Shown piece after piece: positions 1 through 64,000 of a DNA stretch of 64,000 nt (within the stretch, counting starts at the first letter, position 1; the number at the start of each line of letters is the position of its first letter). Under the pieces are notes generated by a model. The model searched no databases and was not told the origin of the DNA. It saw only the letters and a list, made by a program, of their open reading frames with translations. The position numbers and the translations under genes were made by a program. The stretch is taken from the IMG/VR virus record IMGVR_UViG_3300013121_000026, positions 64,001 to 128,000 of that record; one strand, 5' to 3'. Source of the stretch: a virus (Duplodnaviria > Caudoviricetes).

Positions 1-23
1 AGAGTATAACAAAGGATGGCGGA

Positions 24-485
24 ATGGAAATAACCTTTACAGGAAAAGCAAAAAACGTTTCCAGAAAACTGTATACACAAGCTATTAATTTTTATAGCGA
101 GAAACTGCTATCGCCCAAACTAAGGCCGAATGTTTGTATTAACATCGTTTTTGAGGCTGGATTAACAAAACCACCAAGTAAAATTTATGGCTATTGTGAC
201 TTTGATGATTTTGGTGGTCCCCCAAGAATGTTTCGTCTGCACATTGATGCAGGTCTTAGTAAAAGAATGTCATTATTAACTTTAGCCCACGAAATGACCC
301 ACATGAAACAGTATGCGATTGGCGAGCTAAAGGATTATGTTAAATACCCAAATAAGATTAAATGGAAGGGTGAAATAATAGAAAAAGACTCTTCTGAATA
401 CTGGGATGCTCCATGGGAAATTGAAGCATTAGGGCGAGAACAAGGGTTATATAATATGTTCAAATGGCACCTAAAAAATGACTAA
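24..485 (+). CDS. HExxH zinc metallopeptidase-like protein
   Basis: TLAHEMTHMKQY (HExxH) and downstream YWDAPWEIEA third-ligand motif. Confidence 0.75.
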   Translation: MEITFTGKAKNVSRKLYTQAINFYSEKLLSPKLRPNVCINIVFEAGLTKPPSKIYGYCDFDDFGGPPRMFRLHIDAGLSKRMSLLTLAHEMTHMKQYAIGELKDYVKYPNKIKWKGEIIEKDSSEYWDAPWEIEALGREQGLYNMFKWHLKND

Positions 486-786
486 TGAGGAATTATTAGA
501 CGAATTAATCCGCAGAATGGATAAGAACGAAATTCCACTTAGAGACATTTTACAATTAATAGATGATTGGGATCTTGAGCAAGAATTTAGTGATCGTGGT
601 CTTAACGATCAAGACAATATTAACAACATGACACGAGAACAAATTGAACAGTATTTAAAAGAAAATTTTAAGAAGGAAGACATTGACATACTAATTGAAA
701 ACGTGTATTATGATTATGTTGAAAATTCCAAGCATTTAACTAAGTCGTTGGATAGCTTGTTTCTAACAATTAACAAACAAATATGA
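478..786 (+). CDS. Acidic hypothetical protein
   Basis: 102 aa ORF overlapping the previous gene. Confidence 0.6.
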   Translation: MTNEELLDELIRRMDKNEIPLRDILQLIDDWDLEQEFSDRGLNDQDNINNMTREQIEQYLKENFKKEDIDILIENVYYDYVENSKHLTKSLDSLFLTINKQI

Positions 787-794
787 GGTGAAAA

Positions 795-1319
795 ATGAAT
801 GTATCTGACTTTAAGCCTTCCGATTTTATGGCATTCCAGGGAGACGTCTCAATCGTAGCGATTCCCGACAGCATTAAGCTGACCCTTAAGGAAGAAATTC
901 AGCCTGTTGATAACAAGTTGATCCTTTTGGAAGGTGAAATGACCGGCCATCATCATGCTATTGATGTTTTGGAACCGGTTGCTTTTAACCCTGTTGATAT
1001 GGACTTGGATATCAAGCAGGAGTTTATTGAAGTTAACAAGAAGAATAAGAAGACCGTCAAGAACCTTATGAACAGCCTTGATTCTGTCAAGGAACATGGT
1101 CATATCAAGATGTATCGCGATGCAGAATCTGCACAGGCGATGCAGAAGGCAGGCTACTTGACTCGCACTGATCTTGTTATTGGAACTCTCGTTGTAACCG
1201 ATCAGCCTGTTCTATTGAAGCATCAGGAACATCAGACAATTCGTATTCATCCTGGTCGTTACCTTATTGGACGTCAGGTTGAGAGTTCTTACGCAGAAGA
1301 ACGTCGGGTTGCTGACTAA
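795..1319 (+). CDS. His-rich conserved hypothetical protein, typical partner of DUF6745 genes
   Basis: QGDV...LLEGEMTGHHH...LKHQEH.TI.I.PG.Y.I.RQ.E motifs; SD GAGGTG. Confidence 0.65.
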   Translation: MNVSDFKPSDFMAFQGDVSIVAIPDSIKLTLKEEIQPVDNKLILLEGEMTGHHHAIDVLEPVAFNPVDMDLDIKQEFIEVNKKNKKTVKNLMNSLDSVKEHGHIKMYRDAESAQAMQKAGYLTRTDLVIGTLVVTDQPVLLKHQEHQTIRIHPGRYLIGRQVESSYAEERRVAD

Positions 1320-1344
1320 TTCAATAGAGAAATCCTATTTCACT

Positions 1345-1482
1345 ATGGGATTAAGTGATATCCGAGAAGTAATAAGCCGTCTAGTTTATAACAACTCGGA
1401 TATCCGTGTTTTTGTTCATAACCGTTCTCACTTTGAGTGGAATTGGTATAATGCTTATGAAATAACAGAAAGGTTTATATAA
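1345..1482 (+). CDS. 45 aa mini-protein ending ERFI (x-F-hydrophobic family)
   Basis: ATG 1345; TAA overlaps ATG of next gene; MGLSDIREVIS...ITERFI; weak SD. Confidence 0.5.
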   Translation: MGLSDIREVISRLVYNNSDIRVFVHNRSHFEWNWYNAYEITERFI

Positions 1483-2612
1483 TGACTGACAAAAAGTATG
1501 AACTCACCGAAGAACACAAGGCACAGATTCAGCCTTGGGCGCAGAAGTGGATCAAGAATGCGTTGTCCACTAAGCATATGGATAAGGCGGAATACGATAT
1601 TATGTATAACGCCCTGAACAAGCTGTACGAAGCTGCTGATCTTAAGCGTCCTCGTAACATTGTGTTTGTGTCTAGCCCAGTTGTTGGACAGGTTGCTGCT
1701 GGTATTGCTGCAACTTTGTGGTATCTTCGAGAAGAAAAGAAGAAGACGTTTGATGTTAACGATGTTCCTGGATGGGACAACATTCCGGATGCAATCAAGA
1801 AGACCGTCTTTGAGTGCGTTAAGACCGAAGCTGATGGTTATGCTGTTGTTACTAACCAACTGAGCAAGAAGAATTCCTACTTCGCAAAGGATTGGTTAAC
1901 TGACTTTATCAGCGAGAACTACAAGGGCGATGTCAAGCTGATCGAAGACACTACCAAAGAAGCGTGGAGAATGTCCAACGGTGGCAATATGTGGAGCAGC
2001 TATGTTTCTTACATCAGCTTCTTCAAGGACGTTGTTAAGCTCGAACTGCCTATCTACGAAAAGTATCAGTGGTATGAGCTGGTAACGATTCATGGTGGAT
2101 TCCGTTGGATGCATCCTGAATTTTGCATTGTTAGCGACCGTCCTAGTGAGATCCACTTGGACAACGAAAACCGTCCTCATGCTGACAATGGTCCTTCCCA
2201 TATGTGGCGAGATGGTGTTAGCACTTATCACTGGCACGGTTATCGTATTCCCACTGAAAAGGCATGGATCATTGAAGAAAAGAACAAGATCACTGCCAAG
2301 AGCATCTATGATGAAGGAAATGCCGAGCTTCGTCGTATTATGTGCGAAATCACTAACTTTGCTCCTCTTTTGGAAAAAGCCAAGGTTATTTCAGAAGATA
2401 CTGATGGAAACGGACTTCCTCGTCGCTTGATGGAAGTTAAGGTCGGTAAGGAAAAGGTCCGAGTGATTGAAGTGCAGAACGGCTCTTTGGAACCCGATGG
2501 CAGTCGTCGAAAGTTTGTTCTGGGTGCAATGCCCGGAAACACCCCACAGGAAGCAGTTGCTGCATCCTATGGAATTAACCCGAAGAAGTATGTTGAGGCT
2601 GTTAGAACGTAA
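1482..2612 (+). CDS. DUF6745-like protein
   Basis: SDRP.EIHLD...HADNGP...W.DG...YHWHG, NAELRR and V.NGS.EPDGSRR.F.L......PQEAVAASYG motifs. Confidence 0.75.
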   Translation: MTDKKYELTEEHKAQIQPWAQKWIKNALSTKHMDKAEYDIMYNALNKLYEAADLKRPRNIVFVSSPVVGQVAAGIAATLWYLREEKKKTFDVNDVPGWDNIPDAIKKTVFECVKTEADGYAVVTNQLSKKNSYFAKDWLTDFISENYKGDVKLIEDTTKEAWRMSNGGNMWSSYVSYISFFKDVVKLELPIYEKYQWYELVTIHGGFRWMHPEFCIVSDRPSEIHLDNENRPHADNGPSHMWRDGVSTYHWHGYRIPTEKAWIIEEKNKITAKSIYDEGNAELRRIMCEITNFAPLLEKAKVISEDTDGNGLPRRLMEVKVGKEKVRVIEVQNGSLEPDGSRRKFVLGAMPGNTPQEAVAASYGINPKKYVEAVRT

Positions 2613-2635
2613 TTTTCAACACATCTAAGAGCATT

Positions 2636-2669
2636 AAATAGCTTGGGCGTCAAAACCCAAGCTATTTTC
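2636..2669 (+). terminator. Intrinsic terminator
   Basis: aaatagcttggg / cccaagctattt 12 bp stem. Confidence 0.75.
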
Positions 2670-2684
2670 ATATGAGGAACTAGG

Positions 2685-3263
2685 ATGATTACTAACAATG
2701 AATTGCTTCCTTTTTACAAAAAATATGTTTCATTGCACGTCCATTTTGCCACGAAAAACTATGATTATAAAAAGTACAAATCAAAGACTCATGCTAACCT
2801 AGAGTCATTTCTAGAGAGAAACGATAGGAATATGTTTGCTTCCCAGTATCACTATGCCAAAGCAGATCCTGAAAAATACCTTCTTGCTAATTTCATTTAT
2901 AATGATTCCCAATACATCCTTGACTTTACAATTGACAATCTTAATGAGTACAACAAAAGAAACGAGAGCCTAACATACCATTTCCAGCAGCAATCGGAAT
3001 TATTAGCTCCAGTGTTCAATGACAATTTTAAATACACTGAAAACTCATACCCATTTCTTTTTAACGAATATGTTGCTAAGAGAATCACTATTGAGACATT
3101 ATTAATTTTAGATCAACTTTGTGGCTACCTAGCCAAGTGGAATGCATTTTACAAGGATGATGATTTCTATCAATACACGATGTTTCGAGTTAACAAATAT
3201 CGGTTAATATTCAATCCAGAAATATCCAAATTTAAAAAATTAATTCTTGACAAGTACACCTAA
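2685..3263 (+). CDS. 59: Helicase loader gp59-like
   Basis: Y.SLHVHF..KNYDYKKY..K...SF..RND, ITIETLLIL; directly upstream of gene 32. Confidence 0.8.
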   Translation: MITNNELLPFYKKYVSLHVHFATKNYDYKKYKSKTHANLESFLERNDRNMFASQYHYAKADPEKYLLANFIYNDSQYILDFTIDNLNEYNKRNESLTYHFQQQSELLAPVFNDNFKYTENSYPFLFNEYVAKRITIETLLILDQLCGYLAKWNAFYKDDDFYQYTMFRVNKYRLIFNPEISKFKKLILDKYT

Positions 3264-3277
3264 ATAAAGTATAAATA
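3247..3277 (+). promoter_or_regulatory. Overlapping sigma70-like promoter (TTGACA-N17-TATAAA) and late promoter TATAAATA (3270-3277) for gene 32
   Basis: ttgaca 3247-3252, 17 nt spacer, tataaata. Confidence 0.7.
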
Positions 3278-3355
3278 AAAGATTATACGATGTGATTGTG
3301 AACAAACGTGTTTAAATTATGTATCAAGTGAACAAGGAGAAAAAAGGAAATATAA

Positions 3356-4270
3356 TTGACTACATTTGCTGAACTAAAAAAGAAACAAAAAGAACAGTTT
3401 CAAAAGCTAAACAGTAAAATTACTGAACTAAGCAATCCACAATATAGTAACGACGATGATAGATTTTGGCAACCATCTGTAGACAAGATGGGAAATGGAT
3501 ATGCCGTTATTAGATTTCTTCCAGCACCAGTTAATGAAGATGACCCATTCATTTGTATGTGGGATCACGGATTTAAAGGTCCTACAGGAAAGTGGTACAT
3601 TGAGAAGTCTCTAACTACAATTAAGAAGAAAGACCCTGTCTCAGAATTTAATTCTAAATTGTGGGCAACAGGAGAAAAGAAGAACAAGGATATTGTTTCA
3701 GGAACACCAGGTAATGGTGGTACCAAAAGACGTACATTCTTTTATTCAAACATCTATGTAGTAGATGACCCCGAACATCCAGAAAACAATGGTAAGGTTT
3801 TCTTATATCGTTATGGTAAGAAGATTTTCGATAAGTTAAACGATTTAATGAATCCAAAGTTTCCAGATGAGGAACCTGTCAATCCATTCGATTTATGGTC
3901 TGGTGCTAACTTCAAGTTGAAGATTGCACAAAAGGACGGCTATCGCAATTATGATCGCTCAGAGTTTGCTAAACCTGGTCCTGTTGCAGACGATGATGAA
4001 ATGGAAGAAATTTGGAAGAAGGAATATTCCCTACAGGAATTCCTCAATCCAGAGAACTTCAAGAGTTATGAAGAACTACAAGCTAGGCTGAATGAAGTTA
4101 TGGGCTTTACATCTGAAGACGATGAAGAAGCGCCAAAAACAACTAAGGCTAAAACGCCAAAGAAAGAAGTAGCAGTAGAAGATAACGATGAAGATCCCCC
4201 ATTTGAAGTAGATACTGATAGTGGGGACGATGACGAAGATTTTTTCAAAACACTTATTAAAAAGAAGTAA
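3356..4270 (+). CDS. 32: Single-stranded DNA-binding protein gp32
   Basis: DDRFW.P.VDK.GNGYAVIRFLPAP, YGKKIF, GANFKLKI, YRNYD.SEF, acidic tail; TTG start. Confidence 0.95.
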   Translation: MTTFAELKKKQKEQFQKLNSKITELSNPQYSNDDDRFWQPSVDKMGNGYAVIRFLPAPVNEDDPFICMWDHGFKGPTGKWYIEKSLTTIKKKDPVSEFNSKLWATGEKKNKDIVSGTPGNGGTKRRTFFYSNIYVVDDPEHPENNGKVFLYRYGKKIFDKLNDLMNPKFPDEEPVNPFDLWSGANFKLKIAQKDGYRNYDRSEFAKPGPVADDDEMEEIWKKEYSLQEFLNPENFKSYEELQARLNEVMGFTSEDDEEAPKTTKAKTPKKEVAVEDNDEDPPFEVDTDSGDDDEDFFKTLIKKK

Positions 4271-4293
4271 TTTTCGTTATTAATTCCATAAAT

Positions 4294-4335
4294 AGTGTTG
4301 TGGGTAAACTTGTTTTGCGTATTACCCACAACACT
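4294..4335 (+). terminator. 14 bp hairpin after gene 32 (terminator or 5' element of ncRNA)
   Basis: agtgttgtgggtaa (4294-4307) / ttacccacaacact (4322-4335); CATAAATA at 4288-4295. Confidence 0.55.
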
Positions 4336-4339
4336 TATT

Positions 4340-4760
4340 AAAAAATACACTATGAATTAATTGGACAAAACGATATCCAAATAAAGTTAAGATAGTACTA
4401 AATTATTAAGTACTCCGTGTGGTTCAGGATGAGAACCCAACATGGTTGCGGGCTTTATCGCAAACTGAACGTGATCTTCACATCACGTTCTTAAACCGTC
4501 CGAATTATGCAAAGACGGCAAAAATAAAAGCATTTAAGAGATGGAATACTTTAAACCATCAAAACAGAACAATATCGTTGGACTGGTATTGTTCATTGTT
4601 TGCGAAGATAAGCTGATTTTAAAAGGGTAAACCGCACTTCCTATCCTTTCCTTTAACAAGGTTTTTCTAATCCAATGTAGTAAGGGTGGCTCGACAGGTG
4701 TATCCATACTTACATTTTGCCTTAAAGGGCGAAGTGTAGGTCCAATGGCTGACAAATGTA
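4340..4760 (+). ncRNA. Candidate large structured non-coding RNA
   Basis: About ten stems including nested long-range pairings; G-U wobbles favour + strand; no convincing CDS. Confidence 0.6.
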
Positions 4761-4767
4761 AATATGA

Positions 4768-5127
4768 TTAGTTTGTTTCCAGTTTCTTTAAATTTTCTTG
4801 AGTTCTTCCAAATGTATATAGACCAAGAATTACACCAAAAGTTATATGAATTAAGCCACCACCCTGAAGAGTTAATGGAGCCCATGGTAAGTAGGCTATC
4901 TTGAATAATCCAGATAATACACCTGTTCCTATTGGTGCTAGGATAAAATCAAATACAACAAGAACTAAGTATATATAGGCAGCAGATGGTCTCCAGTATT
5001 TTACGAACCATTTTTCTTGTTGAGGTCCTTTGTAATCTGGATTAGATACAACAGGAGTTGTCTTGATTTTAATGTCTGATGTAGGTGTTTTGGTTTCTAC
5101 ATCTTCTTCCGTATCTGCTTTACCCAT
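4768..5127 (-). CDS. 3TM (GTA-type) holin-like membrane protein
   Basis: WRP...Y....FDFI..P ... W.PLTLQGGGL.H..FG.ILGL..FGRT.E. Confidence 0.75.
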   Translation of the reverse strand: MGKADTEEDVETKTPTSDIKIKTTPVVSNPDYKGPQQEKWFVKYWRPSAAYIYLVLVVFDFILAPIGTGVLSGLFKIAYLPWAPLTLQGGGLIHITFGVILGLYTFGRTQENLKKLETN

Positions 5128-5161
5128 TTAATAATTCCTTTTTTACTAGTATTTATTAATA

Positions 5162-8100
5162 TCAGATACTACAGAACCCAACATTATCATTGTTTCTTTT
5201 ACGACCATAACCATTATCTCTAGCACCAGGCATTGCTTGTTCTGGATTATGAACAGGTGGCGTTATTGATGGTGATCCTTGGGATGGTCTTTCTTTTTGA
5301 TCGTCCTTTGATAACGTTTCCTTGATTGATTCAGATGTAGGTTGTTTTGGAATATCTTCATCTTTTGGTTTAGGAATCGCATTTTCCATATCTTCAGGAT
5401 GAATAATTATTTGATCAGCAATTTGTGATGGTTTAGTATCCGGTGGAACTAATGATGCATCTCTTTGCTTTCTAAATGCAGATTCTGCAGATACCTGATC
5501 AGCAACAGATCCTAGAGTTGCTTTCTTTTCCTCAGTTTTGAAACCATCGATTGATAGGTCCTGAACAGGTGGGAATTGTTGAGCAATTTTCTGTTCTGGA
5601 TCTGTTAATTTAACTGCATCTTTGGTAGGTGGTTCTGCCGGTATATCCAGATCAGATTGTTTTGATTTAGCAACCGGTTTGTTTCTAGTAGAATTTTCTT
5701 CATCATTTATTAAACTCAATTTATGAAATTGAACTTCTGGTCGCATTCGACCACGCGATCCACCCAAATCAAAGTGCATCAGGTCAGGAACGCCACCACC
5801 ACCTAATTTTGTACCAAAAGCACCACCATAACCAATTTTAGTCATTAATTCAGGATCATTTTTTGATACCCAAGTTTTAACTCCTCTAGCTAATAGTGTA
5901 TACATTCCAGTGGTATCTTCGCCTCTATTTGGAATAGGTTTTCCATTTGGATCATAAATTTGAAAATCACCAGCATTACCACCTTTATGATGACTTTGAT
6001 TGTGACCATCTCTAGCTCCTGATGTTTGTTTTAGTGTATATCCTTCGGGTAGATAGCCTGAACCACCAACGACTGCTGCATGTAATCTATCGTTAGTACC
6101 CATTGTACCTTTGCCGACAAATTTAGTATCACCTTGTCCGGGTACTACTGATTCTTTAGTAGCTGTCTGTGATGAGGACTGCCTTGAGAGTGCTCCTAGT
6201 CTGTTACCTATCTCTTTAGAATAAGCAGTACCTGCAGTACCAAACGCATCACGTCCAACTTGTCCAGTTTCTAGCCACTTACGTGCTCCACCTTCTCCTT
6301 GATTATGCGCGTATCCTAAAACCTTTAACTTATCTTCGGAATTTAAATTCCGATACGCATTACTATTTTTTATTAAGTAGTCATGATGATACTTGGTATA
6401 TCTATCAAGGTACCTTTCTTGCATTTGTGGATCTTGTAAGTACTGCTGTCTACTAGGAGCTGACTCTCCTAATCGCTTAGCCGTGCTACTAATCTCATTA
6501 GGACCAAATTGATAGGCTCCTGAGTACTTGTTACTGGAACCTCCAATTAATCCGTACTTACCTCCACTTTCAATCTTAGCTAGCCCTTGACGATAAGCGT
6601 TCCATTGAGAGTCGTTTATACCTAGCTCTTTCTTCATATGAGTAGAATTATAATCAATTAGCTTTGAATTCTTATCCAGACCTGTACGATCACCTGATAT
6701 GATCGTATCTCCTGTAGGAGAAGATGTTTGTGTTGATGCTGTAGTACTGTTTCCACCAGTGTTTCTAGTACCAATAGCCTCACCAGCAGCTTGTGCTTGT
6801 TGTTCTGGAGATTGACCAGTAATTTGACCCCATAATGATCTAGCAGACCCCATCATAGGATTCATTCTAACATCAGCTAATTGATCTGCTTTATCTACGC
6901 CATGCTTTTCTACATCTTCATTGTACTGCTGACGTTGTCTTTCATTCATCTTAGGAGACGAAGTTTTTTGACTATCTCCCTTCTCATCCAAGTCTTTTAA
7001 AATTCTAGGCTTGCTAGTAAATGTAATGTTTGGAGAATCCAGAACAATATTAGGCGCATCAAGAGTAATTGTTCCTTGTGCCTTAGCTTTGATATTTCTT
7101 AGGGCTAAGAACTCAATGTCGCTTAGTTTAGCTTCTAATGATATTGATGACTTCTTTAATTCATAGTTATCAGTAGTGTTTTCAAAGCTGTTGTTATTAA
7201 CAATTTTTTCAGCTTCATTTTCTTTCTTGCTGCCCGTAATTCTTTCCCATGTTCTGGTCCAATGAGATTTAGCTAGTTCATCTGCCTTTTCTTCGCCATA
7301 CTTTTTAATATTATCCTGATGAACAATGTTTTGCTTGTCTTTATTCATAGACAGGAAGTATTCGCTAAATGTCTTACCACTACCTAAATAATCATTCCAT
7401 GTACTTGAAGCAAGACCTATTCCACCACCAACAGCAGCACCTAGGGCCGCTCCAGGACCGGCTCCAATACCAGCAACAGGAGCAGTCCCAATACCACCAA
7501 GCATAGCACCAACACCTGCACCTGATGCAGCCCATCCTGCAACAGACATCATTCTATTAGCATTTCTGGAATCTAAACCGCCCTCCCAGTTGCCTTTTAA
7601 TGGATCACGGTTTCTTAGTGCTTTGTCTGATTCAGATGCACTATAAGCAGACAATGCTGTTCCTGCTGCTACACCTAACGCTCCTTTAACTCCTAGTCCA
7701 CCTAGTTTAGATAAAGTAGAAACATCTTTGACGGTCTTAACAGCCTTATAGCCTGAGTATGCCTTAACTGCGTCATTTATTAAAGAGTTATTATTTTTGT
7801 CTTGCTGATTGGGTTCAATATTTCGATTAGCGTCATTATCGTTTTTTATTAATGACGTTGATTTTTTTTTAATTAGCTCATTTTCAATTCGATATTTAAG
7901 TTTGCCTAGATCTTCATCAAATTGCTTTTGCTTTTTAGAAATAACAGTGACATCTTTTTTGATGTTTTCTGTGTAAACAGCAACCTTTTTGATTTGTTGA
8001 TAGATATGTTCACTAACAGCAATGACTTTGTTTTCAAGTTTATCTAGATCTTCTGTAAATCCATCTGACAAAGCATTAATCATAGAGTAGACATCACCCT

Positions 8101-8362
8101 TATTGATTTTTTTGCCATACTTCTTGATTATTTTTTGTGCATCCGGACTTTTATCTACAGATAGTTCCGAACGATTGTTGGTAGTTGTTTCAAATGGTTT
8201 AGTGTTCGCAGTTGTCTCCGTCTGTCCTGGAAGTTCAGGCGCAACAGAACCACCAATAGGTGGAGCACCTATTGCTTGCTGAACTCCTCTGACTCCGGCT
8301 TTAAGTATTTCAGCTCCTGAAGAAGTTGTCTTACTTAAAATTTTCTCGAACATATTAGCCAT
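5162..8362 (-). CDS. 29: Tape measure / baseplate hub (gp29-like) with lysozyme-like and M15-like peptidase motifs
   Basis: 1066 aa; coiled-coil N-terminus, Gly/Ala hydrophobic segment, IESGG.Y...GAYQF, H..G.A.D...HFD; follows gp26/gp51. Confidence 0.65.
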   Translation of the reverse strand: MANMFEKILSKTTSSGAEILKAGVRGVQQAIGAPPIGGSVAPELPGQTETTANTKPFETTTNNRSELSVDKSPDAQKIIKKYGKKINKGDVYSMINALSDGFTEDLDKLENKVIAVSEHIYQQIKKVAVYTENIKKDVTVISKKQKQFDEDLGKLKYRIENELIKKKSTSLIKNDNDANRNIEPNQQDKNNNSLINDAVKAYSGYKAVKTVKDVSTLSKLGGLGVKGALGVAAGTALSAYSASESDKALRNRDPLKGNWEGGLDSRNANRMMSVAGWAASGAGVGAMLGGIGTAPVAGIGAGPGAALGAAVGGGIGLASSTWNDYLGSGKTFSEYFLSMNKDKQNIVHQDNIKKYGEEKADELAKSHWTRTWERITGSKKENEAEKIVNNNSFENTTDNYELKKSSISLEAKLSDIEFLALRNIKAKAQGTITLDAPNIVLDSPNITFTSKPRILKDLDEKGDSQKTSSPKMNERQRQQYNEDVEKHGVDKADQLADVRMNPMMGSARSLWGQITGQSPEQQAQAAGEAIGTRNTGGNSTTASTQTSSPTGDTIISGDRTGLDKNSKLIDYNSTHMKKELGINDSQWNAYRQGLAKIESGGKYGLIGGSSNKYSGAYQFGPNEISSTAKRLGESAPSRQQYLQDPQMQERYLDRYTKYHHDYLIKNSNAYRNLNSEDKLKVLGYAHNQGEGGARKWLETGQVGRDAFGTAGTAYSKEIGNRLGALSRQSSSQTATKESVVPGQGDTKFVGKGTMGTNDRLHAAVVGGSGYLPEGYTLKQTSGARDGHNQSHHKGGNAGDFQIYDPNGKPIPNRGEDTTGMYTLLARGVKTWVSKNDPELMTKIGYGGAFGTKLGGGGVPDLMHFDLGGSRGRMRPEVQFHKLSLINDEENSTRNKPVAKSKQSDLDIPAEPPTKDAVKLTDPEQKIAQQFPPVQDLSIDGFKTEEKKATLGSVADQVSAESAFRKQRDASLVPPDTKPSQIADQIIIHPEDMENAIPKPKDEDIPKQPTSESIKETLSKDDQKERPSQGSPSITPPVHNPEQAMPGARDNGYGRKRNNDNVGFCSI

Positions 8363-8518
8363 TTACTTCTTTTCTTTCGCTAAACTTAAATATACGTCTC
8401 TCTCAAATGGTATTAAATTTTCTAGACTTTCGATGTCCCATTTATAATGTTCGGCTAATAAAACGTTGTCTTTGAAATACTTCAAAAGAGTGTTGTTTAT
8501 TAGCCCAATGTAAAAAAA
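8363..8518 (-). CDS. 51: gp51-like baseplate hub chaperone frame with no ATG; probably the -1 frameshift extension of gp26
   Basis: YIGLINNTLLKYFKDNVLLAEHYKWDIESLENLIPFERDVYLSLAKEKK*; resembles gp51 H.K.S...E.M.P.ER..Y pattern; not in ORF track. Confidence 0.7.
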   Translation of the reverse strand, partial: FFYIGLINNTLLKYFKDNVLLAEHYKWDIESLENLIPFERDVYLSLAKEKK

Positions 8519-9204
8519 TCTTGTAATGTAGTTAACTCGATTGTTCTTTCGTTTCCTAGTTTGTTAGTGTATGTAATCTTGTAATACAGTGTTGGTAGAT
8601 TACCAAAAAACGTTTTAAACTGTTCAAACGTTTTTATTGGTAACTGGTCAAGCCATTGAAGTAATTCTTCATCATTATATCCATCTAGCTTAATTCCTTT
8701 TTGAGAAATTTTACTAATACATGACAGGATCAATTTAGTTAGAACGTCTGCACCAGTTGCTTCCAAAAACGTCTTATCAATATATAGACTTGATGGCGGG
8801 TATTTTAGATCAATAACAATTTCATCATTAACAATAATTGTATTTGACTGTTCTGATGGAAAATTAACTCCAACATTTTCAAGGTTAACGTCGAAGTTGC
8901 GAATTTCCTTATCCTCGCCATCTTGGTAGGATACATTAATTATATTACCAATTGATGCAGATCTAATCTTAATAAAAAGAAACTCTAGGTCGATGATTGA
9001 TAAATCATCGATATTAAAATTTTCTGTAGTGATGCAATCATTAGCAACTTGTCTAACAGCAGACAATGTCTCAAATTTATCACTGTTCTCTTTTGCCATC
9101 AAAAGAATTTTTTCTTCACGAGCAAGCATTGGACGATAGACAACGTCTTTCTTGCTAATTGGAAGGGTCAAAGAGAATTGAGGGTGTTTAATCTTCGGTA
9201 GCAT
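8500..9204 (-). CDS. 26: Baseplate hub assembly protein gp26
   Basis: MLPKI..P...L.LP.....YRP...EEKILLMA, DLEFLF.KIRS.SIG, ends LQDFF; ATG 9204 has GGAG SD. Confidence 0.88.
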   Translation of the reverse strand: MLPKIKHPQFSLTLPISKKDVVYRPMLAREEKILLMAKENSDKFETLSAVRQVANDCITTENFNIDDLSIIDLEFLFIKIRSASIGNIINVSYQDGEDKEIRNFDVNLENVGVNFPSEQSNTIIVNDEIVIDLKYPPSSLYIDKTFLEATGADVLTKLILSCISKISQKGIKLDGYNDEELLQWLDQLPIKTFEQFKTFFGNLPTLYYKITYTNKLGNERTIELTTLQDFFTLG

Positions 9205-9811
9205 TATTTTCTCCATTTTCTAGATTATAATTAAAAGGCTGATCACTTTTATACCAATCATTATAGGCTATAACTACGGGCAATCTAGCAATGCTGTTGT
9301 CCGCCCAATTTCCTCTAACGTCGCCTATCATTAAAGGGAAAGCATCTCTTAAGATAATATTGTGTGATTGTTGGCCATCATCTCTAAATGTTGCAACATG
9401 AACATCAACAAGATAATCGCTTTTGTAAGTTAGCTCATAAGGAGCCTGAGCAGAATTAGTTCCTGTTATTCCCTGGCTCATGTCAAAATTAGTAATAAGT
9501 CTAGCCCACGATCCAAAGAAATCATGCATCTTTCCTTCACCATCCAATAGAACAGTAAATGCAATATCCTGAAAGATCGGAGCAAACGGTCTTTTTTCGC
9601 GTGAGCCATATGAGTATCTAGCACCTTCGTAAGCAGCTATATTAACTCCGGGCAGTGATGTTCCTTCACACCAGTATTCCAAATATCTAACCGTCTCAGA
9701 ATATCTCCAGCCTAGTCCTGCAGGAATATTAAACCTTGTAAGGAACTTATTCGCTTTAGTGTAATTGGTAGTCTGAGTAATTGCTTTAAAATCGTGAATA
9801 TTAAATGCCAT
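9188..9811 (-). CDS. 54: Baseplate tail-tube initiator gp54-like (gp19 fold)
   Basis: CE.TSLPG, L.DAFP..IG....W; synteny. Confidence 0.7.
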   Translation of the reverse strand: MAFNIHDFKAITQTTNYTKANKFLTRFNIPAGLGWRYSETVRYLEYWCEGTSLPGVNIAAYEGARYSYGSREKRPFAPIFQDIAFTVLLDGEGKMHDFFGSWARLITNFDMSQGITGTNSAQAPYELTYKSDYLVDVHVATFRDDGQQSHNIILRDAFPLMIGDVRGNWADNSIARLPVVIAYNDWYKSDQPFNYNLENGENNATED

Positions 9812-10461
9812 TATTTTCTTCTCTTTCTACCAGAATCCATACTTTTAATCTTGGTGTTTGATTCCTTCCACACCTGAGTCTGGCTTGCTTTTTTGAATTG
9901 TGCAAATGGCAGAGCTATTGTTTTCTTCCAATCTTCAGGTTCAATAATTAACAATCTGGATCTAACATGCCCGGCTAGGTATCTTTTGATGCATGGGGCA
10001 TAAGCAGTACCGGTTGCTTGAAGAAACTTGTACGTAATATTAATTCTGTTCTTCTTGTCATCAAATGCCTGCATTAGATTTTCCAATAGAGCTTGTCTAA
10101 GTTTTGGTGGTAGATAATGTAGGTTAATTCCAAGCCAACCATCTTCTTTTAGTTCAAAAGGAAATATCAATGGATAGATGTCATAGTATGGCAGTTCTTC
10201 TTTCCACTTTGGGTCATATGTGTATAGCAACATGCTTCCTATAAATTCCTTGCGCATGTTTCCTCTAGTGATAAATTTACCACTTTGCTTGTTCTTAATA
10301 ATGTCCTCGGTAGTAATACCAGTAGCACCCATCAATCCTTTAACGTGACGAAGCTTTTTAGCCTCATCAATAAGCCATCTTAGTGATGATAGCTTATTTG
10401 GCTCATTCTCAATTTGCCATGCTTTTAGAATAGATTTAATAGTATCTGGACGATCATACAT
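9811..10461 (-). CDS. 2: DNA end protector gp2
   Basis: YDPK.K..LPYYD.YPL, GINLHYLPP, CIKRYL..HV.S. Confidence 0.9.
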   Translation of the reverse strand: MYDRPDTIKSILKAWQIENEPNKLSSLRWLIDEAKKLRHVKGLMGATGITTEDIIKNKQSGKFITRGNMRKEFIGSMLLYTYDPKWKEELPYYDIYPLIFPFELKEDGWLGINLHYLPPKLRQALLENLMQAFDDKKNRINITYKFLQATGTAYAPCIKRYLAGHVRSRLLIIEPEDWKKTIALPFAQFKKASQTQVWKESNTKIKSMDSGRKRRK

Positions 10462-10900
10462 TGTATAAATGTTCCTCAGTCATTATTTGAAATTTCCATC
10501 CTCTTTTTTTAGCGTATTCCTCGGCTGCTTTCCATTTAGCTAAGTTTTTTCCGTAGGTCAGCGCTTCTCTAATGTAAGTTGATTCTCTTTTTTTGGGCGC
10601 TCTTTTGGGTACTTGTGTTTGGGATTTTGGCTTAATCTCAACTATTAATTCTTCAATTAGCCCTTGCTTGTTCTTCTGCTTGATCCAGAAGTCTGGAAAA
10701 TAGCGATGAATTTTGTTATCAATTGGATTTCTATAAGGCACAAAGAATTCTTCTGAGGAATATTGGATAATATTCTCATTCTTGTCCAAAAATGTTAATA
10801 GTTTAAGCTCCCATGAAGAACGATAGACAATATTAGTTGGATTGCCCTTATATTTCTCAGGATTTGCTGGCTTGTATTTTCCTTGTAAAAATTTTCCCAT
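10454..10900 (-). CDS. 4: Head completion nuclease gp4
   Basis: G.YKP.NP.KY.G....I.YRSSWE, HRYFPDF, EIKP..QT, N.AKW.AA. Confidence 0.93.
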   Translation of the reverse strand: MGKFLQGKYKPANPEKYKGNPTNIVYRSSWELKLLTFLDKNENIIQYSSEEFFVPYRNPIDNKIHRYFPDFWIKQKNKQGLIEELIVEIKPKSQTQVPKRAPKKRESTYIREALTYGKNLAKWKAAEEYAKKRGWKFQIMTEEHLYNV

Positions 10901-10908
10901 TTAATCTC

Positions 10909-10940
10909 TATAAATAAGTTAAGTAATCGTAATATTTATA
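10909..10940. promoter_or_regulatory. Pair of oppositely oriented late promoters
   Basis: TATAAATA + at 10909-10916 and - at 10933-10940 between divergent genes 4 and 48. Confidence 0.85.
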
Positions 10941-10948
10941 GGAAATAC

Positions 10949-11914
10949 ATGGCGGACATTAATACAATTCAAAATGATATGTCTATAGGGGATGCTAATC
11001 AACCAACAGAGCAACCTGCGTCTCTTGGCGTCTATTTACCACCAACACCCACAACACAGATTGATTCAGTTGTTCAAAGCTCATCAAATTCAGCAGCTTT
11101 ATCGTTTCCTTCGGACACGCCAAAATATTACTTCAAGCTGGATTTTTACAATTATTCTCGAAAAAACTTAATGGAAGTAGGACAATTAAAAGGTCCAATA
11201 GGATCAGTTGTACTTCCAGTTCCAATGCAAATTGTTAATCCAACTACTTTGCTGTGGGATCAAGAAGCCTTAGGATTGGGACCAGGTGGATTGCTGCAAG
11301 GAGTGTCAAGTGCAGTTAACGACGCTACTGATACTTTTATTAATTTAGCAAAAGGAAGATTAACTGAAGCACAAAATGGAATGAATAATTTGCCTGGTAG
11401 TTTAGCAACTGCTGGTATTGCTACAGCAGCAATTGCTGCTCAGGTAGGATCAGGACTAGGACAAGCAATTCCGGGTACACAAGGAGTTTCTGCTGCGGCT
11501 GCTGGTGTTACTAGAGGCGCTATGTCTTTATTTGGTATTTCACCAAATCAGTTCGTTACTATTGTATTTAAGGGTCCTACTTACAAGCAATTACAATTTT
11601 CATGGAAGCTAATGCCACGAAATCAAAAAGAATCTGAAGTTATTAAAAATATTTGTAAGCTGGTTAACGATAAAGCTTCGCCAACGACAACGCTTGGTGC
11701 TTTGTTATGGAAATTTCCAAGCATTGTTCAAATGTCATTTTCTCCAAATGCTGATTATTTGTTCAAGTTCAAGCCAGCAGTAATTCAATCATTTGTTTCA
11801 AATTATACTCCGGGTGGTATGCCTGCTTTCTATAAAGGATCTGGTGCACCAGAAGCGGTGGATATTTCACTAAGAACATTAGAATTAGAATACTGGTTAG
11901 ATGGGCAACACTAA
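10949..11914 (+). CDS. 48: Baseplate tail-tube cap gp48-like
   Basis: FKGP..K...FSWKL.P.N..E, V.S...NYTP.G, L...ELE. Confidence 0.8.
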   Translation: MADINTIQNDMSIGDANQPTEQPASLGVYLPPTPTTQIDSVVQSSSNSAALSFPSDTPKYYFKLDFYNYSRKNLMEVGQLKGPIGSVVLPVPMQIVNPTTLLWDQEALGLGPGGLLQGVSSAVNDATDTFINLAKGRLTEAQNGMNNLPGSLATAGIATAAIAAQVGSGLGQAIPGTQGVSAAAAGVTRGAMSLFGISPNQFVTIVFKGPTYKQLQFSWKLMPRNQKESEVIKNICKLVNDKASPTTTLGALLWKFPSIVQMSFSPNADYLFKFKPAVIQSFVSNYTPGGMPAFYKGSGAPEAVDISLRTLELEYWLDGQH

Positions 11915-12765
11915 TGGAACAATACTTTCAAAAATTTCCAGTTATTAAATACAATAACACCCTAACAAGAAATATAACTGAAAGAGTTTCTTTAACATTG
12001 GATTATCATTCTCCAAATTCATATTACCCATATGAATTGAAGTATGGAATGAGAAGTGATGTTGTCGCTAATGCCTATTACAATGATTCATATTTAGATT
12101 GGTTGATTTATTTAACTAATGGAATAACCGATCCTTATTATGATTGGTATCTGGATCCAGAACAATTTAATAAGTATCTGATCAAAAAATACGGTGGCAT
12201 TGAGGATGCTCAAGAAAAGATTCTGTTCTATCGTAATAATTGGGCGGATGACACAATTAATGTATCTCCAACAGTTTACAGCAATCTACCAGAACAAATT
12301 AAAAAGTATTACATTCCAAACTTTGGAGTCGGCGCAGAGATACAATTCTATTCAAGACGACAAGAAGATTGGCAAGTGAATACTAACCAGACATTTACAT
12401 TTACTTCTTCTGGAATATTTGAAGTCGATGATGTTGTTGAGTTTGTAGATGGAGACGTTGTTGGTTATGGCATTTGTTGCAATGTTTCAGATAGTCAATA
12501 CACGCTTCAACATATGTTTGGTGAAGTTCCAACTGTTGCAATGACAGTTCAAAAGAAAAATACCACGACTACCTATGCTATTACAGAAATTATCTCGCAT
12601 GTTTATAACATTGATCTTGATGAACAATATTTCTGGTCACCCGTGTATGCATATGACTATGAAATGGAACAAAACGAAAGCAAGAAATTCATTTACTTGC
12701 TAGATGCAAGATTTGCAATGGAAACAACAGAATCGATTAGGCAGAAGTTATTAAAGAATGAGTGA
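11914..12765 (+). CDS. 53: Baseplate wedge gp53
   Basis: YF.KFP.I.Y, R.D.VA..YY.D...DWLI...N.I.DP..DW, YE...NE.K..I. Confidence 0.88.
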   Translation: MEQYFQKFPVIKYNNTLTRNITERVSLTLDYHSPNSYYPYELKYGMRSDVVANAYYNDSYLDWLIYLTNGITDPYYDWYLDPEQFNKYLIKKYGGIEDAQEKILFYRNNWADDTINVSPTVYSNLPEQIKKYYIPNFGVGAEIQFYSRRQEDWQVNTNQTFTFTSSGIFEVDDVVEFVDGDVVGYGICCNVSDSQYTLQHMFGEVPTVAMTVQKKNTTTTYAITEIISHVYNIDLDEQYFWSPVYAYDYEMEQNESKKFIYLLDARFAMETTESIRQKLLKNE

Positions 12766-14011
12766 TTACGTCTCACCTGGAAAGGCTGCCCTAAGAAGTT
12801 TATCGATTAAGGGAGTCAATCTTTTACAATACACAAATTCAGTTAAGGTGTTTGAGTCAATCTGTAAACCTTATTTAACTGCACAAGTTGTTATTATTGA
12901 TAACAATAACCTAATGGATAATATGGATATCGTAGGTGGTGAACAATGCAATATTGCGTTCCACTCCCCACCCAATGAGTATGTTTATAATTGCACGCTG
13001 CAAATTTTAAACTTAAAGGGACGTCCTAATCCTAATAATTTAAAGTCTGTGATTTACACAATTGACCTAATTGGTCCTACATATTTTCAAGATAAGGCAA
13101 ACCTAGTTCAAAGTGGACATAAAGGGCAAACTGGAACGGATGCAATCCAACAAATCTGGGGCCAATACCTAGGCAAGGAACCTCTCTCTATTTTAATGGG
13201 AAGTATTGGAATGCTAGGAGACAAAGAAGGTTACACAGTTAATAGCATGAAACCACTGGCTGCTATTGATGATATTATGAAAACATTGTTGTTTGGTGGA
13301 TCAAAGACTGGAAATGTTATGCTATTTCGAGATAGAGATGGCGTAAAATTAGCTCCGTTGGAATTTTTGTTCATGGGAATGGGATCACAAGAAACTTTTA
13401 TTCAGAAGGAAACATGGGGAGCTAACTTTTTCGATCCAATGATTTACAATGCTATCATTTCTGCTCAGGCTCTTACTGATAGAAACAACGGAGGCAGAAG
13501 TTCCGTTGGTGAAATAGCAGGAGCCGTTAAGCAATCCAAGATGGTATTTGATATGTTTGAGGGCAAGATCGCCACGTATTTAAATGCAGCTCAACAGGTT
13601 GCTTCTGGTAATTTTGGTGGGTCCGTTCCAATTTCATCTATGATGCAGAGTATTTCACAAGGCGCATTAGGCGGTGCTCCTAATATTCAAAGCACAAATA
13701 GTTCGTTATGGCCTAGAGCAACTGCTCCTGATAATAAGACAATGGAAGAACGCTTGTTCTCAGCCCAATCAAGAGGCGGTCCACAAATTCAAATTAAAGT
13801 AGCAATGCAAACTGGGTTAAATGTTACGGTAGGCAAGGGTGCGACAATTAGATTAATGCCGCCATCGGGTGATTACCAATACAACATTTTTTCATATGAT
13901 TCTGGAGGACAATATTTGGTTACTGACTTGGTTCATGAATTAACTGCTGACGATAGTCAATTTAATGGTTTCACTACTATTCAAGGAATTAAAGGGGGTA
14001 TGACACCATGA
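12758..14011 (+). CDS. 27: Baseplate hub gp27-like
   Basis: FESI..P.LT....I.D N-terminus, G.YLV..L.H C-terminus; between 53 and 5. Confidence 0.6.
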   Translation: MSDYVSPGKAALRSLSIKGVNLLQYTNSVKVFESICKPYLTAQVVIIDNNNLMDNMDIVGGEQCNIAFHSPPNEYVYNCTLQILNLKGRPNPNNLKSVIYTIDLIGPTYFQDKANLVQSGHKGQTGTDAIQQIWGQYLGKEPLSILMGSIGMLGDKEGYTVNSMKPLAAIDDIMKTLLFGGSKTGNVMLFRDRDGVKLAPLEFLFMGMGSQETFIQKETWGANFFDPMIYNAIISAQALTDRNNGGRSSVGEIAGAVKQSKMVFDMFEGKIATYLNAAQQVASGNFGGSVPISSMMQSISQGALGGAPNIQSTNSSLWPRATAPDNKTMEERLFSAQSRGGPQIQIKVAMQTGLNVTVGKGATIRLMPPSGDYQYNIFSYDSGGQYLVTDLVHELTADDSQFNGFTTIQGIKGGMTP

Positions 14012-14802
14012 GTTATTTTAATACACTAGATCCTGGTTCCTGGATACCTTCGCTGGTTGTTGATACCAATGATCCTGAAAAGAAAGGCAGAGTAAAATTA
14101 AGACGACTAGATCAGGATGAAAAGAACATTCCCGATGACAAATTACCATGGGCATATATTAATGACGGCAAGCATGGAGTAACTGGTGGTGTCGGAACTT
14201 TTGGCGTGGGTACCTATAAAAAAGGTATGTGGGTTTATTCTACAATTGACACGTCTACCAACCAAATAACTGGCATTGCTGGAGTTCTAACATCTCCAGG
14301 GCAATCAAATGGATTTGTTACGCCTGCGGCATTAGGCAAGCATGAAAAGTTAAAAGAAAAACCAAATGATGGTCAATCAGATTTAAATAACCCAAAGGCT
14401 CCAACGCCAACGGAAACAGAAGATGACAACATTAAATATGCGATTACCAAGGCTAATGGCAAGGCAAAGTTTGCCGATAAGAAAACAATTGGCCCACAGG
14501 AGTTTGATCCATCTCAGGTAATTGACTACATCAAAAAATTCGATGGCGGAAATACTTCTGGCGCAGTTCAGCCAGCATTAGATATCATGAAAAAGTTGCT
14601 AAATAATCAGCAGGGAACCAATGGTCTTGAGGGCATCCTAGGATCGAACTTGTTTTCAATCCTTAATCAGATTATTAACATGATCAATAAGCAAACTAAG
14701 CAGCAGGATCCAAAGCCAGGTGATCCTTGTGTAATTAACGAGGAACCAGGCACATTACAGTACGTTAATAATGTTCTAACCTGTGTAAAGAATTCAAAAT
14801 GA
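14008..14802 (+). CDS. gp5 N-terminal OB-fold spike protein (half of split gp5)
   Basis: VVD..DP...GRVK.R........LPWA motif. Confidence 0.7.
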   Translation: MSYFNTLDPGSWIPSLVVDTNDPEKKGRVKLRRLDQDEKNIPDDKLPWAYINDGKHGVTGGVGTFGVGTYKKGMWVYSTIDTSTNQITGIAGVLTSPGQSNGFVTPAALGKHEKLKEKPNDGQSDLNNPKAPTPTETEDDNIKYAITKANGKAKFADKKTIGPQEFDPSQVIDYIKKFDGGNTSGAVQPALDIMKKLLNNQQGTNGLEGILGSNLFSILNQIINMINKQTKQQDPKPGDPCVINEEPGTLQYVNNVLTCVKNSK

Positions 14803-15533
14803 CAGAAGAACTATACAAACATCCAGATAGATTTCGTCAGGATCAAAACGATGATAAGTGGTGGAACAAAGACAAATACAATCCAGAGGTAATCGAAACG
14901 GTTTACTGGGATAAAAGCAAAGAGACTCGCGATCTATCGAAAAAATCTAGATATGAGAACACACATGGTTCAACTAGTGGCTATGAGATATTAAAAGATG
15001 GATCAACACTTAAACGAATAGTTGGCAATCAGTATGAATATTACAAAAAAGGCGTGACTACAACATATGATGGCAACGTTGACACCAAAGTTGGCGGGCA
15101 TTCTAGAATGAATGTTTCTGGTGGAATGCATACGGAAGTAGCTGGTGATAGAAGCGATTTTACTGCAAAATCATCAGCATCATATGTTGGCAAGAATTTT
15201 AATATGCAGGTTAAAGAATCAATGTCGATGGGTGCAGGCAAATCATTGGTTATTACATCAACCGGTGGTAACGGCAAGGCAAAGACTAGAATTTCACTAG
15301 CAGATGATGGCAAGATCCATATCAGCAGTGATAGTGGAGACATTACTCTAGAAAGCAAATCTCTGGCTTTAAAGGGCGAAAAGGTAAGCATTGCCGCTGG
15401 AGAATTAAATCTTGGATATGACAGTATTAAGATGAGTAATGCACCCGCTGGTGTAACAACTAGACAAGCGGAAAACAGTTTCCATCAGGGAATCAAAACA
15501 GCAGAAGTCCCAGCAACGAAGATGAGTACCTAA
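14799..15533 (+). CDS. gp5 C-terminal beta-helix spike protein
   Basis: H...S.YEI..DG....IVG..Y and repeated V.G units. Confidence 0.65.
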   Translation: MTEELYKHPDRFRQDQNDDKWWNKDKYNPEVIETVYWDKSKETRDLSKKSRYENTHGSTSGYEILKDGSTLKRIVGNQYEYYKKGVTTTYDGNVDTKVGGHSRMNVSGGMHTEVAGDRSDFTAKSSASYVGKNFNMQVKESMSMGAGKSLVITSTGGNGKAKTRISLADDGKIHISSDSGDITLESKSLALKGEKVSIAAGELNLGYDSIKMSNAPAGVTTRQAENSFHQGIKTAEVPATKMST

Positions 15534-15953
15534 ATGGCCAGAGCAGATAAATTCACAGTAAAAAACAAGCAAATTGAATACTATTCAGATTTCTCTACTA
15601 ACCTAGACTTGAATCCAGTAACCGGGCAGATTGTTAAGTTATCAAATGAAGAGGCAATAATTGCCTCGATTAAAAACATTGTGATGACCAATTTTAATGA
15701 GAGATTCTACAGTCCAGAAAAGGGTACTAATTTAATAGGAAGTCTGTTCGAATTGAACACGCCTGCGTATATAGATTCTGTTAGGGATAGAATTCAAATG
15801 TCTATTAAAAATTACGATCCTAGAGTTACTGTAGTGAATCTGGCTTTTCGTGAAGACGACGCACACAATTCTATTTTCTGCAAGCTGAGTTTTACCTTAA
15901 TAAATATACAGAAGACATTTGAAACTGATATTTTTCTGAAGAGGATTAGATAA
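15534..15953 (+). CDS. 25: Baseplate wedge gp25
   Basis: YSD...L..NP.T, AI..SIKNIV.T...ER...P..G, I..Y.PRV. Confidence 0.9.
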   Translation: MARADKFTVKNKQIEYYSDFSTNLDLNPVTGQIVKLSNEEAIIASIKNIVMTNFNERFYSPEKGTNLIGSLFELNTPAYIDSVRDRIQMSIKNYDPRVTVVNLAFREDDAHNSIFCKLSFTLINIQKTFETDIFLKRIR

Positions 15954-15958
15954 AACCA

Positions 15959-17767
15959 ATGGCCAATTCATCAATTAACTTTACCTCTTTGGATTTTAGT
16001 GATTACAAAAACGACCTAAAGACATATCTGAAATCACAGGATATCTTTAAGGATTACGATTTTGATGGTAGTAATATTAATGTCCTACTGGACATTTTGT
16101 CGTACAATACATTCAAGAATGCTTTCTTCTTGAACATGGCAATTTCCGAAGGGTATTTGGATTCTGCTCAATTAAAAAGTTCCGTATTGTCTCATGCCAA
16201 AGAATTAAATTATTTGCCAAGATCAGCCACGTCATCAAAGGCTAGAATTAAGGTTGATTTCCAGGCAACTGGTGAATCACAACCTTATATTGTTCAAAAG
16301 GGTCAGTCATTCTCTAGTATTATCAAAAACAAGTCGTATGAATTCAGCATTCCAGAAACAATGACTGTTTCATCATCTAATACGACGTTCTCTTTTGAGA
16401 CCGATATCTATGAAGGAATCTACGTAAAGGATACCTATTCTTTTAACTACTCAGAGAACAACAAACAACCGAAATTTAAGATCAGCAATGCGGATGTTGA
16501 TCTTCAGTCATTATCTGTAATTGTTTTTGAAGATGGCGCAACAGTAGGTGATACGTATAAGGTTGCTACCAGTTTGCTTGGATATGATCCATCCTCAAAG
16601 ATTTTCTTTGTTCAGACATCAGCAGTTGATGGCAGATATGAAGTATTGTTTGGAGATAATATTATTGGTAGACGCCCAAAGAACAATGCAGTAATTGTTC
16701 TTGATTATCGAGTGTCAAAAGGCCCTCTTTCAAATGGAGCCGGAAAGTTTAGTATTAACTTTAATCCTACTGGCGCTGATTCTGAGTTAACAGACAGTAT
16801 TGTTGTTACAACAGTCACAACCGCATATGGTGGTGATTATGCGGAAGATTTAGAAACCACTAGATTTTATGCTCCTAGATATTTTCAAACACAAGAAAGA
16901 GCAGTAACCAGCCGAGATTATGAGATATTGTTAAAAACTAAGTATCCAGAAATAAGTGCTGTTTATGCTTATGGTGGCGAACAATTAACTCCACCTCAGT
17001 TTGGTAAGGTATTTGTTGCAGTAAAATTAAGAGACATTGATGGCGTTCCGGATAGCAAGAAGAATATCTATTACAATTTTATCAAGAATAAATGTCCATT
17101 GACAATTATTCCTTCATTTGTTGAGGCTCAACAAACTTTTGTGCAGGTAGATTCAACAATAAGATACAATATCAATGTCACTAATGAAAGCCTAGAAAGA
17201 ATTAAGACATTGGTTCTAGCAGCCATCAATCAGTACAATACCGATGAACTGGATGATTTTAATGTAACGTTTAGATATAGTCCATTTATTGCAGTAATTG
17301 ATCAGGCGGATAGTAGCATTGTAAGTAACTTAACAAAAATAAGACTATACAAAAAGTTAGTGCCGGTTACTAGTGAAAGCAGAAACTATAGCTTTGGTTT
17401 TGGAGTCGAACTAGAAAACAATAGTGGTATTTTAGATGATAGTCACTCAATTACCGAAGTAAAAACAGTATCAAGCACAGGTTTTACTTATGGCGGTGAG
17501 TATGGACAGCTAGAAGATGATGGTGATGGCAATATTCGATTTGTAGTTAAACAAGAAAACAAGTTTGTGACTAAAGGGAATATTGGAACAGTTGATTACA
17601 CATCTGGACTAGTAAAACTGAACAATGTCATTGTTGATTCTTATGATGGTGACAATATTAAAATCTTTGTTACAACTAAAGACAATGATGTTCTAGTAAA
17701 ACTGAACACAATTTTAAGTGTTGAGATTGATCAGTGTAATTTAACGATTGAGCAAGTGTCAATTTAA
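15959..17767 (+). CDS. 6: Baseplate wedge gp6
   Basis: LDF...K..LK.YL, DYDF.GS...VLLD.L.YNT, Q.RAVT..DY, YGGE...PP.FGKV. Confidence 0.93.
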   Translation: MANSSINFTSLDFSDYKNDLKTYLKSQDIFKDYDFDGSNINVLLDILSYNTFKNAFFLNMAISEGYLDSAQLKSSVLSHAKELNYLPRSATSSKARIKVDFQATGESQPYIVQKGQSFSSIIKNKSYEFSIPETMTVSSSNTTFSFETDIYEGIYVKDTYSFNYSENNKQPKFKISNADVDLQSLSVIVFEDGATVGDTYKVATSLLGYDPSSKIFFVQTSAVDGRYEVLFGDNIIGRRPKNNAVIVLDYRVSKGPLSNGAGKFSINFNPTGADSELTDSIVVTTVTTAYGGDYAEDLETTRFYAPRYFQTQERAVTSRDYEILLKTKYPEISAVYAYGGEQLTPPQFGKVFVAVKLRDIDGVPDSKKNIYYNFIKNKCPLTIIPSFVEAQQTFVQVDSTIRYNINVTNESLERIKTLVLAAINQYNTDELDDFNVTFRYSPFIAVIDQADSSIVSNLTKIRLYKKLVPVTSESRNYSFGFGVELENNSGILDDSHSITEVKTVSSTGFTYGGEYGQLEDDGDGNIRFVVKQENKFVTKGNIGTVDYTSGLVKLNNVIVDSYDGDNIKIFVTTKDNDVLVKLNTILSVEIDQCNLTIEQVSI

Positions 17768-20205
17768 TGGCAGAAATTGTTTCCCATATCAGCAACTTTA
17801 TTGAGGATCAATTCCCTGAGTTCTATCAGGAAAATGGTCCAATGTTTATTGAGTTTGTTAAGACCTATTATCAATGGTTGGAAACAAACAATAATCCATT
17901 GGATTTATCTAGAAAATATTATGATAACAAGGAAATTGATTCTACATCAGATGATTTTATTGTTTACTTCAAAAACAAGTACCTAGTTGATATTAAATTT
18001 GACACTCAGGCGGATCTAAGAACATTAGTTAAACACAGTCTGGACATTTATCGTTCTAAGGGAACAGAGCAGGAATTAAAGCTCCTGTTTAACCTAGTAT
18101 TTGGTAAGGACATTGAAGTCTATTACCCTTCTAAGGATCTATTTGGAAGTAGTGATGGTGAATGGTATATCCCGACCTATCTTCAACTAAGCCTGTCTGG
18201 ATCTAACTTAAATTTTAATCATAAAGAAATTAAAGGATTTGAGTCTGGTGCTACAGCTTATGTTGAAAGCATTGTCAGAAAAAGATATGGGACAACACTA
18301 TGTGACGTAGCTTATATCAGTAATGTTCGTGGTGACTTTGTTGCAGGAGAAAAGATTTACCCAACTGATAATTCAATTGATGTTATTGAGTGTCCTTATT
18401 TTCTTGGATGCGTAAATGAAGTAACGCTGCCAACATCGGGCGTTGGTTCTGGATATGTTAATGGTGACATTATTGAAGTAATAGGAACGCATGGCGTAGG
18501 TGCTAAGGCTAAGGTGACATCTACGATGTCACAAAGCGGGTATGTTAACTTTGAACTTGAAGATGGTGGTTATGGATACACAATAAATTCGACGGTTTAC
18601 ATCAGTAATGCAATTTTAGGAATCAATAACACTAAACTAATTGATGGTAGCAAAACGGTTTATTCGACGTTTAAGGGCGACATTGTTCAACCAAAAGTTT
18701 ATCTTAACTATGAAGATGCTTCAGGAAGTTTAATAGCTGGAGCAAATGTCTATACTTATTATGGTAATAATGACTTGATGGGGCAGGGTGTTGTTCTTAG
18801 CAACAATCCGATAACTGCTAATACAGGAACATTGTTATGTTCAGAATTATCGGGTTCTCTAAACAATACGTTTCATACATATTCAAATGCAGTAATAGGC
18901 TCATTGACATTAGTTAATGGCTATTCAAACGCCTATGCAACTGGTGTCTTTATTGCAAATACTGCAAATACAGTAGTTAACATTTCTAGTGTTAGTGGCA
19001 GCTTTATTGAAAAAGAATGGTTTGTTCAGTCGTCTGGTAAAGGAAAAATTTCTACTGTCTATAACAATACTCTATACTTGGATGAAGTAGAGGGAATTAT
19101 CAAAGATGGTGATACTGGCTATGGTTCATTTACTGGTGCTTTTGCTACGGTAGATTCTACGCTAATTAAGATTGGATTAATTAATACAGATGGAACATTT
19201 TATTCTTCAAGTAATGGGTATGTTTACGGAGATAACTTTACTGGTGATGTCGTTACGGTTGATACTGTAGGATCAGGTGCTGGTTATTCAATCTCACCTA
19301 CTTTACTATACGAAGAAACTGTCTCACTAGCCAACAATGAAGGACTGCCACCATCTAGTACATTAATTAATGCAGCAGCTTATGGTTTTCCGGGTAATCC
19401 TACAGCAAATTTAACCAGCGGAACAATTGGAAGTTGCTTTGAGTATTTCAGTGCGAATGTTGGTAAGATCAAAGACATTATTATCACGGGTGTTGGATCG
19501 GATTATATTAATCCGCCAATGTATGTAGTGGATGAGCTAATGGTAAGTGATTTGGGCATTGACGATGTGATTCTTGAAGTAACTTACAACGGTCAAAATT
19601 TTGCTAATGGAGAATTGGTTACTCAGGGTGATGCTAGAGGAATCATTCAAAAGATATCAAACACCACAATCTATATTCAAAGAATGCGAGTTGAGGATAG
19701 TAAGAATTTCATAGTAACAAGCAATACAGCAACACTAATTACTGGTTATCGGTCTAGTGCAACTGCTAATGTTGTTACTGTTTCAAAAAATACTAATAAT
19801 CCAGTTCTAGGTAGAAATGCTAAGGTTCTTTCAGAAATCGTAGCTGGTAACGGAATAGCTAACGGAATAGCTATTATTGATAGTGGATTTAATTACATTC
19901 AAAGTGAAGCAGTATTAACAGCAGATGGTGAAGTGTTAGGAAACATTGTACTAAGTAAACAAGGAAAGAGTGAAGGATATTATAAGAAACTGGGAAGTGA
20001 ACCTAGCGGAGTCAAGAAATTATTTGATGGTGATTATTACCAAAACTATAGCTACGAGATTATCAGTGCAATTCTAATGGATAAATATGTTAATATGGTT
20101 AATCAGGTTGCTCACGTAGCAGGAACAAAAATGTTTGGTAAATTAAGTTGGAATAGCAATAATGATTGCACGGTATCTATTAGCACGGAAGTAACAACGG
20201 AATGA
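17767..20205 (+). CDS. 7: Baseplate wedge gp7-like
   Basis: Q.PEF......F..F.K.YY.WLE, Y.SKGT, D..YYQ.YSY, H.AG...FG. Confidence 0.7.
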   Translation: MAEIVSHISNFIEDQFPEFYQENGPMFIEFVKTYYQWLETNNNPLDLSRKYYDNKEIDSTSDDFIVYFKNKYLVDIKFDTQADLRTLVKHSLDIYRSKGTEQELKLLFNLVFGKDIEVYYPSKDLFGSSDGEWYIPTYLQLSLSGSNLNFNHKEIKGFESGATAYVESIVRKRYGTTLCDVAYISNVRGDFVAGEKIYPTDNSIDVIECPYFLGCVNEVTLPTSGVGSGYVNGDIIEVIGTHGVGAKAKVTSTMSQSGYVNFELEDGGYGYTINSTVYISNAILGINNTKLIDGSKTVYSTFKGDIVQPKVYLNYEDASGSLIAGANVYTYYGNNDLMGQGVVLSNNPITANTGTLLCSELSGSLNNTFHTYSNAVIGSLTLVNGYSNAYATGVFIANTANTVVNISSVSGSFIEKEWFVQSSGKGKISTVYNNTLYLDEVEGIIKDGDTGYGSFTGAFATVDSTLIKIGLINTDGTFYSSSNGYVYGDNFTGDVVTVDTVGSGAGYSISPTLLYEETVSLANNEGLPPSSTLINAAAYGFPGNPTANLTSGTIGSCFEYFSANVGKIKDIIITGVGSDYINPPMYVVDELMVSDLGIDDVILEVTYNGQNFANGELVTQGDARGIIQKISNTTIYIQRMRVEDSKNFIVTSNTATLITGYRSSATANVVTVSKNTNNPVLGRNAKVLSEIVAGNGIANGIAIIDSGFNYIQSEAVLTADGEVLGNIVLSKQGKSEGYYKKLGSEPSGVKKLFDGDYYQNYSYEIISAILMDKYVNMVNQVAHVAGTKMFGKLSWNSNNDCTVSISTEVTTE

Positions 20206-22412
20206 CAAAATTATTAACTTCGTCTTTTAATTACAATACAGCAAAGAACTTTTTGGATAGTGAAGATACATATTATCTGTATGTCGGAAACTTTCAGGAA
20301 CAAAATTCTGTCTCTGAAATAGACAACATTGTTTATGATACCCAGGAATTTCCATGGACCAACATGATCATGGGCAAGAAGTGTAGTTCCAATGATTTTA
20401 GCCTAATGATTAATACAATATCATGGGTAGAAGATTACGCTTTTGAAATGTATGATGATACTAGTGTTGGAAATGACCCATTAGCAGTTGTTACGCACGA
20501 GGGATCCTATTATCACTTTTGGAAATGCCTGCATAACAATGATGATGCTAATAGCACTGTTCAACCATTGTTTACGGACATTACTGGACCAAATACTTCA
20601 TTGTATCAGACTAGTGATGGCTATATCTGGAAATATTTGTATTCGGTTGATGATACGACTACTAGCAAGTTTAAAAGCGGAACAATGTATCCGATTGTTG
20701 CTAACTCGTCTACGACATCAATTGCAAACAATCAGTTAAACATTTTTAAAGTAGAGAATCCCGGTAGAGGATATAACAATTACATTGTATCCACTCTAAA
20801 AACAGATGATATCAATGTTAATGGTGATAAGACGTTGTTTAAGCTATCATCATCGAATGCTAATACTAGCAATGGTTTCTATAACAACTGCATTATGTAC
20901 ATTACTTCGGGCGATGCTACAGGAACAATTAGAGAAATAACTAGTTATGTTAGCAATGGGTCAGGTAATTATTTCCAAGTTGACAATGAAATTCTAACAT
21001 CCCCTAATAATGGTGATAGTTTTGAAATCTACCCAAAGGTAGCTATTAAGAGTGACGAGATGCAGACAACAAATTGCATTGCTAGAGCACTAGTTAATAG
21101 TTTGTCAAGCAACAGCATTTACAGAATAGAAACGTTGCAGGACGGCATCGGATATAGATTTGCGACTGCTAATGTTATTGCTAACTCTATAGTTGGAGTT
21201 TCCAATACCGCAGAGGTGCGTCCAATAATGCCACCTAGAGGCGGACACGGGTATGATGTGTTCAATGAGTTAAATTGCCACAGTGTTTCCATTTCGGTTA
21301 CTTTAGCTAATTCAGAAAGTGATACGATCCTAACCAGCAATAAGTTTCAACAGTATGGTTTAATAAGAAATCCATTGTTTGATAATGTTGACTTGGTTCT
21401 GAAGCTTCCAAATAATTTTGATGATTATGAAAACGTTCATCGTATCTCAATAAATTTCATTAGCGGATATGGTGTTATTAACGTTGATAGTGACGTTGTT
21501 ACGATTAATAACAATGATTTAACAAGTGGCACAGTCAGCGTCAATGCAAGTTCTGCTAATGTTACGGGAACATCTACATATTTCACTCGTGATTATGTCG
21601 CGGATGACTACGTGATTCTAGCAGCAAACAGCACTAACGGCAGACAGATTCTTCAAATCAACAATATTGTTAATAATACTCACTTGGTTCTGAAGAGCAA
21701 TAGTTCATGGACAAATACAATTGCAACGATCAGCCCATACATTCAGCGACTCCCAAGTTTTACTGGTAAGGTTGCTGCGGATGATTACTTGCTGTTAACA
21801 ACTGCAAATTTTGAAAGCTGCCAGCTAATTCAAGTCAATAATGTAGTGAACAGTTCCTGCTTGGTTCTAAAATCAAACAGTGAATTAAGTGCAAATTCAA
21901 TTTATGTGTATAATGCTAATGTTGAGGGAACATCGTATATCATCTCATCTAATTCCTCAGCAATCAAAGTAACAAATTGTCAGCCAACAATGCTTCAGGA
22001 TAGTATTTTGTATGGGGAAACTAGCAAAACAATTAATGTTATTGATAGCATTTCACGTAATAATATCACAAAACAGTATGACACGTTTGTTCAATTGTAT
22101 AAATATACTGCAACGATAATTAATGGATCGTTCATAACAGGTGAAACAGTTACCCAAGGAAATACTTCGGGTGTTCTGCATAGCGTTGTTGGAAGCGGTT
22201 CGGTTGATATGTATTTTAATAATTTTAACGGCGGAATTTTTACAGAGGGAGCAATTATTGGAGTGAGAAGTGGTGCCACAGCAAATGTTACTAGTCTAAT
22301 GTGGCCGGAACTAATACATGATTCAGGTGAAATTGTTTATGTAGAAAATCTTGAACCAATAACCAGAACAAATACCGAATCGCAAACATTCAAAATTCTT
22401 ATTAATTTTTAG
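20202..22412 (+). CDS. 8: Baseplate wedge gp8-like with insertions
   Basis: KCL.N....ST..P, T.DGY.WKY.Y, P..GHG.D, SGE..YVEN..PI.R. Confidence 0.8.
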   Translation: MTKLLTSSFNYNTAKNFLDSEDTYYLYVGNFQEQNSVSEIDNIVYDTQEFPWTNMIMGKKCSSNDFSLMINTISWVEDYAFEMYDDTSVGNDPLAVVTHEGSYYHFWKCLHNNDDANSTVQPLFTDITGPNTSLYQTSDGYIWKYLYSVDDTTTSKFKSGTMYPIVANSSTTSIANNQLNIFKVENPGRGYNNYIVSTLKTDDINVNGDKTLFKLSSSNANTSNGFYNNCIMYITSGDATGTIREITSYVSNGSGNYFQVDNEILTSPNNGDSFEIYPKVAIKSDEMQTTNCIARALVNSLSSNSIYRIETLQDGIGYRFATANVIANSIVGVSNTAEVRPIMPPRGGHGYDVFNELNCHSVSISVTLANSESDTILTSNKFQQYGLIRNPLFDNVDLVLKLPNNFDDYENVHRISINFISGYGVINVDSDVVTINNNDLTSGTVSVNASSANVTGTSTYFTRDYVADDYVILAANSTNGRQILQINNIVNNTHLVLKSNSSWTNTIATISPYIQRLPSFTGKVAADDYLLLTTANFESCQLIQVNNVVNSSCLVLKSNSELSANSIYVYNANVEGTSYIISSNSSAIKVTNCQPTMLQDSILYGETSKTINVIDSISRNNITKQYDTFVQLYKYTATIINGSFITGETVTQGNTSGVLHSVVGSGSVDMYFNNFNGGIFTEGAIIGVRSGATANVTSLMWPELIHDSGEIVYVENLEPITRTNTESQTFKILINF

Positions 22413-22420
22413 GGTAAAAG

Positions 22421-25400
22421 ATGCCAATTAAAACAGATTTGTCAGTAAGACCATACGGTGATGATTATAATGAGGACAAGGATTTTTATAAGATCCTGTT
22501 TCAGCCTGGTGTAACTGTACAAACTCGAGAACTAAACCAGCTTCAGACAATTCTTCAAAAGCAAATTGAACGATTTGGTGATCACGTATTTACTACTGGA
22601 ACATTGGTTTCCGGATGTAACTTTCAGTTCTATAATCCAATTCCCTATATTAAAATTAGAGACATTACTAACGAAGGTGAAGTTTCTATTCCGTATCGTT
22701 ATGTTAACTATAATGTAATCAACGAAACAACTGGGTTGATTGCTCAGGTTACGGATTATCAAAACGGTTATGAATCAACATCACCTGATCTTAAGACACT
22801 GTATATCACCTATAAGAACTTTGGTACTAATGGTGTTACTACTGCGTTTTCATCAGGCGATGTTCTAAAAGTTTACAATCCAATCATCAATGGCATTGAA
22901 AAAGTTACTATTAATAATGGTGGCATAGGGTTTTCTAATACAGATTCCTTGATAGCCCTGCCGCAGTTGCTAGTCTCAGTATCCGATGGAACATTGGTCG
23001 TTGGCGATTACTTAAACAATGGCAAATATGCTAATGTTGAGATCATGGCGTTGGATAGCTCAACTTATGCTAATAATGGTTTCATTATTGCAACAGTTAG
23101 ACCACAGTCTGTAGACCTAGCTAATGTTTCTTGTAACTCAAGTTATTGGACACTGTCAGCAGGCGAAAACATTACTAATCCTGGAGCAAATGTTACAGCG
23201 TATGTGATTAGAACATTCGGTGCTAATTTCAGAGGCAAAATTACTACTGACTCGATTGGTGTTGTTACAAGCATTTCAATCTTAGACAAGGGCGCAGGAT
23301 ATACTCAGGCACCTTATTTTACAGTCAGATCTGTTAATAACGTTAGTGGCTATACGACACTTTCTTTAACTGGTAGAAATTATCTAGACAAGATTGTTGT
23401 TTCAACCCTGCCAAATAGCGTTGGCAATGGTTATGCATTTGGTATTACAGAAGGCGTTATCTATCAAAAGGGTTATTTCCTAAGATCAGTTCCTCAAAAG
23501 ATAATCGTTAGCAAGTATGACATCCTTCCAGACAATGTGGCTGTGGGGTTTGTTACTAATGAAGATATTGTTAATCCGTCTATGGATGACAGTTTGTATG
23601 ATAATGCTAATGAAACAAAAAATTATCAGGCACCTGGTGCAGATCGTCTTAGATTAATCCCACAATTAAAGCTGGTTGATTCTGATCAGGCAACAAACAA
23701 TTCAGAATTCTTTACTATTTGTGAGTGGAAAGAGGGCAAGCCTTACACTCAAAAACAAACCACTACCTATAATGTCCTTGGAGACGAAATCAGCAGAAGA
23801 ACATCTGAGGCATCAGGTGACTTTGTTACTGATCCATTCCTTGTTACAACAAGAGCTCCAGCAAATACAGACAATGAAGGAAAATACTACAATCTAGTTG
23901 TTGATCCGGGCATTGCTTATATTGATGGCGTAAGAATTTCTACTCAGGCTAACTATAATTTGGATGTTGAGAAGGGAATTAATACCGCAACGACCAATAA
24001 CCATACAGTTTCACTTAATTACGGAAACTATGTAATGGTTAATGAACTGGGCGGTAGCTTTGCTTTTAATCTTGGTGATCAGGTATCCCTGTATAATTCC
24101 GCTAAGGGATTTCTATCAAACACCTCATTAATTCAAGCTCAAAATACAGATCCAGTTGGTACTGCAATTGGTACAGCAAATATTAGAAGTATTATGCATG
24201 ACGATGGTATGCCCGGTCAGAATACTGCTACCTATAGACTGTATCTGTTTAATGTTCAGATGAGTTCAGGTAAGAACTTTAGAGACGTCAAGTCTGTTTA
24301 TTACAATGGCACTAAGAAGGGTATTGCTGATATCGTTCTGGAAGTTGATCCAACTTCTGGAAGCTCCCAAGCATTCATTTATGATACCAATACTACTGGA
24401 TTGCTGTTTGATGCAGGTGTTGAAAGTCTAAAGAATGCAAATACAGTCGTTTATGCATATAGAACAAATGATACAACCGTAACAACAGCTAACACTGGTA
24501 TTTTAACAAAGGATATTAGTGGAACTCCCAGCGAAATATTCCCATATAGTGGAAATCTTTCAAGCACCCAGCTAAAGGAAATAATTGTTGTTCCTTTAAC
24601 TGTTGATTTTGTTTCGGATACATCATCAACTGGTACTGTTAGCGTTGGAGCAACTTCAGCAAACGTTACTGGTAGCGGTACTACATTCCTTTCAGACTAC
24701 GTTGTTGGAGATTATTTAACTGTTACGGCTAATTCAACTGGTGGTTACCATCTAGGCAAGGTAAAGAGTGTTGTTAACAATACCCTGATCGTGATGGACG
24801 CAAATTGTGGATTCACAAATGCATCTTCATTAGTCTACAGAACGTTCCCCAAGGATGTTCCGGTTCCTTTCGGATATAGATCAGGATTAAGTGCTAACGT
24901 TAATGTTAACCAAAACATTCTTTCAATGAATTTTGGTAAGGCATTTAGTTTCTCAACGGCTAATTCCGTTTCACTATCAGTTAATATACAGAGAAATGAT
25001 CCGTCTCAGACAACCAAGACAGCAAATCGAAACAAGTTTGTTAAGCTAAGACTAGCAAACAATGATGCTAATACAGTTGGTCCATGGTGTGTTGGTGTTC
25101 CTGATGTGTTTAGATTAAAGGGTGTTTATGTTGGTAGTTCAACCGTAACAAATGCCGGTTCAAATTACATCAGCAACTTCTATGTTGATCACAATCAGAA
25201 CCCAGATTTTTATAATCTGAGCTGGCTATATAAGAAGCCAAGCAGTTCATTATCATTAACATCATCTGATTACTTGCTGTTACAGTTTGATTACTTCACA
25301 AGTTCAGGTGCGGGTTTCTATGACACAATTAGTTACATTTCATCCAACTCAAATACTGTATTTGAAGTTGATAGTACTGATTTGGATTCACTTGGCGCTA

Positions 25401-27295
25401 ATGTTAACAGCTTTGAAATTCCTGAGGTGTTTACTAATAACGGAAAAGAAATTGATCTATTAGGACATTTTGATTTTAGACCGTATGCGGCTAATACCGT
25501 AGCTCCTTCATCAGCATATAATACAGCGCCTGTTAATCCATCATCTACAGTTACGTTAAGTGCTGCTGGTGAAAAGAAGTTCCCGGTGCCGGATGGTACA
25601 TTTATTTGTACAGCAGAATATTACCTAGGCAGAAAAGACAGCGTCTTTGTTGATAAGAACAGCAAGTTTACAGTATTGAACGGTAATAGCAATACAATTT
25701 CTGGATTCCAACACTTACCAACGCAACCAGAAGGCTCAATGAAGATTATTGATTTAGTTGTTCCTTCGTATCCAAATCTTCCAGTTAATCTAAGTGATAG
25801 TCAGAAGAAGATTGTTAATACTAATGTGGCTAATATTAAGTATCTGAATACTCGTCAGAAGAGAAAGACAGTTACTTCAATTGCTTCTAATACCCTGCCA
25901 TTCAACCAGCCAAAAGTTTACACAATGGCTGACATTGGTAAGATCGATAGAAGATTGCAGGATGTTGAATATTACATTACGTTAAATTCACTTGAAAGTG
26001 GAATGGCGCAAAAGGTAATTCCTAGCAGTATTGATCCATCTTTAAACAGATTTAAGAATGGTATCTTCGTAGATGATTTTGCGTCTGCTCAATGGTCTGC
26101 AAAGAGTGATCCACAATATAATGCAGAGATAGAAGATGGTTGCTTAGTTCCACCTAAGGTGAAATGGGACGTCAATCTAATTGGTTCTAATATTATTCCT
26201 TGGCTGGATTATCCAATTATCAATCAGGATGTTTCAACGGTTGGTGGTATTAATGATCCAGAAGGATTAGGACCTGTTTGTGCTCTCAATATGGGCAACA
26301 CGGTTGCTTATACACAGACATATCGAAATGCAACAGACATCAATAACAATGATAACATCGACACAGTTAACCTAACATTTGCTAATTCAGCAGCAATTCT
26401 AGAAAATATTAATTATCTATCCGGAAACGTTGCTCAGTGGATGTCACAAAACGACTTCAAGCAATTCACCTATGACGTTAAGTCTGGATGGGGTCTATTT
26501 GCAGATTGGCTGTCACTGGTTGGCGAAAACGGCGACTTCATGGACAGTATGCAAGGTGGAGCACAATTATCAGGATCTATTAATAACAATAGATTCATTG
26601 CTGGTGCGCCTCACTCAACAAGACTTAATGAGGAAACTCTAGCTAGATTTGTTGAATGGATTAAGCAGAAGAAGGGAATTGTTGCTAACACAGTAACAGG
26701 CCCAACACCTGCAAATACGTCTGTAATTGCACAGATGTTTAAGCCAGAAGTTACTTTGTACTTCTACAATTACGATAGAAGAGTTCTAATTGAAGTTTAT
26801 CAGGGTGATACAAAGATTATTGATACCCTGTCTGCAGAGTCACTTACCGAACAAGAAGAAACACTTCTTAAGAGTGATAAGTTTAATCAGTGGTTCAATG
26901 ATTATCCGGAATACTATCTAAGAACACCAGCAGTTAATGAATATGGATACGCGGTTTATGCTGGTAAGATAAAGTTCAATTATGATCCAACTGCGGGTAG
27001 AAACTTTACAATCAGAACAGTAGGAAGCACAAATTCTTATCGTTGGAGATGGATGATTAATTATCCAATCGATGGACTGTCTGCAGGTTGTGTGCCAACT
27101 CCAATGAATTTTGATGTGGAGCCAGACTTTACTGCTAGTTACTTGTCATACGCATTTACTTCATATTGCGGTAACGGCGTTCTACAAGGAAGCGGCTCAG
27201 TTAGCATCTTTAGTGGTGTTACGGCAACATGGACACCTATTGCAACGCCTACGATATCAACATCAGTTGTTCCGTTTAGCTTGGAGAATATTTAA
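22421..27295 (+). CDS. VrlC/DUF4815-like large virion protein
   Basis: PY.DD....K.FY.ILF.PG..VQ.RELNQLQ, APGADR, YTM.DIGK...R...EYY..L..LE, RFKNG..VD.F. Confidence 0.82.
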   Translation: MPIKTDLSVRPYGDDYNEDKDFYKILFQPGVTVQTRELNQLQTILQKQIERFGDHVFTTGTLVSGCNFQFYNPIPYIKIRDITNEGEVSIPYRYVNYNVINETTGLIAQVTDYQNGYESTSPDLKTLYITYKNFGTNGVTTAFSSGDVLKVYNPIINGIEKVTINNGGIGFSNTDSLIALPQLLVSVSDGTLVVGDYLNNGKYANVEIMALDSSTYANNGFIIATVRPQSVDLANVSCNSSYWTLSAGENITNPGANVTAYVIRTFGANFRGKITTDSIGVVTSISILDKGAGYTQAPYFTVRSVNNVSGYTTLSLTGRNYLDKIVVSTLPNSVGNGYAFGITEGVIYQKGYFLRSVPQKIIVSKYDILPDNVAVGFVTNEDIVNPSMDDSLYDNANETKNYQAPGADRLRLIPQLKLVDSDQATNNSEFFTICEWKEGKPYTQKQTTTYNVLGDEISRRTSEASGDFVTDPFLVTTRAPANTDNEGKYYNLVVDPGIAYIDGVRISTQANYNLDVEKGINTATTNNHTVSLNYGNYVMVNELGGSFAFNLGDQVSLYNSAKGFLSNTSLIQAQNTDPVGTAIGTANIRSIMHDDGMPGQNTATYRLYLFNVQMSSGKNFRDVKSVYYNGTKKGIADIVLEVDPTSGSSQAFIYDTNTTGLLFDAGVESLKNANTVVYAYRTNDTTVTTANTGILTKDISGTPSEIFPYSGNLSSTQLKEIIVVPLTVDFVSDTSSTGTVSVGATSANVTGSGTTFLSDYVVGDYLTVTANSTGGYHLGKVKSVVNNTLIVMDANCGFTNASSLVYRTFPKDVPVPFGYRSGLSANVNVNQNILSMNFGKAFSFSTANSVSLSVNIQRNDPSQTTKTANRNKFVKLRLANNDANTVGPWCVGVPDVFRLKGVYVGSSTVTNAGSNYISNFYVDHNQNPDFYNLSWLYKKPSSSLSLTSSDYLLLQFDYFTSSGAGFYDTISYISSNSNTVFEVDSTDLDSLGANVNSFEIPEVFTNNGKEIDLLGHFDFRPYAANTVAPSSAYNTAPVNPSSTVTLSAAGEKKFPVPDGTFICTAEYYLGRKDSVFVDKNSKFTVLNGNSNTISGFQHLPTQPEGSMKIIDLVVPSYPNLPVNLSDSQKKIVNTNVANIKYLNTRQKRKTVTSIASNTLPFNQPKVYTMADIGKIDRRLQDVEYYITLNSLESGMAQKVIPSSIDPSLNRFKNGIFVDDFASAQWSAKSDPQYNAEIEDGCLVPPKVKWDVNLIGSNIIPWLDYPIINQDVSTVGGINDPEGLGPVCALNMGNTVAYTQTYRNATDINNNDNIDTVNLTFANSAAILENINYLSGNVAQWMSQNDFKQFTYDVKSGWGLFADWLSLVGENGDFMDSMQGGAQLSGSINNNRFIAGAPHSTRLNEETLARFVEWIKQKKGIVANTVTGPTPANTSVIAQMFKPEVTLYFYNYDRRVLIEVYQGDTKIIDTLSAESLTEQEETLLKSDKFNQWFNDYPEYYLRTPAVNEYGYAVYAGKIKFNYDPTAGRNFTIRTVGSTNSYRWRWMINYPIDGLSAGCVPTPMNFDVEPDFTASYLSYAFTSYCGNGVLQGSGSVSIFSGVTATWTPIATPTISTSVVPFSLENI

Positions 27296-27624
27296 TGCAA
27301 TTTATACTTGATAGAGTGAAATTTATTCCCGTTGAGATTTCTTGTTTGAACATGACGCCAAATACCAAATATGACGTTTGGTTAGAGGGTGTTCTGTATA
27401 ATGATAAGGTTAAGCCGTTTGGGAAGAATCTAGGGGATTCAATTGTTAGTGATAGTGCTGGAAAAGTTCTCTTTCAATTATTATTAACTGTTCCATATAA
27501 TGAAAAGTATATTAGTGGATCAGTTGATTCTGGTATTATAAATAAAAATAAAGTGCTGGAACTAAAAGATCCAGCAGGTAATGTTTCAAAAACGTATATT
27601 CCAATGGTGTTAAAGAATCAATGA
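27295..27624 (+). CDS. Virion protein (VrlC-related segment)
   Basis: PNTK......G and SD..G motifs; TAATG coupling. Confidence 0.55.
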   Translation: MQFILDRVKFIPVEISCLNMTPNTKYDVWLEGVLYNDKVKPFGKNLGDSIVSDSAGKVLFQLLLTVPYNEKYISGSVDSGIINKNKVLELKDPAGNVSKTYIPMVLKNQ

Positions 27625-30245
27625 AATCATTTAATTTTGCTCAGACATTTGTTATCGATCCTGCAATAGGAAACAAGATCACTGTTAATCTAACAGGAAT
27701 TGATTTGTTCTGGATGTATAAGCCAGACTATCAAAATAACATTTCTGGATTAATGGGACCGGGCATAACAATCTACGTGGTTAACACTAAAGATGACCTA
27801 CCGGACATTTCTGGGGAAACATTTGCTAATTTTGCTCGTGTTGAGTGGGGAAACATCATTACCAGCTCAGACGGTAGTGTAGCAACTAGATTTAGATTTA
27901 ATAAGCCGCTAGCAGTAAATCCAGGAAAGAAGTATGCAATCCTAGTTTCATATGATGGCAATGAAACATTCTTCCCGTGGGTAGCAAAGCGTGGAATGAA
28001 GATTACCAATTCAACTAATGTATTTCCGGGTAACTTTGATTTTATTGGTAACTATTATGAGTCAGTAATTACTGATGGACAAGTTGGATCCTTAGAGCCG
28101 ATTCAAAGCTGGAGAGCATTAACGGATACCCAATTAAAGTTCCGTGTATACATTGCTAGATACATGATTAACGGAGTGCCGGTAAGCAACAGCACAGTTG
28201 ATCCGTCGCAATGGTTTAACTTGCATGGTACCAGCCCATTCTCGTCAGTTGATGGTAATAACGTTATCTTTAGTTATCCATCTCCATGCATTGAAAACAT
28301 CAGCTTTGATCTAAACCAAAGTACTGTTCAGAGTTTTGTTGGTTCTCAAAGAGTATATCAAAACACAGTATTTTATCCTGGTGGATATCAAAATGGTTCT
28401 TCATACGTAACCGTATCTGCGGCTAATAGTGGACCTAACAGTACCTTGTTAATAGCAAATACTAAGCTACCAAATGGAGCTAATTTTAAGTGGTCTGATA
28501 TTTTTAGTGACTATGCTGGAACTAAGTATGTGACTGTATTTGATACAGAACTTACAAACATTCGAAAAGTTCAAAGCATTATTTCCAATACTGTCATTCA
28601 AGTAGATGAACCATTTACTTTTACTAATACTATTTCAAAATTCTTGATTAGCCCGATAGCAACAATTGATAGCTTCAATAGTCATTCACCAGAAGGTAAA
28701 TCAGAAGCATTAATGTTCCTGACTCACAGCAATGCTAATGATTCAGTTAGATTTGTTAATAACGTTATTGAAGCTGTTACTGTGACAGCAGGTGGTTTAG
28801 ATTATAGCAACAATGACGTTCTGTATGTAACAGGATTTGAATATGTTGCTGATAAGGTAACTACTGGTTATTTTGCAGTTGGTAATATCGTTACAAATAG
28901 CATTGGTGGTATTTCCGAAGTATATCTTAGCAATACAGGATGCGGCTTTACAAATTCAAGCGCATTGCATCTAGTTATTGCTAATAGCATCTTTGATCCG
29001 GGTGGTCTAACAAACTCAACAGCTAATACTAGCTTGGGTTCAGGTGCTACTTTTGAATACACAATAGGAGCAACATTACAGTCTGAATTATCCAACAACA
29101 TCTTCAAAGATTGTGAAGTGTTGAACTTAGATTTGCATGATGTTACTCCGTTCTTTAATATTACTTCGCCCGTCAATACAACACAACAGTTTTACTTGAA
29201 TTCTCAGTATTACATTCAGGATGATGAAGATGTTATCCTGGGTTCAATTTCATATGTTAATCCAAATACATCACAAATAGTTCTGGAATTAAACAAACGA
29301 AAGAACATTGTTGCAGATAAGATTCCATGCTTTGTTTCCTACTCAAATGAGTTTGGCGTAAAATACAGCAATGGTGCAACAAATGATAAGGTTAGTGCGT
29401 TAAATATCTATTCAAATAATTACATGCTGGGCATTTCAATCTCGTCAAATAACGACTTTGTAATGCCAACTATTAATTCGACTGCATCAGTTGAGTTCGG
29501 CAAGTATGTTATCAATAATGACTATACTAATGAACATACCAATCAGGGTAATGCATTTGCTAAGCATCTAACCACTCTAGTTAACTTTGATAGATTTAGT
29601 GAAGACGTCGTAGTTTATTTGGATGCTTACAGACCAGTTGATACTGATATTCAAGTGTATGCTAGAATTCAAAACAATCAGGATACCCAGGCATTTGATG
29701 ATGAAGATTGGACCCGCTTGGAGATAATTGATGGAGTCAATATTTACAGTAGCTCCAGCAAGGAAGATGACTATATTGAATTAACCTATGGTTTCCAGGG
29801 TCAGCCAAATACGTCAATAACTTTGGATGGTACTATTACGACAACAAACAATAGCTCAACATTAACTGGATCAAACACAACATTCTCGGACGATCTAGCT
29901 AACAATGATGTTATTAAGATTTACGATCCATACTTTCCAAATACTAACTTTATGGTTGCTTCTGTTAATAACATTACCAACAATACTTCACTAACTATTG
30001 ATACTTCAGTATTGTCTACGATTAATACAGCATTGGTAGGAAATGGATTAAAGGTAGATTTGATGGGATATAAGCATCAGGCATTCAATAACATTCAGTT
30101 TGACAACGTTGTTAGATACTACAATGAGTCAATGGTTAAGTTTGATGGATATGACAAACTGCAATTGAAAGTAGTTTTCCTCTCTTCGAACCTATTAAAC
30201 ATTCCTAAGGTTCATAATATTAAGTTGGCGGGTGTCTCAGCATAA
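27621..30245 (+). CDS. Virion protein resembling the VrlC C-terminal region
   Basis: AQTF, G.DL, T.F.F..P, YA..., KF.V..A; C-terminal VY....RP..TDI.VY. Confidence 0.65.
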   Translation: MKSFNFAQTFVIDPAIGNKITVNLTGIDLFWMYKPDYQNNISGLMGPGITIYVVNTKDDLPDISGETFANFARVEWGNIITSSDGSVATRFRFNKPLAVNPGKKYAILVSYDGNETFFPWVAKRGMKITNSTNVFPGNFDFIGNYYESVITDGQVGSLEPIQSWRALTDTQLKFRVYIARYMINGVPVSNSTVDPSQWFNLHGTSPFSSVDGNNVIFSYPSPCIENISFDLNQSTVQSFVGSQRVYQNTVFYPGGYQNGSSYVTVSAANSGPNSTLLIANTKLPNGANFKWSDIFSDYAGTKYVTVFDTELTNIRKVQSIISNTVIQVDEPFTFTNTISKFLISPIATIDSFNSHSPEGKSEALMFLTHSNANDSVRFVNNVIEAVTVTAGGLDYSNNDVLYVTGFEYVADKVTTGYFAVGNIVTNSIGGISEVYLSNTGCGFTNSSALHLVIANSIFDPGGLTNSTANTSLGSGATFEYTIGATLQSELSNNIFKDCEVLNLDLHDVTPFFNITSPVNTTQQFYLNSQYYIQDDEDVILGSISYVNPNTSQIVLELNKRKNIVADKIPCFVSYSNEFGVKYSNGATNDKVSALNIYSNNYMLGISISSNNDFVMPTINSTASVEFGKYVINNDYTNEHTNQGNAFAKHLTTLVNFDRFSEDVVVYLDAYRPVDTDIQVYARIQNNQDTQAFDDEDWTRLEIIDGVNIYSSSSKEDDYIELTYGFQGQPNTSITLDGTITTTNNSSTLTGSNTTFSDDLANNDVIKIYDPYFPNTNFMVASVNNITNNTSLTIDTSVLSTINTALVGNGLKVDLMGYKHQAFNNIQFDNVVRYYNESMVKFDGYDKLQLKVVFLSSNLLNIPKVHNIKLAGVSA

Positions 30246-30454
30246 TGAAAAGCGAATTGCAAAAAACCAATATCAGCGGGCTTTCTAAGGACAAAAAACA
30301 AAACCTTATTATAAATAACAATGTTGCTGAGTTATCAGCATATGAAGCCAAGAGAAAACAAATTAAAGAAATCAATACGATCAAGACTGACATTACAGAA
30401 ATAAAGAAACTGTTAAGACTTGTTTGTGATCAACTAGGAATCAAAGAATGCTAA
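30245..30454 (+). CDS. Small coiled-coil protein
   Basis: 69 aa, ends EIKKLL; coupled to neighbours. Confidence 0.55.
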   Translation: MKSELQKTNISGLSKDKKQNLIINNNVAELSAYEAKRKQIKEINTIKTDITEIKKLLRLVCDQLGIKEC

Positions 30455-31116
30455 CATTATCTTCAATTTCAAATACTAATCCTTGGCTAAGTGTTTTTAA
30501 TGCGGTGAATAGTATAATTGGCTATTTTGGCTCTGATGTCGTTACAGCGAATGGATCTGCCGATGGTGCTGTGAACAGTGGTAACGGATTTGTTACGGGT
30601 ATTTTTGGTGCAACAATTCTAGCAGCAAATAATATTCGTGGTGGAACGGTTAATACTGCTGCTCCAGTAACAATCACTAGTAACATAGCTGTTAATTCTT
30701 CTTACTCAATAATCAACGGCAACAATGTAGTAAACAGTACCGCCATTAGCGTCGGCGCAAATGTTGGAATTAATACTAGCACAATTACGCTTGGAAGTAT
30801 TCACCAAAAATATGTCAATGCGGTAACCTCAGGAACATCAGAACAATTAGTTGACTACATAGACTTTACTGTAAATCGTTCCGCGGAATATTGTCTAACT
30901 ATTACTGATCAGGGGTCATCATCATATCAAATTTCAAAGATCCTTTTAATACATGATGGATCAACTGCTAAGGTGACGGAGTATGGAGTAATTTCATCTA
31001 ATGCTTCTTTGGGGTATTTTTCAGCAACAGCAAATTCTTCCCATGCCCTGTTGAAAATAACGCCAGTTCCTTCTGCTACTTCGATTAAAGGGCATAAATT
31101 TCTGACTACGGTGTAA
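30448..31116 (+). CDS. Virion structural / fibre-associated protein
   Basis: C-terminal RSAEY...YQ.S.IL.IHDG.....TEYG domain; late promoter 30310-30317. Confidence 0.6.
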   Translation: MLTLSSISNTNPWLSVFNAVNSIIGYFGSDVVTANGSADGAVNSGNGFVTGIFGATILAANNIRGGTVNTAAPVTITSNIAVNSSYSIINGNNVVNSTAISVGANVGINTSTITLGSIHQKYVNAVTSGTSEQLVDYIDFTVNRSAEYCLTITDQGSSSYQISKILLIHDGSTAKVTEYGVISSNASLGYFSATANSSHALLKITPVPSATSIKGHKFLTTV

Positions 31117-31117
31117 A

Positions 31118-33016
31118 ATGCCAGCACCAGTATTTTCAAATTCCACACATACATTGATACCAGGCATTCCTGGTAAAATTACTGCAAACCTTGAGTTTAA
31201 TGCGGCTCTAATAGCCAATGGTTCTGCTGGTGAACCGGGTGATGTGTTGTGTTCTAACGGCAGCAACGTTTATTGGGGTACCAGTACCGGTGGCAATGGA
31301 GGCGGGTATCCTGCTAATGCTACCTTTACGCAAATCACAATTGGCTCAGTAGTTTTAAACACAACTGGTTATTATGGCATCTCAAATAACAGCACCTATG
31401 CGTATGGGAAAACTGAAGGCAATTTGAATGTTAATAGTGCCACCTACTCAACTAATGCTATCAATGCCAATAATGCTACTTATCTTGGTGGGTATTCTGC
31501 GTCACATTTTTTAACAGCGTCAGATCTTAGTGGTTATCAATTAAATTCTACCTTGTCTGCTAACGTTGCAGGGCTGACGGCTAATAATGCATCATATGCC
31601 TATGGTAAGACAGAGGGTAATTTAAATGTTAACAGTGCTACTTATTCAACTAATGCTGTTAACGCAAACAATAGTGCCTATCTAAATACTAAAACAGAAA
31701 GCAACCTAAATGTTAATAGTGCTTCTTCTGCCACAACAGCAAATAATGCGTCATATGCCTATGGTAAAAATGAAAATGCATTGAATGTTAATAGCGCGTC
31801 TTCAGCACTGACAGCAAACAACAGCACTTATTTAAATGGGCAATTGGCTGGTTACTATACTAATGCCACGAATATATCGTCAGGAACATTGCCATATGGT
31901 CAATTGCCCGCAAATGTAGTTAATACATCTGCTAATTTTACGATAACTGGTGTTTATACTCATAGCGCAAATATTTCATTGGCGGGTATCTTAGCCAATG
32001 GATCATTGGGTGCCAGCAGTACCGTTCTAACATCAAATGGGTCTTCAACATATTGGGGAACAGCACCTGCGCCAGCAGCAGGTGGTTCAAATACAGAAGT
32101 TCAGTTCAATGATAGTGGTGTTATTAGTGCTAATGCAGGTTTTACTTTTATTAAAACAACCAATACAGTTTCAATTGGTAACTCAACAGTTAGTGCTACG
32201 ATTAACAGCACATTCTTTTCAAAACAAAGCAATACGGCATTAACAGCAAATAATTCCACCTACTTCAGTGGACAATCGCTTGGAACCAGTGCTAACAACG
32301 TTGTTCAATTAGATGCATCTGCAAAACTACCAGCAGTAGATGGTTCACAATTAACTAATTTACCGGCAGCTAAAAAAATAGATCAACAAGTATTTACTAG
32401 TTCTAATACTTGGACAAAACCAAGTGGATTTGGTACAAATGCCCATGCATTCATTCAATGCTGGGGCGGTGGCGGTGGTGGAGCTCGCCATGCTTCTTAT
32501 TATGCAAGTGGCGGCGGCGGTGGTGGTTATAAGGAAAGATGGATAATTTTATCATCATTGGGTGCAACAGAAACAATTACAGTTGGTGGAGCTGGAACTG
32601 GCAAAACATCAGCACAAGGAAATGGCACAGCGGGTGGAGATACTACTTTTGGCGGGTGGGTTACTGCATATGGTGGTGGTGGAGGTATTGCTTCATCTGG
32701 TTCATATGGTGGTGGTGGTGGTTTATTTACTAGAACAGGATTAGGTGGAGCTCCACCTACTAATCCCTGGGATGGTGGGGATGGTGGTTCTAGTATGTCT
32801 TTTAATGGTCAACCATCAGTTTATGGTGGAGGAGGTGGTGGTTCTGGTAATACTACAATTACAGGGGGCATTTCTCAATTTGGCGGCAATGGCGGCAATG
32901 GTGGCGCATCGCCAGCGGCGGGCTCTACGCCAGGCGGTGGTGGTGGTGGTGGAGCCGCAAATATTAATGGAAAAGATGGTGGTACAGGAAAATGCATTGT
33001 TACTGTTTTTGACTAA
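31118..33016 (+). CDS. Tail fibre-like protein with internal repeats and C-terminal Gly-rich domain
   Basis: NNS.YAYGK.E..LNVNSA repeats; FTSS.TWTKP...CWGGGGGG domain. Confidence 0.7.
   Translation: MPAPVFSNSTHTLIPGIPGKITANLEFNAALIANGSAGEPGDVLCSNGSNVYWGTSTGGNGGGYPANATFTQITIGSVVLNTTGYYGISNNSTYAYGKTEGNLNVNSATYSTNAINANNATYLGGYSASHFLTASDLSGYQLNSTLSANVAGLTANNASYAYGKTEGNLNVNSATYSTNAVNANNSAYLNTKTESNLNVNSASSATTANNASYAYGKNENALNVNSASSALTANNSTYLNGQLAGYYTNATNISSGTLPYGQLPANVVNTSANFTITGVYTHSANISLAGILANGSLGASSTVLTSNGSSTYWGTAPAPAAGGSNTEVQFNDSGVISANAGFTFIKTTNTVSIGNSTVSATINSTFFSKQSNTALTANNSTYFSGQSLGTSANNVVQLDASAKLPAVDGSQLTNLPAAKKIDQQVFTSSNTWTKPSGFGTNAHAFIQCWGGGGGGARHASYYASGGGGGGYKERWIILSSLGATETITVGGAGTGKTSAQGNGTAGGDTTFGGWVTAYGGGGGIASSGSYGGGGGLFTRTGLGGAPPTNPWDGGDGGSSMSFNGQPSVYGGGGGGSGNTTITGGISQFGGNGGNGGASPAAGSTPGGGGGGGAANINGKDGGTGKCIVTVFD
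31385..31845 (+). repeat. Coding repeats NN(S/A).Y.(Y)GK.E.NLNVNSA
   Basis: Four fuller copies plus partial copies; two more at about 33405-33560. Confidence 0.75.
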
Positions 33017-33062
33017 TTCTATTTTATAAATACTAATAAAATAGCTAGAGGGAAAGGGAACT

Positions 33063-33911
33063 TTGAGCGACTACGATTTTAAAGTAAAAAACGGCCTTCA
33101 GGTAAATGGGTCAATTAGTGTTAATAGTACAGCATTATATATTAATAATATACCGATTAGTGCTAATGGAAGCATTGGTCTTAGTGGGCAGGTATTCTAT
33201 TCAAACGGCACAGTAAATTATTGGGCGGATTTACCATTAGTTACACCACCTGGTAGTAATACTCAGGTAATGTTTAATGATGCAGGCAATAGTAATGCGG
33301 TGGCAGGATTTGCTTTTGATAAAACAACTAATACTGTTTCAATTGGAAGTGCTACTATTAATAGTACATTCTTTTCTAAGCAAAGCAATACGGCATTAAC
33401 AGCAAATAATGCATCATATGCATATGGTAAAACCGAAAATGCCCTGAATGTTAATAGTGCAATTAATGCTAATAATTCCACCTATGCATATGGTAAAAAC
33501 GAAAATGCCCTAAATGTTAATAGTGCATCAACCGCTAATAATAGTACATATTTAAGCAATTACCCAATTGCAAATTTAGTTACTACAACAACTACCAAAA
33601 CGATTGCAATAGGATATACTATAACACCATATAATCATGGTGTTATAGTTGATTTTACTGCTAATGCAGCTCTTGGTAATTATCAATACGGAACATGCAA
33701 TAGTGCATTTGTCATGACAGCGCCAACCTCGGATTGTGCTATTGATATGTTAATCACGAATGGAACAGGAGCGGGGGCTGTTACTCTTACAGGATTTACT
33801 ATTGGAACATTTGTTGGTGATCCTCTAACTACAACGAATGGTGATAAATTTATTGTTTCTATTCGAAGAATCAATTCAGTTTCAACATATTCAATTAAAG
33901 CACTTCAATGA
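33063..33911 (+). CDS. Fibre-like protein sharing modules with 31118-33016
   Basis: DFKVKNGL start, shared GSNT.V.FND...TTNTVSIG module; TTG start; late promoter 33025-33032. Confidence 0.65.
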   Translation: MSDYDFKVKNGLQVNGSISVNSTALYINNIPISANGSIGLSGQVFYSNGTVNYWADLPLVTPPGSNTQVMFNDAGNSNAVAGFAFDKTTNTVSIGSATINSTFFSKQSNTALTANNASYAYGKTENALNVNSAINANNSTYAYGKNENALNVNSASTANNSTYLSNYPIANLVTTTTTKTIAIGYTITPYNHGVIVDFTANAALGNYQYGTCNSAFVMTAPTSDCAIDMLITNGTGAGAVTLTGFTIGTFVGDPLTTTNGDKFIVSIRRINSVSTYSIKALQ

Positions 33912-35086
33912 TTTCTCAATTTACTTTACTTCGAAAATTTAAAAATAATCATGTATTTGACCCAATAACTATTCCAGAGTTTGTTGTTGATTCAGAGGAA
34001 TTCTTTGAAGTGAAGGTTAGATTGAACGATGGTATTTTATATAATACTTTTTTGTTCGATAATAAAAAAGATGCTTTGTATTTTTACGGTAATCTAGCAA
34101 GAATTGAGCGAGATATAAAATTTAATATAGATCCTTATATTTGGTCTCTTCCTATTGAAAACAATATTTCTATTAATGACGATATGCTTCCTTACCTTTC
34201 TTATGAATTTGCAGTGACTACGTATTTAACTACAACAGGATCTAATACATACCAAACACCTTTTAATTGGAATAATTTTGATAACCTAATTTCAGTTATT
34301 GGAGGTGGCGGCAGCGGTGGATCGAAAGTTTTTGGTAGTGGTGGAGGTGGTAGTGTTATGGGTGGTTCAGGCGGCGGGGGTGGAGGGTTTTCTAGCAAAT
34401 CAAACCTAACAATGTCTGGATCTGTTAATTATACCATAGGCGCTGGAGGAAATTCAGTTTCTGGAGCAAATGGATATGCTGGTGGGAATACATTTTTTAA
34501 TGGGGCAAATTTAGCATCTTGTAGTGTTGGCGCAAGCGGGGGTGCTAAAGGCATATATGGATCAACTACTATTAATGGTGGTGCAGGGGGTGCATCATCA
34601 TCTGGAACTGGAAACATTAAATATTCCGGTGGAAGGGGGGGCAATATTTCTGGAGGGTCATTAAATTACATTGGTACTGGTGGTGGTGGTGCCGCAGGAC
34701 CAAGTGGAATTGGTGCAAATGGTGGTGACGTAACTTCAGGTAGTAATAAAACCATAGGAACCGTTGGTGGACAAGGAGGTAATAGCGCAGGCGGTGCTGG
34801 CGGATCTAATACTGGTGGTCCCGGCTCTTCAGGAACAGAGTGGACGTCTTATGGATCCGGTGGTGGTGGTGGTGGAAAATATAATGCTGATAGTAGCGGA
34901 TCTAGTATTGGTGGTGGCGATGGTGGGCATTATGGTGCTGGAGGTGGCGGAATTTATTTCAACCAAGATACAGGAAATCCTAATGGATCTAATACTTATT
35001 CTGGCGCAGGTGCAAATGGCATAATTCGAATAATGTACACACCACTTTTTGATGGTGGATTTAATATTCCAATGTTAGGAATGTAG
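33908..35086 (+). CDS. Gly-rich domain virion protein
   Basis: VIGGGGSGG...GGGGGG..., ends GA.GII.I.Y. Confidence 0.65.
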   Translation: MISQFTLLRKFKNNHVFDPITIPEFVVDSEEFFEVKVRLNDGILYNTFLFDNKKDALYFYGNLARIERDIKFNIDPYIWSLPIENNISINDDMLPYLSYEFAVTTYLTTTGSNTYQTPFNWNNFDNLISVIGGGGSGGSKVFGSGGGGSVMGGSGGGGGGFSSKSNLTMSGSVNYTIGAGGNSVSGANGYAGGNTFFNGANLASCSVGASGGAKGIYGSTTINGGAGGASSSGTGNIKYSGGRGGNISGGSLNYIGTGGGGAAGPSGIGANGGDVTSGSNKTIGTVGGQGGNSAGGAGGSNTGGPGSSGTEWTSYGSGGGGGGKYNADSSGSSIGGGDGGHYGAGGGGIYFNQDTGNPNGSNTYSGAGANGIIRIMYTPLFDGGFNIPMLGM

Positions 35087-35094
35087 GAGAGAAA

Positions 35095-35709
35095 ATGACA
35101 CAATACGTTTTAATTAATACACACAATAATAGTATTATGAATTCTTGGGATGGTTCTATACCGAATTTTATTGTTGTCCAAAATTCAGTAGTATATTGTC
35201 CATTATTAGAAACTGATTACTCTGGATATATGCTGTTTGAAAGAAAAAGAAATGCAGTAATAGATGCTGGAGTAGTCCATTCAGTTGAATATTTATCAGA
35301 ATACGAACTGAATAGAAAAAATGTATTTGTTCCTGAATTAGCTAGCATGACTTTTGTGAAAACAAACAAAGGCATGATAGGAGATTCGTATGCTGATGGA
35401 GTATTCACTACTCCTACACCAGTGCCACAGTCTGTTACTAGGCAACAAATGATGGCGGTGTTAATGATAACAGGGCTTATTACAGAAGCAGAATGGCTTT
35501 CCTGTTATCAAACAGGAACACTTCCAGAAATTGTGTCTAATGCTATTAATACTTTACCTTCCGATGCAGCAAAATTGGTAGCTAAAGTTAAATGGGTTGA
35601 ATTTTCTGAAGCTAAACGTTGGGATTCAGTGGTGTTACTGTTAGCAGCTCATGCTAATCTTTCTGAGGAGCAAGTAGATGACATTTTCATTCAAGCAGCA
35701 CAATTATAA
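35095..35709 (+). CDS. Fibre-associated / chaperone-like protein
   Basis: C-terminal P.SVTR.Q...GLITE.E...G.LP...LS.EQVD.IF..A..L. Confidence 0.55.
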   Translation: MTQYVLINTHNNSIMNSWDGSIPNFIVVQNSVVYCPLLETDYSGYMLFERKRNAVIDAGVVHSVEYLSEYELNRKNVFVPELASMTFVKTNKGMIGDSYADGVFTTPTPVPQSVTRQQMMAVLMITGLITEAEWLSCYQTGTLPEIVSNAINTLPSDAAKLVAKVKWVEFSEAKRWDSVVLLLAAHANLSEEQVDDIFIQAAQL

Positions 35710-35720
35710 TTTAATTTTTT

Positions 35721-36191
35721 ATGAAAGTAAATAATATGCGAAAGGCTATTATTAAAGATAACACTGTGATTAATGTTATTGAAATAGATGACGGAGCAAA
35801 CTGGATGCCGCCTGAAGGAACTATTTTAGTTAATGCTGTATCTTGTCAAGCGGGTGATTTGTGGGATGGAAATAATTTCTCGACTCCTGTAGTCTTAGAT
35901 CAATCAATACCAAATATGATATCTGATCGACAATTTTTTCAAGGGTTAGCGATGCAAGGATTAATAACTCAAGAAGAAGCATTAGGTGCAGTTAAAACAG
36001 GAACGCTTCCTGGCCAATTAGAACTTTTTATTAATCAACTACCAGAAAATGATCAATTTCAAGCCAAAATGATTTTGTCCGGAGCAACTCAGTTTTTTAG
36101 AAATAACTATTTAACAGAAGCATTTGGTGTGATGGCAGGTATGTCTACGGAGCAATTAGATAATTTTTGGGTATTTTGCTCACAATTATAA
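35721..36191 (+). CDS. Fibre-associated protein, paralogue of 35095-35709
   Basis: ISDRQFFQ.L...GLIT.EEA...G.LP...EQLD.FW. Confidence 0.55.
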   Translation: MKVNNMRKAIIKDNTVINVIEIDDGANWMPPEGTILVNAVSCQAGDLWDGNNFSTPVVLDQSIPNMISDRQFFQGLAMQGLITQEEALGAVKTGTLPGQLELFINQLPENDQFQAKMILSGATQFFRNNYLTEAFGVMAGMSTEQLDNFWVFCSQL

Positions 36192-36200
36192 GGAAATTAA

Positions 36201-37070
36201 ATGGCAACAAACAAAATAAATCTAGTCCAAGGGGACAATTTACCATTCATAGAATTATCACTTAAAAATAGTGATAACTCGCCTTTGGACGTATCCAATG
36301 CAACAGTAAATGTTCTTTTTAAGTCCAAAGGAAGTACCTCTATTTTGAGTACAATTCTATGCACAAATGTAACTGATGGTTCAGATGGCAGAGTAGTTTT
36401 TAACTTTCCGGGAACAACATTGGATGTAGCCCAAGGCTATTATGAAGGCGAAGTAAAGATTGACTTTGGTTGGAACAGTAATTAGTTCACTGAATGTATC
36501 ATCAAGTGCTACAACAATTGCAGCGACTCAAAATTCAATCCGTGAAACCCTAAGTCTAATAGCATTAAAAACTGGTGTGTTATCTACATTAAACAGTCAA
36601 AATGAACAAGTGACATTTATGGAGAGTCTCGGCTATCAGTTTGTTCAGGACAATTCCGTTCTTGATAATATTGAATTAAGCATTGATCAACTATTAGAAA
36701 TATCAATTGTTGCTGACGATTCTCTTATCCTAGAAGATCTCAAAGAGGATTTACTAGAGTTCATTCCCAGAGTAGAAGAAACTATCACAATTGATGAGCA
36801 AACTTTAAACGTGGCTCTGATGCCTTCAGAAGTTGCTGATTTTTTTTAGATGTTATAGTATCAAGACAAACAAAGTTCCTGGCTTATTTTAATAACATCA
36901 ACAAAATGATGTTCATTACTCCTTCATTTGCTAAGATGTCCGATAGCACGGTAAGGTTATCTATCACTCACAATAGCAAGAATTTATTAGTATCGGGAGA
37001 GCCGACTATGATAGTCAAAAGCAATCAAATATATGTTAGTTCATTAACGGTTACGTATCCAAATGTCTAG
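36201..37070 (+). pseudogene. BppU-like gene broken into three frames (36201-36485, 36460-36849, 36846-37070)
   Basis: LVQGD..P...L...D.S.ATV...G.Y.GEV.IDF N-terminus; +1 shift near 36470, -1 shift at T8 run 36840-36847. Confidence 0.45.
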
Positions 37071-37470
37071 ATTTACTGGAAAATTAATAATTGAAGAAAT
37101 TAAACCCGGTATTCTTTGGAAGTTAAAAGAACCAATTGTTTTTGAGATAGAGCAATTAGGGTCGGGCAAAATTGTAGAAGTTCCAGTAGGTTTTATCACA
37201 GACGGAACCTCTATACCTAAATTTCTTAGAGTATTCCTAGCAGTATGGGGAACCTACGGGAGAGCTGCAACAGTACATGATTATCTTTATTCTACTTTGA
37301 GAGGTCCTGAAATGCATAAATACATACAAACAAGAAAACAAGCCGATGATGCATTTTTTGATGGAATGACCGCGCTGGGCACAGGAAAGATTTTGAAATA
37401 TTTAATATATTGGTCAGTGAGAATGTTTGGATGGTATGCTTTAAATTACACAGAAACAAAACACGAGTAG
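37063..37470 (+). CDS. DUF1353 family protein
   Basis: VP.GF.TDG.SIP, AA.VHDYLY, R..AD..F...M, Y..VR.FG. Confidence 0.85.
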   Translation: MSRFTGKLIIEEIKPGILWKLKEPIVFEIEQLGSGKIVEVPVGFITDGTSIPKFLRVFLAVWGTYGRAATVHDYLYSTLRGPEMHKYIQTRKQADDAFFDGMTALGTGKILKYLIYWSVRMFGWYALNYTETKHE

Positions 37471-37500
37471 AAAAATGAGAATATCACAAGAGGCATTAAA

Positions 37501-37761
37501 ATGAAAACATTAAAACAGTTTCTAAACGAAATTAAACTTCCAAACGGTGAGCACGTTCATTTAAACCCCGACAATAGTGTTCATTATAAAAATATTCATA
37601 TTGGAAATATTTTTGAAAAAAGAGTTTCTAACCCACTTCAGAAAAGCAATGGTTATGTTGCACATTCAAAATATTGGAATTTAAAACAAGAACATAAAAG
37701 CAAAAAAGCAGCAGCAGAGTGGTTGGCTAGTGTGCATGACACAGTGGAAAATAAAAAATGA
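37501..37761 (+). CDS. Putative internal head protein with capsid-targeting sequence
   Basis: MKTLKQFLNE resembles T4 IP targeting peptide MKTYQEFIAE. Confidence 0.65.
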   Translation: MKTLKQFLNEIKLPNGEHVHLNPDNSVHYKNIHIGNIFEKRVSNPLQKSNGYVAHSKYWNLKQEHKSKKAAAEWLASVHDTVENKK

Positions 37762-38363
37762 AAATATCACAAGAAGCGTTTGATCTAATAGTTGCAGAAG
37801 AAGTTAGTTCCAAAGCAACATATATTAAAAAGTATCAGACTCCAGAATGGCCCGGAGCAAGTTCTGGTGTGACTATCGCTATTGGGTATGATCTAGGTCA
37901 GGCAAATAAAGCAAAAATTGAAGCTGACTGGAAGGGATTAGTGTCTGACGAAATGCTTGAAGTAATGAAATCTTGTGCGGGTGTAACAGGTGTTTCCGCT
38001 AAGAGCCTAACAGCAAAGGTCAAAAAGCAAATTACTATTCCTTGGGAAAAAGCAATTGAGGTGTTTGAAAACAAGGACATTCCGCAATGGGAAAATACAG
38101 TCATTAAAGCATTACCCAATACGGAATTATTATCACCAGATCAGTTTGGCGCTTTAGTCTCTTTAGCGTATAATAGAGGAGCTTCATTTAATAATGTTGG
38201 TGGTAGATATCAGGAAATGAGGCAAATTAAAGAAGCTATGAAAGCCAAAGAGTTTAACAAAATACCGGGATATTTTAGAGCAATGAAACGGCTATGGCCA
38301 AATTTAGTTGGTCTAAGAAATCGTCGGGAACACGAGGCTAAATTATTTGAGAAAGGACTATAA
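37758..38363 (+). CDS. Lysozyme (GH24-like), probable endolysin
   Basis: P.WPG..SGVT..IGYDLG, ALVSL.YNRG, GL..RR..EA.LF. Confidence 0.85.
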   Translation: MKISQEAFDLIVAEEVSSKATYIKKYQTPEWPGASSGVTIAIGYDLGQANKAKIEADWKGLVSDEMLEVMKSCAGVTGVSAKSLTAKVKKQITIPWEKAIEVFENKDIPQWENTVIKALPNTELLSPDQFGALVSLAYNRGASFNNVGGRYQEMRQIKEAMKAKEFNKIPGYFRAMKRLWPNLVGLRNRREHEAKLFEKGL

Positions 38364-38471
38364 ATGGAAATTGCATCAATTTTATCAGTTATTGGAATAG
38401 GGCTAGGCATTCTTGTTGTAGTAGGATTTGTTTTCTACCTATCAATGCTAGCTAAAGGTTTTAGACACTAA
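38364..38471 (+). CDS. 35 aa single-TM protein
   Basis: MEIASILSVIGIGLGILVVVGFVFLLSMLAKGFRH; SD AAGGA. Confidence 0.6.
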   Translation: MEIASILSVIGIGLGILVVVGFVFYLSMLAKGFRH

Positions 38472-38486
38472 AAAGGAGAAAATAAA

Positions 38487-38642
38487 ATGTGGGAGATGAT
38501 TTTAATTGCATTGGGAATCGTTGTTATTGCTGGATTTTGGTTTGCTTATCACAAGCCAGAATTATTCAAGAAGACGGTTGATCAAGGAACCGAAGCTGCT
38601 AAGAAAGCAGCGGAAGAACTTAAGAATAAAGTTTCAAAATAA
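38487..38642 (+). CDS. 51 aa protein with N-terminal TM helix
   Basis: MWEMILIALGIVVIAGFWFAY...; SD AAGGAG. Confidence 0.65.
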   Translation: MWEMILIALGIVVIAGFWFAYHKPELFKKTVDQGTEAAKKAAEELKNKVSK

Positions 38643-39001
38643 TGAAGAATTTTAAACAATTTTTAAATGAAGGTAGAGAGTGGCGTCCTTCAGAGACACT
38701 TAAATGGGATTCTAAACATCCAGTTGGGTCTAAAGAACATCTAGACGATTTAGCTAATAGATATGCCCATCATGAGACCAAAGAGCACGAATATTATTTA
38801 AATCGCGGAGACAAAAGATCGGACACTCTTAATAAAAAACACTTTGCTGCAATGAAGCATGTAAATCGTCTTTGGAAAAAACATTATGGTCATTTAAAAG
38901 ATGATTCTGGAGAACGAGCATCTAATATTGGTGATTATGATACAAGTGATTCGGATTTTAGTGATTACTGGTCAAAACAGTATCAAAAAAACAAAAAATA
39001 A
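38642..39001 (+). CDS. Putative internal head protein with capsid-targeting sequence
   Basis: MKNFKQFLNE; His/Lys-rich. Confidence 0.65.
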   Translation: MKNFKQFLNEGREWRPSETLKWDSKHPVGSKEHLDDLANRYAHHETKEHEYYLNRGDKRSDTLNKKHFAAMKHVNRLWKKHYGHLKDDSGERASNIGDYDTSDSDFSDYWSKQYQKNKK

Positions 39002-39020
39002 GAAACTAACATCAAACTTC

Positions 39021-39050
39021 ATGAGGGGCGCAAAATGCCCCTCATTTTTT
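39021..39050 (+). terminator. Intrinsic terminator
   Basis: atgaggggc / gcccctcat plus T run. Confidence 0.85.
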
Positions 39051-39055
39051 AATAC

Positions 39056-39084
39056 TTGACTTACCACTAAATAATTGATATAAT
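39056..39084 (+). promoter_or_regulatory. sigma70-type promoter
   Basis: TTGACT-N17-TATAAT. Confidence 0.8.
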
Positions 39085-39116
39085 TACCTAATTTACAACA
39101 TTAATTAAGGAATATA

Positions 39117-39881
39117 ATGACTTCGAAAGTGCTTCTCATTGATATCGAAACTGCTCCAGCGTTAGGTTATGTTTGGGGGAAATGGCAACAAGACGTAATT
39201 CAGTTTGAAAGACCATGGTTTATTTTGTGCTATGCTTATAAATGGCTGGATGAAAAAACAATTAAATCTGTAGCATTACCTGATTTTCCTGGCTACAAAA
39301 AGAACCGTCATGATGATAAAAAATTAGTTGAGAGTCTCCACAAATTATTAGAACAAGCTGACGTTGTTATAGCTCACAATGGTGATGCTTTTGATATTAA
39401 GAAAATTAATTCCAGACTGCTAGTTCATAAATTACCACCGCCTAAACCATTCGCTACTGTAGATACTTTAAAGATTCTGCGTAGGCGATTTGGGTTTTTG
39501 AGTAATCGCCTAAATGATATAGGTATTGATTTGGGTGTGGGAAAAAAGGCTCCAATTTCAGGATTTAATACGTGGAAGGGCGCAATGGACGGAGATTTAG
39601 TCTCATGGCGAACTATGCGAGATTATAATAAGCAGGATATTGTTTTGCTGGAAAGAGTATACAAGGAAATAAGACCTTGGGCATTGCCATCGCAGCACAT
39701 CAATCTTAATTTATTATCAGGACATGACAATTGTCCGGCATGCCAAAGCACAAAACTGCAAGCAAGAGGAACATATACAACTATCAGTGCCAAGCATCAA
39801 AGATTTCAGTGTACTGATTGTGGTAAGTGGTCATCTCAAAAAATTAGTAAAAACAAGACTACATCTGTTAAGGCTCTATGA
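39117..39881 (+). CDS. DEDD 3'-5' exonuclease with C-terminal Zn ribbon
   Basis: IDIET, AHNG..FD, YN.QD; CP.C...C.DCG. Confidence 0.85.
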   Translation: MTSKVLLIDIETAPALGYVWGKWQQDVIQFERPWFILCYAYKWLDEKTIKSVALPDFPGYKKNRHDDKKLVESLHKLLEQADVVIAHNGDAFDIKKINSRLLVHKLPPPKPFATVDTLKILRRRFGFLSNRLNDIGIDLGVGKKAPISGFNTWKGAMDGDLVSWRTMRDYNKQDIVLLERVYKEIRPWALPSQHINLNLLSGHDNCPACQSTKLQARGTYTTISAKHQRFQCTDCGKWSSQKISKNKTTSVKAL

Positions 39882-40015
39882 GAAAAAGACTAAAACTAAA
39901 AAAGAGATCCTGCGCATTGTGCAAACCATATAAAATGCACGGAGCTAATCGCTGGAAAGCGAAGGATCTCGATAAATTAGTTCGAGCAGAAAAAGAAATC
40001 AGGAATTTTAAGTAG
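39878..40015 (+). CDS. 45 aa basic protein with CxxCKP
   Basis: MRKRLKLKKRSCALCKPYK...; ATGA overlap. Confidence 0.55.
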   Translation: MRKRLKLKKRSCALCKPYKMHGANRWKAKDLDKLVRAEKEIRNFK

Positions 40016-40020
40016 GAATT

Positions 40021-40056
40021 CTCTATAAATAGTAAGAAGAAGTACTATTTATAGAG
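40021..40056. promoter_or_regulatory. 14 bp inverted repeat carrying late promoter boxes on both strands
   Basis: ctctataaatagta / tactatttatagag; + 40024-40031, - 40046-40053. Confidence 0.7.
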
Positions 40057-40063
40057 GTTTTTA

Positions 40064-40807
40064 GTGTCTGTACCAGCCAATCGCGAAGAATTTAAAGCAT
40101 ACTGCCTAAGAGAATTAGGTGATGGTGTTCTTAAAATTAATATTAGCGAAGAACAAGTTGATGATAGAGTAGACGAAGCACTAAAGTGGTTTCAAGATTA
40201 CCATTTTGAAGGTGCTGAAAAATGCTACTACAAATATCAGTTAACAGAAACTGATATTACCAACAAATACATCTCCCTACCATCCAATATCATTGGTGCT
40301 GTTAATATCTTTGACGGCTATGGGTTAACCTATGGCTATGGTGATATGTTTAATATTCAATATCAAATAGCACTAAATGATTTGTATACTTTAACAAGTG
40401 TCTCAATGGTACCTTATTTTATGACGCTTCAACATCTGCAATTTGTTGAGGAGTTGTTAGTTGGCAAGAAACCAATAAGATTTAATCGTCATCAGCAAAG
40501 ATTGTACATTGATGGATCCTGGGCAAGTTTTTCTTCGGGGCACTATGTTGTCGTTGAAGCATATCAAGTAGTGGATCCAGATACATTTACATCAGTCTGG
40601 GGAGATCGTTGGTTGCTAAGATATGCAACTGCTTTAATTAAAAAGAATTGGGGGAGCAATCTAAAGAAGTTTCAGAATATGCAGATGCCTGGTGGTATTT
40701 CGTTCAACGGTCAGCAAATCTACAATGAGGCAGTTGAAGAAATTAATGATATTGAGCATGAGATGATCCATGGATACGGGCTCCCTGTGGCCGATATGAT
40801 CGGTTGA
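40064..40807 (+). CDS. 13: Neck protein gp13
   Basis: YCLR.LG..V..IN....Q..DR.DEA, W...YATALIK..WG.NL.KF....PGG...NG. Confidence 0.93.
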   Translation: MSVPANREEFKAYCLRELGDGVLKINISEEQVDDRVDEALKWFQDYHFEGAEKCYYKYQLTETDITNKYISLPSNIIGAVNIFDGYGLTYGYGDMFNIQYQIALNDLYTLTSVSMVPYFMTLQHLQFVEELLVGKKPIRFNRHQQRLYIDGSWASFSSGHYVVVEAYQVVDPDTFTSVWGDRWLLRYATALIKKNWGSNLKKFQNMQMPGGISFNGQQIYNEAVEEINDIEHEMIHGYGLPVADMIG

Positions 40808-40817
40808 AATATACACT

Positions 40818-41561
40818 ATGACCGAAGGTTTAACATCAACATATTTTCCTAATTATGTAACAGATACCGAGCAGGGATTACTCGAGGATCTTATTGTTGA
40901 GAGTGTTGGTATCTACGGGATCAATTGTTACTACATTGCTAGAGACATGGGCAATTATGATAAGATTTATGGAACTGATGATAGCTCCTCATATTCTCAA
41001 AACTGGATGATTGCAATCTATCTCAAAAATGTAATGGGATATATTGGTGATCGTGAGTTCATGAGTAAATTTGCTGGATTGGAAATTAGAGATCAATTAA
41101 CATTTTCAGTTCCCCGCAGAACATTTAAGAGTCTAATTGGAGACGAGAGTGGGTTTAGTAGACCGCGAGAAGGAGATCTAATTTGGTTTCCGTTTCATAA
41201 GAAATGTTTTCAGATTAAATTTGTTAATAATTTTGAGATGTTTTATCAAATTGGCAGCCTTAATACGTGGGAAATCACTGCGGAATTATTTGAATACTCA
41301 GGCGAGACATTTGACACTGGAATTGATGAAATCGATGCATTACAAAAAGTGTCAAGCAATAACCTACTTGATTGGTCATTTATGGATGAAAATAGCAATC
41401 CATTACTTGATGAGAATGGGGATTATCTAATGGTAGACGCTTATGATATAGAGTCAATTGAGCCATTAGATGACACGATGGCGTTAAGCAACAATGCTCT
41501 AAACATACTCGATTTCAGTGATAATGATCCCTTTGTTAATTCTTTTTCCCATAAAATTTAG
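40818..41561 (+). CDS. 14: Neck protein gp14
   Basis: EQ.L.EDL..ES..IYG, RP.EGDLI.FP, ELFEYS.E...TG..EID. Confidence 0.93.
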   Translation: MTEGLTSTYFPNYVTDTEQGLLEDLIVESVGIYGINCYYIARDMGNYDKIYGTDDSSSYSQNWMIAIYLKNVMGYIGDREFMSKFAGLEIRDQLTFSVPRRTFKSLIGDESGFSRPREGDLIWFPFHKKCFQIKFVNNFEMFYQIGSLNTWEITAELFEYSGETFDTGIDEIDALQKVSSNNLLDWSFMDENSNPLLDENGDYLMVDAYDIESIEPLDDTMALSNNALNILDFSDNDPFVNSFSHKI

Positions 41562-41562
41562 A

Positions 41563-42402
41563 CTATTTGTTTGTTCTGGCTTTTAATATTTTTTGTCTAA
41601 TTTCCTCGTTTAACCACATTTTTAGAGAACTCTTTGAGATTTTGTTTTTTGTTTCGTTAGAAACTGGTAACCTTCCTTTAATAAATCCATCTGGGCATTC
41701 AAAACACCACTTTTCGTTTGTACCATTATTCCACCAGTGTTTTCCTTTACGATTTTTTGACGCTGATTTGCTCCATGCTTCGGAATGCAATTTTCCTTTT
41801 TTGGCTAAAGATAATTTTTGCTTGTGTTCTTCCGTTAATTTTTTTCCTTTATTTAATTCACTCATTTTTCTTTTTGTTTCTTCAGTGTGTTTAAAATTAT
41901 TTTTCATCCACTCACTGTGTTTTTGAGCACTTTCCTTAGAAAATTTTCTTCCTTTATTAGGGCCAACAAAACCAGGTTTTAAAGAACAATGATTATCTCT
42001 AATTTTTTGTTTGTGTTCTTCTGTTAATTTTTTCTTTTTCCCTGATTCACTCATTTTTCTCCTGGTTTCCTCGGAGGTATTATTAAATTGTTTTCCATTA
42101 TTTGCTCTATTTAACCATTTTTCGTTTTTTACTGCATCTAATTTTGTTAAAACTTTTTCTTCACATTTCATAGTCTGTTCTTTGGTTTTAAATATCATTC
42201 TAACTTCTATAACATCAGGTTCTCCGTGTTGTTTACGGAATTGATGAACAATCTTAGAAGACGTAAAATAAGTTATCCATAAATCAGAAGGATTAGCTAA
42301 GTTGTTAGAGTTTGTGTGAGCATATCTACAACCACAATACCAACGATCTAAATTAGACCATCCAATTAAATAAGTATAAGGTTGATAAATAGTATTTGAC
42401 AT
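41563..42402 (-). mobile_element. Free-standing GIY-YIG (Seg-like) homing endonuclease with NUMOD3-like repeats
   Basis: YTYLIGW...WY.G.R, Y.TSS, ETRRKMSE and EEHKQK repeats, WWNNG; ATG 42402 with SD. Confidence 0.8.
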
Positions 42403-42471
42403 TTGCTGTATCTCCTTTTTAAACACCAGATATAGAGTCTGTGGCATTTGTCGATGCGCGACAGACACTAT

Positions 42472-42485
42472 TATTTATATAAATA
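42472..42485. promoter_or_regulatory. Palindromic back-to-back late promoters
   Basis: tatttatataaata: - 42472-42479, + 42478-42485. Confidence 0.8.
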
Positions 42486-42556
42486 GTTATTTAAAGGAGA
42501 TTGATTTTGTTCAGTGATAATGACCCATTTGTCGACGCGATTAGAGGTAAAATTTA

Positions 42557-43354
42557 ATGTTTGGTGCTACTCACTTTGAACATAGCCTTATTAAAAAAAT
42601 GTTGATCGTCTTTGGCTATATGTTCAATGACATAACGATTACTCGTAAGGACAGTTCAAATAATCTTCTGGCTAATATTAAAGTTCCGATTCAATATGCT
42701 AAGAAAGAAAAGATGCTAGCTAGATTAGCATCGGATCCAGAACTAAATCGTAATTATGCAGCTATTCTTCCCAAAATGTCTTTTGAAATATTAAATATTG
42801 CACCAGACCGTTCACGTAAGTTGCAGACTGTAGTTAGGAAGGTTGTTAAGGATACTGACCTAAACAAACTGAAGTATCAATATAATCCAGTTCCTTACAA
42901 TATTACATTTGCTTTGTATGTATATGTTAAGAACCCAGAAGATGGCACTAAGATTATTGAACAGATTCTTCCATTCTTTACACCAGATTGGACTGCTTCT
43001 GTTGAGATGATTGAGGAGATGAACGAATACCGAGATATCCCATACATTCTAGATAGTGTTGTTCCGCTGGATTTGTATAGTGAGGATCTTACTCAACGTC
43101 AGGTGTTTATGTGGCAGCTTAATTTTACTTGCAAGACGTATCTATACGGCCCCGTAAAATTAAAACCTGTCATAAAATTTTCAGAGATTACTTGGGGAGT
43201 TGATCAATCAAATACTTCTTTCGAAATAGAGAGTGGTCAGGTAACATTAACAGCAAATGGAGAACCGACCTCAAACGTTACGCTGTCAATTGATGCAAAT
43301 AATATTGCTATTGATGACGATTGGGGATACGGAGAAACGATAACAAGAACATGA
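42557..43354 (+). CDS. 15: Tail sheath stabilizer gp15
   Basis: FG..FN.I, VP..YA.KEK, LP.MSFE, PVPYN..F.L, QILPFF.P. Confidence 0.93.
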   Translation: MFGATHFEHSLIKKMLIVFGYMFNDITITRKDSSNNLLANIKVPIQYAKKEKMLARLASDPELNRNYAAILPKMSFEILNIAPDRSRKLQTVVRKVVKDTDLNKLKYQYNPVPYNITFALYVYVKNPEDGTKIIEQILPFFTPDWTASVEMIEEMNEYRDIPYILDSVVPLDLYSEDLTQRQVFMWQLNFTCKTYLYGPVKLKPVIKFSEITWGVDQSNTSFEIESGQVTLTANGEPTSNVTLSIDANNIAIDDDWGYGETITRT

Positions 43355-43758
43355 AAACATTCAAACAATTCATAAACGAAGCTCATCACGATAGTTTTAT
43401 TTTAAGGCCGCAGAAACATCATATTGATGTATATAAGAATCCTACATCAAGAGAATTAAACGATTGTATAAGCTCAGAAAATACTATTCGAGGATTTATT
43501 CATAATGATGATTTTTACTCGTTTAACCCTGAGCACGTTGAACATCATAGTGTAAGAACAAACTCAGATATTCCAACAGGTAGTATTCCTGTACATATTA
43601 ATCACGACAAAAAAACCAGAACCGGTAAAGTGACCATTACTGATGAACCAGTTGGTATGCCAATGAAAAATTCCTATACGACAAAAAACAAAAATAAAAT
43701 ATTAAATCATCCGGAGCTCAAAAAGCATTATAAAAAACACACGGTAGATTTTGGATAA
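43351..43758 (+). CDS. Putative internal head protein with capsid-targeting sequence
   Basis: MKTFKQFINE at ATG 43351 (ATGA overlap with gene 15). Confidence 0.65.
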   Translation: MKTFKQFINEAHHDSFILRPQKHHIDVYKNPTSRELNDCISSENTIRGFIHNDDFYSFNPEHVEHHSVRTNSDIPTGSIPVHINHDKKTRTGKVTITDEPVGMPMKNSYTTKNKNKILNHPELKKHYKKHTVDFG

Positions 43759-43770
43759 AGAACATAAATT

Positions 43771-44154
43771 ATGAAAAATATAGCAGATGCATTAAACGTT
43801 GATTTGCCAGTAAAGGCAGAAATTAGTCGAGACCTAACAGTACCAGAGAATCGCGGGCAGGAACACGTTCAAAATGACTTCGAGACTGCTCGTGATAATA
43901 TTTTGGAAATAGCCAAAACTGGGCAGGAAGCAATGATTGAATTATTGCAGCTTGCTTCCGCATCACAGAGTGATAAACATTATTCTGCTTTGTCATCAAT
44001 GATGAAAACATTGCTGGATGCTAATGAGAAGTTATTAACGATTCAAAAACAAATAAGAGAGTTGGAAAGCAGCAAGACAGACCAGCCCAAACAAATTAAT
44101 AATAATTTGATCCTAACAACTGAGCAGCTAAGGGAAATGCTAACTAAAACCTAA
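43771..44154 (+). CDS. 16: Terminase small subunit gp16
   Basis: DFE.AR.N, NNNL..TT..L; precedes gene 17. Confidence 0.85.
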   Translation: MKNIADALNVDLPVKAEISRDLTVPENRGQEHVQNDFETARDNILEIAKTGQEAMIELLQLASASQSDKHYSALSSMMKTLLDANEKLLTIQKQIRELESSKTDQPKQINNNLILTTEQLREMLTKT

Positions 44155-45797
44155 TGGAAAATATTAATTACGTTAACTACAAAGGTTATCGCGGGACTAA
44201 ATTATTAAAAAAAGCCGGGGTCCAGCTAGAATGGACTAAGGACATGGTTGAGGAATATCAAAAATGTTCCAAGGACCCTATCTATTTTATTGAGAAGTAT
44301 ATTAAGATTGTTCACGTTGATAGAGGATTGATTCCTATGGAATTATATCCATATCAAAGGGACATCATTCATTCATTATATAATAATCGTTACACTATTG
44401 TTTGTACATCACGTCAGGCGGGAAAGACTACCAGCCTCGTTGCTTATTTTATTTGGTACATCTTATTTAATCCTTATAAAACCGGAGCAATTCTAGCTAA
44501 CAGACGTGAAACAGCTATTGAAATTCTCAGTAGAATTAAACTTGCCTATCAATTCATTCCTAAATGGCTTCAGCAAGGAATTGTTGACGGTGGATGGAAT
44601 GCAACAAGCATTGAACTAGAAAATGGTTCTAGATTGCTAGCAGATGCTACTGGATCAGATTCTATTCGTGGTTATTCTATCTCATTCCTGGCAATTGACG
44701 AAGCAGCTCACATTGAAGGTTGGGATGACTTCTCTAAATCAGTTATTCCGACAATTACTGCGGGTAAGACATCTCAAATTGTATTAATTTCTACGCCAAA
44801 TGGATTAAATCACTTTCATAAAACTTGGGAATTAGCCGAGCGAAAAGAAAATGATTACAATCCAATTATGGTTCCTTGGCAAGCAATTCCGGGACGAGAT
44901 GAAACATGGCGTAAACAAGCTCTAGCTGACTTGAACTTTGATATGGACAAGTTTGCTCAGGAATATGAGAATCAATTCCTTGGTAGCTCAGGTACTCTTA
45001 TTGCTGGGTGGAAGCTCAAAGAATTAATAGACAAGATGCCTATTTCTTCCAGTGAAGGTATTAAAAAATATCAAAATTCAGAAAAAGGCAGGGTCTATGT
45101 AATGACCGTGGATTGTTCTGAAGGTAAGGGAATGGATTACAATACCTTCTCAATTATTGATGTTACTCAAATGCCATATCAGCAAGTCTGCACGTATTAC
45201 AGTAATGTATCAAGTCCTGCTGAATTCGCTCAGATCATTTTTACTGCATCCAAAGCATATAATAATTGCTATATTCTCGTTGAATACGAGTCACTGGGTC
45301 CTCAGGTTGCTCAAATATTAATGGATCTTGGAGCGGAAAATCTTCTATATACAGAAAACGCCGGAAGAAAAGGGAAGAAAATTTCCCTTGTTCGTGGTGA
45401 TCCAGGATTGGGAATGTCCGTTGGAGCAAAAGCTACTGGATGCAGCATTCTCAAGTTATTAATTGAACAGAACCAGCTAATTATTAATGATAAGAACACA
45501 ATTGATGAACTGAAAACATTTTCTCGTAAAAATAAGACATTTTGTGCTGAAGAAGGAAAGCATGATGACAGCGTCATGACGCTGGTCATTTTTGCATGGC
45601 TTTCAGATCAGGACTTTTTCACAGATCTAACCGACATCAACACTATTAATAAATTGAGGGAAAAAACAGAACAGCAAATAGATGAAGAAATGCTTCCAAT
45701 TGGTTTTGTTGATCGTGGACCAGAGGAAGTTTTAGCAGAACCGGTTACTTATATCAATAATACGCCTGTTTATGAAATAAAAGACGAGATGTTTTAA
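44154..45797 (+). CDS. 17: Terminase large subunit gp17
   Basis: RQAGKT, IDEAAH, ISTPNG.NHF, HDD.VM. Confidence 0.96.
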   Translation: MENINYVNYKGYRGTKLLKKAGVQLEWTKDMVEEYQKCSKDPIYFIEKYIKIVHVDRGLIPMELYPYQRDIIHSLYNNRYTIVCTSRQAGKTTSLVAYFIWYILFNPYKTGAILANRRETAIEILSRIKLAYQFIPKWLQQGIVDGGWNATSIELENGSRLLADATGSDSIRGYSISFLAIDEAAHIEGWDDFSKSVIPTITAGKTSQIVLISTPNGLNHFHKTWELAERKENDYNPIMVPWQAIPGRDETWRKQALADLNFDMDKFAQEYENQFLGSSGTLIAGWKLKELIDKMPISSSEGIKKYQNSEKGRVYVMTVDCSEGKGMDYNTFSIIDVTQMPYQQVCTYYSNVSSPAEFAQIIFTASKAYNNCYILVEYESLGPQVAQILMDLGAENLLYTENAGRKGKKISLVRGDPGLGMSVGAKATGCSILKLLIEQNQLIINDKNTIDELKTFSRKNKTFCAEEGKHDDSVMTLVIFAWLSDQDFFTDLTDINTINKLREKTEQQIDEEMLPIGFVDRGPEEVLAEPVTYINNTPVYEIKDEMF

Positions 45798-45870
45798 TAA
45801 GTGTTAAAAAGCACTTAATTATAAATAAACAGAAGATGAATTTCTATTGTTGATATAAGGAGAAAACTAT

Positions 45871-46581
45871 ATGGCGTTCTATACGCCTTATACTTATTTA
45901 ATTGGATGGTCTTGGTTAGATAAATGGTACTACGGTTGCAGGCATGTTAACTCCAAACGTAAAATCGCTAATCCAGCTGACTTATGGGTAACTTATTTTA
46001 CATCATCTAAAACGGTTAAGCAGTTTCGTAAACATTATGGTGAGCCGGATATCATACAAATTAGAAAAACATTTAAAACTTCTGAAGAAACTTTACTTTG
46101 GGAAAGTAAAGTGCTTAAAAAATTAAATGTTATTAATCAAGATAAGTGGTTAAATAAATCAAATAATAAAGCTATAGATTTTGCGTCTGCTTCTCGTGGC
46201 GGAAAGATTGGAGGGCAAAATGGTAGTAAAGAAGGAAAGAGACTAAGCGGGCTTAATGCATATAAAAATAAAACAGGGATATTTAAGTTAACAAAAGAAG
46301 AAAGACATTTAATAGCAATAAAGCCTAAGAAAAATTATGATCATGCTAGAAGATCTGAAGTTGCTAAAAAAGGCGGTGGGGGAAAAACTGCTTATTTAAG
46401 AAAAGTTGGGATTCATGCATTGTCTAAAGAACAAAAATCAGAATTAGGAAAACGTTCAGGAAAATTAACTTTTGAAAATAAAACGGGTATTCATGGAGCC
46501 TCAAAAGAACAACGAAAAATTTGGGCAGCTATGGCAGTTGAAGCTAGAAGAAGAAAACAGTTAAAAATACAAAAAATATAA
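45871..46581 (+). mobile_element. Free-standing GIY-YIG (Seg-like) homing endonuclease
   Basis: YTYLIGWS.LD.WYYG.R...DLW.TYFTSS; K.GI(H/F) repeats; late promoter 45820-45827. Confidence 0.8.
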
Positions 46582-46626
46582 ATATTATAGAGTTGAAAAA
46601 ATTTAATTAAGTCCAAGGAGGAGAGT

Positions 46627-48930
46627 ATGTTCCCGGTAAGCCCAGCCGTTATCGTAAGAGAATTTAGTGTAGACACCATCGTTCCGCAGGTAGCCTTAAC
46701 CCCGGCAGTTATTGCTGGCGTGTTTCATTGGGGACCTTTGGAAGAACGAGTTTTAGTTGATTCAGAATCAGCGTTGGTTAATAATTTTTTCAAGCCGTCC
46801 AATCTTAATGCTGAGACATGGTTTTCAGCAGCAAATTATCTATCTTATGGTGGTAATTTGTGGGTTAGTCGTGCAGCAGATACAACTGGATCAGGCAACG
46901 TTGTGCTCAGTTCTGTTACCGCAGTAGTTGGTAACACAACGGTTACAGTAGCATCAACAACTGGAATAACTGCTGGTCAGGTTCTGTACTACTCAAACAA
47001 CGAAAGTTCTGTAAACCCATCATCAAATGGTGCGGTTACTATTGCTTCCATTACCAATGCTACTGCATTTGTGCTTTCAAGCGCACCTGCTGCTAATGCG
47101 ACAGTGACATTAATATTCCGTGATAACATCACATATACTGCGGCAGCGCAGGAAACAGCTACCCCAAATATTAATTGGGCTGGTCAGATTGTTAAGAATG
47201 ACAGTGACTATGAAGATAAGGATGGAACATTCAATGCAGCCAATGAATGGCTAGCTAGATTCCCTGGAAATGTTGGCAATTCACTTAGAATTGCACAATG
47301 TGACTCAGCGGATCAGTTCTCATCAAATACTGATTTAACAGATGGTGTTAATGCTACATCATCAGGATTATCAGCAGAGGTTGGTTCCAACACAATCACA
47401 TTTACATTCGTTCCAACAACTCCTAGTGCAACCAATTCAGTGCAGGCAGCAGCTAATTTAGCTTCTGACGTTAAGGCGAGCTTAAATGTAGGCGATTTAA
47501 TTCAGGTTGGTAATTCAAAAATTAATTATCAGATGTTAACTGTAGCATCCGTTGAAGATCCAGTAACTGGTGGTACTAATACAACTACGTTCACTATTAC
47601 AACAACAGATAACTTTAAGCTGTCTGCTAATGTTACCAATACTAACCTTCAGCGTTATTGGGAATTTTATAACGTTGTCGACAGTACTCCTGGCCAATCA
47701 ACTACTGTTAGAACAACAGGCAATACCTCAGCTAATGATGAATTGCACGTTGTTGTAGTAGATGCTGGTGGTAAGTTTACCGGTGTATGCAATACAGTTC
47801 TGGAAGTTTATAAGAACGTTTCCCGTGCAACTGATGCTAAGGATCCTACCGGGCAGACGTTGTATTACAAAGATGTTATTAATAAACAGTCAAGATATGT
47901 TCGCTGGGCTAATGACAGAAGTGGTGCAGCATCTGCAACCGCAGCTTTAGTAGCTAGCTCAACGCAAACTGAGCCATACAATGTTACATTTGTTGGTGGT
48001 GCAGACGGTGTTGATGAAAGCAGTATTGCAATTTCCGAATTGTCATCTGCATATGATCTATACCTATCACCCGATGATGTAGACATTGGACTTGTTATTA
48101 CTGGCAAGGCGCGTGGTATTCCGGCTAATGCAAATACGCAGCTAGCAAGTTATCTAATTAATAACCTAGCAGAAATTCGCAAGGATTGTGTTGTATTTTG
48201 CTCACCAGACAGAAGCTTCGTTGTTAATAATGTTGGTGAAGAAAGAAATGATCTAGTTGCTGCTAGAAATAGTATGCCATCAACAAGCTATGCATTCCAT
48301 GACAGTGGTTACAAGTATCAATACGATAGATACAATGACGTTTATCGCTGGATTCCACTAAATGGTGATATGGCTGGTCTTGCTGCTAGAACAGACATGA
48401 CTAATGATCCATGGTGGTCATTTGCTGGTCTAACTCGCGGATTTATTAAGAATTGCGTAAAGCTAGCATGGAATCCAAGACAAGCTGACCGTGATGAACT
48501 TTATAAGGCGGGTATCAACAGCGTTATTACCACGAGAGGACAGGGATTCTACTTGTGGGGTGACAAGACAATGTTAACAAAGACTGATCCGTTCGATCAT
48601 ATCAATGTTCGCAGACTGTTTATTGTCCTTGAAAAGGCTATTGCTACTGCCGCTAAGTATTCAATGTTTGAATTCAATGATGATTTCACTAGAGCTCAAT
48701 TTAGAGCAATGGTAAATCCATTCTTGAAGGACGTTCAGGGACGCCGTGGTATCACAAGTTTCTATGTACAATGCGACGGCGATAATAACCCAGGTTCAGT
48801 TATTGATGCTAATCAGTTCAAAGCAGCGATCTTTATTAAGCCTGCTCGTTCAATTAACACAATTGTTCTGGATTTCGTTGCAGTTGGAACGGATGTTTCC
48901 TTCAATGAAATTATCAAAAAATATGGTTAA
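46627..48930 (+). CDS. 18: Tail sheath gp18
   Basis: G.F.WGP, FSAANYL.YG, INVRRLF, FEFND.FTR..F; late promoter 46577-46584. Confidence 0.96.
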   Translation: MFPVSPAVIVREFSVDTIVPQVALTPAVIAGVFHWGPLEERVLVDSESALVNNFFKPSNLNAETWFSAANYLSYGGNLWVSRAADTTGSGNVVLSSVTAVVGNTTVTVASTTGITAGQVLYYSNNESSVNPSSNGAVTIASITNATAFVLSSAPAANATVTLIFRDNITYTAAAQETATPNINWAGQIVKNDSDYEDKDGTFNAANEWLARFPGNVGNSLRIAQCDSADQFSSNTDLTDGVNATSSGLSAEVGSNTITFTFVPTTPSATNSVQAAANLASDVKASLNVGDLIQVGNSKINYQMLTVASVEDPVTGGTNTTTFTITTTDNFKLSANVTNTNLQRYWEFYNVVDSTPGQSTTVRTTGNTSANDELHVVVVDAGGKFTGVCNTVLEVYKNVSRATDAKDPTGQTLYYKDVINKQSRYVRWANDRSGAASATAALVASSTQTEPYNVTFVGGADGVDESSIAISELSSAYDLYLSPDDVDIGLVITGKARGIPANANTQLASYLINNLAEIRKDCVVFCSPDRSFVVNNVGEERNDLVAARNSMPSTSYAFHDSGYKYQYDRYNDVYRWIPLNGDMAGLAARTDMTNDPWWSFAGLTRGFIKNCVKLAWNPRQADRDELYKAGINSVITTRGQGFYLWGDKTMLTKTDPFDHINVRRLFIVLEKAIATAAKYSMFEFNDDFTRAQFRAMVNPFLKDVQGRRGITSFYVQCDGDNNPGSVIDANQFKAAIFIKPARSINTIVLDFVAVGTDVSFNEIIKKYG

Positions 48931-48945
48931 AATGTTATATTAACT

Positions 48946-48983
48946 TATAAATACTCCTAGTAAGTCAAAAACTAGGAGTATTT
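48946..48983 (+). promoter_or_regulatory. Late promoter overlapping a 13 bp SD-sequestering hairpin
   Basis: TATAAATA 48946-48953; aaatactcctagt / actaggagtattt. Confidence 0.8.
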
Positions 48984-48984
48984 T

Positions 48985-49821
48985 ATGGAATATGGTTTTG
49001 TTTATATTTGGTTCGATAAGAAACACAAACGTTATTATATAGGATCACATTGGGGTGACATAGATGATGGTTATATTTGTAGTTCAAATTGGATGAAAGA
49101 TGCATATAGAAAACATCCTGAAACATTTAAGCGCAGAGTATTGACTTTAGTTTATACAAACAGAACAGATTTATTTGATGCAGAAAAAAGATGGTTAAGT
49201 TTTATTAAAAAAGAAGAAATAAGAAAAAGATATTATAATTTAAATATTTTTGGATCTGCTCCAAGATGGTTATTAAATAAAAATAAAGCTCAAACTACTG
49301 CTCAAAAAATTTCCAATACACTAACGGGCAGAAGTGTTTCTACGCAAGTAAAACAAAACTTATTAAATTATGCAAAAAGAGATAAATCTGAAGAGTGGCG
49401 AAATAAAATCGGAATTGCTAATAAAGGAAAAAGACGCTCTAATAAATTTAAAAATGAAATTAGCTGTAGAAGAAAATCAACAAAACTTTGGAATAATGGA
49501 AGCATAGCAAAATTTTGCATTGAATCGCCAGGAGCAAATTGAGTATTAGGAAGATTAAAAAATCATTCTCCGGAATGGAGAAAAAATCATAGCCAAACTA
49601 TGAAGGGCAAGAAGGTTTGGAATAACGGCGTTAAAAACAAATATTCAAATGATAAACCAGGAGCAAACTGGGTATTAGGAAGACTATCTTTTTCAGATGA
49701 ATATAAAGAAAAATTAAGTTTAGCAAAAAGAAATAAAAAAATTTGGAATAATGGTATTAAAAATAAATATTCATCAGAACCTTTAGGTAGTGAGTGGGTT
49801 TTAGGAAGATTAAAAAAATAA
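48985..49821 (+). pseudogene. GIY-YIG homing endonuclease interrupted by in-frame TGA (49540-49542)
   Basis: GFVYIW...YYIGSH.G...DGYICSS; downstream ORF in same frame; PGAN*VLGRL versus PGANWVLGRL. Confidence 0.8.
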
Positions 49822-49864
49822 ATACTATAAATAATATTGAAAACGTTTAAAGGAGAAAAAACAT

Positions 49865-50473
49865 ATGGCATTTAATATAGCGACATTTAAGGCAAATGCG
49901 CTTTTAGAGCAAGGCGCAAGACCTTCGCTATTTTCTGTTAGAATTCCTTCATTGCCCCCAGGTGTTTTTGATGCCAAGGAACAAGTTGAACTTTCAGTAT
50001 TAGCAAGTTCCCTGCCATCCTCAATTGTAGAACAAATTGAAATTCCATACATGGGTCGCCGTATTAAAACATTTGGCGAAAGAGTGTTCGAAAATTGGAG
50101 AGTAACAGTATACAACGACGAAAGCTTCGAAGTTAGAAATATGTTTGAGTCATGGTCAAACAAGATTAATATGCATGTTTCTAATCGTTATGACTCAAGT
50201 TCAAACCAGGGTAACCTTGGAGATTTTAAGGTCGATAACGTAGAGGTTCTACAATACGGTAAAGCTGGTCCTGGTGATGATAGTGGTGTTATTAGATCAT
50301 ACATTTTTTATGGTCTGTGGCCAACTCAGATTAGCAGCATTGACCTTAATTGGGGTCAGACTAATCAGCTTGAAATGTTTGACGTGGTGTTTTCTGCAGA
50401 TTATTGGATTCCTGGAATCGTTAAGGACGGATATCAAGCGGATATTGATTACCAAGTACCTGCTTCTTTCTAA
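49865..50473 (+). CDS. 19: Tail tube gp19
   Basis: GARP.LF.V, LP.S....I..PY.GR..K..G.R.F..W.VT, WP...S.I.L.W; late promoter 49826-49833. Confidence 0.95.
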   Translation: MAFNIATFKANALLEQGARPSLFSVRIPSLPPGVFDAKEQVELSVLASSLPSSIVEQIEIPYMGRRIKTFGERVFENWRVTVYNDESFEVRNMFESWSNKINMHVSNRYDSSSNQGNLGDFKVDNVEVLQYGKAGPGDDSGVIRSYIFYGLWPTQISSIDLNWGQTNQLEMFDVVFSADYWIPGIVKDGYQADIDYQVPASF

Positions 50474-50488
50474 AAAAGAGTAGTTATA

Positions 50489-52219
50489 ATGGCTGAATTT
50501 GACTTAATGAATAATATGTTTGGGTGGTTCTTTAAGAAGGAACCGAATAAGGACATAGAACCACCCTCATTTGCCCCTAAAGAAACCGATGACGGTTCAA
50601 TTCAAACTATTGCTGCTGGTGGATCTTATGGCGTAGCTATTGATCTTGACGGCACGGTACGAACTGATAATGAACTAATCACTCGTTATCGTGAAATGTC
50701 ATTGACTCCTGAGTGTGACATGGCAATTGACGAAATTACCAATGAATCAATCGAAGTAGAAGAAGATGACCCAATTGATATCATCCTAGATGACATTGAA
50801 AATCTACAAGGTGGGTCTAAGAAAGTAATTACAGAGTCATTCAAGGAAATATTAGAACTTTTAAACTTCAAGCAGAATGGTTATGATCTGTTTAGACGAT
50901 GGTATATAGATGGTCGTTTGTATTTCCATGTAATTATTAATGATAAGAATCCTGCCGAGGGAATACAAGAATTACGCCTAATTGATCCACGTAAAATCAA
51001 GAAAATTCGTGAAGTAAAGAAAAAGATTCCTCTCAAGGGATTAGCTGGATTATCAACTGATGGTGCTCTAACACAAACAACACAGGAATATTTTGTGTTT
51101 TCCGATAAGGGATTTTATATGGGCAACCAGAACAATCCTGCTTCTACAGTTACAACAGGTCTCAAAATTAGCAAAGATGCAATCCTCTATACAACTAGTG
51201 GGTTAACTAATGCAGCGGGTACAACAGTATTATCTTACTTGCATAAGGCAATTAAGCCTCTCAATCAGTTAAGAATATTAGAAGACGCGTCATTAATTTA
51301 TCGTCTTTCTAGAGCGCCAGAACGTCGAATTTGGTACATTGACGTGGGTAACCTGCCTAAACTTAAAGCTGAGCAATACCTTCGTGAAATGATGACCAAG
51401 CATAAGAACAAGCTGGTTTATGATGCTACATCAGGAGAAATTACCGACTCCAGAAAATTCATGACAATTATGGAAGATTACTGGCTACCACGACGTGATG
51501 GTCGTGGTACTGAAGTTGATACATTGCCAGCCGGTCAAGCATTTCAGATCGATGACATTGAGTTGTTCCAAAAGAAGTTATTAAATTCGTTGCATGTTCC
51601 TTTCAATAGATTAAATCCGGATATGCCATTTATGGGGTCGGGAACTGCTACTGAAATTTCTCGTGATGAAGTTAGATTTGGCAAGTTCATTCAACGTCTG
51701 AGAAATAGATTCTCTCAGGTATTTACCAAGGCATTAGGCAAACACCTAGTTCTCAAAGGTTTGATTACTCTAGAAGAATGGGAACAAATTTCTAAAAAAA
51801 TCAGATATCGTTTTGCTAAGGATAACTTCTTTGTTGAAGCAAAGAACTCCCAGGTAATTCAAGGAAGAATGCAAACTGCACAATTAATAATGCCTTTAGT
51901 TGGGCGCTATTACAGCAATACTTGGGTGCGTAAAAACATTCTTAAGCAGAGTGATGATGAAATTGAAGAAAATGATATGGAAATTCGTGAGGAAATGGAC
52001 GATCCAATTTTGACTCAGGGAACTCAGATGTTAATGGCGCAGGAGTTTGAAATGCAACAAAATCCACCGCCGCCTCAAGAAGAAGCACCAGAAGAAGATA
52101 AAGGTCAGAGTAAGACGCAGCTACAACATGAAAAAGGACGCCTGGAAAAATTAAATAAGCGAGGACCTAGTGATACTGAAAAGCTGAGAAGTGTTAGTCA
52201 AAAACTAGCTAAACGTTGA
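50489..52219 (+). CDS. 20: Portal protein gp20
   Basis: WY.DGR, SYLHKAIKP.NQLR..ED, RAPERRI.YIDVGN, EDYWLPRR. Confidence 0.97.
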   Translation: MAEFDLMNNMFGWFFKKEPNKDIEPPSFAPKETDDGSIQTIAAGGSYGVAIDLDGTVRTDNELITRYREMSLTPECDMAIDEITNESIEVEEDDPIDIILDDIENLQGGSKKVITESFKEILELLNFKQNGYDLFRRWYIDGRLYFHVIINDKNPAEGIQELRLIDPRKIKKIREVKKKIPLKGLAGLSTDGALTQTTQEYFVFSDKGFYMGNQNNPASTVTTGLKISKDAILYTTSGLTNAAGTTVLSYLHKAIKPLNQLRILEDASLIYRLSRAPERRIWYIDVGNLPKLKAEQYLREMMTKHKNKLVYDATSGEITDSRKFMTIMEDYWLPRRDGRGTEVDTLPAGQAFQIDDIELFQKKLLNSLHVPFNRLNPDMPFMGSGTATEISRDEVRFGKFIQRLRNRFSQVFTKALGKHLVLKGLITLEEWEQISKKIRYRFAKDNFFVEAKNSQVIQGRMQTAQLIMPLVGRYYSNTWVRKNILKQSDDEIEENDMEIREEMDDPILTQGTQMLMAQEFEMQQNPPPPQEEAPEEDKGQSKTQLQHEKGRLEKLNKRGPSDTEKLRSVSQKLAKR

Positions 52220-52259
52220 TAAATTATAAATATAATAAAGAATTAACAAGGAACCGGTT

Positions 52260-53675
52260 ATGGCAGACAAAGATCAATTAAATGAAATTTCTAAATTAAA
52301 AGCAATGAAGTATCTTATTAAAAATGCCGGTGAAGATCCAAACCGTGCAGCATCCAATGAAACAAATCCTAAAGATCGACGATCATTTGATAAAAAGTAT
52401 AATAGAGCGCTTGGAAGAATTAGAGCAGAAAAGATATTAGCTAAAGAGCAAGAACAGCTTGATGAAGGTAAAATTAAAAACCCCATGCACAAAAAGCTAA
52501 TCAAGCAGGGTTGGAAGCATAACTATACTCCGAGACACGTAGAAGACTACGGTGACAGTGAAACGGGACCAATGATTTCTTATGTCCCACCACTTCATTC
52601 GTATACACGAAAAGGTTCAAACAAGACACATCATATTGATGGAGATAAGTTTGAACATCAGGTAGAGAAAAATTTTAAATATCCACGCGGGATGGCATCA
52701 GCAACAAGACCAATGTCTAAGGCAGAAAAAAGATATTGGGCGTCTCAAAAGCCTGGAATGAATGAAGAACAGCTAGATGAAGGTGTTTATCTAGATAAAC
52801 ACCCGTGGAATGGTGGTGATGTTACTCATCGTTCTTCGGGGAAGAAAGGTAAGGTTTCTTATGTAACTAAGGAACCCACATTTTCACAAATGGTTCCTTA
52901 TAGAACGATGTTTGGTGTTAAATGGGAAGATGGAACATCTTCCGAACACAAAAAAGAACAGCTTAAAAAAATAAAATCTGTAAACGAGGAAACGCAGGAT
53001 ATGCCAATTAAAGAATTAATTGTAACAGCACTTGAAGAAACTCCAAGTGATTTTATCGAAACCTTTGATCAAGCAATGCGTGAACGCATTCTTGACAGAA
53101 TCGAAAACGCTAAGTTTGAGACTGCTATTAATATGTTCGGTGATCCAGAAGAAGTAAACGAAGAACGAAATGGCAGAGTAAAACTTCATTACCCCGAACA
53201 TCAACGCAATAATAGTTTTGGAAAAGCATTTCACGGTAAACGTGGAACAATCGTAGGTAAAGAAGGCAAACAGTATCGAGTGGTATTAGATGAACCAGTA
53301 CACTTCGATGACGTTGGAAAAGTAGAGGATGATCTTTGGGATTCTTCTTACCTTAAGCGTATTAGAGAAGAAGAACAACTTGATGAAGTTTCTAAAGGTT
53401 TACTTGGTAGATACATGAAAAAAGCAGGAAAACATATCGAGCGCCTAGATAAAAGATATGATGATCTAAACGATCGATATTGGGCAGCACCACAGGATTC
53501 TAAGAAGCGTGAATCTATTGATAAAAAGATCGATGCTAATGATAAATTATCAAATAAAAGAGGAGATGGTCGAAGATTAGCTCATGCTAAAGTTTATGGA
53601 TCATATATGCTTGATAAGCATTTAAATAGATATAATGCAAAAGTAATGGCTAGCGAGGAAACCAATGAGTCTTAA
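52260..53675 (+). CDS. Prohead core / internal polyprotein with gp67-like segment and repeated QLDE sites
   Basis: Between 20 and 21; DQLNE, three EQLDE, two VNEE; late promoter 52225-52232. Confidence 0.6.
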   Translation: MADKDQLNEISKLKAMKYLIKNAGEDPNRAASNETNPKDRRSFDKKYNRALGRIRAEKILAKEQEQLDEGKIKNPMHKKLIKQGWKHNYTPRHVEDYGDSETGPMISYVPPLHSYTRKGSNKTHHIDGDKFEHQVEKNFKYPRGMASATRPMSKAEKRYWASQKPGMNEEQLDEGVYLDKHPWNGGDVTHRSSGKKGKVSYVTKEPTFSQMVPYRTMFGVKWEDGTSSEHKKEQLKKIKSVNEETQDMPIKELIVTALEETPSDFIETFDQAMRERILDRIENAKFETAINMFGDPEEVNEERNGRVKLHYPEHQRNNSFGKAFHGKRGTIVGKEGKQYRVVLDEPVHFDDVGKVEDDLWDSSYLKRIREEEQLDEVSKGLLGRYMKKAGKHIERLDKRYDDLNDRYWAAPQDSKKRESIDKKIDANDKLSNKRGDGRRLAHAKVYGSYMLDKHLNRYNAKVMASEETNES

Positions 53676-53919
53676 TCTAAAACTTCTTGGAACAGAAATT
53701 TCAATCTCGTCTGCTAATACGGTTTCTACTGCAAAGTTAGTTAGAGTGTTCAATTCTAACACAACCGCTCCTCAAGTTATTACTATAAAGAATGGTAGTG
53801 GCTCAACAATTGCAAACGTAACAATTGCGCCACTAACAGCAGTATTTGTTAATAAAGAACCAACGGATACAGTGGCAGGATCTGACCTGCTTGCGGTATC
53901 CGTCGCGTTCACACATTAA
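53665..53919 (+). CDS. Small beta-rich head-module protein
   Basis: 84 aa between core protein and gp21. Confidence 0.55.
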   Translation: MSLNLKLLGTEISISSANTVSTAKLVRVFNSNTTAPQVITIKNGSGSTIANVTIAPLTAVFVNKEPTDTVAGSDLLAVSVAFTH

Positions 53920-53929
53920 GGAATATTAA

Positions 53930-54583
53930 ATGCGTCTAATATCAGAATACATTGAAAATCCAGTTAAATTAATAACTGAAACCACTGAGGAAGGCAAGAA
54001 GCAATACATTACGGGTCCATTTCTTCAGGCAGAAGTTGTTAATAGAAACAAGCGCATCTATCCAGTTAATATTTTGGAAAACGAAGTTAAACGCTTCACC
54101 GAAAGCCATATTAAACGCAATTGTGCATATGGTGAACTTGGTCATCCGCCAACGCCAAATGTTAATCTAGACCGTCTAGCTATTCATATTAAAGAATTAG
54201 TCAAGGAAGGAAACACTTTTACCGGTAAGGCACTAATTGCAAGTACTCCAATGGGCGATATTGTTCGTGGATTATTAAAAGATGGTGCTACGCTTGGCGT
54301 TTCTTCAAGAGCACTTGGATCACTAAAGCCCATCCAAGAAGGAATCAATCAGGTTCAGGAGGATCTGCGTTTATTAGCTATCGACGTAGTTAGCGATCCA
54401 TCAGCGCCAGATGCATATGTTAATGGCATTTTTGAAGGCAAAGAATACATCTGGGATAATGCCAATGATCGTTTTGTTGAGCAGCAATTAACAGCGGTTA
54501 AAACAATGTCAGTTGAACAGATTGAAGCAAGCAAACTAAAGTTGTTTGAGAACTTTATTAACTCAATCGTTAAAGTACGTTAA
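53930..54583 (+). CDS. 21: Prohead protease gp21
   Basis: G.F.QA...NRN.R.YP, GEL.HP, GVSSR..GS, DVV.DPS.P.A. Confidence 0.96.
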   Translation: MRLISEYIENPVKLITETTEEGKKQYITGPFLQAEVVNRNKRIYPVNILENEVKRFTESHIKRNCAYGELGHPPTPNVNLDRLAIHIKELVKEGNTFTGKALIASTPMGDIVRGLLKDGATLGVSSRALGSLKPIQEGINQVQEDLRLLAIDVVSDPSAPDAYVNGIFEGKEYIWDNANDRFVEQQLTAVKTMSVEQIEASKLKLFENFINSIVKVR

Positions 54584-54626
54584 TTTATAAATATATAGAA
54601 GAATTTTAATAAGAGGATATCACTTA

Positions 54627-55670
54627 ATGACAAAAAGAATTAAGAAACTTATGGAAGAAAACGCTCAGGTAGAAGATACCTCTCCTGATGTTACGGAAAT
54701 TGATCAGGATGATGAAACTGTTGATGAATCAGTTGGTTCAGACTCGCTTAGACCAGGTTCCAGAGCAGTTGACGACCCCAAGTCAAAGTTTCAGGTAATT
54801 GCATCAGCGATTGGAGCATTAGCTCAGGTCGATACAACTTCATTAACAAAGTTTTATGACGAGATGATGGCTCTTATCGGTCATGAAGCTGATCCTATTG
54901 CAAGCGGTACATCTGCAAAGAATGCAGCAACTATTGCAATGAAGGAAGAATTTAATAAGTTGTTTGAAGGCGACGAAACATTCACCGAAGACTTCAAGAA
55001 GAAGGCATTTACCCTGTTTGAAGCAGCAGTTGAGACTCGCGTAGCTCTTAATACTGCTGAAATCGAAGATCAGCTAGCAGAAGAATACACTGAATTGCTT
55101 AGCCAAGAAATTGAAGCAATTGAGGAAGGCGTTAGCGAGTATCTTGATTATGCTGCAGACACCTGGATGGAAGATAACAAGTTAGTTGTTGAAAATTCAT
55201 TGCGCTCAGAAATCACCGAAGACTTTATTAAGGGTCTAAAGGATCTATTTGAACAGCATTACATCGATATTCCAGACGAGTCAGTAGACATTGTCGAAAG
55301 CCTTTCGGAGAAAGTTGAATTGCTTGAAGCAAGACTAAATGAGCTTATCAGCGAAAATGCTGAATTAACAGACATTATCGAACAGGAAACACTTAATAAC
55401 ATTGTCGAAGATACTTGCAAGGGATTAACTCTTGTAGAGCAGGACAAGCTTCGCTCATTAGCAGAAACGATCTCATACGAAAGCAGAGAAGATTTTGCTA
55501 GCAAGCTTCAGACAATCAAAGAATCTCAGGTAATTAAGGGCAAGACCTCAGCACTTAATGAGCAGCTTGAGGAAGTCAACGAAGATAACAAAGAAGAAAA
55601 GAAGATTGTTACTTCGCCTGAAATGAAGAACTACGTTGATGCTATCGCTCGTTCTGTAAAGACGAGTTAA
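54627..55670 (+). CDS. 22: Prohead scaffold gp22
   Basis: FK.KA..LFEAA, YL.Y....W..N, F..GLK.LF..H; late promoter 54586-54593. Confidence 0.92.
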   Translation: MTKRIKKLMEENAQVEDTSPDVTEIDQDDETVDESVGSDSLRPGSRAVDDPKSKFQVIASAIGALAQVDTTSLTKFYDEMMALIGHEADPIASGTSAKNAATIAMKEEFNKLFEGDETFTEDFKKKAFTLFEAAVETRVALNTAEIEDQLAEEYTELLSQEIEAIEEGVSEYLDYAADTWMEDNKLVVENSLRSEITEDFIKGLKDLFEQHYIDIPDESVDIVESLSEKVELLEARLNELISENAELTDIIEQETLNNIVEDTCKGLTLVEQDKLRSLAETISYESREDFASKLQTIKESQVIKGKTSALNEQLEEVNEDNKEEKKIVTSPEMKNYVDAIARSVKTS

Positions 55671-55727
55671 AGTACAGTAAATTATAAATAATAATAACTT
55701 AGAAAATAAGTAAGGAGAAAAAAATAA

Positions 55728-57131
55728 ATGTTTAATGGGGAATTGCAAAATAGATGGAAGGAAGTTCTTGATCACGAAGCACTTCCTCAGATTACAGAAA
55801 ATCAGCGCCGTAAGGTAACTGCTCAGGTTCTTGAAAATACTGTCCGTGAACTAGGTCAGTACAAGGATGGATCACAGCAGTTGTTTGAAGCTGCTCCTAC
55901 CAACAGTATGGGCGCATCAAGTTCAACGGCAGGTGCTGGTCCAATCGATACATTCGACCCAGTATTAGTTAGCTTAGTTCGTCGTGCAATGCCAAACTTG
56001 GTTGCATACGATCTTTGCGGTGTTCAGGCAATGACTGGTCCGACCGGACTTATCTTTGCAATGCGCGCCCGTTATGATTCACAGACAGGACGTGAAGCGT
56101 TCTATTGGGAAGCAAATACTGGTCATTCAGCACGTGGTGGTTCAAATACCACAGCAGAAAATGCTGGATACTCAAGTGGTAACACTCAAGTTGGTGGTGG
56201 TGCTAACAACGTTGGTTCTAACACAACCTATGGTGTTCCCGGATCTTCTAACAACGCTGGTAACTCAACTTACAACTATGCTGGTGGTTTCAACCGTGCA
56301 ACAGCAGAAGGTCTTGGTGGTAACACTACAGCGATCTTCCCAGAAATGGCAATGTCAATCGAAAAGATTGAAGTTGCTGCTAGATCACGTGGCCTAAAGG
56401 CAGAATACAGCATGGAAATCGCGCAGGACATGAAGGCGATTCATGGACTTGAAATTGAGCAGGAACTTTCAAACATTCTTTCTACGGAAATTCTTGCAGA
56501 AATCAATCGCGAAATTGTTCATGCTATTAACGTAACTGCTAAGAGTGGTTCACAGACTGACGTAACAGCAGCAGGAACATTCGACCTTGACGTTGATGCT
56601 AACGGACGTTGGTTAGAAGAAAAGTTCAAGGGCATGTACTTCCAGCTTTCAAGAGAAGCTAACCAGATTGCTAAGGATACACGTCGTGGACTTGGTAACG
56701 TAATGATCTGCTCCGCAGACGTTGCAAGTGCATTGTCAATGGCAGGTGTTCTAAGCTATGCTCCAAGACTTAACAACAGTCTCCAGGTAGATGACACAGG
56801 TAATACTTTTGCTGGTGTTCTAAGCAATGGCATTAAGGTCTATATCGACCCATACGCTATTGGTGGTAACTATTGGACAGTTGGTTATAAGGGTGCAAAT
56901 GCTTATGACGCGGGTATTATCTACTGCCCATACGTACCGCTACAGATGGTTCGTGCAGTTGATCCTAACACCTTTAACCCAAAGATTGGCTTCAAGACCA
57001 GATATGGCATTGTTGCTAATCCGTATGCTGATGGTGGTGTCAGCACTGGAACAACAGGCGCTGGATATGGCGCACTGAAGCAAGACGCGAATCTCTACTA
57101 TCGCAGAAGCGTGGTAGCACATCTCGGCTGA
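55728..57131 (+). CDS. 23: Major capsid protein gp23
   Basis: DP.L..LVRR..P.L.AYD.CGVQ.M..PTGLIFA, EI..EINRE, YCPYVPL, GFKTRYG; late promoter 55683-55690. Confidence 0.98.
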   Translation: MFNGELQNRWKEVLDHEALPQITENQRRKVTAQVLENTVRELGQYKDGSQQLFEAAPTNSMGASSSTAGAGPIDTFDPVLVSLVRRAMPNLVAYDLCGVQAMTGPTGLIFAMRARYDSQTGREAFYWEANTGHSARGGSNTTAENAGYSSGNTQVGGGANNVGSNTTYGVPGSSNNAGNSTYNYAGGFNRATAEGLGGNTTAIFPEMAMSIEKIEVAARSRGLKAEYSMEIAQDMKAIHGLEIEQELSNILSTEILAEINREIVHAINVTAKSGSQTDVTAAGTFDLDVDANGRWLEEKFKGMYFQLSREANQIAKDTRRGLGNVMICSADVASALSMAGVLSYAPRLNNSLQVDDTGNTFAGVLSNGIKVYIDPYAIGGNYWTVGYKGANAYDAGIIYCPYVPLQMVRAVDPNTFNPKIGFKTRYGIVANPYADGGVSTGTTGAGYGALKQDANLYYRRSVVAHLG

Positions 57132-57147
57132 TAAATAAACAATAACG

Positions 57148-57180
57148 AATAAACGGGAGACTGTCTCCCGTTTATTTTTA
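57148..57180 (+). terminator. Intrinsic terminator after gene 23
   Basis: aataaacgggagac-t-gtctcccgtttatt plus T run. Confidence 0.8.
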
Positions 57181-57228
57181 ATCTAAATTAAGCAAAGTGT
57201 ATAACAATTATTCAACAGTAACAATTTA

Positions 57229-58104
57229 ATGTATAAAATTTACAAACTAACATCGCCCTCAGGAAATTCGTACATAGGACAAACAAAACAAAAATCTATT
57301 CATATTAGATTTAAACAGCATATTGGTTGTTGGCGAAAATGGATTAAAAATAACCGACCCAGAAAAGCATATGACACAAAATTATTTTATGCTTTCGATA
57401 CTTACTTGCCTGAACAATGGACTTGTGAACAAATCGATCAATCAGATACACAAAATGAAATTAATGAACTTGAAATAAAATATATAGAACAGCTTGGATA
57501 TTATAATCTTCAAAAAGGTGGTCAGGGCTGGAAAAACTCAACACTTCAATCGGAACACAAAAAGAAAATGTCCGAAGCAAGAAAAGCATATTTTCAAACA
57601 CCAGAGGGTATTGAATGGAAAAAACAACTTAGTAAAAAATTTCAAAAAGATAATCCATGCAAAAAAGGAAATATTCCGTGGAATAAAAACAAAAAAGGTT
57701 TGTACACCGAGGAACATTTACAAAAAATTAGTGCATCATCTAAGAAAACATGGAGTAATGAACAACTAAGAAACGATGCAAAAGAAAGAATGAAACAAAT
57801 GTGGAAAGATGGCGCTTTTGATAATAGACCATTACCAACACAAGAATCTATCGAAAAAAGACGTATTAAATCTTTAGGAAGAAAACAAACAGATGAAGAG
57901 AAGAGAAAAAAGAGTGAAGCATTAGCTGGAACATGGGAAGTAACAAAACCAAATGGTGAAAAAATTATTGTAAAAGGAATTAGAAAATTTTGTCAGCAGA
58001 ATGAAATTTCTCTCAATCGTAGGAATGGATATATAGGAAATAAACTTGGTTGGAGAGCAGTTTGTATTAAAAGTAAACGTTCAATTGTTAGCCATTTGGG
58101 CTAA
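57229..58104 (+). mobile_element. Free-standing GIY-YIG homing endonuclease
   Basis: KIYKLTSPSG.SYIGQT, R...H, E..YI, GYYN...GG, NUMOD3-like repeats. Confidence 0.85.
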
Positions 58105-58121
58105 TAAACAAACTATCCAAA

Positions 58122-59627
58122 TTAAGAATTAATAGGGCACTTCGGTGCCCTATTTTTTATCATTGCAATAGTACCACAATCCCATATTCTTTCATAGCCT
58201 CGTTCCTTCATAATTTCCCATTCAGGACGAGGATCACCAGGGGCAATTCTCTTTTTAACAAATCCTTGGCGATGTAATCTTTGAACGCTTTTGTTTAAAT
58301 TAACATACGAGTATGAAGGTGGATTATATTTTAATATCTCAAACCCATTATGATTATAAACATTACCATCAGACCTAGTTCTATCCGCATAAGAAATAAT
58401 ACTACCGGTATGTTCTTTTTCAAATGCACTTAGTAGTCTACTAAATCCACCACGAATATTGGTGTTAATCCTAGAACAAAATCTAACTAATTCCCAATCA
58501 TAGTTTTTATTATACCTGGATTTAGCAAAGGTCATGACTGCCACCACTTGTTGATCTAACAATAGTCCGTAATTAATTTGACTCATATCTTTGCCCTGAA
58601 TGTGATTATTGTTCAGGAAGTTATTTTTGGTATTCTTGTCTAGTGTAACAATTCTACAGTCTCTGGCGTTATAGTGCTGGGGTATTTTGTTTATCTTGTA
58701 CAGCAACATCGATTTCCAAATGTCTTTTTTATGTATCCAGTCATCACTAAAAATATGCAACAGTTGATAACCTTGGTTTTGACATTCTAGTGTTTTGTTT
58801 AGGTGATAATTGCGATCTTTACGAAGACTTTCATTTTGATGTTCTTCACGAAAAATATGGCTATATACGCCGTTGTATTCAATTGCTAAATTAAACTGAG
58901 GGATAACGATATCCAATTCTTTTCCATTTAGGATTGTTCTATCATTAATCTTTACTTCTACATACTGTTGAAGAAAATCTATTACTTCCTGACATTCCTT
59001 TGAAACAATAATTTTTTGTCTAGGATAGATGTTTGGATTATTAGCAATGATCTGATGATATTGTAACCATCTGCTTAGTGTAGCTTTGTTTGATTTAATT
59101 TCAGCACTAATGTCATCCAACGTTCTTTTGTTATTAATGTGTTGTTCTGTTAGCCATTGTTTGTTTCTAAGAAATGAGGTAGTCAAGGCATTAGATTCGT
59201 TGTATTTAACCATTGGAATATTAAATTGTTTGCAGGCTCTTTTGATTGGGATTTCTGATGTTCCAATCAGCTTGCCTATATCTTCATAAGCAAGCATTTC
59301 AACAATTCTCTTTTGATACAGCCAATCTTTATCAATTGGTATAATTTTTGATTTTCTAGCGCATTTTGAGGAACAATGATTTCGAAAGAAATTGGGATCA
59401 TTTTTCCTTTTGGTCTTATTCCAAGTAACATAATTACCACAATGACATTTGGGAAAGGTTTTAGAAGTATAGTTCTCTTTGAGTGCTATTAACCGTATTT
59501 TAATTGGTGTGTCAGCAGGCAACCAAGAAGTTTTTTCAATAACAAAGGATCGATTGCTTTTGTTTTTAGCAAAAGAAATGACGAAGTTTTTATCATTGAT
59601 TTTCTGAAATACTTCTTCTAAATTCAT
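58122..59627 (-). mobile_element. Hef-like homing endonuclease (Vsr/DUF559-like nuclease)
   Basis: ELDI..P...LAIEYNG.Y.H, K...C...G..L.HI..D.W, ARDC, H.QG, ISYAD...S.G..Y, IWDCG. Confidence 0.75.
58131..58158 (+). terminator. UUCG-tetraloop terminator
   Basis: aatagggcac TTCG gtgccctatttttt. Confidence 0.85.
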
Positions 59628-59669
59628 CTGGTCACTTTAACACAATTTTTATTAATTTCAAAGTATTTA

Positions 59670-59698
59670 TTGACTTCTTGGCTGATATTCATTATGCT
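59670..59698 (+). promoter_or_regulatory. sigma70-type promoter ahead of mini-ORF array
   Basis: TTGACT-N17-TATGCT, then AGGAG and ATG 59735. Confidence 0.6.
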
Positions 59699-59734
59699 GA
59701 TACTCATCATCATGACCTTATAGGAGTTTGTTTA

Positions 59735-60353
59735 ATGTCTCTTGAAAAAGTTCGAAATTTAATTTCTACTATAACAACTCTCCCTGTATATACCTTTGTC
59801 CTCTGGGATAAAATAGTCAAACCTGACCAAGACCGTGTTCGTCTTGAAGGTAGACACTGCAACACTATAGACATAAACATGAGCTTTATTTTATGAAACA
59901 ATACGGCGTATTTTAAGTCATAGTGATCGTTCATATATAGTTAACAGGACACCTTTAAGGTTTGAAAATTTCGATGATTTTCTTACATGAACTTTCTATT
60001 TGTGTAAAAATGGGAGTAAATTAAAGTGAGCGATTATTTATTCATGTATTTGTCTGGCAAGATTATTGGTGAAGTAAGCAAAAAAATTAATTTTAACATT
60101 CTAGTTGTAAGTCGCATGATAACCGGACATGCAATAAGAAATGCAAGTTTTGTTCATGCTGAATTAGGAGTATTAAATAGTGACCGTCTGTTCAATTCGG
60201 GGTTTATGTACTGATGCAGGAATTAGATATCTTGCATACGAAACTGAATATCAAACATTTTCAAAGATTTCAGAGAAGTATTCTTTATTTGTTCGAAATG
60301 AGTTGGGTACATTAAATAGATTTTACTTAATTCATGATTTTGAACGACAATAA
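59735..60353 (+). CDS. Mini-protein array I: 59735-59896, 60026-60214, 60180-60353, plus broken member about 59892-59990
   Basis: Ends MSFIL, SGFMY, HDFERQ, DDFLT; AGGAG before 59735 and GTG 60180. Confidence 0.55.
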
Positions 60354-60373
60354 ATACTATTAAAAGGGAAAAA

Positions 60374-60907
60374 ATGTCAGCAACAGAAAACAATCCAAGT
60401 TCAAGTAATTATTTGACTTCTAATAAGTTTAGGTTTACTCTAAAAAGAGCGCCTAACATCAACTTCTTTTTAACAAAATGCAACCTGCCTGCGGTTTCAG
60501 CAGGGACAGCAATGCAATTGACTCCATTTGTTGATATTCCATTGCCCGGTCAAGAATTTAAATATTCACCACTTGAAATAACATTTTTTGTTAATGAAGG
60601 AATGGACAACTACTTGGAAATTTTTAACTGGATGAGAGCAATAGCGGGAAGTGACAATCTTGAAGATTACGCACCTTTAAAAAATCAACCAGGATGGTCA
60701 CCATATGGGCTAGCAAGTGAAGTTGTAGTTCATATTCTTAATAGCAGCAATGTTCCTCAGGTTGAAGTTACTTTTCATGATGCATGGCCAGCGGGAATGA
60801 CAGAGGTTAATTTTGATAGTACACTGGATACAGCAAATTATGCGCAGGTTGGTGCAGCATTCATGTACCGTTCATTTGATTTCCAGATTTTGACAACTTC
60901 AAAATAA
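60374..60907 (+). CDS. 3: Tail tube terminator gp3
   Basis: N.L....F.F...R.P...FF....NLP, F.V.E.M.NY.EI.NW, F.DAWP. Confidence 0.88.
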   Translation: MSATENNPSSSNYLTSNKFRFTLKRAPNINFFLTKCNLPAVSAGTAMQLTPFVDIPLPGQEFKYSPLEITFFVNEGMDNYLEIFNWMRAIAGSDNLEDYAPLKNQPGWSPYGLASEVVVHILNSSNVPQVEVTFHDAWPAGMTEVNFDSTLDTANYAQVGAAFMYRSFDFQILTTSK

Positions 60908-60918
60908 GATTGTATAAT
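60890..60918 (+). promoter_or_regulatory. Consensus sigma70 promoter at the end of gene 3
   Basis: TTGACA-N17-TATAAT. Confidence 0.75.
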
Positions 60919-62796
60919 GGAAAAAGTTTTTAACAAAACAGAAGCCATAAAAAGTAAAACATGGAATAGTCAATTTGCTAATGCCGTTCCGTATTTGTCT
61001 AAGTTAGATATTCTGAGGTATAAATTTAATAGTTTGGAAATGTTTGATGCCAGCTTTGTATAGTATTCGATATCAACTAGGAGACACGGAATACAAAATA
61101 AACTTATTCAATGTGTTACATTGTGTTAATAACTTATATGATTACGCAGGAGTGGACGTCTTTGGGAGTGTTAGATATAACATATCTATAGAAGCTATTG
61201 AATTATCATTTGAGGGGATTTGTTGGGTTTGAGAACACTATCATATAAGAATATTACTTTAGCGCTAAGGACAGAAGCCATATCAATTGAACTTTATTAT
61301 AAAATGCGAACTGAGTGGCCGCATTTTATGCAATTGATGCCACCACCTGATTTTAGATTATTAGAGGGTGATTTTCTCTGATGTTTCGAAAGTTTCATAT
61401 AGTTAATACTAAAATTAACGACCGAGTGGTGCAAGTGTCTAACCCACGAGGAAAGTATGACTACGCAGATTACTCATATTTTATAGCAGGCAAGATATCC
61501 AACGCATTGCTTCGGGTCCAATTAAATGGTGTTAAAGGATTTATATGAACACACTTGTTGCAATTAAACCTACTACGCATCTTATAATTGCTAAAATGGG
61601 ATATTATGACCCATCTCAGATGATTTTGTTTTGGAAGTTGAATCCGGACAACCTCCATATGAGTTTTGTATGAATAATGTTCTGTTCTTGGGAAACACAA
61701 ATTATAGGATTGATGAAAATAGTTGTGTATCAATTGCTAGGCGGCAGAAACAAATTTTTAATTCTCATCGTCAGTTTGAAATGGTGTTGTTATTAATACA
61801 AAGTAATAGAATAGGATGGTCACTTAACACTAGTGATCCTCTTTTCTTAAAGGTATTTACAGATGGATTTATCGAAGACTGAATATCGTAACGTTTATGC
61901 AAGGTTAAATCGACATTTTTCGTGTATGTCGTCGATTAGACAAAAAGCAGGTCATCAGAGCATGACAACGTTGTCATATTCCAGCTATCGAGCATTATCT
62001 GCTTTAGACTTACATCCAATAAACAGCGAGATTACAAGTATTTTAAATGACATGAGATTTGTATGACATGGGTTTATGAAATGTTGAGAGATGTTGATTA
62101 TGATTTAGAGGAGCAAATTTTTGTAGGTGAATGATGATAAAATTTCATTATATAGGTCTTAAAATAATGACAGTATTGAAAGCAAAAAACATGCTTATAG
62201 ATCAAATTGACTATCAAGTTTTTTATGGTGGAGAAATTCCTAATTTCCTTAATGACTTTAGGTTTTCTTTCATATGAATATTCATCCATATGAATTAGAT
62301 GATTATGCAATGATTGCTTATCTGGAACGAGCTATGTCTAAATGTGACAGGGTAAGGTTTAATATAGTTAGGCAAATTAATTACCATAGACATAGCATTG
62401 TGTACTTGCACCACTCGGTTCATGAGGAACGAGCATTGACTCAAAGATTTGGTTTTTTAGAATAGGATTTCAAATGCTTGATATAAAAGAATTAGCAGTG
62501 GTTGAAAACACAACTCGTAATATGTGCTATAAACACATTTATGGAAATCAATTTGATCCACATATTAAAATTTTATCATTATTCTATGAAACACATCGAT
62601 TTGAAGAAACATTATGGGAAGGTTTCATATGATGGGCTATGAGTTAATTTATACGTCACCGGCATTAAAAATAGATGGTAAAACAGTGATGTGTTTTTAC
62701 CACCCTTTTATTGCAAACATTTATAATTCATTAGCTGGTAAGCATTTAAGTAATGAATTAATTAAATATGCAACATTTATGGATTTTTTAAGATGA
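60917..62796 (+). CDS. Mini-protein array II (12 ORFs): 60917-61063, 61047-61232, 61229-61381, 61381-61548, 61545-61673, 61670-61882, 61863-62066, 62063-62134, 62131-62277, 62274-62465, 62474-62632, 62629-62796
   Basis: Near gap-free tiling, mostly ATGA/TGATG overlaps; shared C-terminal x-F-[IVL]. Confidence 0.65.
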
Positions 62797-63227
62797 CGCT
62801 TGAACAAATAATTGACAACTGGAAAAAAGATTCACCAATTCGCGGGGATGAATTGGGAGAAGAAGCGGGTAATGTTGCTATTCTTCATCAACGGTATCTG
62901 GAATGGTTCACAAAAGAACGACTAACATTACGTAAACTAGAGTCGGACATGAAGAAATTAAAATTGGAAAAATGGGAACATTATATCCAGGGTCCCAGCA
63001 AAGAAACCAAAGAAAAAGGCTGGAAAATTCCAGCGAGAGGTGCAGTAATTAAGAGTGATGCTGGGTTGTATATTGATGCAGATGATGATATAAATACATT
63101 GCAACTAAAAATTGATTATCAAAAAGAGAAAGTTGATGCACTGGAAAGCATCATTAAGATGATTAATAATAGAGGATATGCTATAAAGAATATGATTGAT
63201 TATTTGCAATGGTCAGGAGCACAGTGA
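62793..63227 (+). CDS. uvsY: Recombination mediator UvsY
   Basis: W.KDS.I....L..E...LH..YL, YI.AD, I..R...IKN.I....W; follows gene 3. Confidence 0.9.
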   Translation: MTLEQIIDNWKKDSPIRGDELGEEAGNVAILHQRYLEWFTKERLTLRKLESDMKKLKLEKWEHYIQGPSKETKEKGWKIPARGAVIKSDAGLYIDADDDINTLQLKIDYQKEKVDALESIIKMINNRGYAIKNMIDYLQWSGAQ

Positions 63228-63539
63228 TGATTCCTTATAACATAAATTTCCATGTAGAGATGAAGATAGATCAAGCTCTTTTTAATCGCATTAGGTTTAA
63301 TAGGTATGTATTTGATAGATTGTGGTGTCATCTGCTACTAGATGCAGACTTTTTGAGGAATAAATGATAGAATGAGCAATAAAAGACTACAGACACAAAA
63401 CTTACATTCACAAAATTTATGGGTTACTAATGCTTATGTAGTGAATTTTGTATATGATTTTGTTCTAAAAACCTATGAGCAGGAACAACATAAGGGGTTA
63501 CTTATACCAACTTTAATTAAGAAGACAAGATTTCATTGA
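63227..63539 (+). CDS. Mini-protein array III: 63227-63367 (ends ADFLRNK), 63372-63539 (ends TRFH)
   Basis: ATG starts; first is coupled to uvsY. Confidence 0.55.
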
Positions 63540-63551
63540 TTAGAGGTTTAA

Positions 63552-63740
63552 ATGACTGAATATTGGGTAATTGGTGGTGAATTTAATTCACTAAATTTTC
63601 ATACGTTGGATCCAGATTCCAAACAGATTTTTGGTCCATTTAATACTAGAACAGAAGCCGAAGAAAAATGGCGAGAAGTATCTGAACAATTTAGATACAA
63701 GGCCACTTTCAGGTTTAGAATTGTAACAGTGGATAATTAA
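63552..63740 (+). CDS. DUF4170-like small protein
   Basis: YWVIGGEF.S..F......FGPF.....A...W......A..RF.I; SD GAGG. Confidence 0.65.
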   Translation: MTEYWVIGGEFNSLNFHTLDPDSKQIFGPFNTRTEAEEKWREVSEQFRYKATFRFRIVTVDN

Positions 63741-63907
63741 TGTATATTCATAATACTATCGTGACAGAAGCTATAGCTGATATCGAATGGCTAGCTCATT
63801 ATCATTTGTTTAAAAAAGCAAATGTTGAAATAGGTGATTGGATTAGTGTCAGTTCGTTGAATGATTCATTTGGGGTTGGGGACGGAGCACTCTTTTGGTT
63901 AGAATAG
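63740..63907 (+). CDS. 55 aa mini-protein (ends LFWLE); another ORF from TTG 63895 runs off the window
   Basis: TAATG overlap with previous gene. Confidence 0.5.
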   Translation: MYIHNTIVTEAIADIEWLAHYHLFKKANVEIGDWISVSSLNDSFGVGDGALFWLE

Positions 63908-64000
63908 GGTACACATTACGAGTTGCTGATAGGATTGAACGTTTTTTAAACAAAAGCTCTCCGAACGTGAGTAATATTGTTAATATTAAATTGCATGATG

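Follow-up and report, generated by a model that had tools for sequence, protein, structure and literature searches.

Large structured RNA families such as GOLLD, ROOL, HEARO and manA have been defined by covariation across many genomes, and large structured RNAs were reportedly linked to phages and metagenomes by Weinberg and co-workers in 2010. Stem-loops also occur in the hyperplastic regions of T4-type phages, which harbor PeSL cassettes composed of an early promoter and a stem-loop (Arbiol et al., 2010, PMC2839356). Each cassette belongs to a family of repeated sequences that carry a strong sigma-70-like promoter, and the terminator stem-loops of this family gather and recombine in variable regions, marking the sites of modular exchange (PMC2839356). 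For T4 gene e and I-TevI, a review (PMC3014915) describes a late promoter residing in a hairpin, which controls translation. Here these systems are compared with a hairpin-rich gap of 497 nt located directly downstream of gene 32 in a distant T4-like virus.

Genomic context of the gap

The window analyzed in this work comprises 64,000 nt (bases 64001-128000) of a phage record from IMG/VR, which is 160.8 kb long and bears direct terminal repeats; coordinates below refer to this window unless genome positions are indicated. Closer relatives were sought with gp32 as well as with the holin-like and 1066-aa proteins described below; the closest gp32 among 5.8 billion proteins is only about 60% identical to that of this phage, which is therefore regarded as a singleton lineage. 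On the + strand, the gene of the gp59 helicase loader (2685-3263, identified by its PHROG helicase loader match) is followed by gene 32 (3356-4270), encoding the single-stranded DNA-binding protein gp32, which was recognized by the Pfam gp32 model (E = 3e-45); its stop codon TAA occupies 4268-4270. The right flank of the gap is formed by the gene of a holin-like three-helix membrane protein on the - strand (4768-5127; Pfam GTA_holin_3TM and PHROG holin matches). The holin-like protein is not truncated, since it aligns to the C-terminus of its relatives' proteins. Its gene is the last one of a late operon (baseplate-hub/holin-like), to which the gene of a 1066-aa protein (5162-8362, - strand) also belongs. 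According to the operon map, the genome has no other long operon on the - strand, and this one is driven by a TATAAATA box at 10940 on the - strand. The gap, spanning positions 4271-4767, is the convergence point of the + strand gp59-gp32 unit and the - strand late operon. Its base composition is the same as that of the genome, the G+C minimum of the neighborhood falls at 4200-4400, and the skew change observed at the gap is accounted for by the switch of gene strand.

Upstream of the window the phage carries at least 22 tRNA genes and a permuted tmRNA, as revealed by ARAGORN and Rfam. The latter is a two-piece tmRNA of the alphaproteobacterial type at genome positions 63344-63740 (L042:17344-17740), i.e., just before the window, which scores 112 bits with the Rfam alpha_tmRNA model and has a tag peptide ending in ALAA. 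This type of tmRNA hints at an alphaproteobacterial host of the phage. A TATAAATA box is located at genome position 63371, within the 5' part of the alpha_tmRNA match.

The length of the non-coding stretch that follows gp32 was determined in 79 relatives; its median is 36 nt (95th percentile 139 nt, maximum 219 nt), and the gene after gp32 is convergent in 65 of them. In the nearest relatives this place is occupied by one terminator, or by an unrelated late gene together with a terminator. The gp32 and holin-like genes of L002, L003 and L034 are separated by 53-55 nt with one canonical bidirectional terminator. In L025 (3290-5173) and L030 (3366-4793), unrelated late-strand ORFs of 627 and 475 aa, one of them with a glycine-zipper match, are inserted between the holin-like gene and gp32 and are then followed by a gap of 43-54 nt, while phiM12 and S-H38 possess other accessory genes after gp32. 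Judging by these arrangements, the place after gp32 is a variable cargo slot. The phage under study has no counterpart of the L025 and L030 cargo ORFs, and the gap was rejected as a remnant of such ORFs, as no trace of them was found in it.

Coding potential

The gap is non-coding. It contains open frames of 68 codons on the + strand and 77 codons on the - strand; frames of such length arise in 22-39% of random sequences of the gap composition, and the codon scores of the gap frames lie at the random median and below those of 99% of real gene windows. Neither Pfam nor PHROG matches were detected in the gap frames, and the sequence offers them no ribosome-binding site. The 68-aa + strand frame, the sole one searched with HMMER against 1.84 billion protein representatives, has no true homologue there, its matches being summed weak noise on two tandem-repeat proteins. 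On the - strand, at 4534-4770, the TAA of the holin-like gene is followed by 77 in-frame sense codons; since both the length and the codon score of this frame are at chance level, read-through past the TAA is not suggested. Small protein genes, which might be represented by a 65-68-codon frame at 4410-4616 on the + strand or by a 73-77-codon frame extending the holin-like frame on the - strand, could be invoked because such frames exist and the longer one is in phase with the holin-like gene. Considering the chance-level lengths and codon scores and the absence of ribosome-binding sites, Pfam or PHROG matches and homologues of the 68-aa frame, this explanation appears scarcely credible and was dropped.

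Searches for known RNA families and homologous sequences

The Rfam 15 set used in this work included RNase P, 6S, tmRNA, group I and group II introns, GOLLD, ROOL, HEARO and manA. No family reached its gathering threshold in the whole window, and searches at E up to 10 in three nested ranges returned only noise, with HAV_CRE (22.8 bits against 55) and manA (14.6 bits against 55.2) as the best sub-threshold scores. The first-pass annotation, made from the sequence, had recognized no tRNA, tmRNA, RNase P or group I elements in the gap, and Rfam 15 together with ARAGORN bears this out. ARAGORN and Rfam detected no tRNA or tmRNA in the window, although both do detect RNA genes upstream of it, namely 22 tRNAs and the tmRNA. 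The ACAGCA(A) handle of the partner RNAs of the phage Ro60-like (DUF2828) protein is absent from both strands of the gap in a motif-only test; near-matches to ACAGCA at 4515 and 4631 are located inside predicted stems. A miniature element of the IS200/IS605 type was also considered and rejected, since neither Y1_Tnp nor the TnpB zinc-ribbon is matched in the phage and only one copy of the element exists.

No match to the gap was found by near and distant blastn searches against 50,697 phage records. Exact 17-24-mers taken from five parts of the gap gave, in IMG/VR and in a genome set of 185,579 species, either no matches or non-extending chance matches of 17-21 nt. Comparison of the gap by blastn and tblastx with the first 39 loci retrieved for comparison and with the phage's own genome revealed no copy. 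A covariance model built on the single sequence of 4445-4638 likewise detected no other copy in the own genome, 123 loci and 10 whole records of relatives; its only match (21 bits, G006) proved to be an ordinary terminator between two ORFs. One search of the literature for RNAs encoded after gene 32 of T4-like phages returned nothing. As far as these sequence comparisons reach, the 430 nt of gap filling appear in none of the databases and genomes searched. In length, the gap is an outlier among the relatives.

Secondary structure of the gap

All 14 stems that the first-pass annotation had listed are present exactly where it had placed them, with 96 Watson-Crick pairs, five G-U pairs and one mismatch. 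Folded as RNA, the whole gap (4271-4767) is about five standard deviations better than its dinucleotide shuffles (z = -5.22 on the + strand and -5.09 on the - strand), and when folded as DNA it gives z = -5.04. Such near-equal scores on both strands and for DNA are to be expected of palindromes that are mostly perfect. Among 2141 GC-corrected segments of 226 nt covering the genome, those starting at 4190, 4265, 4415 and 4565 rank 5, 7, 40 and 65, respectively, i.e., the gap or its edge provides four of the best 65 of the genome. Three hairpin clusters of -20 kcal/mol or below occur in the gap, compared with about 0.25 expected from the genome-wide density, which corresponds to a hairpin density about 12 times the genome average. 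By the same fold-energy measure, the real tRNA and tmRNA regions of the phage do not stand out, and fold energy is therefore a weak indicator of an RNA gene.

The excess of folding originates from three to four near-perfect local hairpins, namely those of 14 bp at 4294-4335 (hereafter T1), 9 bp at 4467-4490, 10-11 bp at 4567-4594 and 15+4 bp at 4704-4748. The nested long-range arm, which was initially thought to close a junction of hairpins, has its pairs in place, but its 8-bp part (4458-4465/4598-4605) is at the level of chance: by our estimate, about 3.5 perfect 8-mer pairs are expected in 500 nt of the gap composition, and the gap has five perfect pairs of 8-9 bp besides the 14-bp hairpin. 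Since this arm is no better than chance, the excess is assigned to the local hairpins. The bias of G-U pairs to the + strand, also noticed earlier, is real but modest, comprising 14 versus 9 G-U pairs in the two minimum-free-energy folds.

In the 5' half of the gap, T1 is followed by a weak hairpin rich in A/T (4361-4380) and, at 4394-4414, by two AGTACT palindromes; this region (4361-4414) has no special share in the fold score, the segment starting at 4340 ranking 384 of 2141. The core (4415-4640) folds with z = -4.42 on the + strand and -3.65 on the - strand. On the + strand it has one dominant structure, the minimum-free-energy fold being identical to the centroid, with the hairpin at 4415-4445 included. 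The latter is a bulged 11-bp hairpin with one G-U pair, which according to the folds of the core is better formed on the + strand. It precedes a predicted + strand five-way junction (4447-4636), comprising a three-part closing arm and the hairpins 4467-4490, 4496-4518, 4540-4560 and 4567-4594. The last of these is terminator-like in both directions (4559-4603), since on either strand it is preceded by an A-run and followed by a U-rich one, and it is the sole site flagged in the gap by a terminator scan that did not cover T1 with its 14-nt loop. Its z value is -2.27 on the + strand and -1.16 on the - strand, and weak matches to a 3' UTR stem-loop model were obtained on both strands.

The 3' part of the gap (4637-4770) gives z = -2.35 on the + strand and -1.05 on the - strand. 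The stems 4680-4689/4704-4713 and 4716-4722/4727-4733, drawn here originally, do exist, but the region holds a G-U-rich stem of 15+4 bp at 4704-4748, which had been drawn differently. On the + strand this hairpin reaches -22.3 kcal/mol (z = -5.30) and accounts for 71% of the ensemble, whereas the same segment attains only -10.3 kcal/mol on the - strand; its 15-bp stem includes four G-U pairs but is free of A-C and other mismatches. The hairpin is the best strand-specific signal in the gap. No U-run follows it in the sequence, and U-runs are lacking from all hairpins of the gap except T1 and 4567-4594. On the - strand, a 13-bp stem with one G-U pair (4705-4766; -16.5 kcal/mol, z = -2.82) begins directly after the stop codon of the holin-like gene and competes with the + strand hairpin 4704-4748.

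As regards the genome as a whole, 50 perfect hairpins with a stem of at least 9 bp and a loop of 3-15 nt were counted, compared with 8-18 in shuffles. Inside ORFs of a crude ORF map 36 of these 50 are located, so many strong hairpins of the phage are not intergenic.

The hairpin following gene 32 and the duplicated gene end

T1 (4289-4340 with its A/T-rich flanks) is a perfect 14-bp hairpin, 4294-4307/4322-4335, with a 14-nt loop, located 24 nt 3' of the TAA of gene 32. Its energy is -21.2 kcal/mol (z = -4.86) on the + strand and -22.6 kcal/mol (z = -5.86) on the - strand. As in terminators, a stable stem containing G+C stands directly downstream of a stop codon. Compared with the short loop (3-8 nt) and U-run of the standard form, the loop is long, and the tail has five U of seven on the - strand and three of seven on the + strand; other terminators of the phage have ATTT tails similar to those of T1. 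The form AAATAG...CTATTT is that of the phage terminator at 2636-2667. Judging by its fold and form and by the canonical bidirectional terminator that L002, L003 and L034 have at this very place, T1 is probably a bidirectional terminator serving both gene 32 and the late operon.

The arms of T1 are related to the gene that precedes it. The last codons of gene 32 (4246-4263, + strand) are repeated with 17 of 18 positions identical at 4327-4344, about 81 nt downstream, thus constituting the 3' arm of T1, and the 5' arm carries an inverted copy of them (4289-4302). A repeated motif as the source of this 18-nt duplication was ruled out, as only two adjacent copies are present in the genome, the exact 14-mer of the duplication being found in just two places in 160 kb. 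An attenuator, in which the gene 32 end would pair with the 5' arm of T1, was also ruled out (z = -0.02). Since this alternative pairing is no better than in shuffles, the duplication is read as a scar, probably of an insertion or of a snap-back duplication.

Promoter-like sequences in the gap

The first-pass annotation had pointed to a late-promoter variant at 4288. The corresponding box, CATAAATA, occupies 4287-4294 on the + strand, matches the late promoter box at seven of eight positions and overlaps the A-tract and the 5' arm of T1; it turned out to be a poor candidate, as it exhibits no promoter behavior elsewhere in the phage. The genome has six copies of CATAAATA compared with about 19 expected, and none of the other five is situated within 120 nt of a same-strand gene start, whereas 27 of the 42 copies of TATAAATA are. 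In a T4-type late promoter, TATAAATA precedes the gene start by about 35-46 nt; the box in the gap, however, has C at its first position, and the next + strand gene is 6.6 kb away from it. Unlike most of the 26 well-placed TATAAATA boxes, it has neither TAAA at -15 nor the usual base after the box. Sigma-70-like promoters in the gap do not exceed chance either (7 sites compared with 8.3 expected).

The analysis of the TATAAATA boxes provided several observations of its own. Most of them are located 35-46 nt before a start codon. In 26 boxes situated 15-100 nt before a same-strand ORF start, a TAAA is frequently seen 15 nt before TATAAATA, with T at -15 in 18 boxes and A at each of the positions -14 to -12 in 15-17 boxes; this TAAA is often the stop of the previous gene. 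Examples are found at 45805-45827, 49811-49833 and 54571-54593, and the pattern may reflect late intergenic cassettes that are very uniform or else a late promoter made of two parts. At 48946-48987, a perfect 13-bp hairpin shares its 5' arm in part with TATAAATA and has AGGAG in its 3' arm, 8 nt before an ATG. This site is a switch in the style of T4 gene e and I-TevI, which would limit translation to the late transcript. Another perfect hairpin, of 14 bp at 40021-40056, has TATAAATA in both arms, providing back-to-back late promoters at 40024 (+ strand) and 40053 (- strand).

Interpretation of the gap

Taken together, these data lead us to regard the gap, tentatively, as a transcribed, hairpin-rich, lineage-specific non-coding spacer, which fills the variable cargo slot between the converging units. 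In favor of this reading are the convergent position, the form of T1, the flanks of hairpin 4567-4594, the symmetry between the strands, the variability of the slot, the outlier length, the scar and the precedent of PeSLs (PMC2839356). As to the strand transcribed and the role of the inner hairpins, we infer the following. On the + strand T1 (4289-4340) would end the transcripts of gene 32, and on the - strand it would be the last barrier to late transcripts. The remaining ~430 nt are most likely transcribed mainly as a 3' trailer of the late operon, since no good terminator is present after the holin-like gene, whereas read-through from gene 32 would cover the same ~430 nt on the other strand. 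Being near-perfect and mostly of the Watson-Crick type, the hairpins would form on either strand and could act at the RNA level, where the stacked hairpins may back up termination or cause pausing and, in addition, hinder 3' exonucleases. As a result, both polymerase streams would be kept from antisense entry into the opposite unit, and both messages would be stabilized. The hairpins probably accumulated via gain and loss of cargo cassettes, each bringing its own stem-loops, with the duplication of the gene 32 end as one of the scars. A buffer of 430 nt is not needed for this purpose, as the relatives and the other convergent junctions of the phage manage with 1-67 nt. Several observations count against the spacer: most of the inner hairpins have no U-runs, no repeated copies exist in the genome, unlike in the case of PeSLs, the core has its better, single-structure fold on the + strand, and the + strand-only G-U pairing of hairpin 4704-4748 looks like selection on a + strand RNA. 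With respect to the strand, the + strand is mildly favored by the G-U counts, the core and the 3' hairpin, and the - strand by the T1 region and by one inner hairpin lengthened by G-U pairs. The logic of transcription favors the - strand, since the late operon meets no terminator before 4567-4594 or T1, and transcripts of the + strand ought to end at T1 if the weak box is not functional.

Another explanation, which we consider rather unlikely, is a discrete, orphan, structured + strand RNA of ~400-450 nt, starting inside the 5' arm of T1 from CATAAATA or another promoter. In such a molecule T1 cannot form; its freed loop and 3' arm would pair with 4625-4707 and so bring the two ends of the molecule together around the core with its several hairpins, and hairpin 4704-4748 would protect the 3' end. 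In the modeled folds, an RNA starting at 4301 has z = -4.77, and about 23 bp of nested long-range pairs link its first 27 nt to 4625-4707; the gain due to these 27 nt beats 288 of 300 shuffles (p ~ 0.04), so the predicted end-to-end closure is suggestive, not convincing. The strand specificity and z value of hairpin 4704-4748, the coincidence of the + strand core fold with its centroid and its lower z, and the larger number of G-U pairs on the + strand agree with such an RNA, as do the position of the box over a hairpin 5' arm, a layout used by the true TATAAATA at 48946, and the richness of the phage in RNA genes (the tmRNA and 22 or more tRNAs); having no Rfam match, the RNA would be new. 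On the other hand, CATAAATA is depleted in the genome and never stands upstream of a gene, this copy of it is devoid of the TAAA at -15 and of the usual next base, and no sigma-70-like site exceeds chance. There is no U-run or other terminator at the end of the putative RNA, its long-range arm is at chance level, its fold energy tells little, given that the tRNA and tmRNA regions of the phage do not stand out, and, with no second copy in any search, there is no covariation to draw on. The undescribed phage RNA originally proposed for this place is thus retained in part: the gap is non-coding, structured beyond chance and belongs to no Rfam family, but T1 is most simply explained as the terminator of gene 32, a + strand terminator is lacking, and the arm does not exceed chance.

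A functionless origin would also account for some of the features. The end of gene 32 could be the former site of one or more lost cargo cassettes or of a mobile nuclease cassette, with the gap as a leftover in which only old regulatory palindromes and terminators are still recognizable; the variable slot, the duplicated 3' end of gene 32, the orphan, single-copy nature of the element and its genome-like base composition are consistent with this. We nevertheless find such an origin doubtful, as no residual coding signal is seen in any frame and the cargo ORFs of relatives left no trace. Moreover, neutral decay should erase hairpins, whereas four stems of 9-15 bp are still perfect or held by G-U pairs, and the hairpin density is far above that of the genome. 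Action at the DNA level, e.g., as a replication origin, a structured single-strand site or a recombination hotspot operating via cruciforms or single-stranded hairpins, seems very improbable. In its favor are the palindromes, which are mostly perfect and fold as well on one strand as on the other and as DNA, and the lowest G+C of the neighborhood, found at 4200-4400; but the gap has no iterons or repeated boxes, those of its stems that depend on G-U pairs would contain mismatches both in a cruciform and on the opposite strand, and the skew change is explained by the gene strands. T4 origins are based on promoter-driven R-loops and recombination and are not known to rely on hairpin clusters. 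The origin or single-stranded DNA element, initially offered as the alternative to an RNA, thus received no positive evidence, there being no iterons and the DNA fold being no better than the RNA fold.

The consequences of these readings differ. If the spacer reading is true, it calls for caution, as a fold z value near -5 can arise from a few palindromes. If the + strand RNA exists, the phage, which already invests heavily in RNA biology, would possess a structured RNA that is large, new and confined to a single lineage, and the switch between terminator and end-to-end closure would let one DNA segment serve two transcripts.

Comparison with known systems

Like GOLLD, ROOL, HEARO and manA, the gap extends over several hundred nucleotides, is multi-branched and non-coding, and resides in a tRNA-rich phage; it differs from them in that no Rfam model matches it and it is represented by one copy in one genome. 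The box in the gap resembles the arrangement of T4 gene e and I-TevI (PMC3014915), since in both cases a sequence like a late promoter extends over the 5' arm of a strong hairpin. Because of this overlap, a transcript from the box would be devoid of the hairpin. Unlike in the T4 case, the box is CATAAATA, the 3' arm has no ribosome-binding site and no gene follows.

T1 itself shares the form of A-run, stem and T-run with the bidirectional terminators of the phage at 2636-2667 and 57148-57176. Like the terminators of L002 and L003 at the gp32 junction, it immediately follows the stop codon of gene 32 and stands opposite a converging operon. In contrast to these terminators, T1 has a 14-nt loop and interrupted U-runs and is followed by 430 nt of further hairpins, which are absent from the relatives.

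As for the PeSL cassettes, no part of the gap recurs in the genome by blastn or by the covariance model, and no promoter in it exceeds chance, so that it differs from a repeated family with an adjacent sigma-70-like promoter. What it has in common with PeSLs is the occurrence of stem-loops in a variable, cargo-bearing region, with a short duplication at the border of the gap. If it is a terminator followed by a hairpin-rich trailer, the gap downstream of gene 32 would be an ordinary, though unusually long, case of the variable slots of T4-like phages filling with stem-loops.

Follow-up and report, generated by a model that had tools for sequence, protein, structure and literature searches.

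Setting of the mini-gene array

Why do about 20 orphan mini-genes of unrelated body, lying between the conserved genes 3, uvsY and uvsW of one phage, so often end in phenylalanine followed by an aliphatic residue? The phage is a distant T4-like virus from activated sludge, and the window analysed here is a stretch of 64,000 nucleotides of its genome. We found a + strand chain of 20 mini-ORFs (23-70 aa) that fills the span 59735-64059, with tight stop-start overlaps (ATGA or TGATG) in 10 of the 20. The original prediction counted 18 such ORFs plus an outlier at 1345-1482; the chain comes to 20, with an extra member at 63895-64059 that runs past the window end. GTG is the one start available to 60180-60353, and TTG was needed for 61229-61381 and 63895-64059. 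The features, in window coordinates, are as follows.

59735..59896, +, mini-ORF, 53 aa, MSFIL tail; no start within about 130 nt downstream
60044..60214, +, mini-ORF, 56 aa, SGFMY tail; TGATG overlap, ATG at 60214
60180..60353, +, mini-ORF, 57 aa, GTG start, HDFERQ tail; Phe without aliphatic partner
60214-60315, +, alternative call to 60180..60353, 33 aa; either may be the gene
60374..60907, +, gene 3, tail completion / sheath stabiliser, assigned by synteny; adjoins uvsY in relatives
60890..60918, +, sigma-70 promoter, perfect consensus; overlaps the gene 3 stop and the first mini-ORF ATG
60917..61063, +, mini-ORF, 48 aa, ASFV tail; next start (61047) is 5' of the F-V codons
61047..61232, +, mini-ORF, 61 aa, ICWV tail; Trp-Val replaces Phe-aliphatic
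61229..61381, +, mini-ORF, about 50 aa, TTG start, GDFL tail; TGATG overlap
61381..61548, +, mini-ORF, 55 aa, KGFI tail; ATGA joint GGA TTT ATA TGA
61545..61673, +, mini-ORF, 42 aa, MSFV tail; ATGA joint
61670..61882, +, mini-ORF, 70 aa, DGFIED tail; next start (61863) is 5' of the F-I codons
61863..62066, +, mini-ORF, 67 aa, MRFV tail; ATGA joint
62063..62134, +, mini-ORF, 23 aa, IFVGE tail; ATGA joint
62131..62277, +, mini-ORF, 48 aa, FSFI tail, Phe as TTC; ATGA joint
62274..62465, +, mini-ORF, 63 aa, FGFLE tail; stop TAG, 8-nt gap, end overlaps the promoter-like site 62436-62463
62474..62632, +, mini-ORF, 52 aa, EGFI tail, Phe as TTC; ATGA joint; own start site non-coding (TAGGATTTCAAATG)
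62629..62796, +, mini-ORF, 55 aa, MDFLR tail; ATGA joint with uvsY
62793..63227, +, uvsY, conserved anchor (PF11056)
63227..63367, +, mini-ORF, 46 aa (52 aa from ATG 63209), ADFLRNK tail
63372..63539, +, mini-ORF, 55 aa, TRFH tail; Phe at -2, aliphatic partner absent
63552..63740, +, DUF4170 protein, 62 aa, TVDN tail (Pfam E=6.7e-15)
63740..63907, +, mini-ORF, 55 aa, LFWLE tail; Trp-Leu
63895..64000 (to 64059, beyond the window), +, mini-ORF, 54 aa, TTG start, SGFFFLD tail; overlaps the uvsW start
1345..1482, +, outlying mini-ORF, 45 aa (71 aa from an upstream start), ERFI tail; TAATG joint with a DUF6745 gene

The mini-ORFs are genuine coding sequence, organised as tightly coupled cistrons with host-type promoters recognised by consensus matches. 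Their codon-position composition correlates with that of the large genes at r=0.95, compared with 0.56 for an open-frame null. Both of the sigma70-type sites claimed earlier were located, one a perfect TTGACA-17-TATAAT at 60890-60918 (12/12) and the other a 10/12 match at 62436-62463; the total number of promoter-like sites in the region was not above shuffled expectation. The tails quoted in the original prediction were letter-for-letter right on re-translation, and its view that the bodies are dissimilar was borne out: BLASTP among the region ORFs gave no pair at E<0.05, and a leave-one-out HMM on the bodies stayed at background (mean z 0.16, p=0.49). The array is thus not a paralogous one at the level of detectable homology, and the one true paralog family lies at genome 47.6-48.3 kb.

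The DUF4170 ORF (63552..63740) is the only chain member with a known family, and it lacks the motif. PHROG and Pfam give no family for ORF 59735..59896, ORF 61670..61882 has zero homologs among 5.8e9 proteins, and ORF 61863..62066 has a single marginal match among 1.8e9 representatives. The AF2 models of ORFs 61381..61548 and 62629..62796 were of low confidence.

The tail motif is specific to this genome

F-[ILVM] was found in the last 6 residues of 15 of the 20 chain ORFs, and W-[ILVM] in two more (ICWV and FWLE). When ORFs were called by a single mechanical pipeline, 36/141 small ones in this genome carried such tails, against 8% expected (p=7e-10). The same pipeline gave 4-10% in T4, Cr30 and P-SSM4, at expectation, and 950 kb of relatives showed such tails in 4%. 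Tails with F-[ILVM] are present in 30/113 small + strand ORFs (about 8 expected) and in 7/143 large ORFs. In a genome-wide, length-greedy ORF set, Phe stood at position -2 in 18 cases versus 5.7 expected (p=1e-5), and it was the sole residue for which that position showed enrichment. The enrichment is concentrated in two places, the array region and a paralog cluster at genome 47.6-48.6 kb; outside these two, Phe in the last 8 codons is enriched just 1.25-fold. The ATGA-coupled large genes said earlier to be free of the motif (GMTP, KNSK, VTTE, LKNQ, KALQ, VKAL, ITRT) proved so on re-check. Enrichment over other coupled genes, a check set beforehand, came out strong, so that the attempted refutation failed. 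The tail pattern is confirmed as real, genome-specific and statistically solid.

Phenylalanine is held in register at the joints

The two or three codons 5' of Phe carry the Shine-Dalgarno of the next cistron, and for this reason they are purine-rich: RRN makes up 74% of the codons immediately before Phe versus 34% in bodies, and Ser at this place is AGY 6:1. The array joints are coupled joints, with stop-start overlap and SD-like purines 5-12 nt upstream, and half of them are exact overlaps, as in ATGA/TAATG coupling. In contrast to the array, coupling elsewhere in this genome and in T4, Cr30 and P-SSM4 yields no Phe-aliphatic tails.

Within the last 8 codons of the 20 region ORFs, T-runs holding an in-frame Phe are enriched 3.6-fold (p=3e-6) and out-of-frame T-runs 1.0-fold, and the T content of ORF ends is not raised outside the Phe codons. 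Phe alone is enriched at tails; other U-rich or A/U-only codons are not. An in-frame TTT is present in 19/24 T-runs at tight joints behind small ORFs, compared with 8/23 at non-coding start sites read in the same virtual register (p=0.003). When 88 non-coding start sites were translated virtually in the ATGA register, F-[ILVM] came out in 8%, versus 5% behind large genes and 33% behind small ORFs, and the T-runs track a small upstream ORF rather than a small downstream gene. The joint sequence alone does not account for the tail residues; the 8% from virtual translation and the in-frame-only T-runs support the earlier view that SD and coupling are insufficient.

Elsewhere in the genome, 18 of 24 tight small-ORF joints lack the motif, which indicates that coupling does not need Phe-aliphatic. 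The motif is also present in six tails whose Phe lies outside the spacer (MSFIL, ASFV, DGFIED, FGFLE, ADFLRNK, FFFLD). The non-coding start sites at 62474 and 63552 read GG(A)TTT as well, and joint 27781 has the same word out of frame. In ORF 61047..61232, the SD GAGGGG and an out-of-frame TTT stand ahead of TTG starts at 61223/61229. Codon choice for Phe does not discriminate between DNA and protein constraint, TTT making up 89% of Phe codons in tails and 82% in bodies. In EGFI and FSFI, Phe is kept as TTC where the T-run shifts by one base, and members of the paralog family at genome 47.6-48.3 kb retain F-[IL] while using ATT, CTG, TTA and CTT for the aliphatic residue.

A proposed protein-level tail over the coupling joint

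The reading that we favour, though with reserve, is that the tail serves the protein, as a hydrophobic C-terminal tag superimposed on the coupling joint. Every mini-gene end would then be a dual-coded joint, whose Phe-aliphatic pair is kept for the protein and not for the RNA. The handle would be [polar or small]-F/W-[ILVM] followed by 0-4 more residues, a short hydrophobic C-terminal anchor that may be common to otherwise unrelated orphan early proteins. This anchor could plug a hydrophobic pocket of a single putative partner shared by all of them, which would be a docking site or a degradation/quality-control machine.

A constant tail on unrelated bodies argues against a mere relic, which should have decayed alongside them. 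Trp-aliphatic in 2 of the 5 tails that are not Phe-aliphatic, together with the retention of TTC and the varied codons of F-[IL] in the paralog family, points to conservative variation at the protein level. Against a protein tag count the residue before Phe, which is set by nucleotides, the GG(A)TTT words at non-coding start sites and out of frame at joint 27781, and the mere 1.25-fold Phe enrichment outside the array region and the paralog cluster; a motif of two residues, moreover, is a slender basis for a binding site. In the region, 13/14 ORFs with a start within -20..+14 carry the motif versus 2/6 without, and elsewhere in the genome 9/37 with a nearby downstream start versus 3/38 without. 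This tie to a nearby start argues against an autonomous protein tag, which should be indifferent to it; there is some confounding in this association, since small ORFs that stand alone are frequently spurious and some ORFs of the region begin with TTG.

We compared the array tails with two systems in which such tails dock. The T4 clamp-binding tails of gp43, gp55 and gp33, read from the T4 genome, are LDFLFG, LDFLYEAND and LDFLL. Like these, the array tails form a hydrophobic C-terminus with 0-4 trailing residues, and four or five read [ML]-D-F-L or D-x-D-F-L; unlike them, most have neither the [ST]-L in front nor the acidic residue. D-F-L occurs in the region only in MDFLR, ADFLRNK and GDFL, and also in MDFLNDV at genome 8402. 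The full motif, taken as [ST]-L-D-F-L-[FYL] within the last 10 residues, matched 0/20 region tails and was rejected. The phage's own family B polymerase gp43 ends in S-L-E-S-I-F-G, and zero mini-ORF tails match L-E-x-I-F-G; its gp45 (genome 148182-148877) is assigned by a weak PF02916 match plus synteny. The clamp comparison made in the original prediction fits loosely, through D-F-L in four or five tails, and fails for the full motif and the cognate polymerase tail. The sliding clamp would be a minor partner candidate that fits the D-F-L subset only.

In HslU, a conserved Phe third from the C-terminus stands with two aliphatic residues at the end of an AAA+ unfoldase, and the octapeptide EDLSRFIL docks into HslV and activates it (PMC4106860). 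The array tails resemble it in their free C-terminal [polar]-F-aliphatic, the kind of peptide that plugs a hydrophobic pocket, and one ends in S-F-I-L; this may be no more than a likeness. In contrast to HslU, the array proteins have no AAA+ body and their Phe is mostly second from last, not third. An HslU-type activation tail was rejected, since MSFIL is the sole tail with this spacing and the tails sit on orphan bodies of 23-70 aa. The HslU and T4 clamp tails are precedents for free C-terminal Phe-aliphatic docking tails.

A possible spread of the joint by cassette recombination

The main alternative, to which we give somewhat less weight, is that cassette recombination multiplied a coupling joint that keeps its register. 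A founder joint (purine codons, TTT, NTA, TGA over ATG) would have been both stop-restart signal and microhomology, and unrelated mini-genes would have been captured, lost and swapped at it. Phe-aliphatic would be the reading of this DNA word, and the frame would be held since the word includes stop and start, under selection on re-initiation. The motif does coincide with the next start-site overlap, with SD purines immediately 5' of Phe; the words TTYRTATGA and T6A-RRA-TGA recur; and the motif is confined mainly to two arrays, not all small genes.

The relatives also fit this alternative. Genes 3, uvsY and uvsW are directly adjacent in phiM12 and five metagenomic relatives, and 950 kb of relatives hold at most 5 small ORFs per locus, which indicates that the orphan genes of the arrays were inserted specifically in this lineage. 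One joint has a copy: 35 nt covering the MDFLR joint and the first 7 uvsY codons recur at genome 8567-8600 (E=4e-6). Self-BLASTN of the junctions found no repeated DNA beyond this pair, and so the DNA cassette junction, offered earlier as the alternative, gained one duplicated joint but no general repeat. In addition, the distance from Phe to stop varies from 0 to 4 codons, 12 different codons serve for the aliphatic residue, and the six tails with the motif outside spacers do not fit. Trp substitution and TTC retention are unexpected for a DNA word, and the phage's other coupled arrays have A-rich joints.

PeSL cassettes of T4-type hyperplastic regions are each flanked by a conserved promoter and stem-loop of tens of bases (Arbiol et al. 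2010, PMC2839356; Comeau et al. 2014, PMC4122927). As in these regions, small orphan early genes with host-type early promoters lie between core genes, the array is absent in relatives, and modular gain and loss would be expected; in position, between core genes and missing in relatives, the array is such a variable region. Unlike PeSL cassettes, it has stop-start joints and two promoter-like sites per about 20 genes, and its common feature is a two-residue protein tail, with junction repeats absent. PeSL identity was rejected, since neither self-BLASTN nor the two promoter-like sites gave promoter and stem-loop flanks for each unit.

Other explanations

It is improbable that the tails are a generic by-product, in which a gene end over an SD and an A/U-rich spacer often reads x-F-[ILV]. 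Phe does stand 5-11 nt 5' of the next ATG (about 20/31 genome-wide), right after GGA/GAG/AGG, and RRN is enriched before it. However, the 88 non-coding starts (8%) and the large-gene joints (5%) rarely read this way, the genome's spacers are A-rich, out-of-frame T-runs are not enriched, and T4, Cr30 and P-SSM4, which resemble this phage in G+C and share its kind of coupling, remain at expectation. Virtual translation, T-run register and comparator phages largely refute this explanation.

Ranking just behind it, and equally hard to credit, is a translational-repressor operator, a U-rich stretch by the AUG that would bind a RegA homolog and shut the early mini-genes jointly. T4 RegA binds U-rich sites overlapping the AUG. 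The phage has a RegA homolog at genome 150206-150646 (PF01818, E=7e-34), and start sites of the SD-TTT type are found in front of uvsY, RNase H and a DUF6745 gene as well. However, the TTT-AUG distance is variable (5, 8, 9, 11 and beyond), the phase-lock to the upstream frame is left unexplained, the motif follows the upstream ORF and not the downstream one, and T4 has RegA without such tails.

Recoding, with in-frame T_TTT_TTA near stops as -1 slippery sites that fuse consecutive mini-ORFs, is very improbable. About 85 T6 runs occur inside ORFs; 16 of them, where about 3 would be expected, are no more than 16 nt from a stop, and all 16 have the X_XXY_YYZ register. The slippery heptamer T_TTT_TTA or T_TTT_TTG is present in zero frame in 13 tails, and where a joint reads FLE, FLK or FLR, slippage by -1 would carry the ribosome in frame into the next ATG. 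Yet the majority of region tails contain a lone TTT, not a slippery sequence, the same register is also the commonest among T6 runs inside ORF bodies, and the -1 frame reaches the next ORF at ATGA joints but not at uncoupled tails. A cursory look showed no stimulatory structure.

Finally, an artefact of ORFs and starts chosen by eye in an AT-rich genome, where Phe and Ile/Leu are common, can be dismissed, because the tails are set by stops alone, a mechanical ORF set repeats the enrichment against the ORFs' own composition, and three phages of like G+C lack the pattern.

Implications for the phage

Taken together with the protein-level reading, the array may be, as we suggest with somewhat greater caution, a library of unrelated early mini-proteins with one aromatic-aliphatic handle written over the restart signal of the next gene. 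The outcome for the phage could be a set of exchangeable small effectors with a single handle. If this is true, a new effector would gain, in one step, both a place in the operon and access to a shared machine for docking or turnover.

Anatomy of the mini-gene chain

The phage record is 160,761 bp long with direct terminal repeats (IMG/VR), and the window comprises its bases 64001-128000; positions marked "genome" refer to the whole record. The region 59735-64059 carries 20 mini-ORFs (23-70 aa) in an unbroken + strand chain. A mechanical ORF listing gave the order as three mini-ORFs, gene 3, twelve mini-ORFs, uvsY, and five mini-ORFs into uvsW.

60374-60907, + strand, gene 3 (mechanical ORF listing)
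62793-63227, + strand, uvsY (mechanical ORF listing)
63552-63740, + strand, DUF4170 (Pfam), the sole mini-ORF with a known family

We found exact ATGA or TGATG/TAATG overlaps at ten joints between consecutive ORFs. The tail sequences quoted in the original prediction were exact on re-reading, and its two sigma70-type promoters were located: a perfect TTGACA-17-TATAAT at 60890-60918 and a 10/12 match at 62436-62463. The 12/12 consensus site overlaps the gene 3 stop codon. Since its -10 box contains the first mini-ORF's ATG (60917), transcripts would begin downstream of that ATG.

The mini-ORFs are coding sequence. Their codon-position composition followed that of the phage's large genes (r=0.95, versus 0.56 for open-conditioned shuffled sequence), although a hexamer-type coding score trained on large genes was near zero for most of them. 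Searches of PHROGs and Pfam with all mini-ORFs returned nothing except DUF4170. No homolog of 61670-61882 was found among 5.8e9 proteins, and 61863-62066 had one marginal match among 1.8e9 representatives. The bodies had been described as largely dissimilar, and we detected no similarity among them. AlphaFold2 runs on single sequences of two mini-ORFs gave pLDDT values of 53 and 66, too low to interpret.

Next to the array, the minus strand carries a 501-aa ORF (58122-59627) which runs against all surrounding genes and weakly matches an MTES_1575 restriction-endonuclease-like domain and an HTH. Because it is absent at the same position in relatives, this ORF is probably a mobile endonuclease gene.

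Lineage specificity of the arrays

The phage is a distant T4-like myovirus. Its uvsY shares no more than 40% identity with that of isolates (phiM12, Cr30, cyanophages) and 50-56% with that of the nearest metagenomic relatives. Region DNA had zero matches among 50,697 phage records in near and distant search modes. Near-identical contigs were present at low depth (~5x) in activated-sludge sequencing runs, and short identical pieces of the phage in two other studies' sequencing data. Only five differences were seen in total, which does not suffice for pN/pS, and none of the listed runs with the phage was an RNA dataset.

Relatives reached via uvsY and gp23 were at most 56-68% identical and lacked the arrays. 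Gene 3, uvsY and uvsW lie side by side in phiM12 and five metagenomic relatives, and the 950 kb around gp23 of ~95 relatives contained no locus with more than five small ORFs. The arrays were therefore inserted into a conserved module and are specific to this phage's lineage.

Enrichment of Phe-aliphatic tails

We counted F-[ILVM] in the last six residues of each product, hereafter the tail. Whole-genome counts were taken from a length-greedy ORF set, used in place of coding-potential gene calling; this set loses several region ORFs to antisense shadows, and the genome-wide counts are therefore conservative. The tail pattern exceeds chance. It was present in 30/113 small + strand ORFs of the whole genome (per-position background 1.56%) and in 7/143 ORFs of at least 90 aa. 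At position -2, Phe was the sole enriched residue (18 versus 5.7 expected, p=1e-5), and 23/29 Phe residues at -2 or -3 preceded I, L, V or M, compared with 29% in ORF bodies.

When both strands were passed through one pipeline, 36/141 ORFs of the phage carried the tail (p=7e-10), whereas T4 (10/104), Cr30 (7/136) and P-SSM4 (4/92) were all at expectation; all four genomes have 35-38% G+C. The enrichment is thus confirmed and specific to this phage genome among those compared. The tails are concentrated by place, with 15/20 ORFs of the region, 6/8 of a cluster at genome 47.6-48.6 kb that includes five true paralogs, and 14/90 elsewhere. Phe as the final residue is also ~2x expected in large proteins of this phage (15/136) and of T4 (15/170), mostly as TTT/TTC then TAA, with no tie to TAATG overlaps.

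A possible protein-level tag or recombination joint

Tentatively, we read the tail as a C-terminal hydrophobic tag, common to unrelated orphan proteins and laid over the coupling joint, such that one stretch would serve both as protein end and as next start. The register of the T-runs and the specificity for Phe favour this reading. Within the last eight codons of region ORFs, in-frame Phe T-runs were 3.6x enriched and out-of-frame runs 1.0x, and T outside Phe codons was not elevated. An in-frame TTT was contained in 19/24 T-runs at tight joints behind small ORFs, versus 8/23 at non-coding sites read in the same virtual register (p=0.003). Sequence variants also favour a tag: at two joints with the T-run displaced by one base, Phe is kept as TTC, and 2/5 motif-less region tails have Trp-aliphatic instead. 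Further, the aliphatic residue is spelled by twelve codons, and a diverged paralog family keeps the tail with different Leu/Ile codons. This family lies before the window (genome 47601-48319) as five tandem paralogs of 47-51 aa with 37-55% identity and a conserved core of C-[YW]-x-x-S-P and E-x-[YF]-x-x-F; in all but one of them, an x-F-[IL] tail persists at an ATGA joint. TTT versus TTC usage does not separate DNA from protein constraint.

The docking role proposed in the original prediction is plausible. The HslU tail EDLSRFIL shows a free C-terminus of the [polar]-F-aliphatic kind serving as a docking plug (PMC4106860), to which the mini-ORF tails may be likened by analogy only. The T4 clamp-binding tails read from its genome are LDFLFG, LDFLYEAND and LDFLL. 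The suggested comparison with such peptides stands as a resemblance, not as membership. Only four or five mini-ORF tails contain D-F-L, and the phage's own polymerase ends in SLESIFG.

The main rival remains the junction DNA that had been offered as an alternative, namely an in-register joint spread by recombination and retained by selection on re-initiation. We consider this somewhat less likely than a tag; both explanations can hold together. The joint reading is favoured by the tendency of the motif to have a start close downstream, by recurrence of the words TTYRTATGA and T6A-RRA-TGA, and by two non-coding start sites in the region that read GG(A)TTT. It also draws on a copied stretch at the joint of 62629-62796 with uvsY; apart from this pair, however, no junction DNA is repeated. 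The 35 nt at 62779-62813 run from the MDFL tail across the stop-start overlap into uvsY, of which they include the initial seven codons (MTLEQII). Their copy at genome 8567-8600, 118 kb away (33/36 identity, 1-nt indel), forms the joint of two small ORFs, the downstream one beginning MTFEQLI, and the pair looks like a recombination footprint. Elsewhere, two longer internal repeats link distant genes: 42109-42485 with genome 151122-151485 (381 nt, 82% identity, in minus-strand ORFs), and genome 143084-143236 with 144836-144994 (159 nt, 93% identity).

Minor and rejected explanations

Two minor explanations concern the T-rich stretch itself. As an operator, it would be bound by the phage's homolog of the translational repressor RegA (genome 150206-150646, PF01818, E=7e-34), which adjoins the clamp (genome 148182-148877) and clamp-loader genes. 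Start sites with Shine-Dalgarno (SD)-TTT precede uvsY, RNase H (genome 51291) and the DUF6745 gene (window 1482). As a site of -1 slippage, it would act through in-register T_TTT_TTA heptamers, which are ~5x over-represented within 16 nt of stops but account for a minority of tails only. On the + strand of the whole genome, sixteen T6-T8 runs lie at most 16 nt from a stop codon (~3 expected), all in the NNT TTT TTN register of the classical -1 slippery heptamer.

The tail is only partly the ribosome-binding site of the next gene. The codon before the tail Phe was purine-purine-N in 74% of cases; the figure was 34% in bodies and 32% for codons ahead of internal F-aliphatic pairs (p=2e-6). Ser at this position was AGY six times and TCN once (AGY share in bodies 36%). 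The position is thus set by nucleotides and is the SD of the next gene. The Phe-aliphatic pair itself, in contrast, is unlike the start sites of this phage: a generic by-product of SD and spacer is largely refuted by the T-run, register and TTC/Trp results together with those from start sites and motif-free joints, in agreement with the original claim that SD and coupling alone do not explain it. Start-site spacers in the phage genome are A-rich, and when 88 non-coding start sites were translated virtually in the ATGA register, 8% gave the motif. It occurred at 33% of joints behind small ORFs and at 5% of those behind large genes; T-runs were present in 16/39 cases with a small upstream ORF and in 1/15 where a small gene followed a large one. 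In six region tails the motif lies outside any SD-to-ATG spacer, and 18/24 tight small-ORF joints elsewhere in the genome lack it.

TTTATA as a minus-strand late promoter and the joints as -10 boxes were dropped for poor matches, judged by eye, and T6 runs as terminators were ruled out by the absence of upstream hairpins.

Implications for T4-type phages

Coupled orphan mini-genes are already known from the plastic regions of T4-type phages; the Phe-aliphatic tails are the new element in the arrays described here. PeSL repeats belong to T4-type hyperplastic regions (PMC2839356, PMC4122927); the setting here is such a region, but the array lacks these repeats. If the tail is instead a joint for recombination and re-initiation, it would offer T4-type genomes a compact means of gene shuffling other than PeSL cassettes. 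Under either reading, C-terminal motifs on coupled genes need checking against the start site that they overlap, for which virtual-frame translation, in-frame versus out-of-frame runs and comparator genomes are reusable tests.

In large phages, much of the gene content that lacks an explanation consists of small orphan early genes. If the tail is a shared handle, it would make about 20-35 orphan genes accessible to experiment together for the first time, and would show how few codons give new genes both expression and a cellular address.
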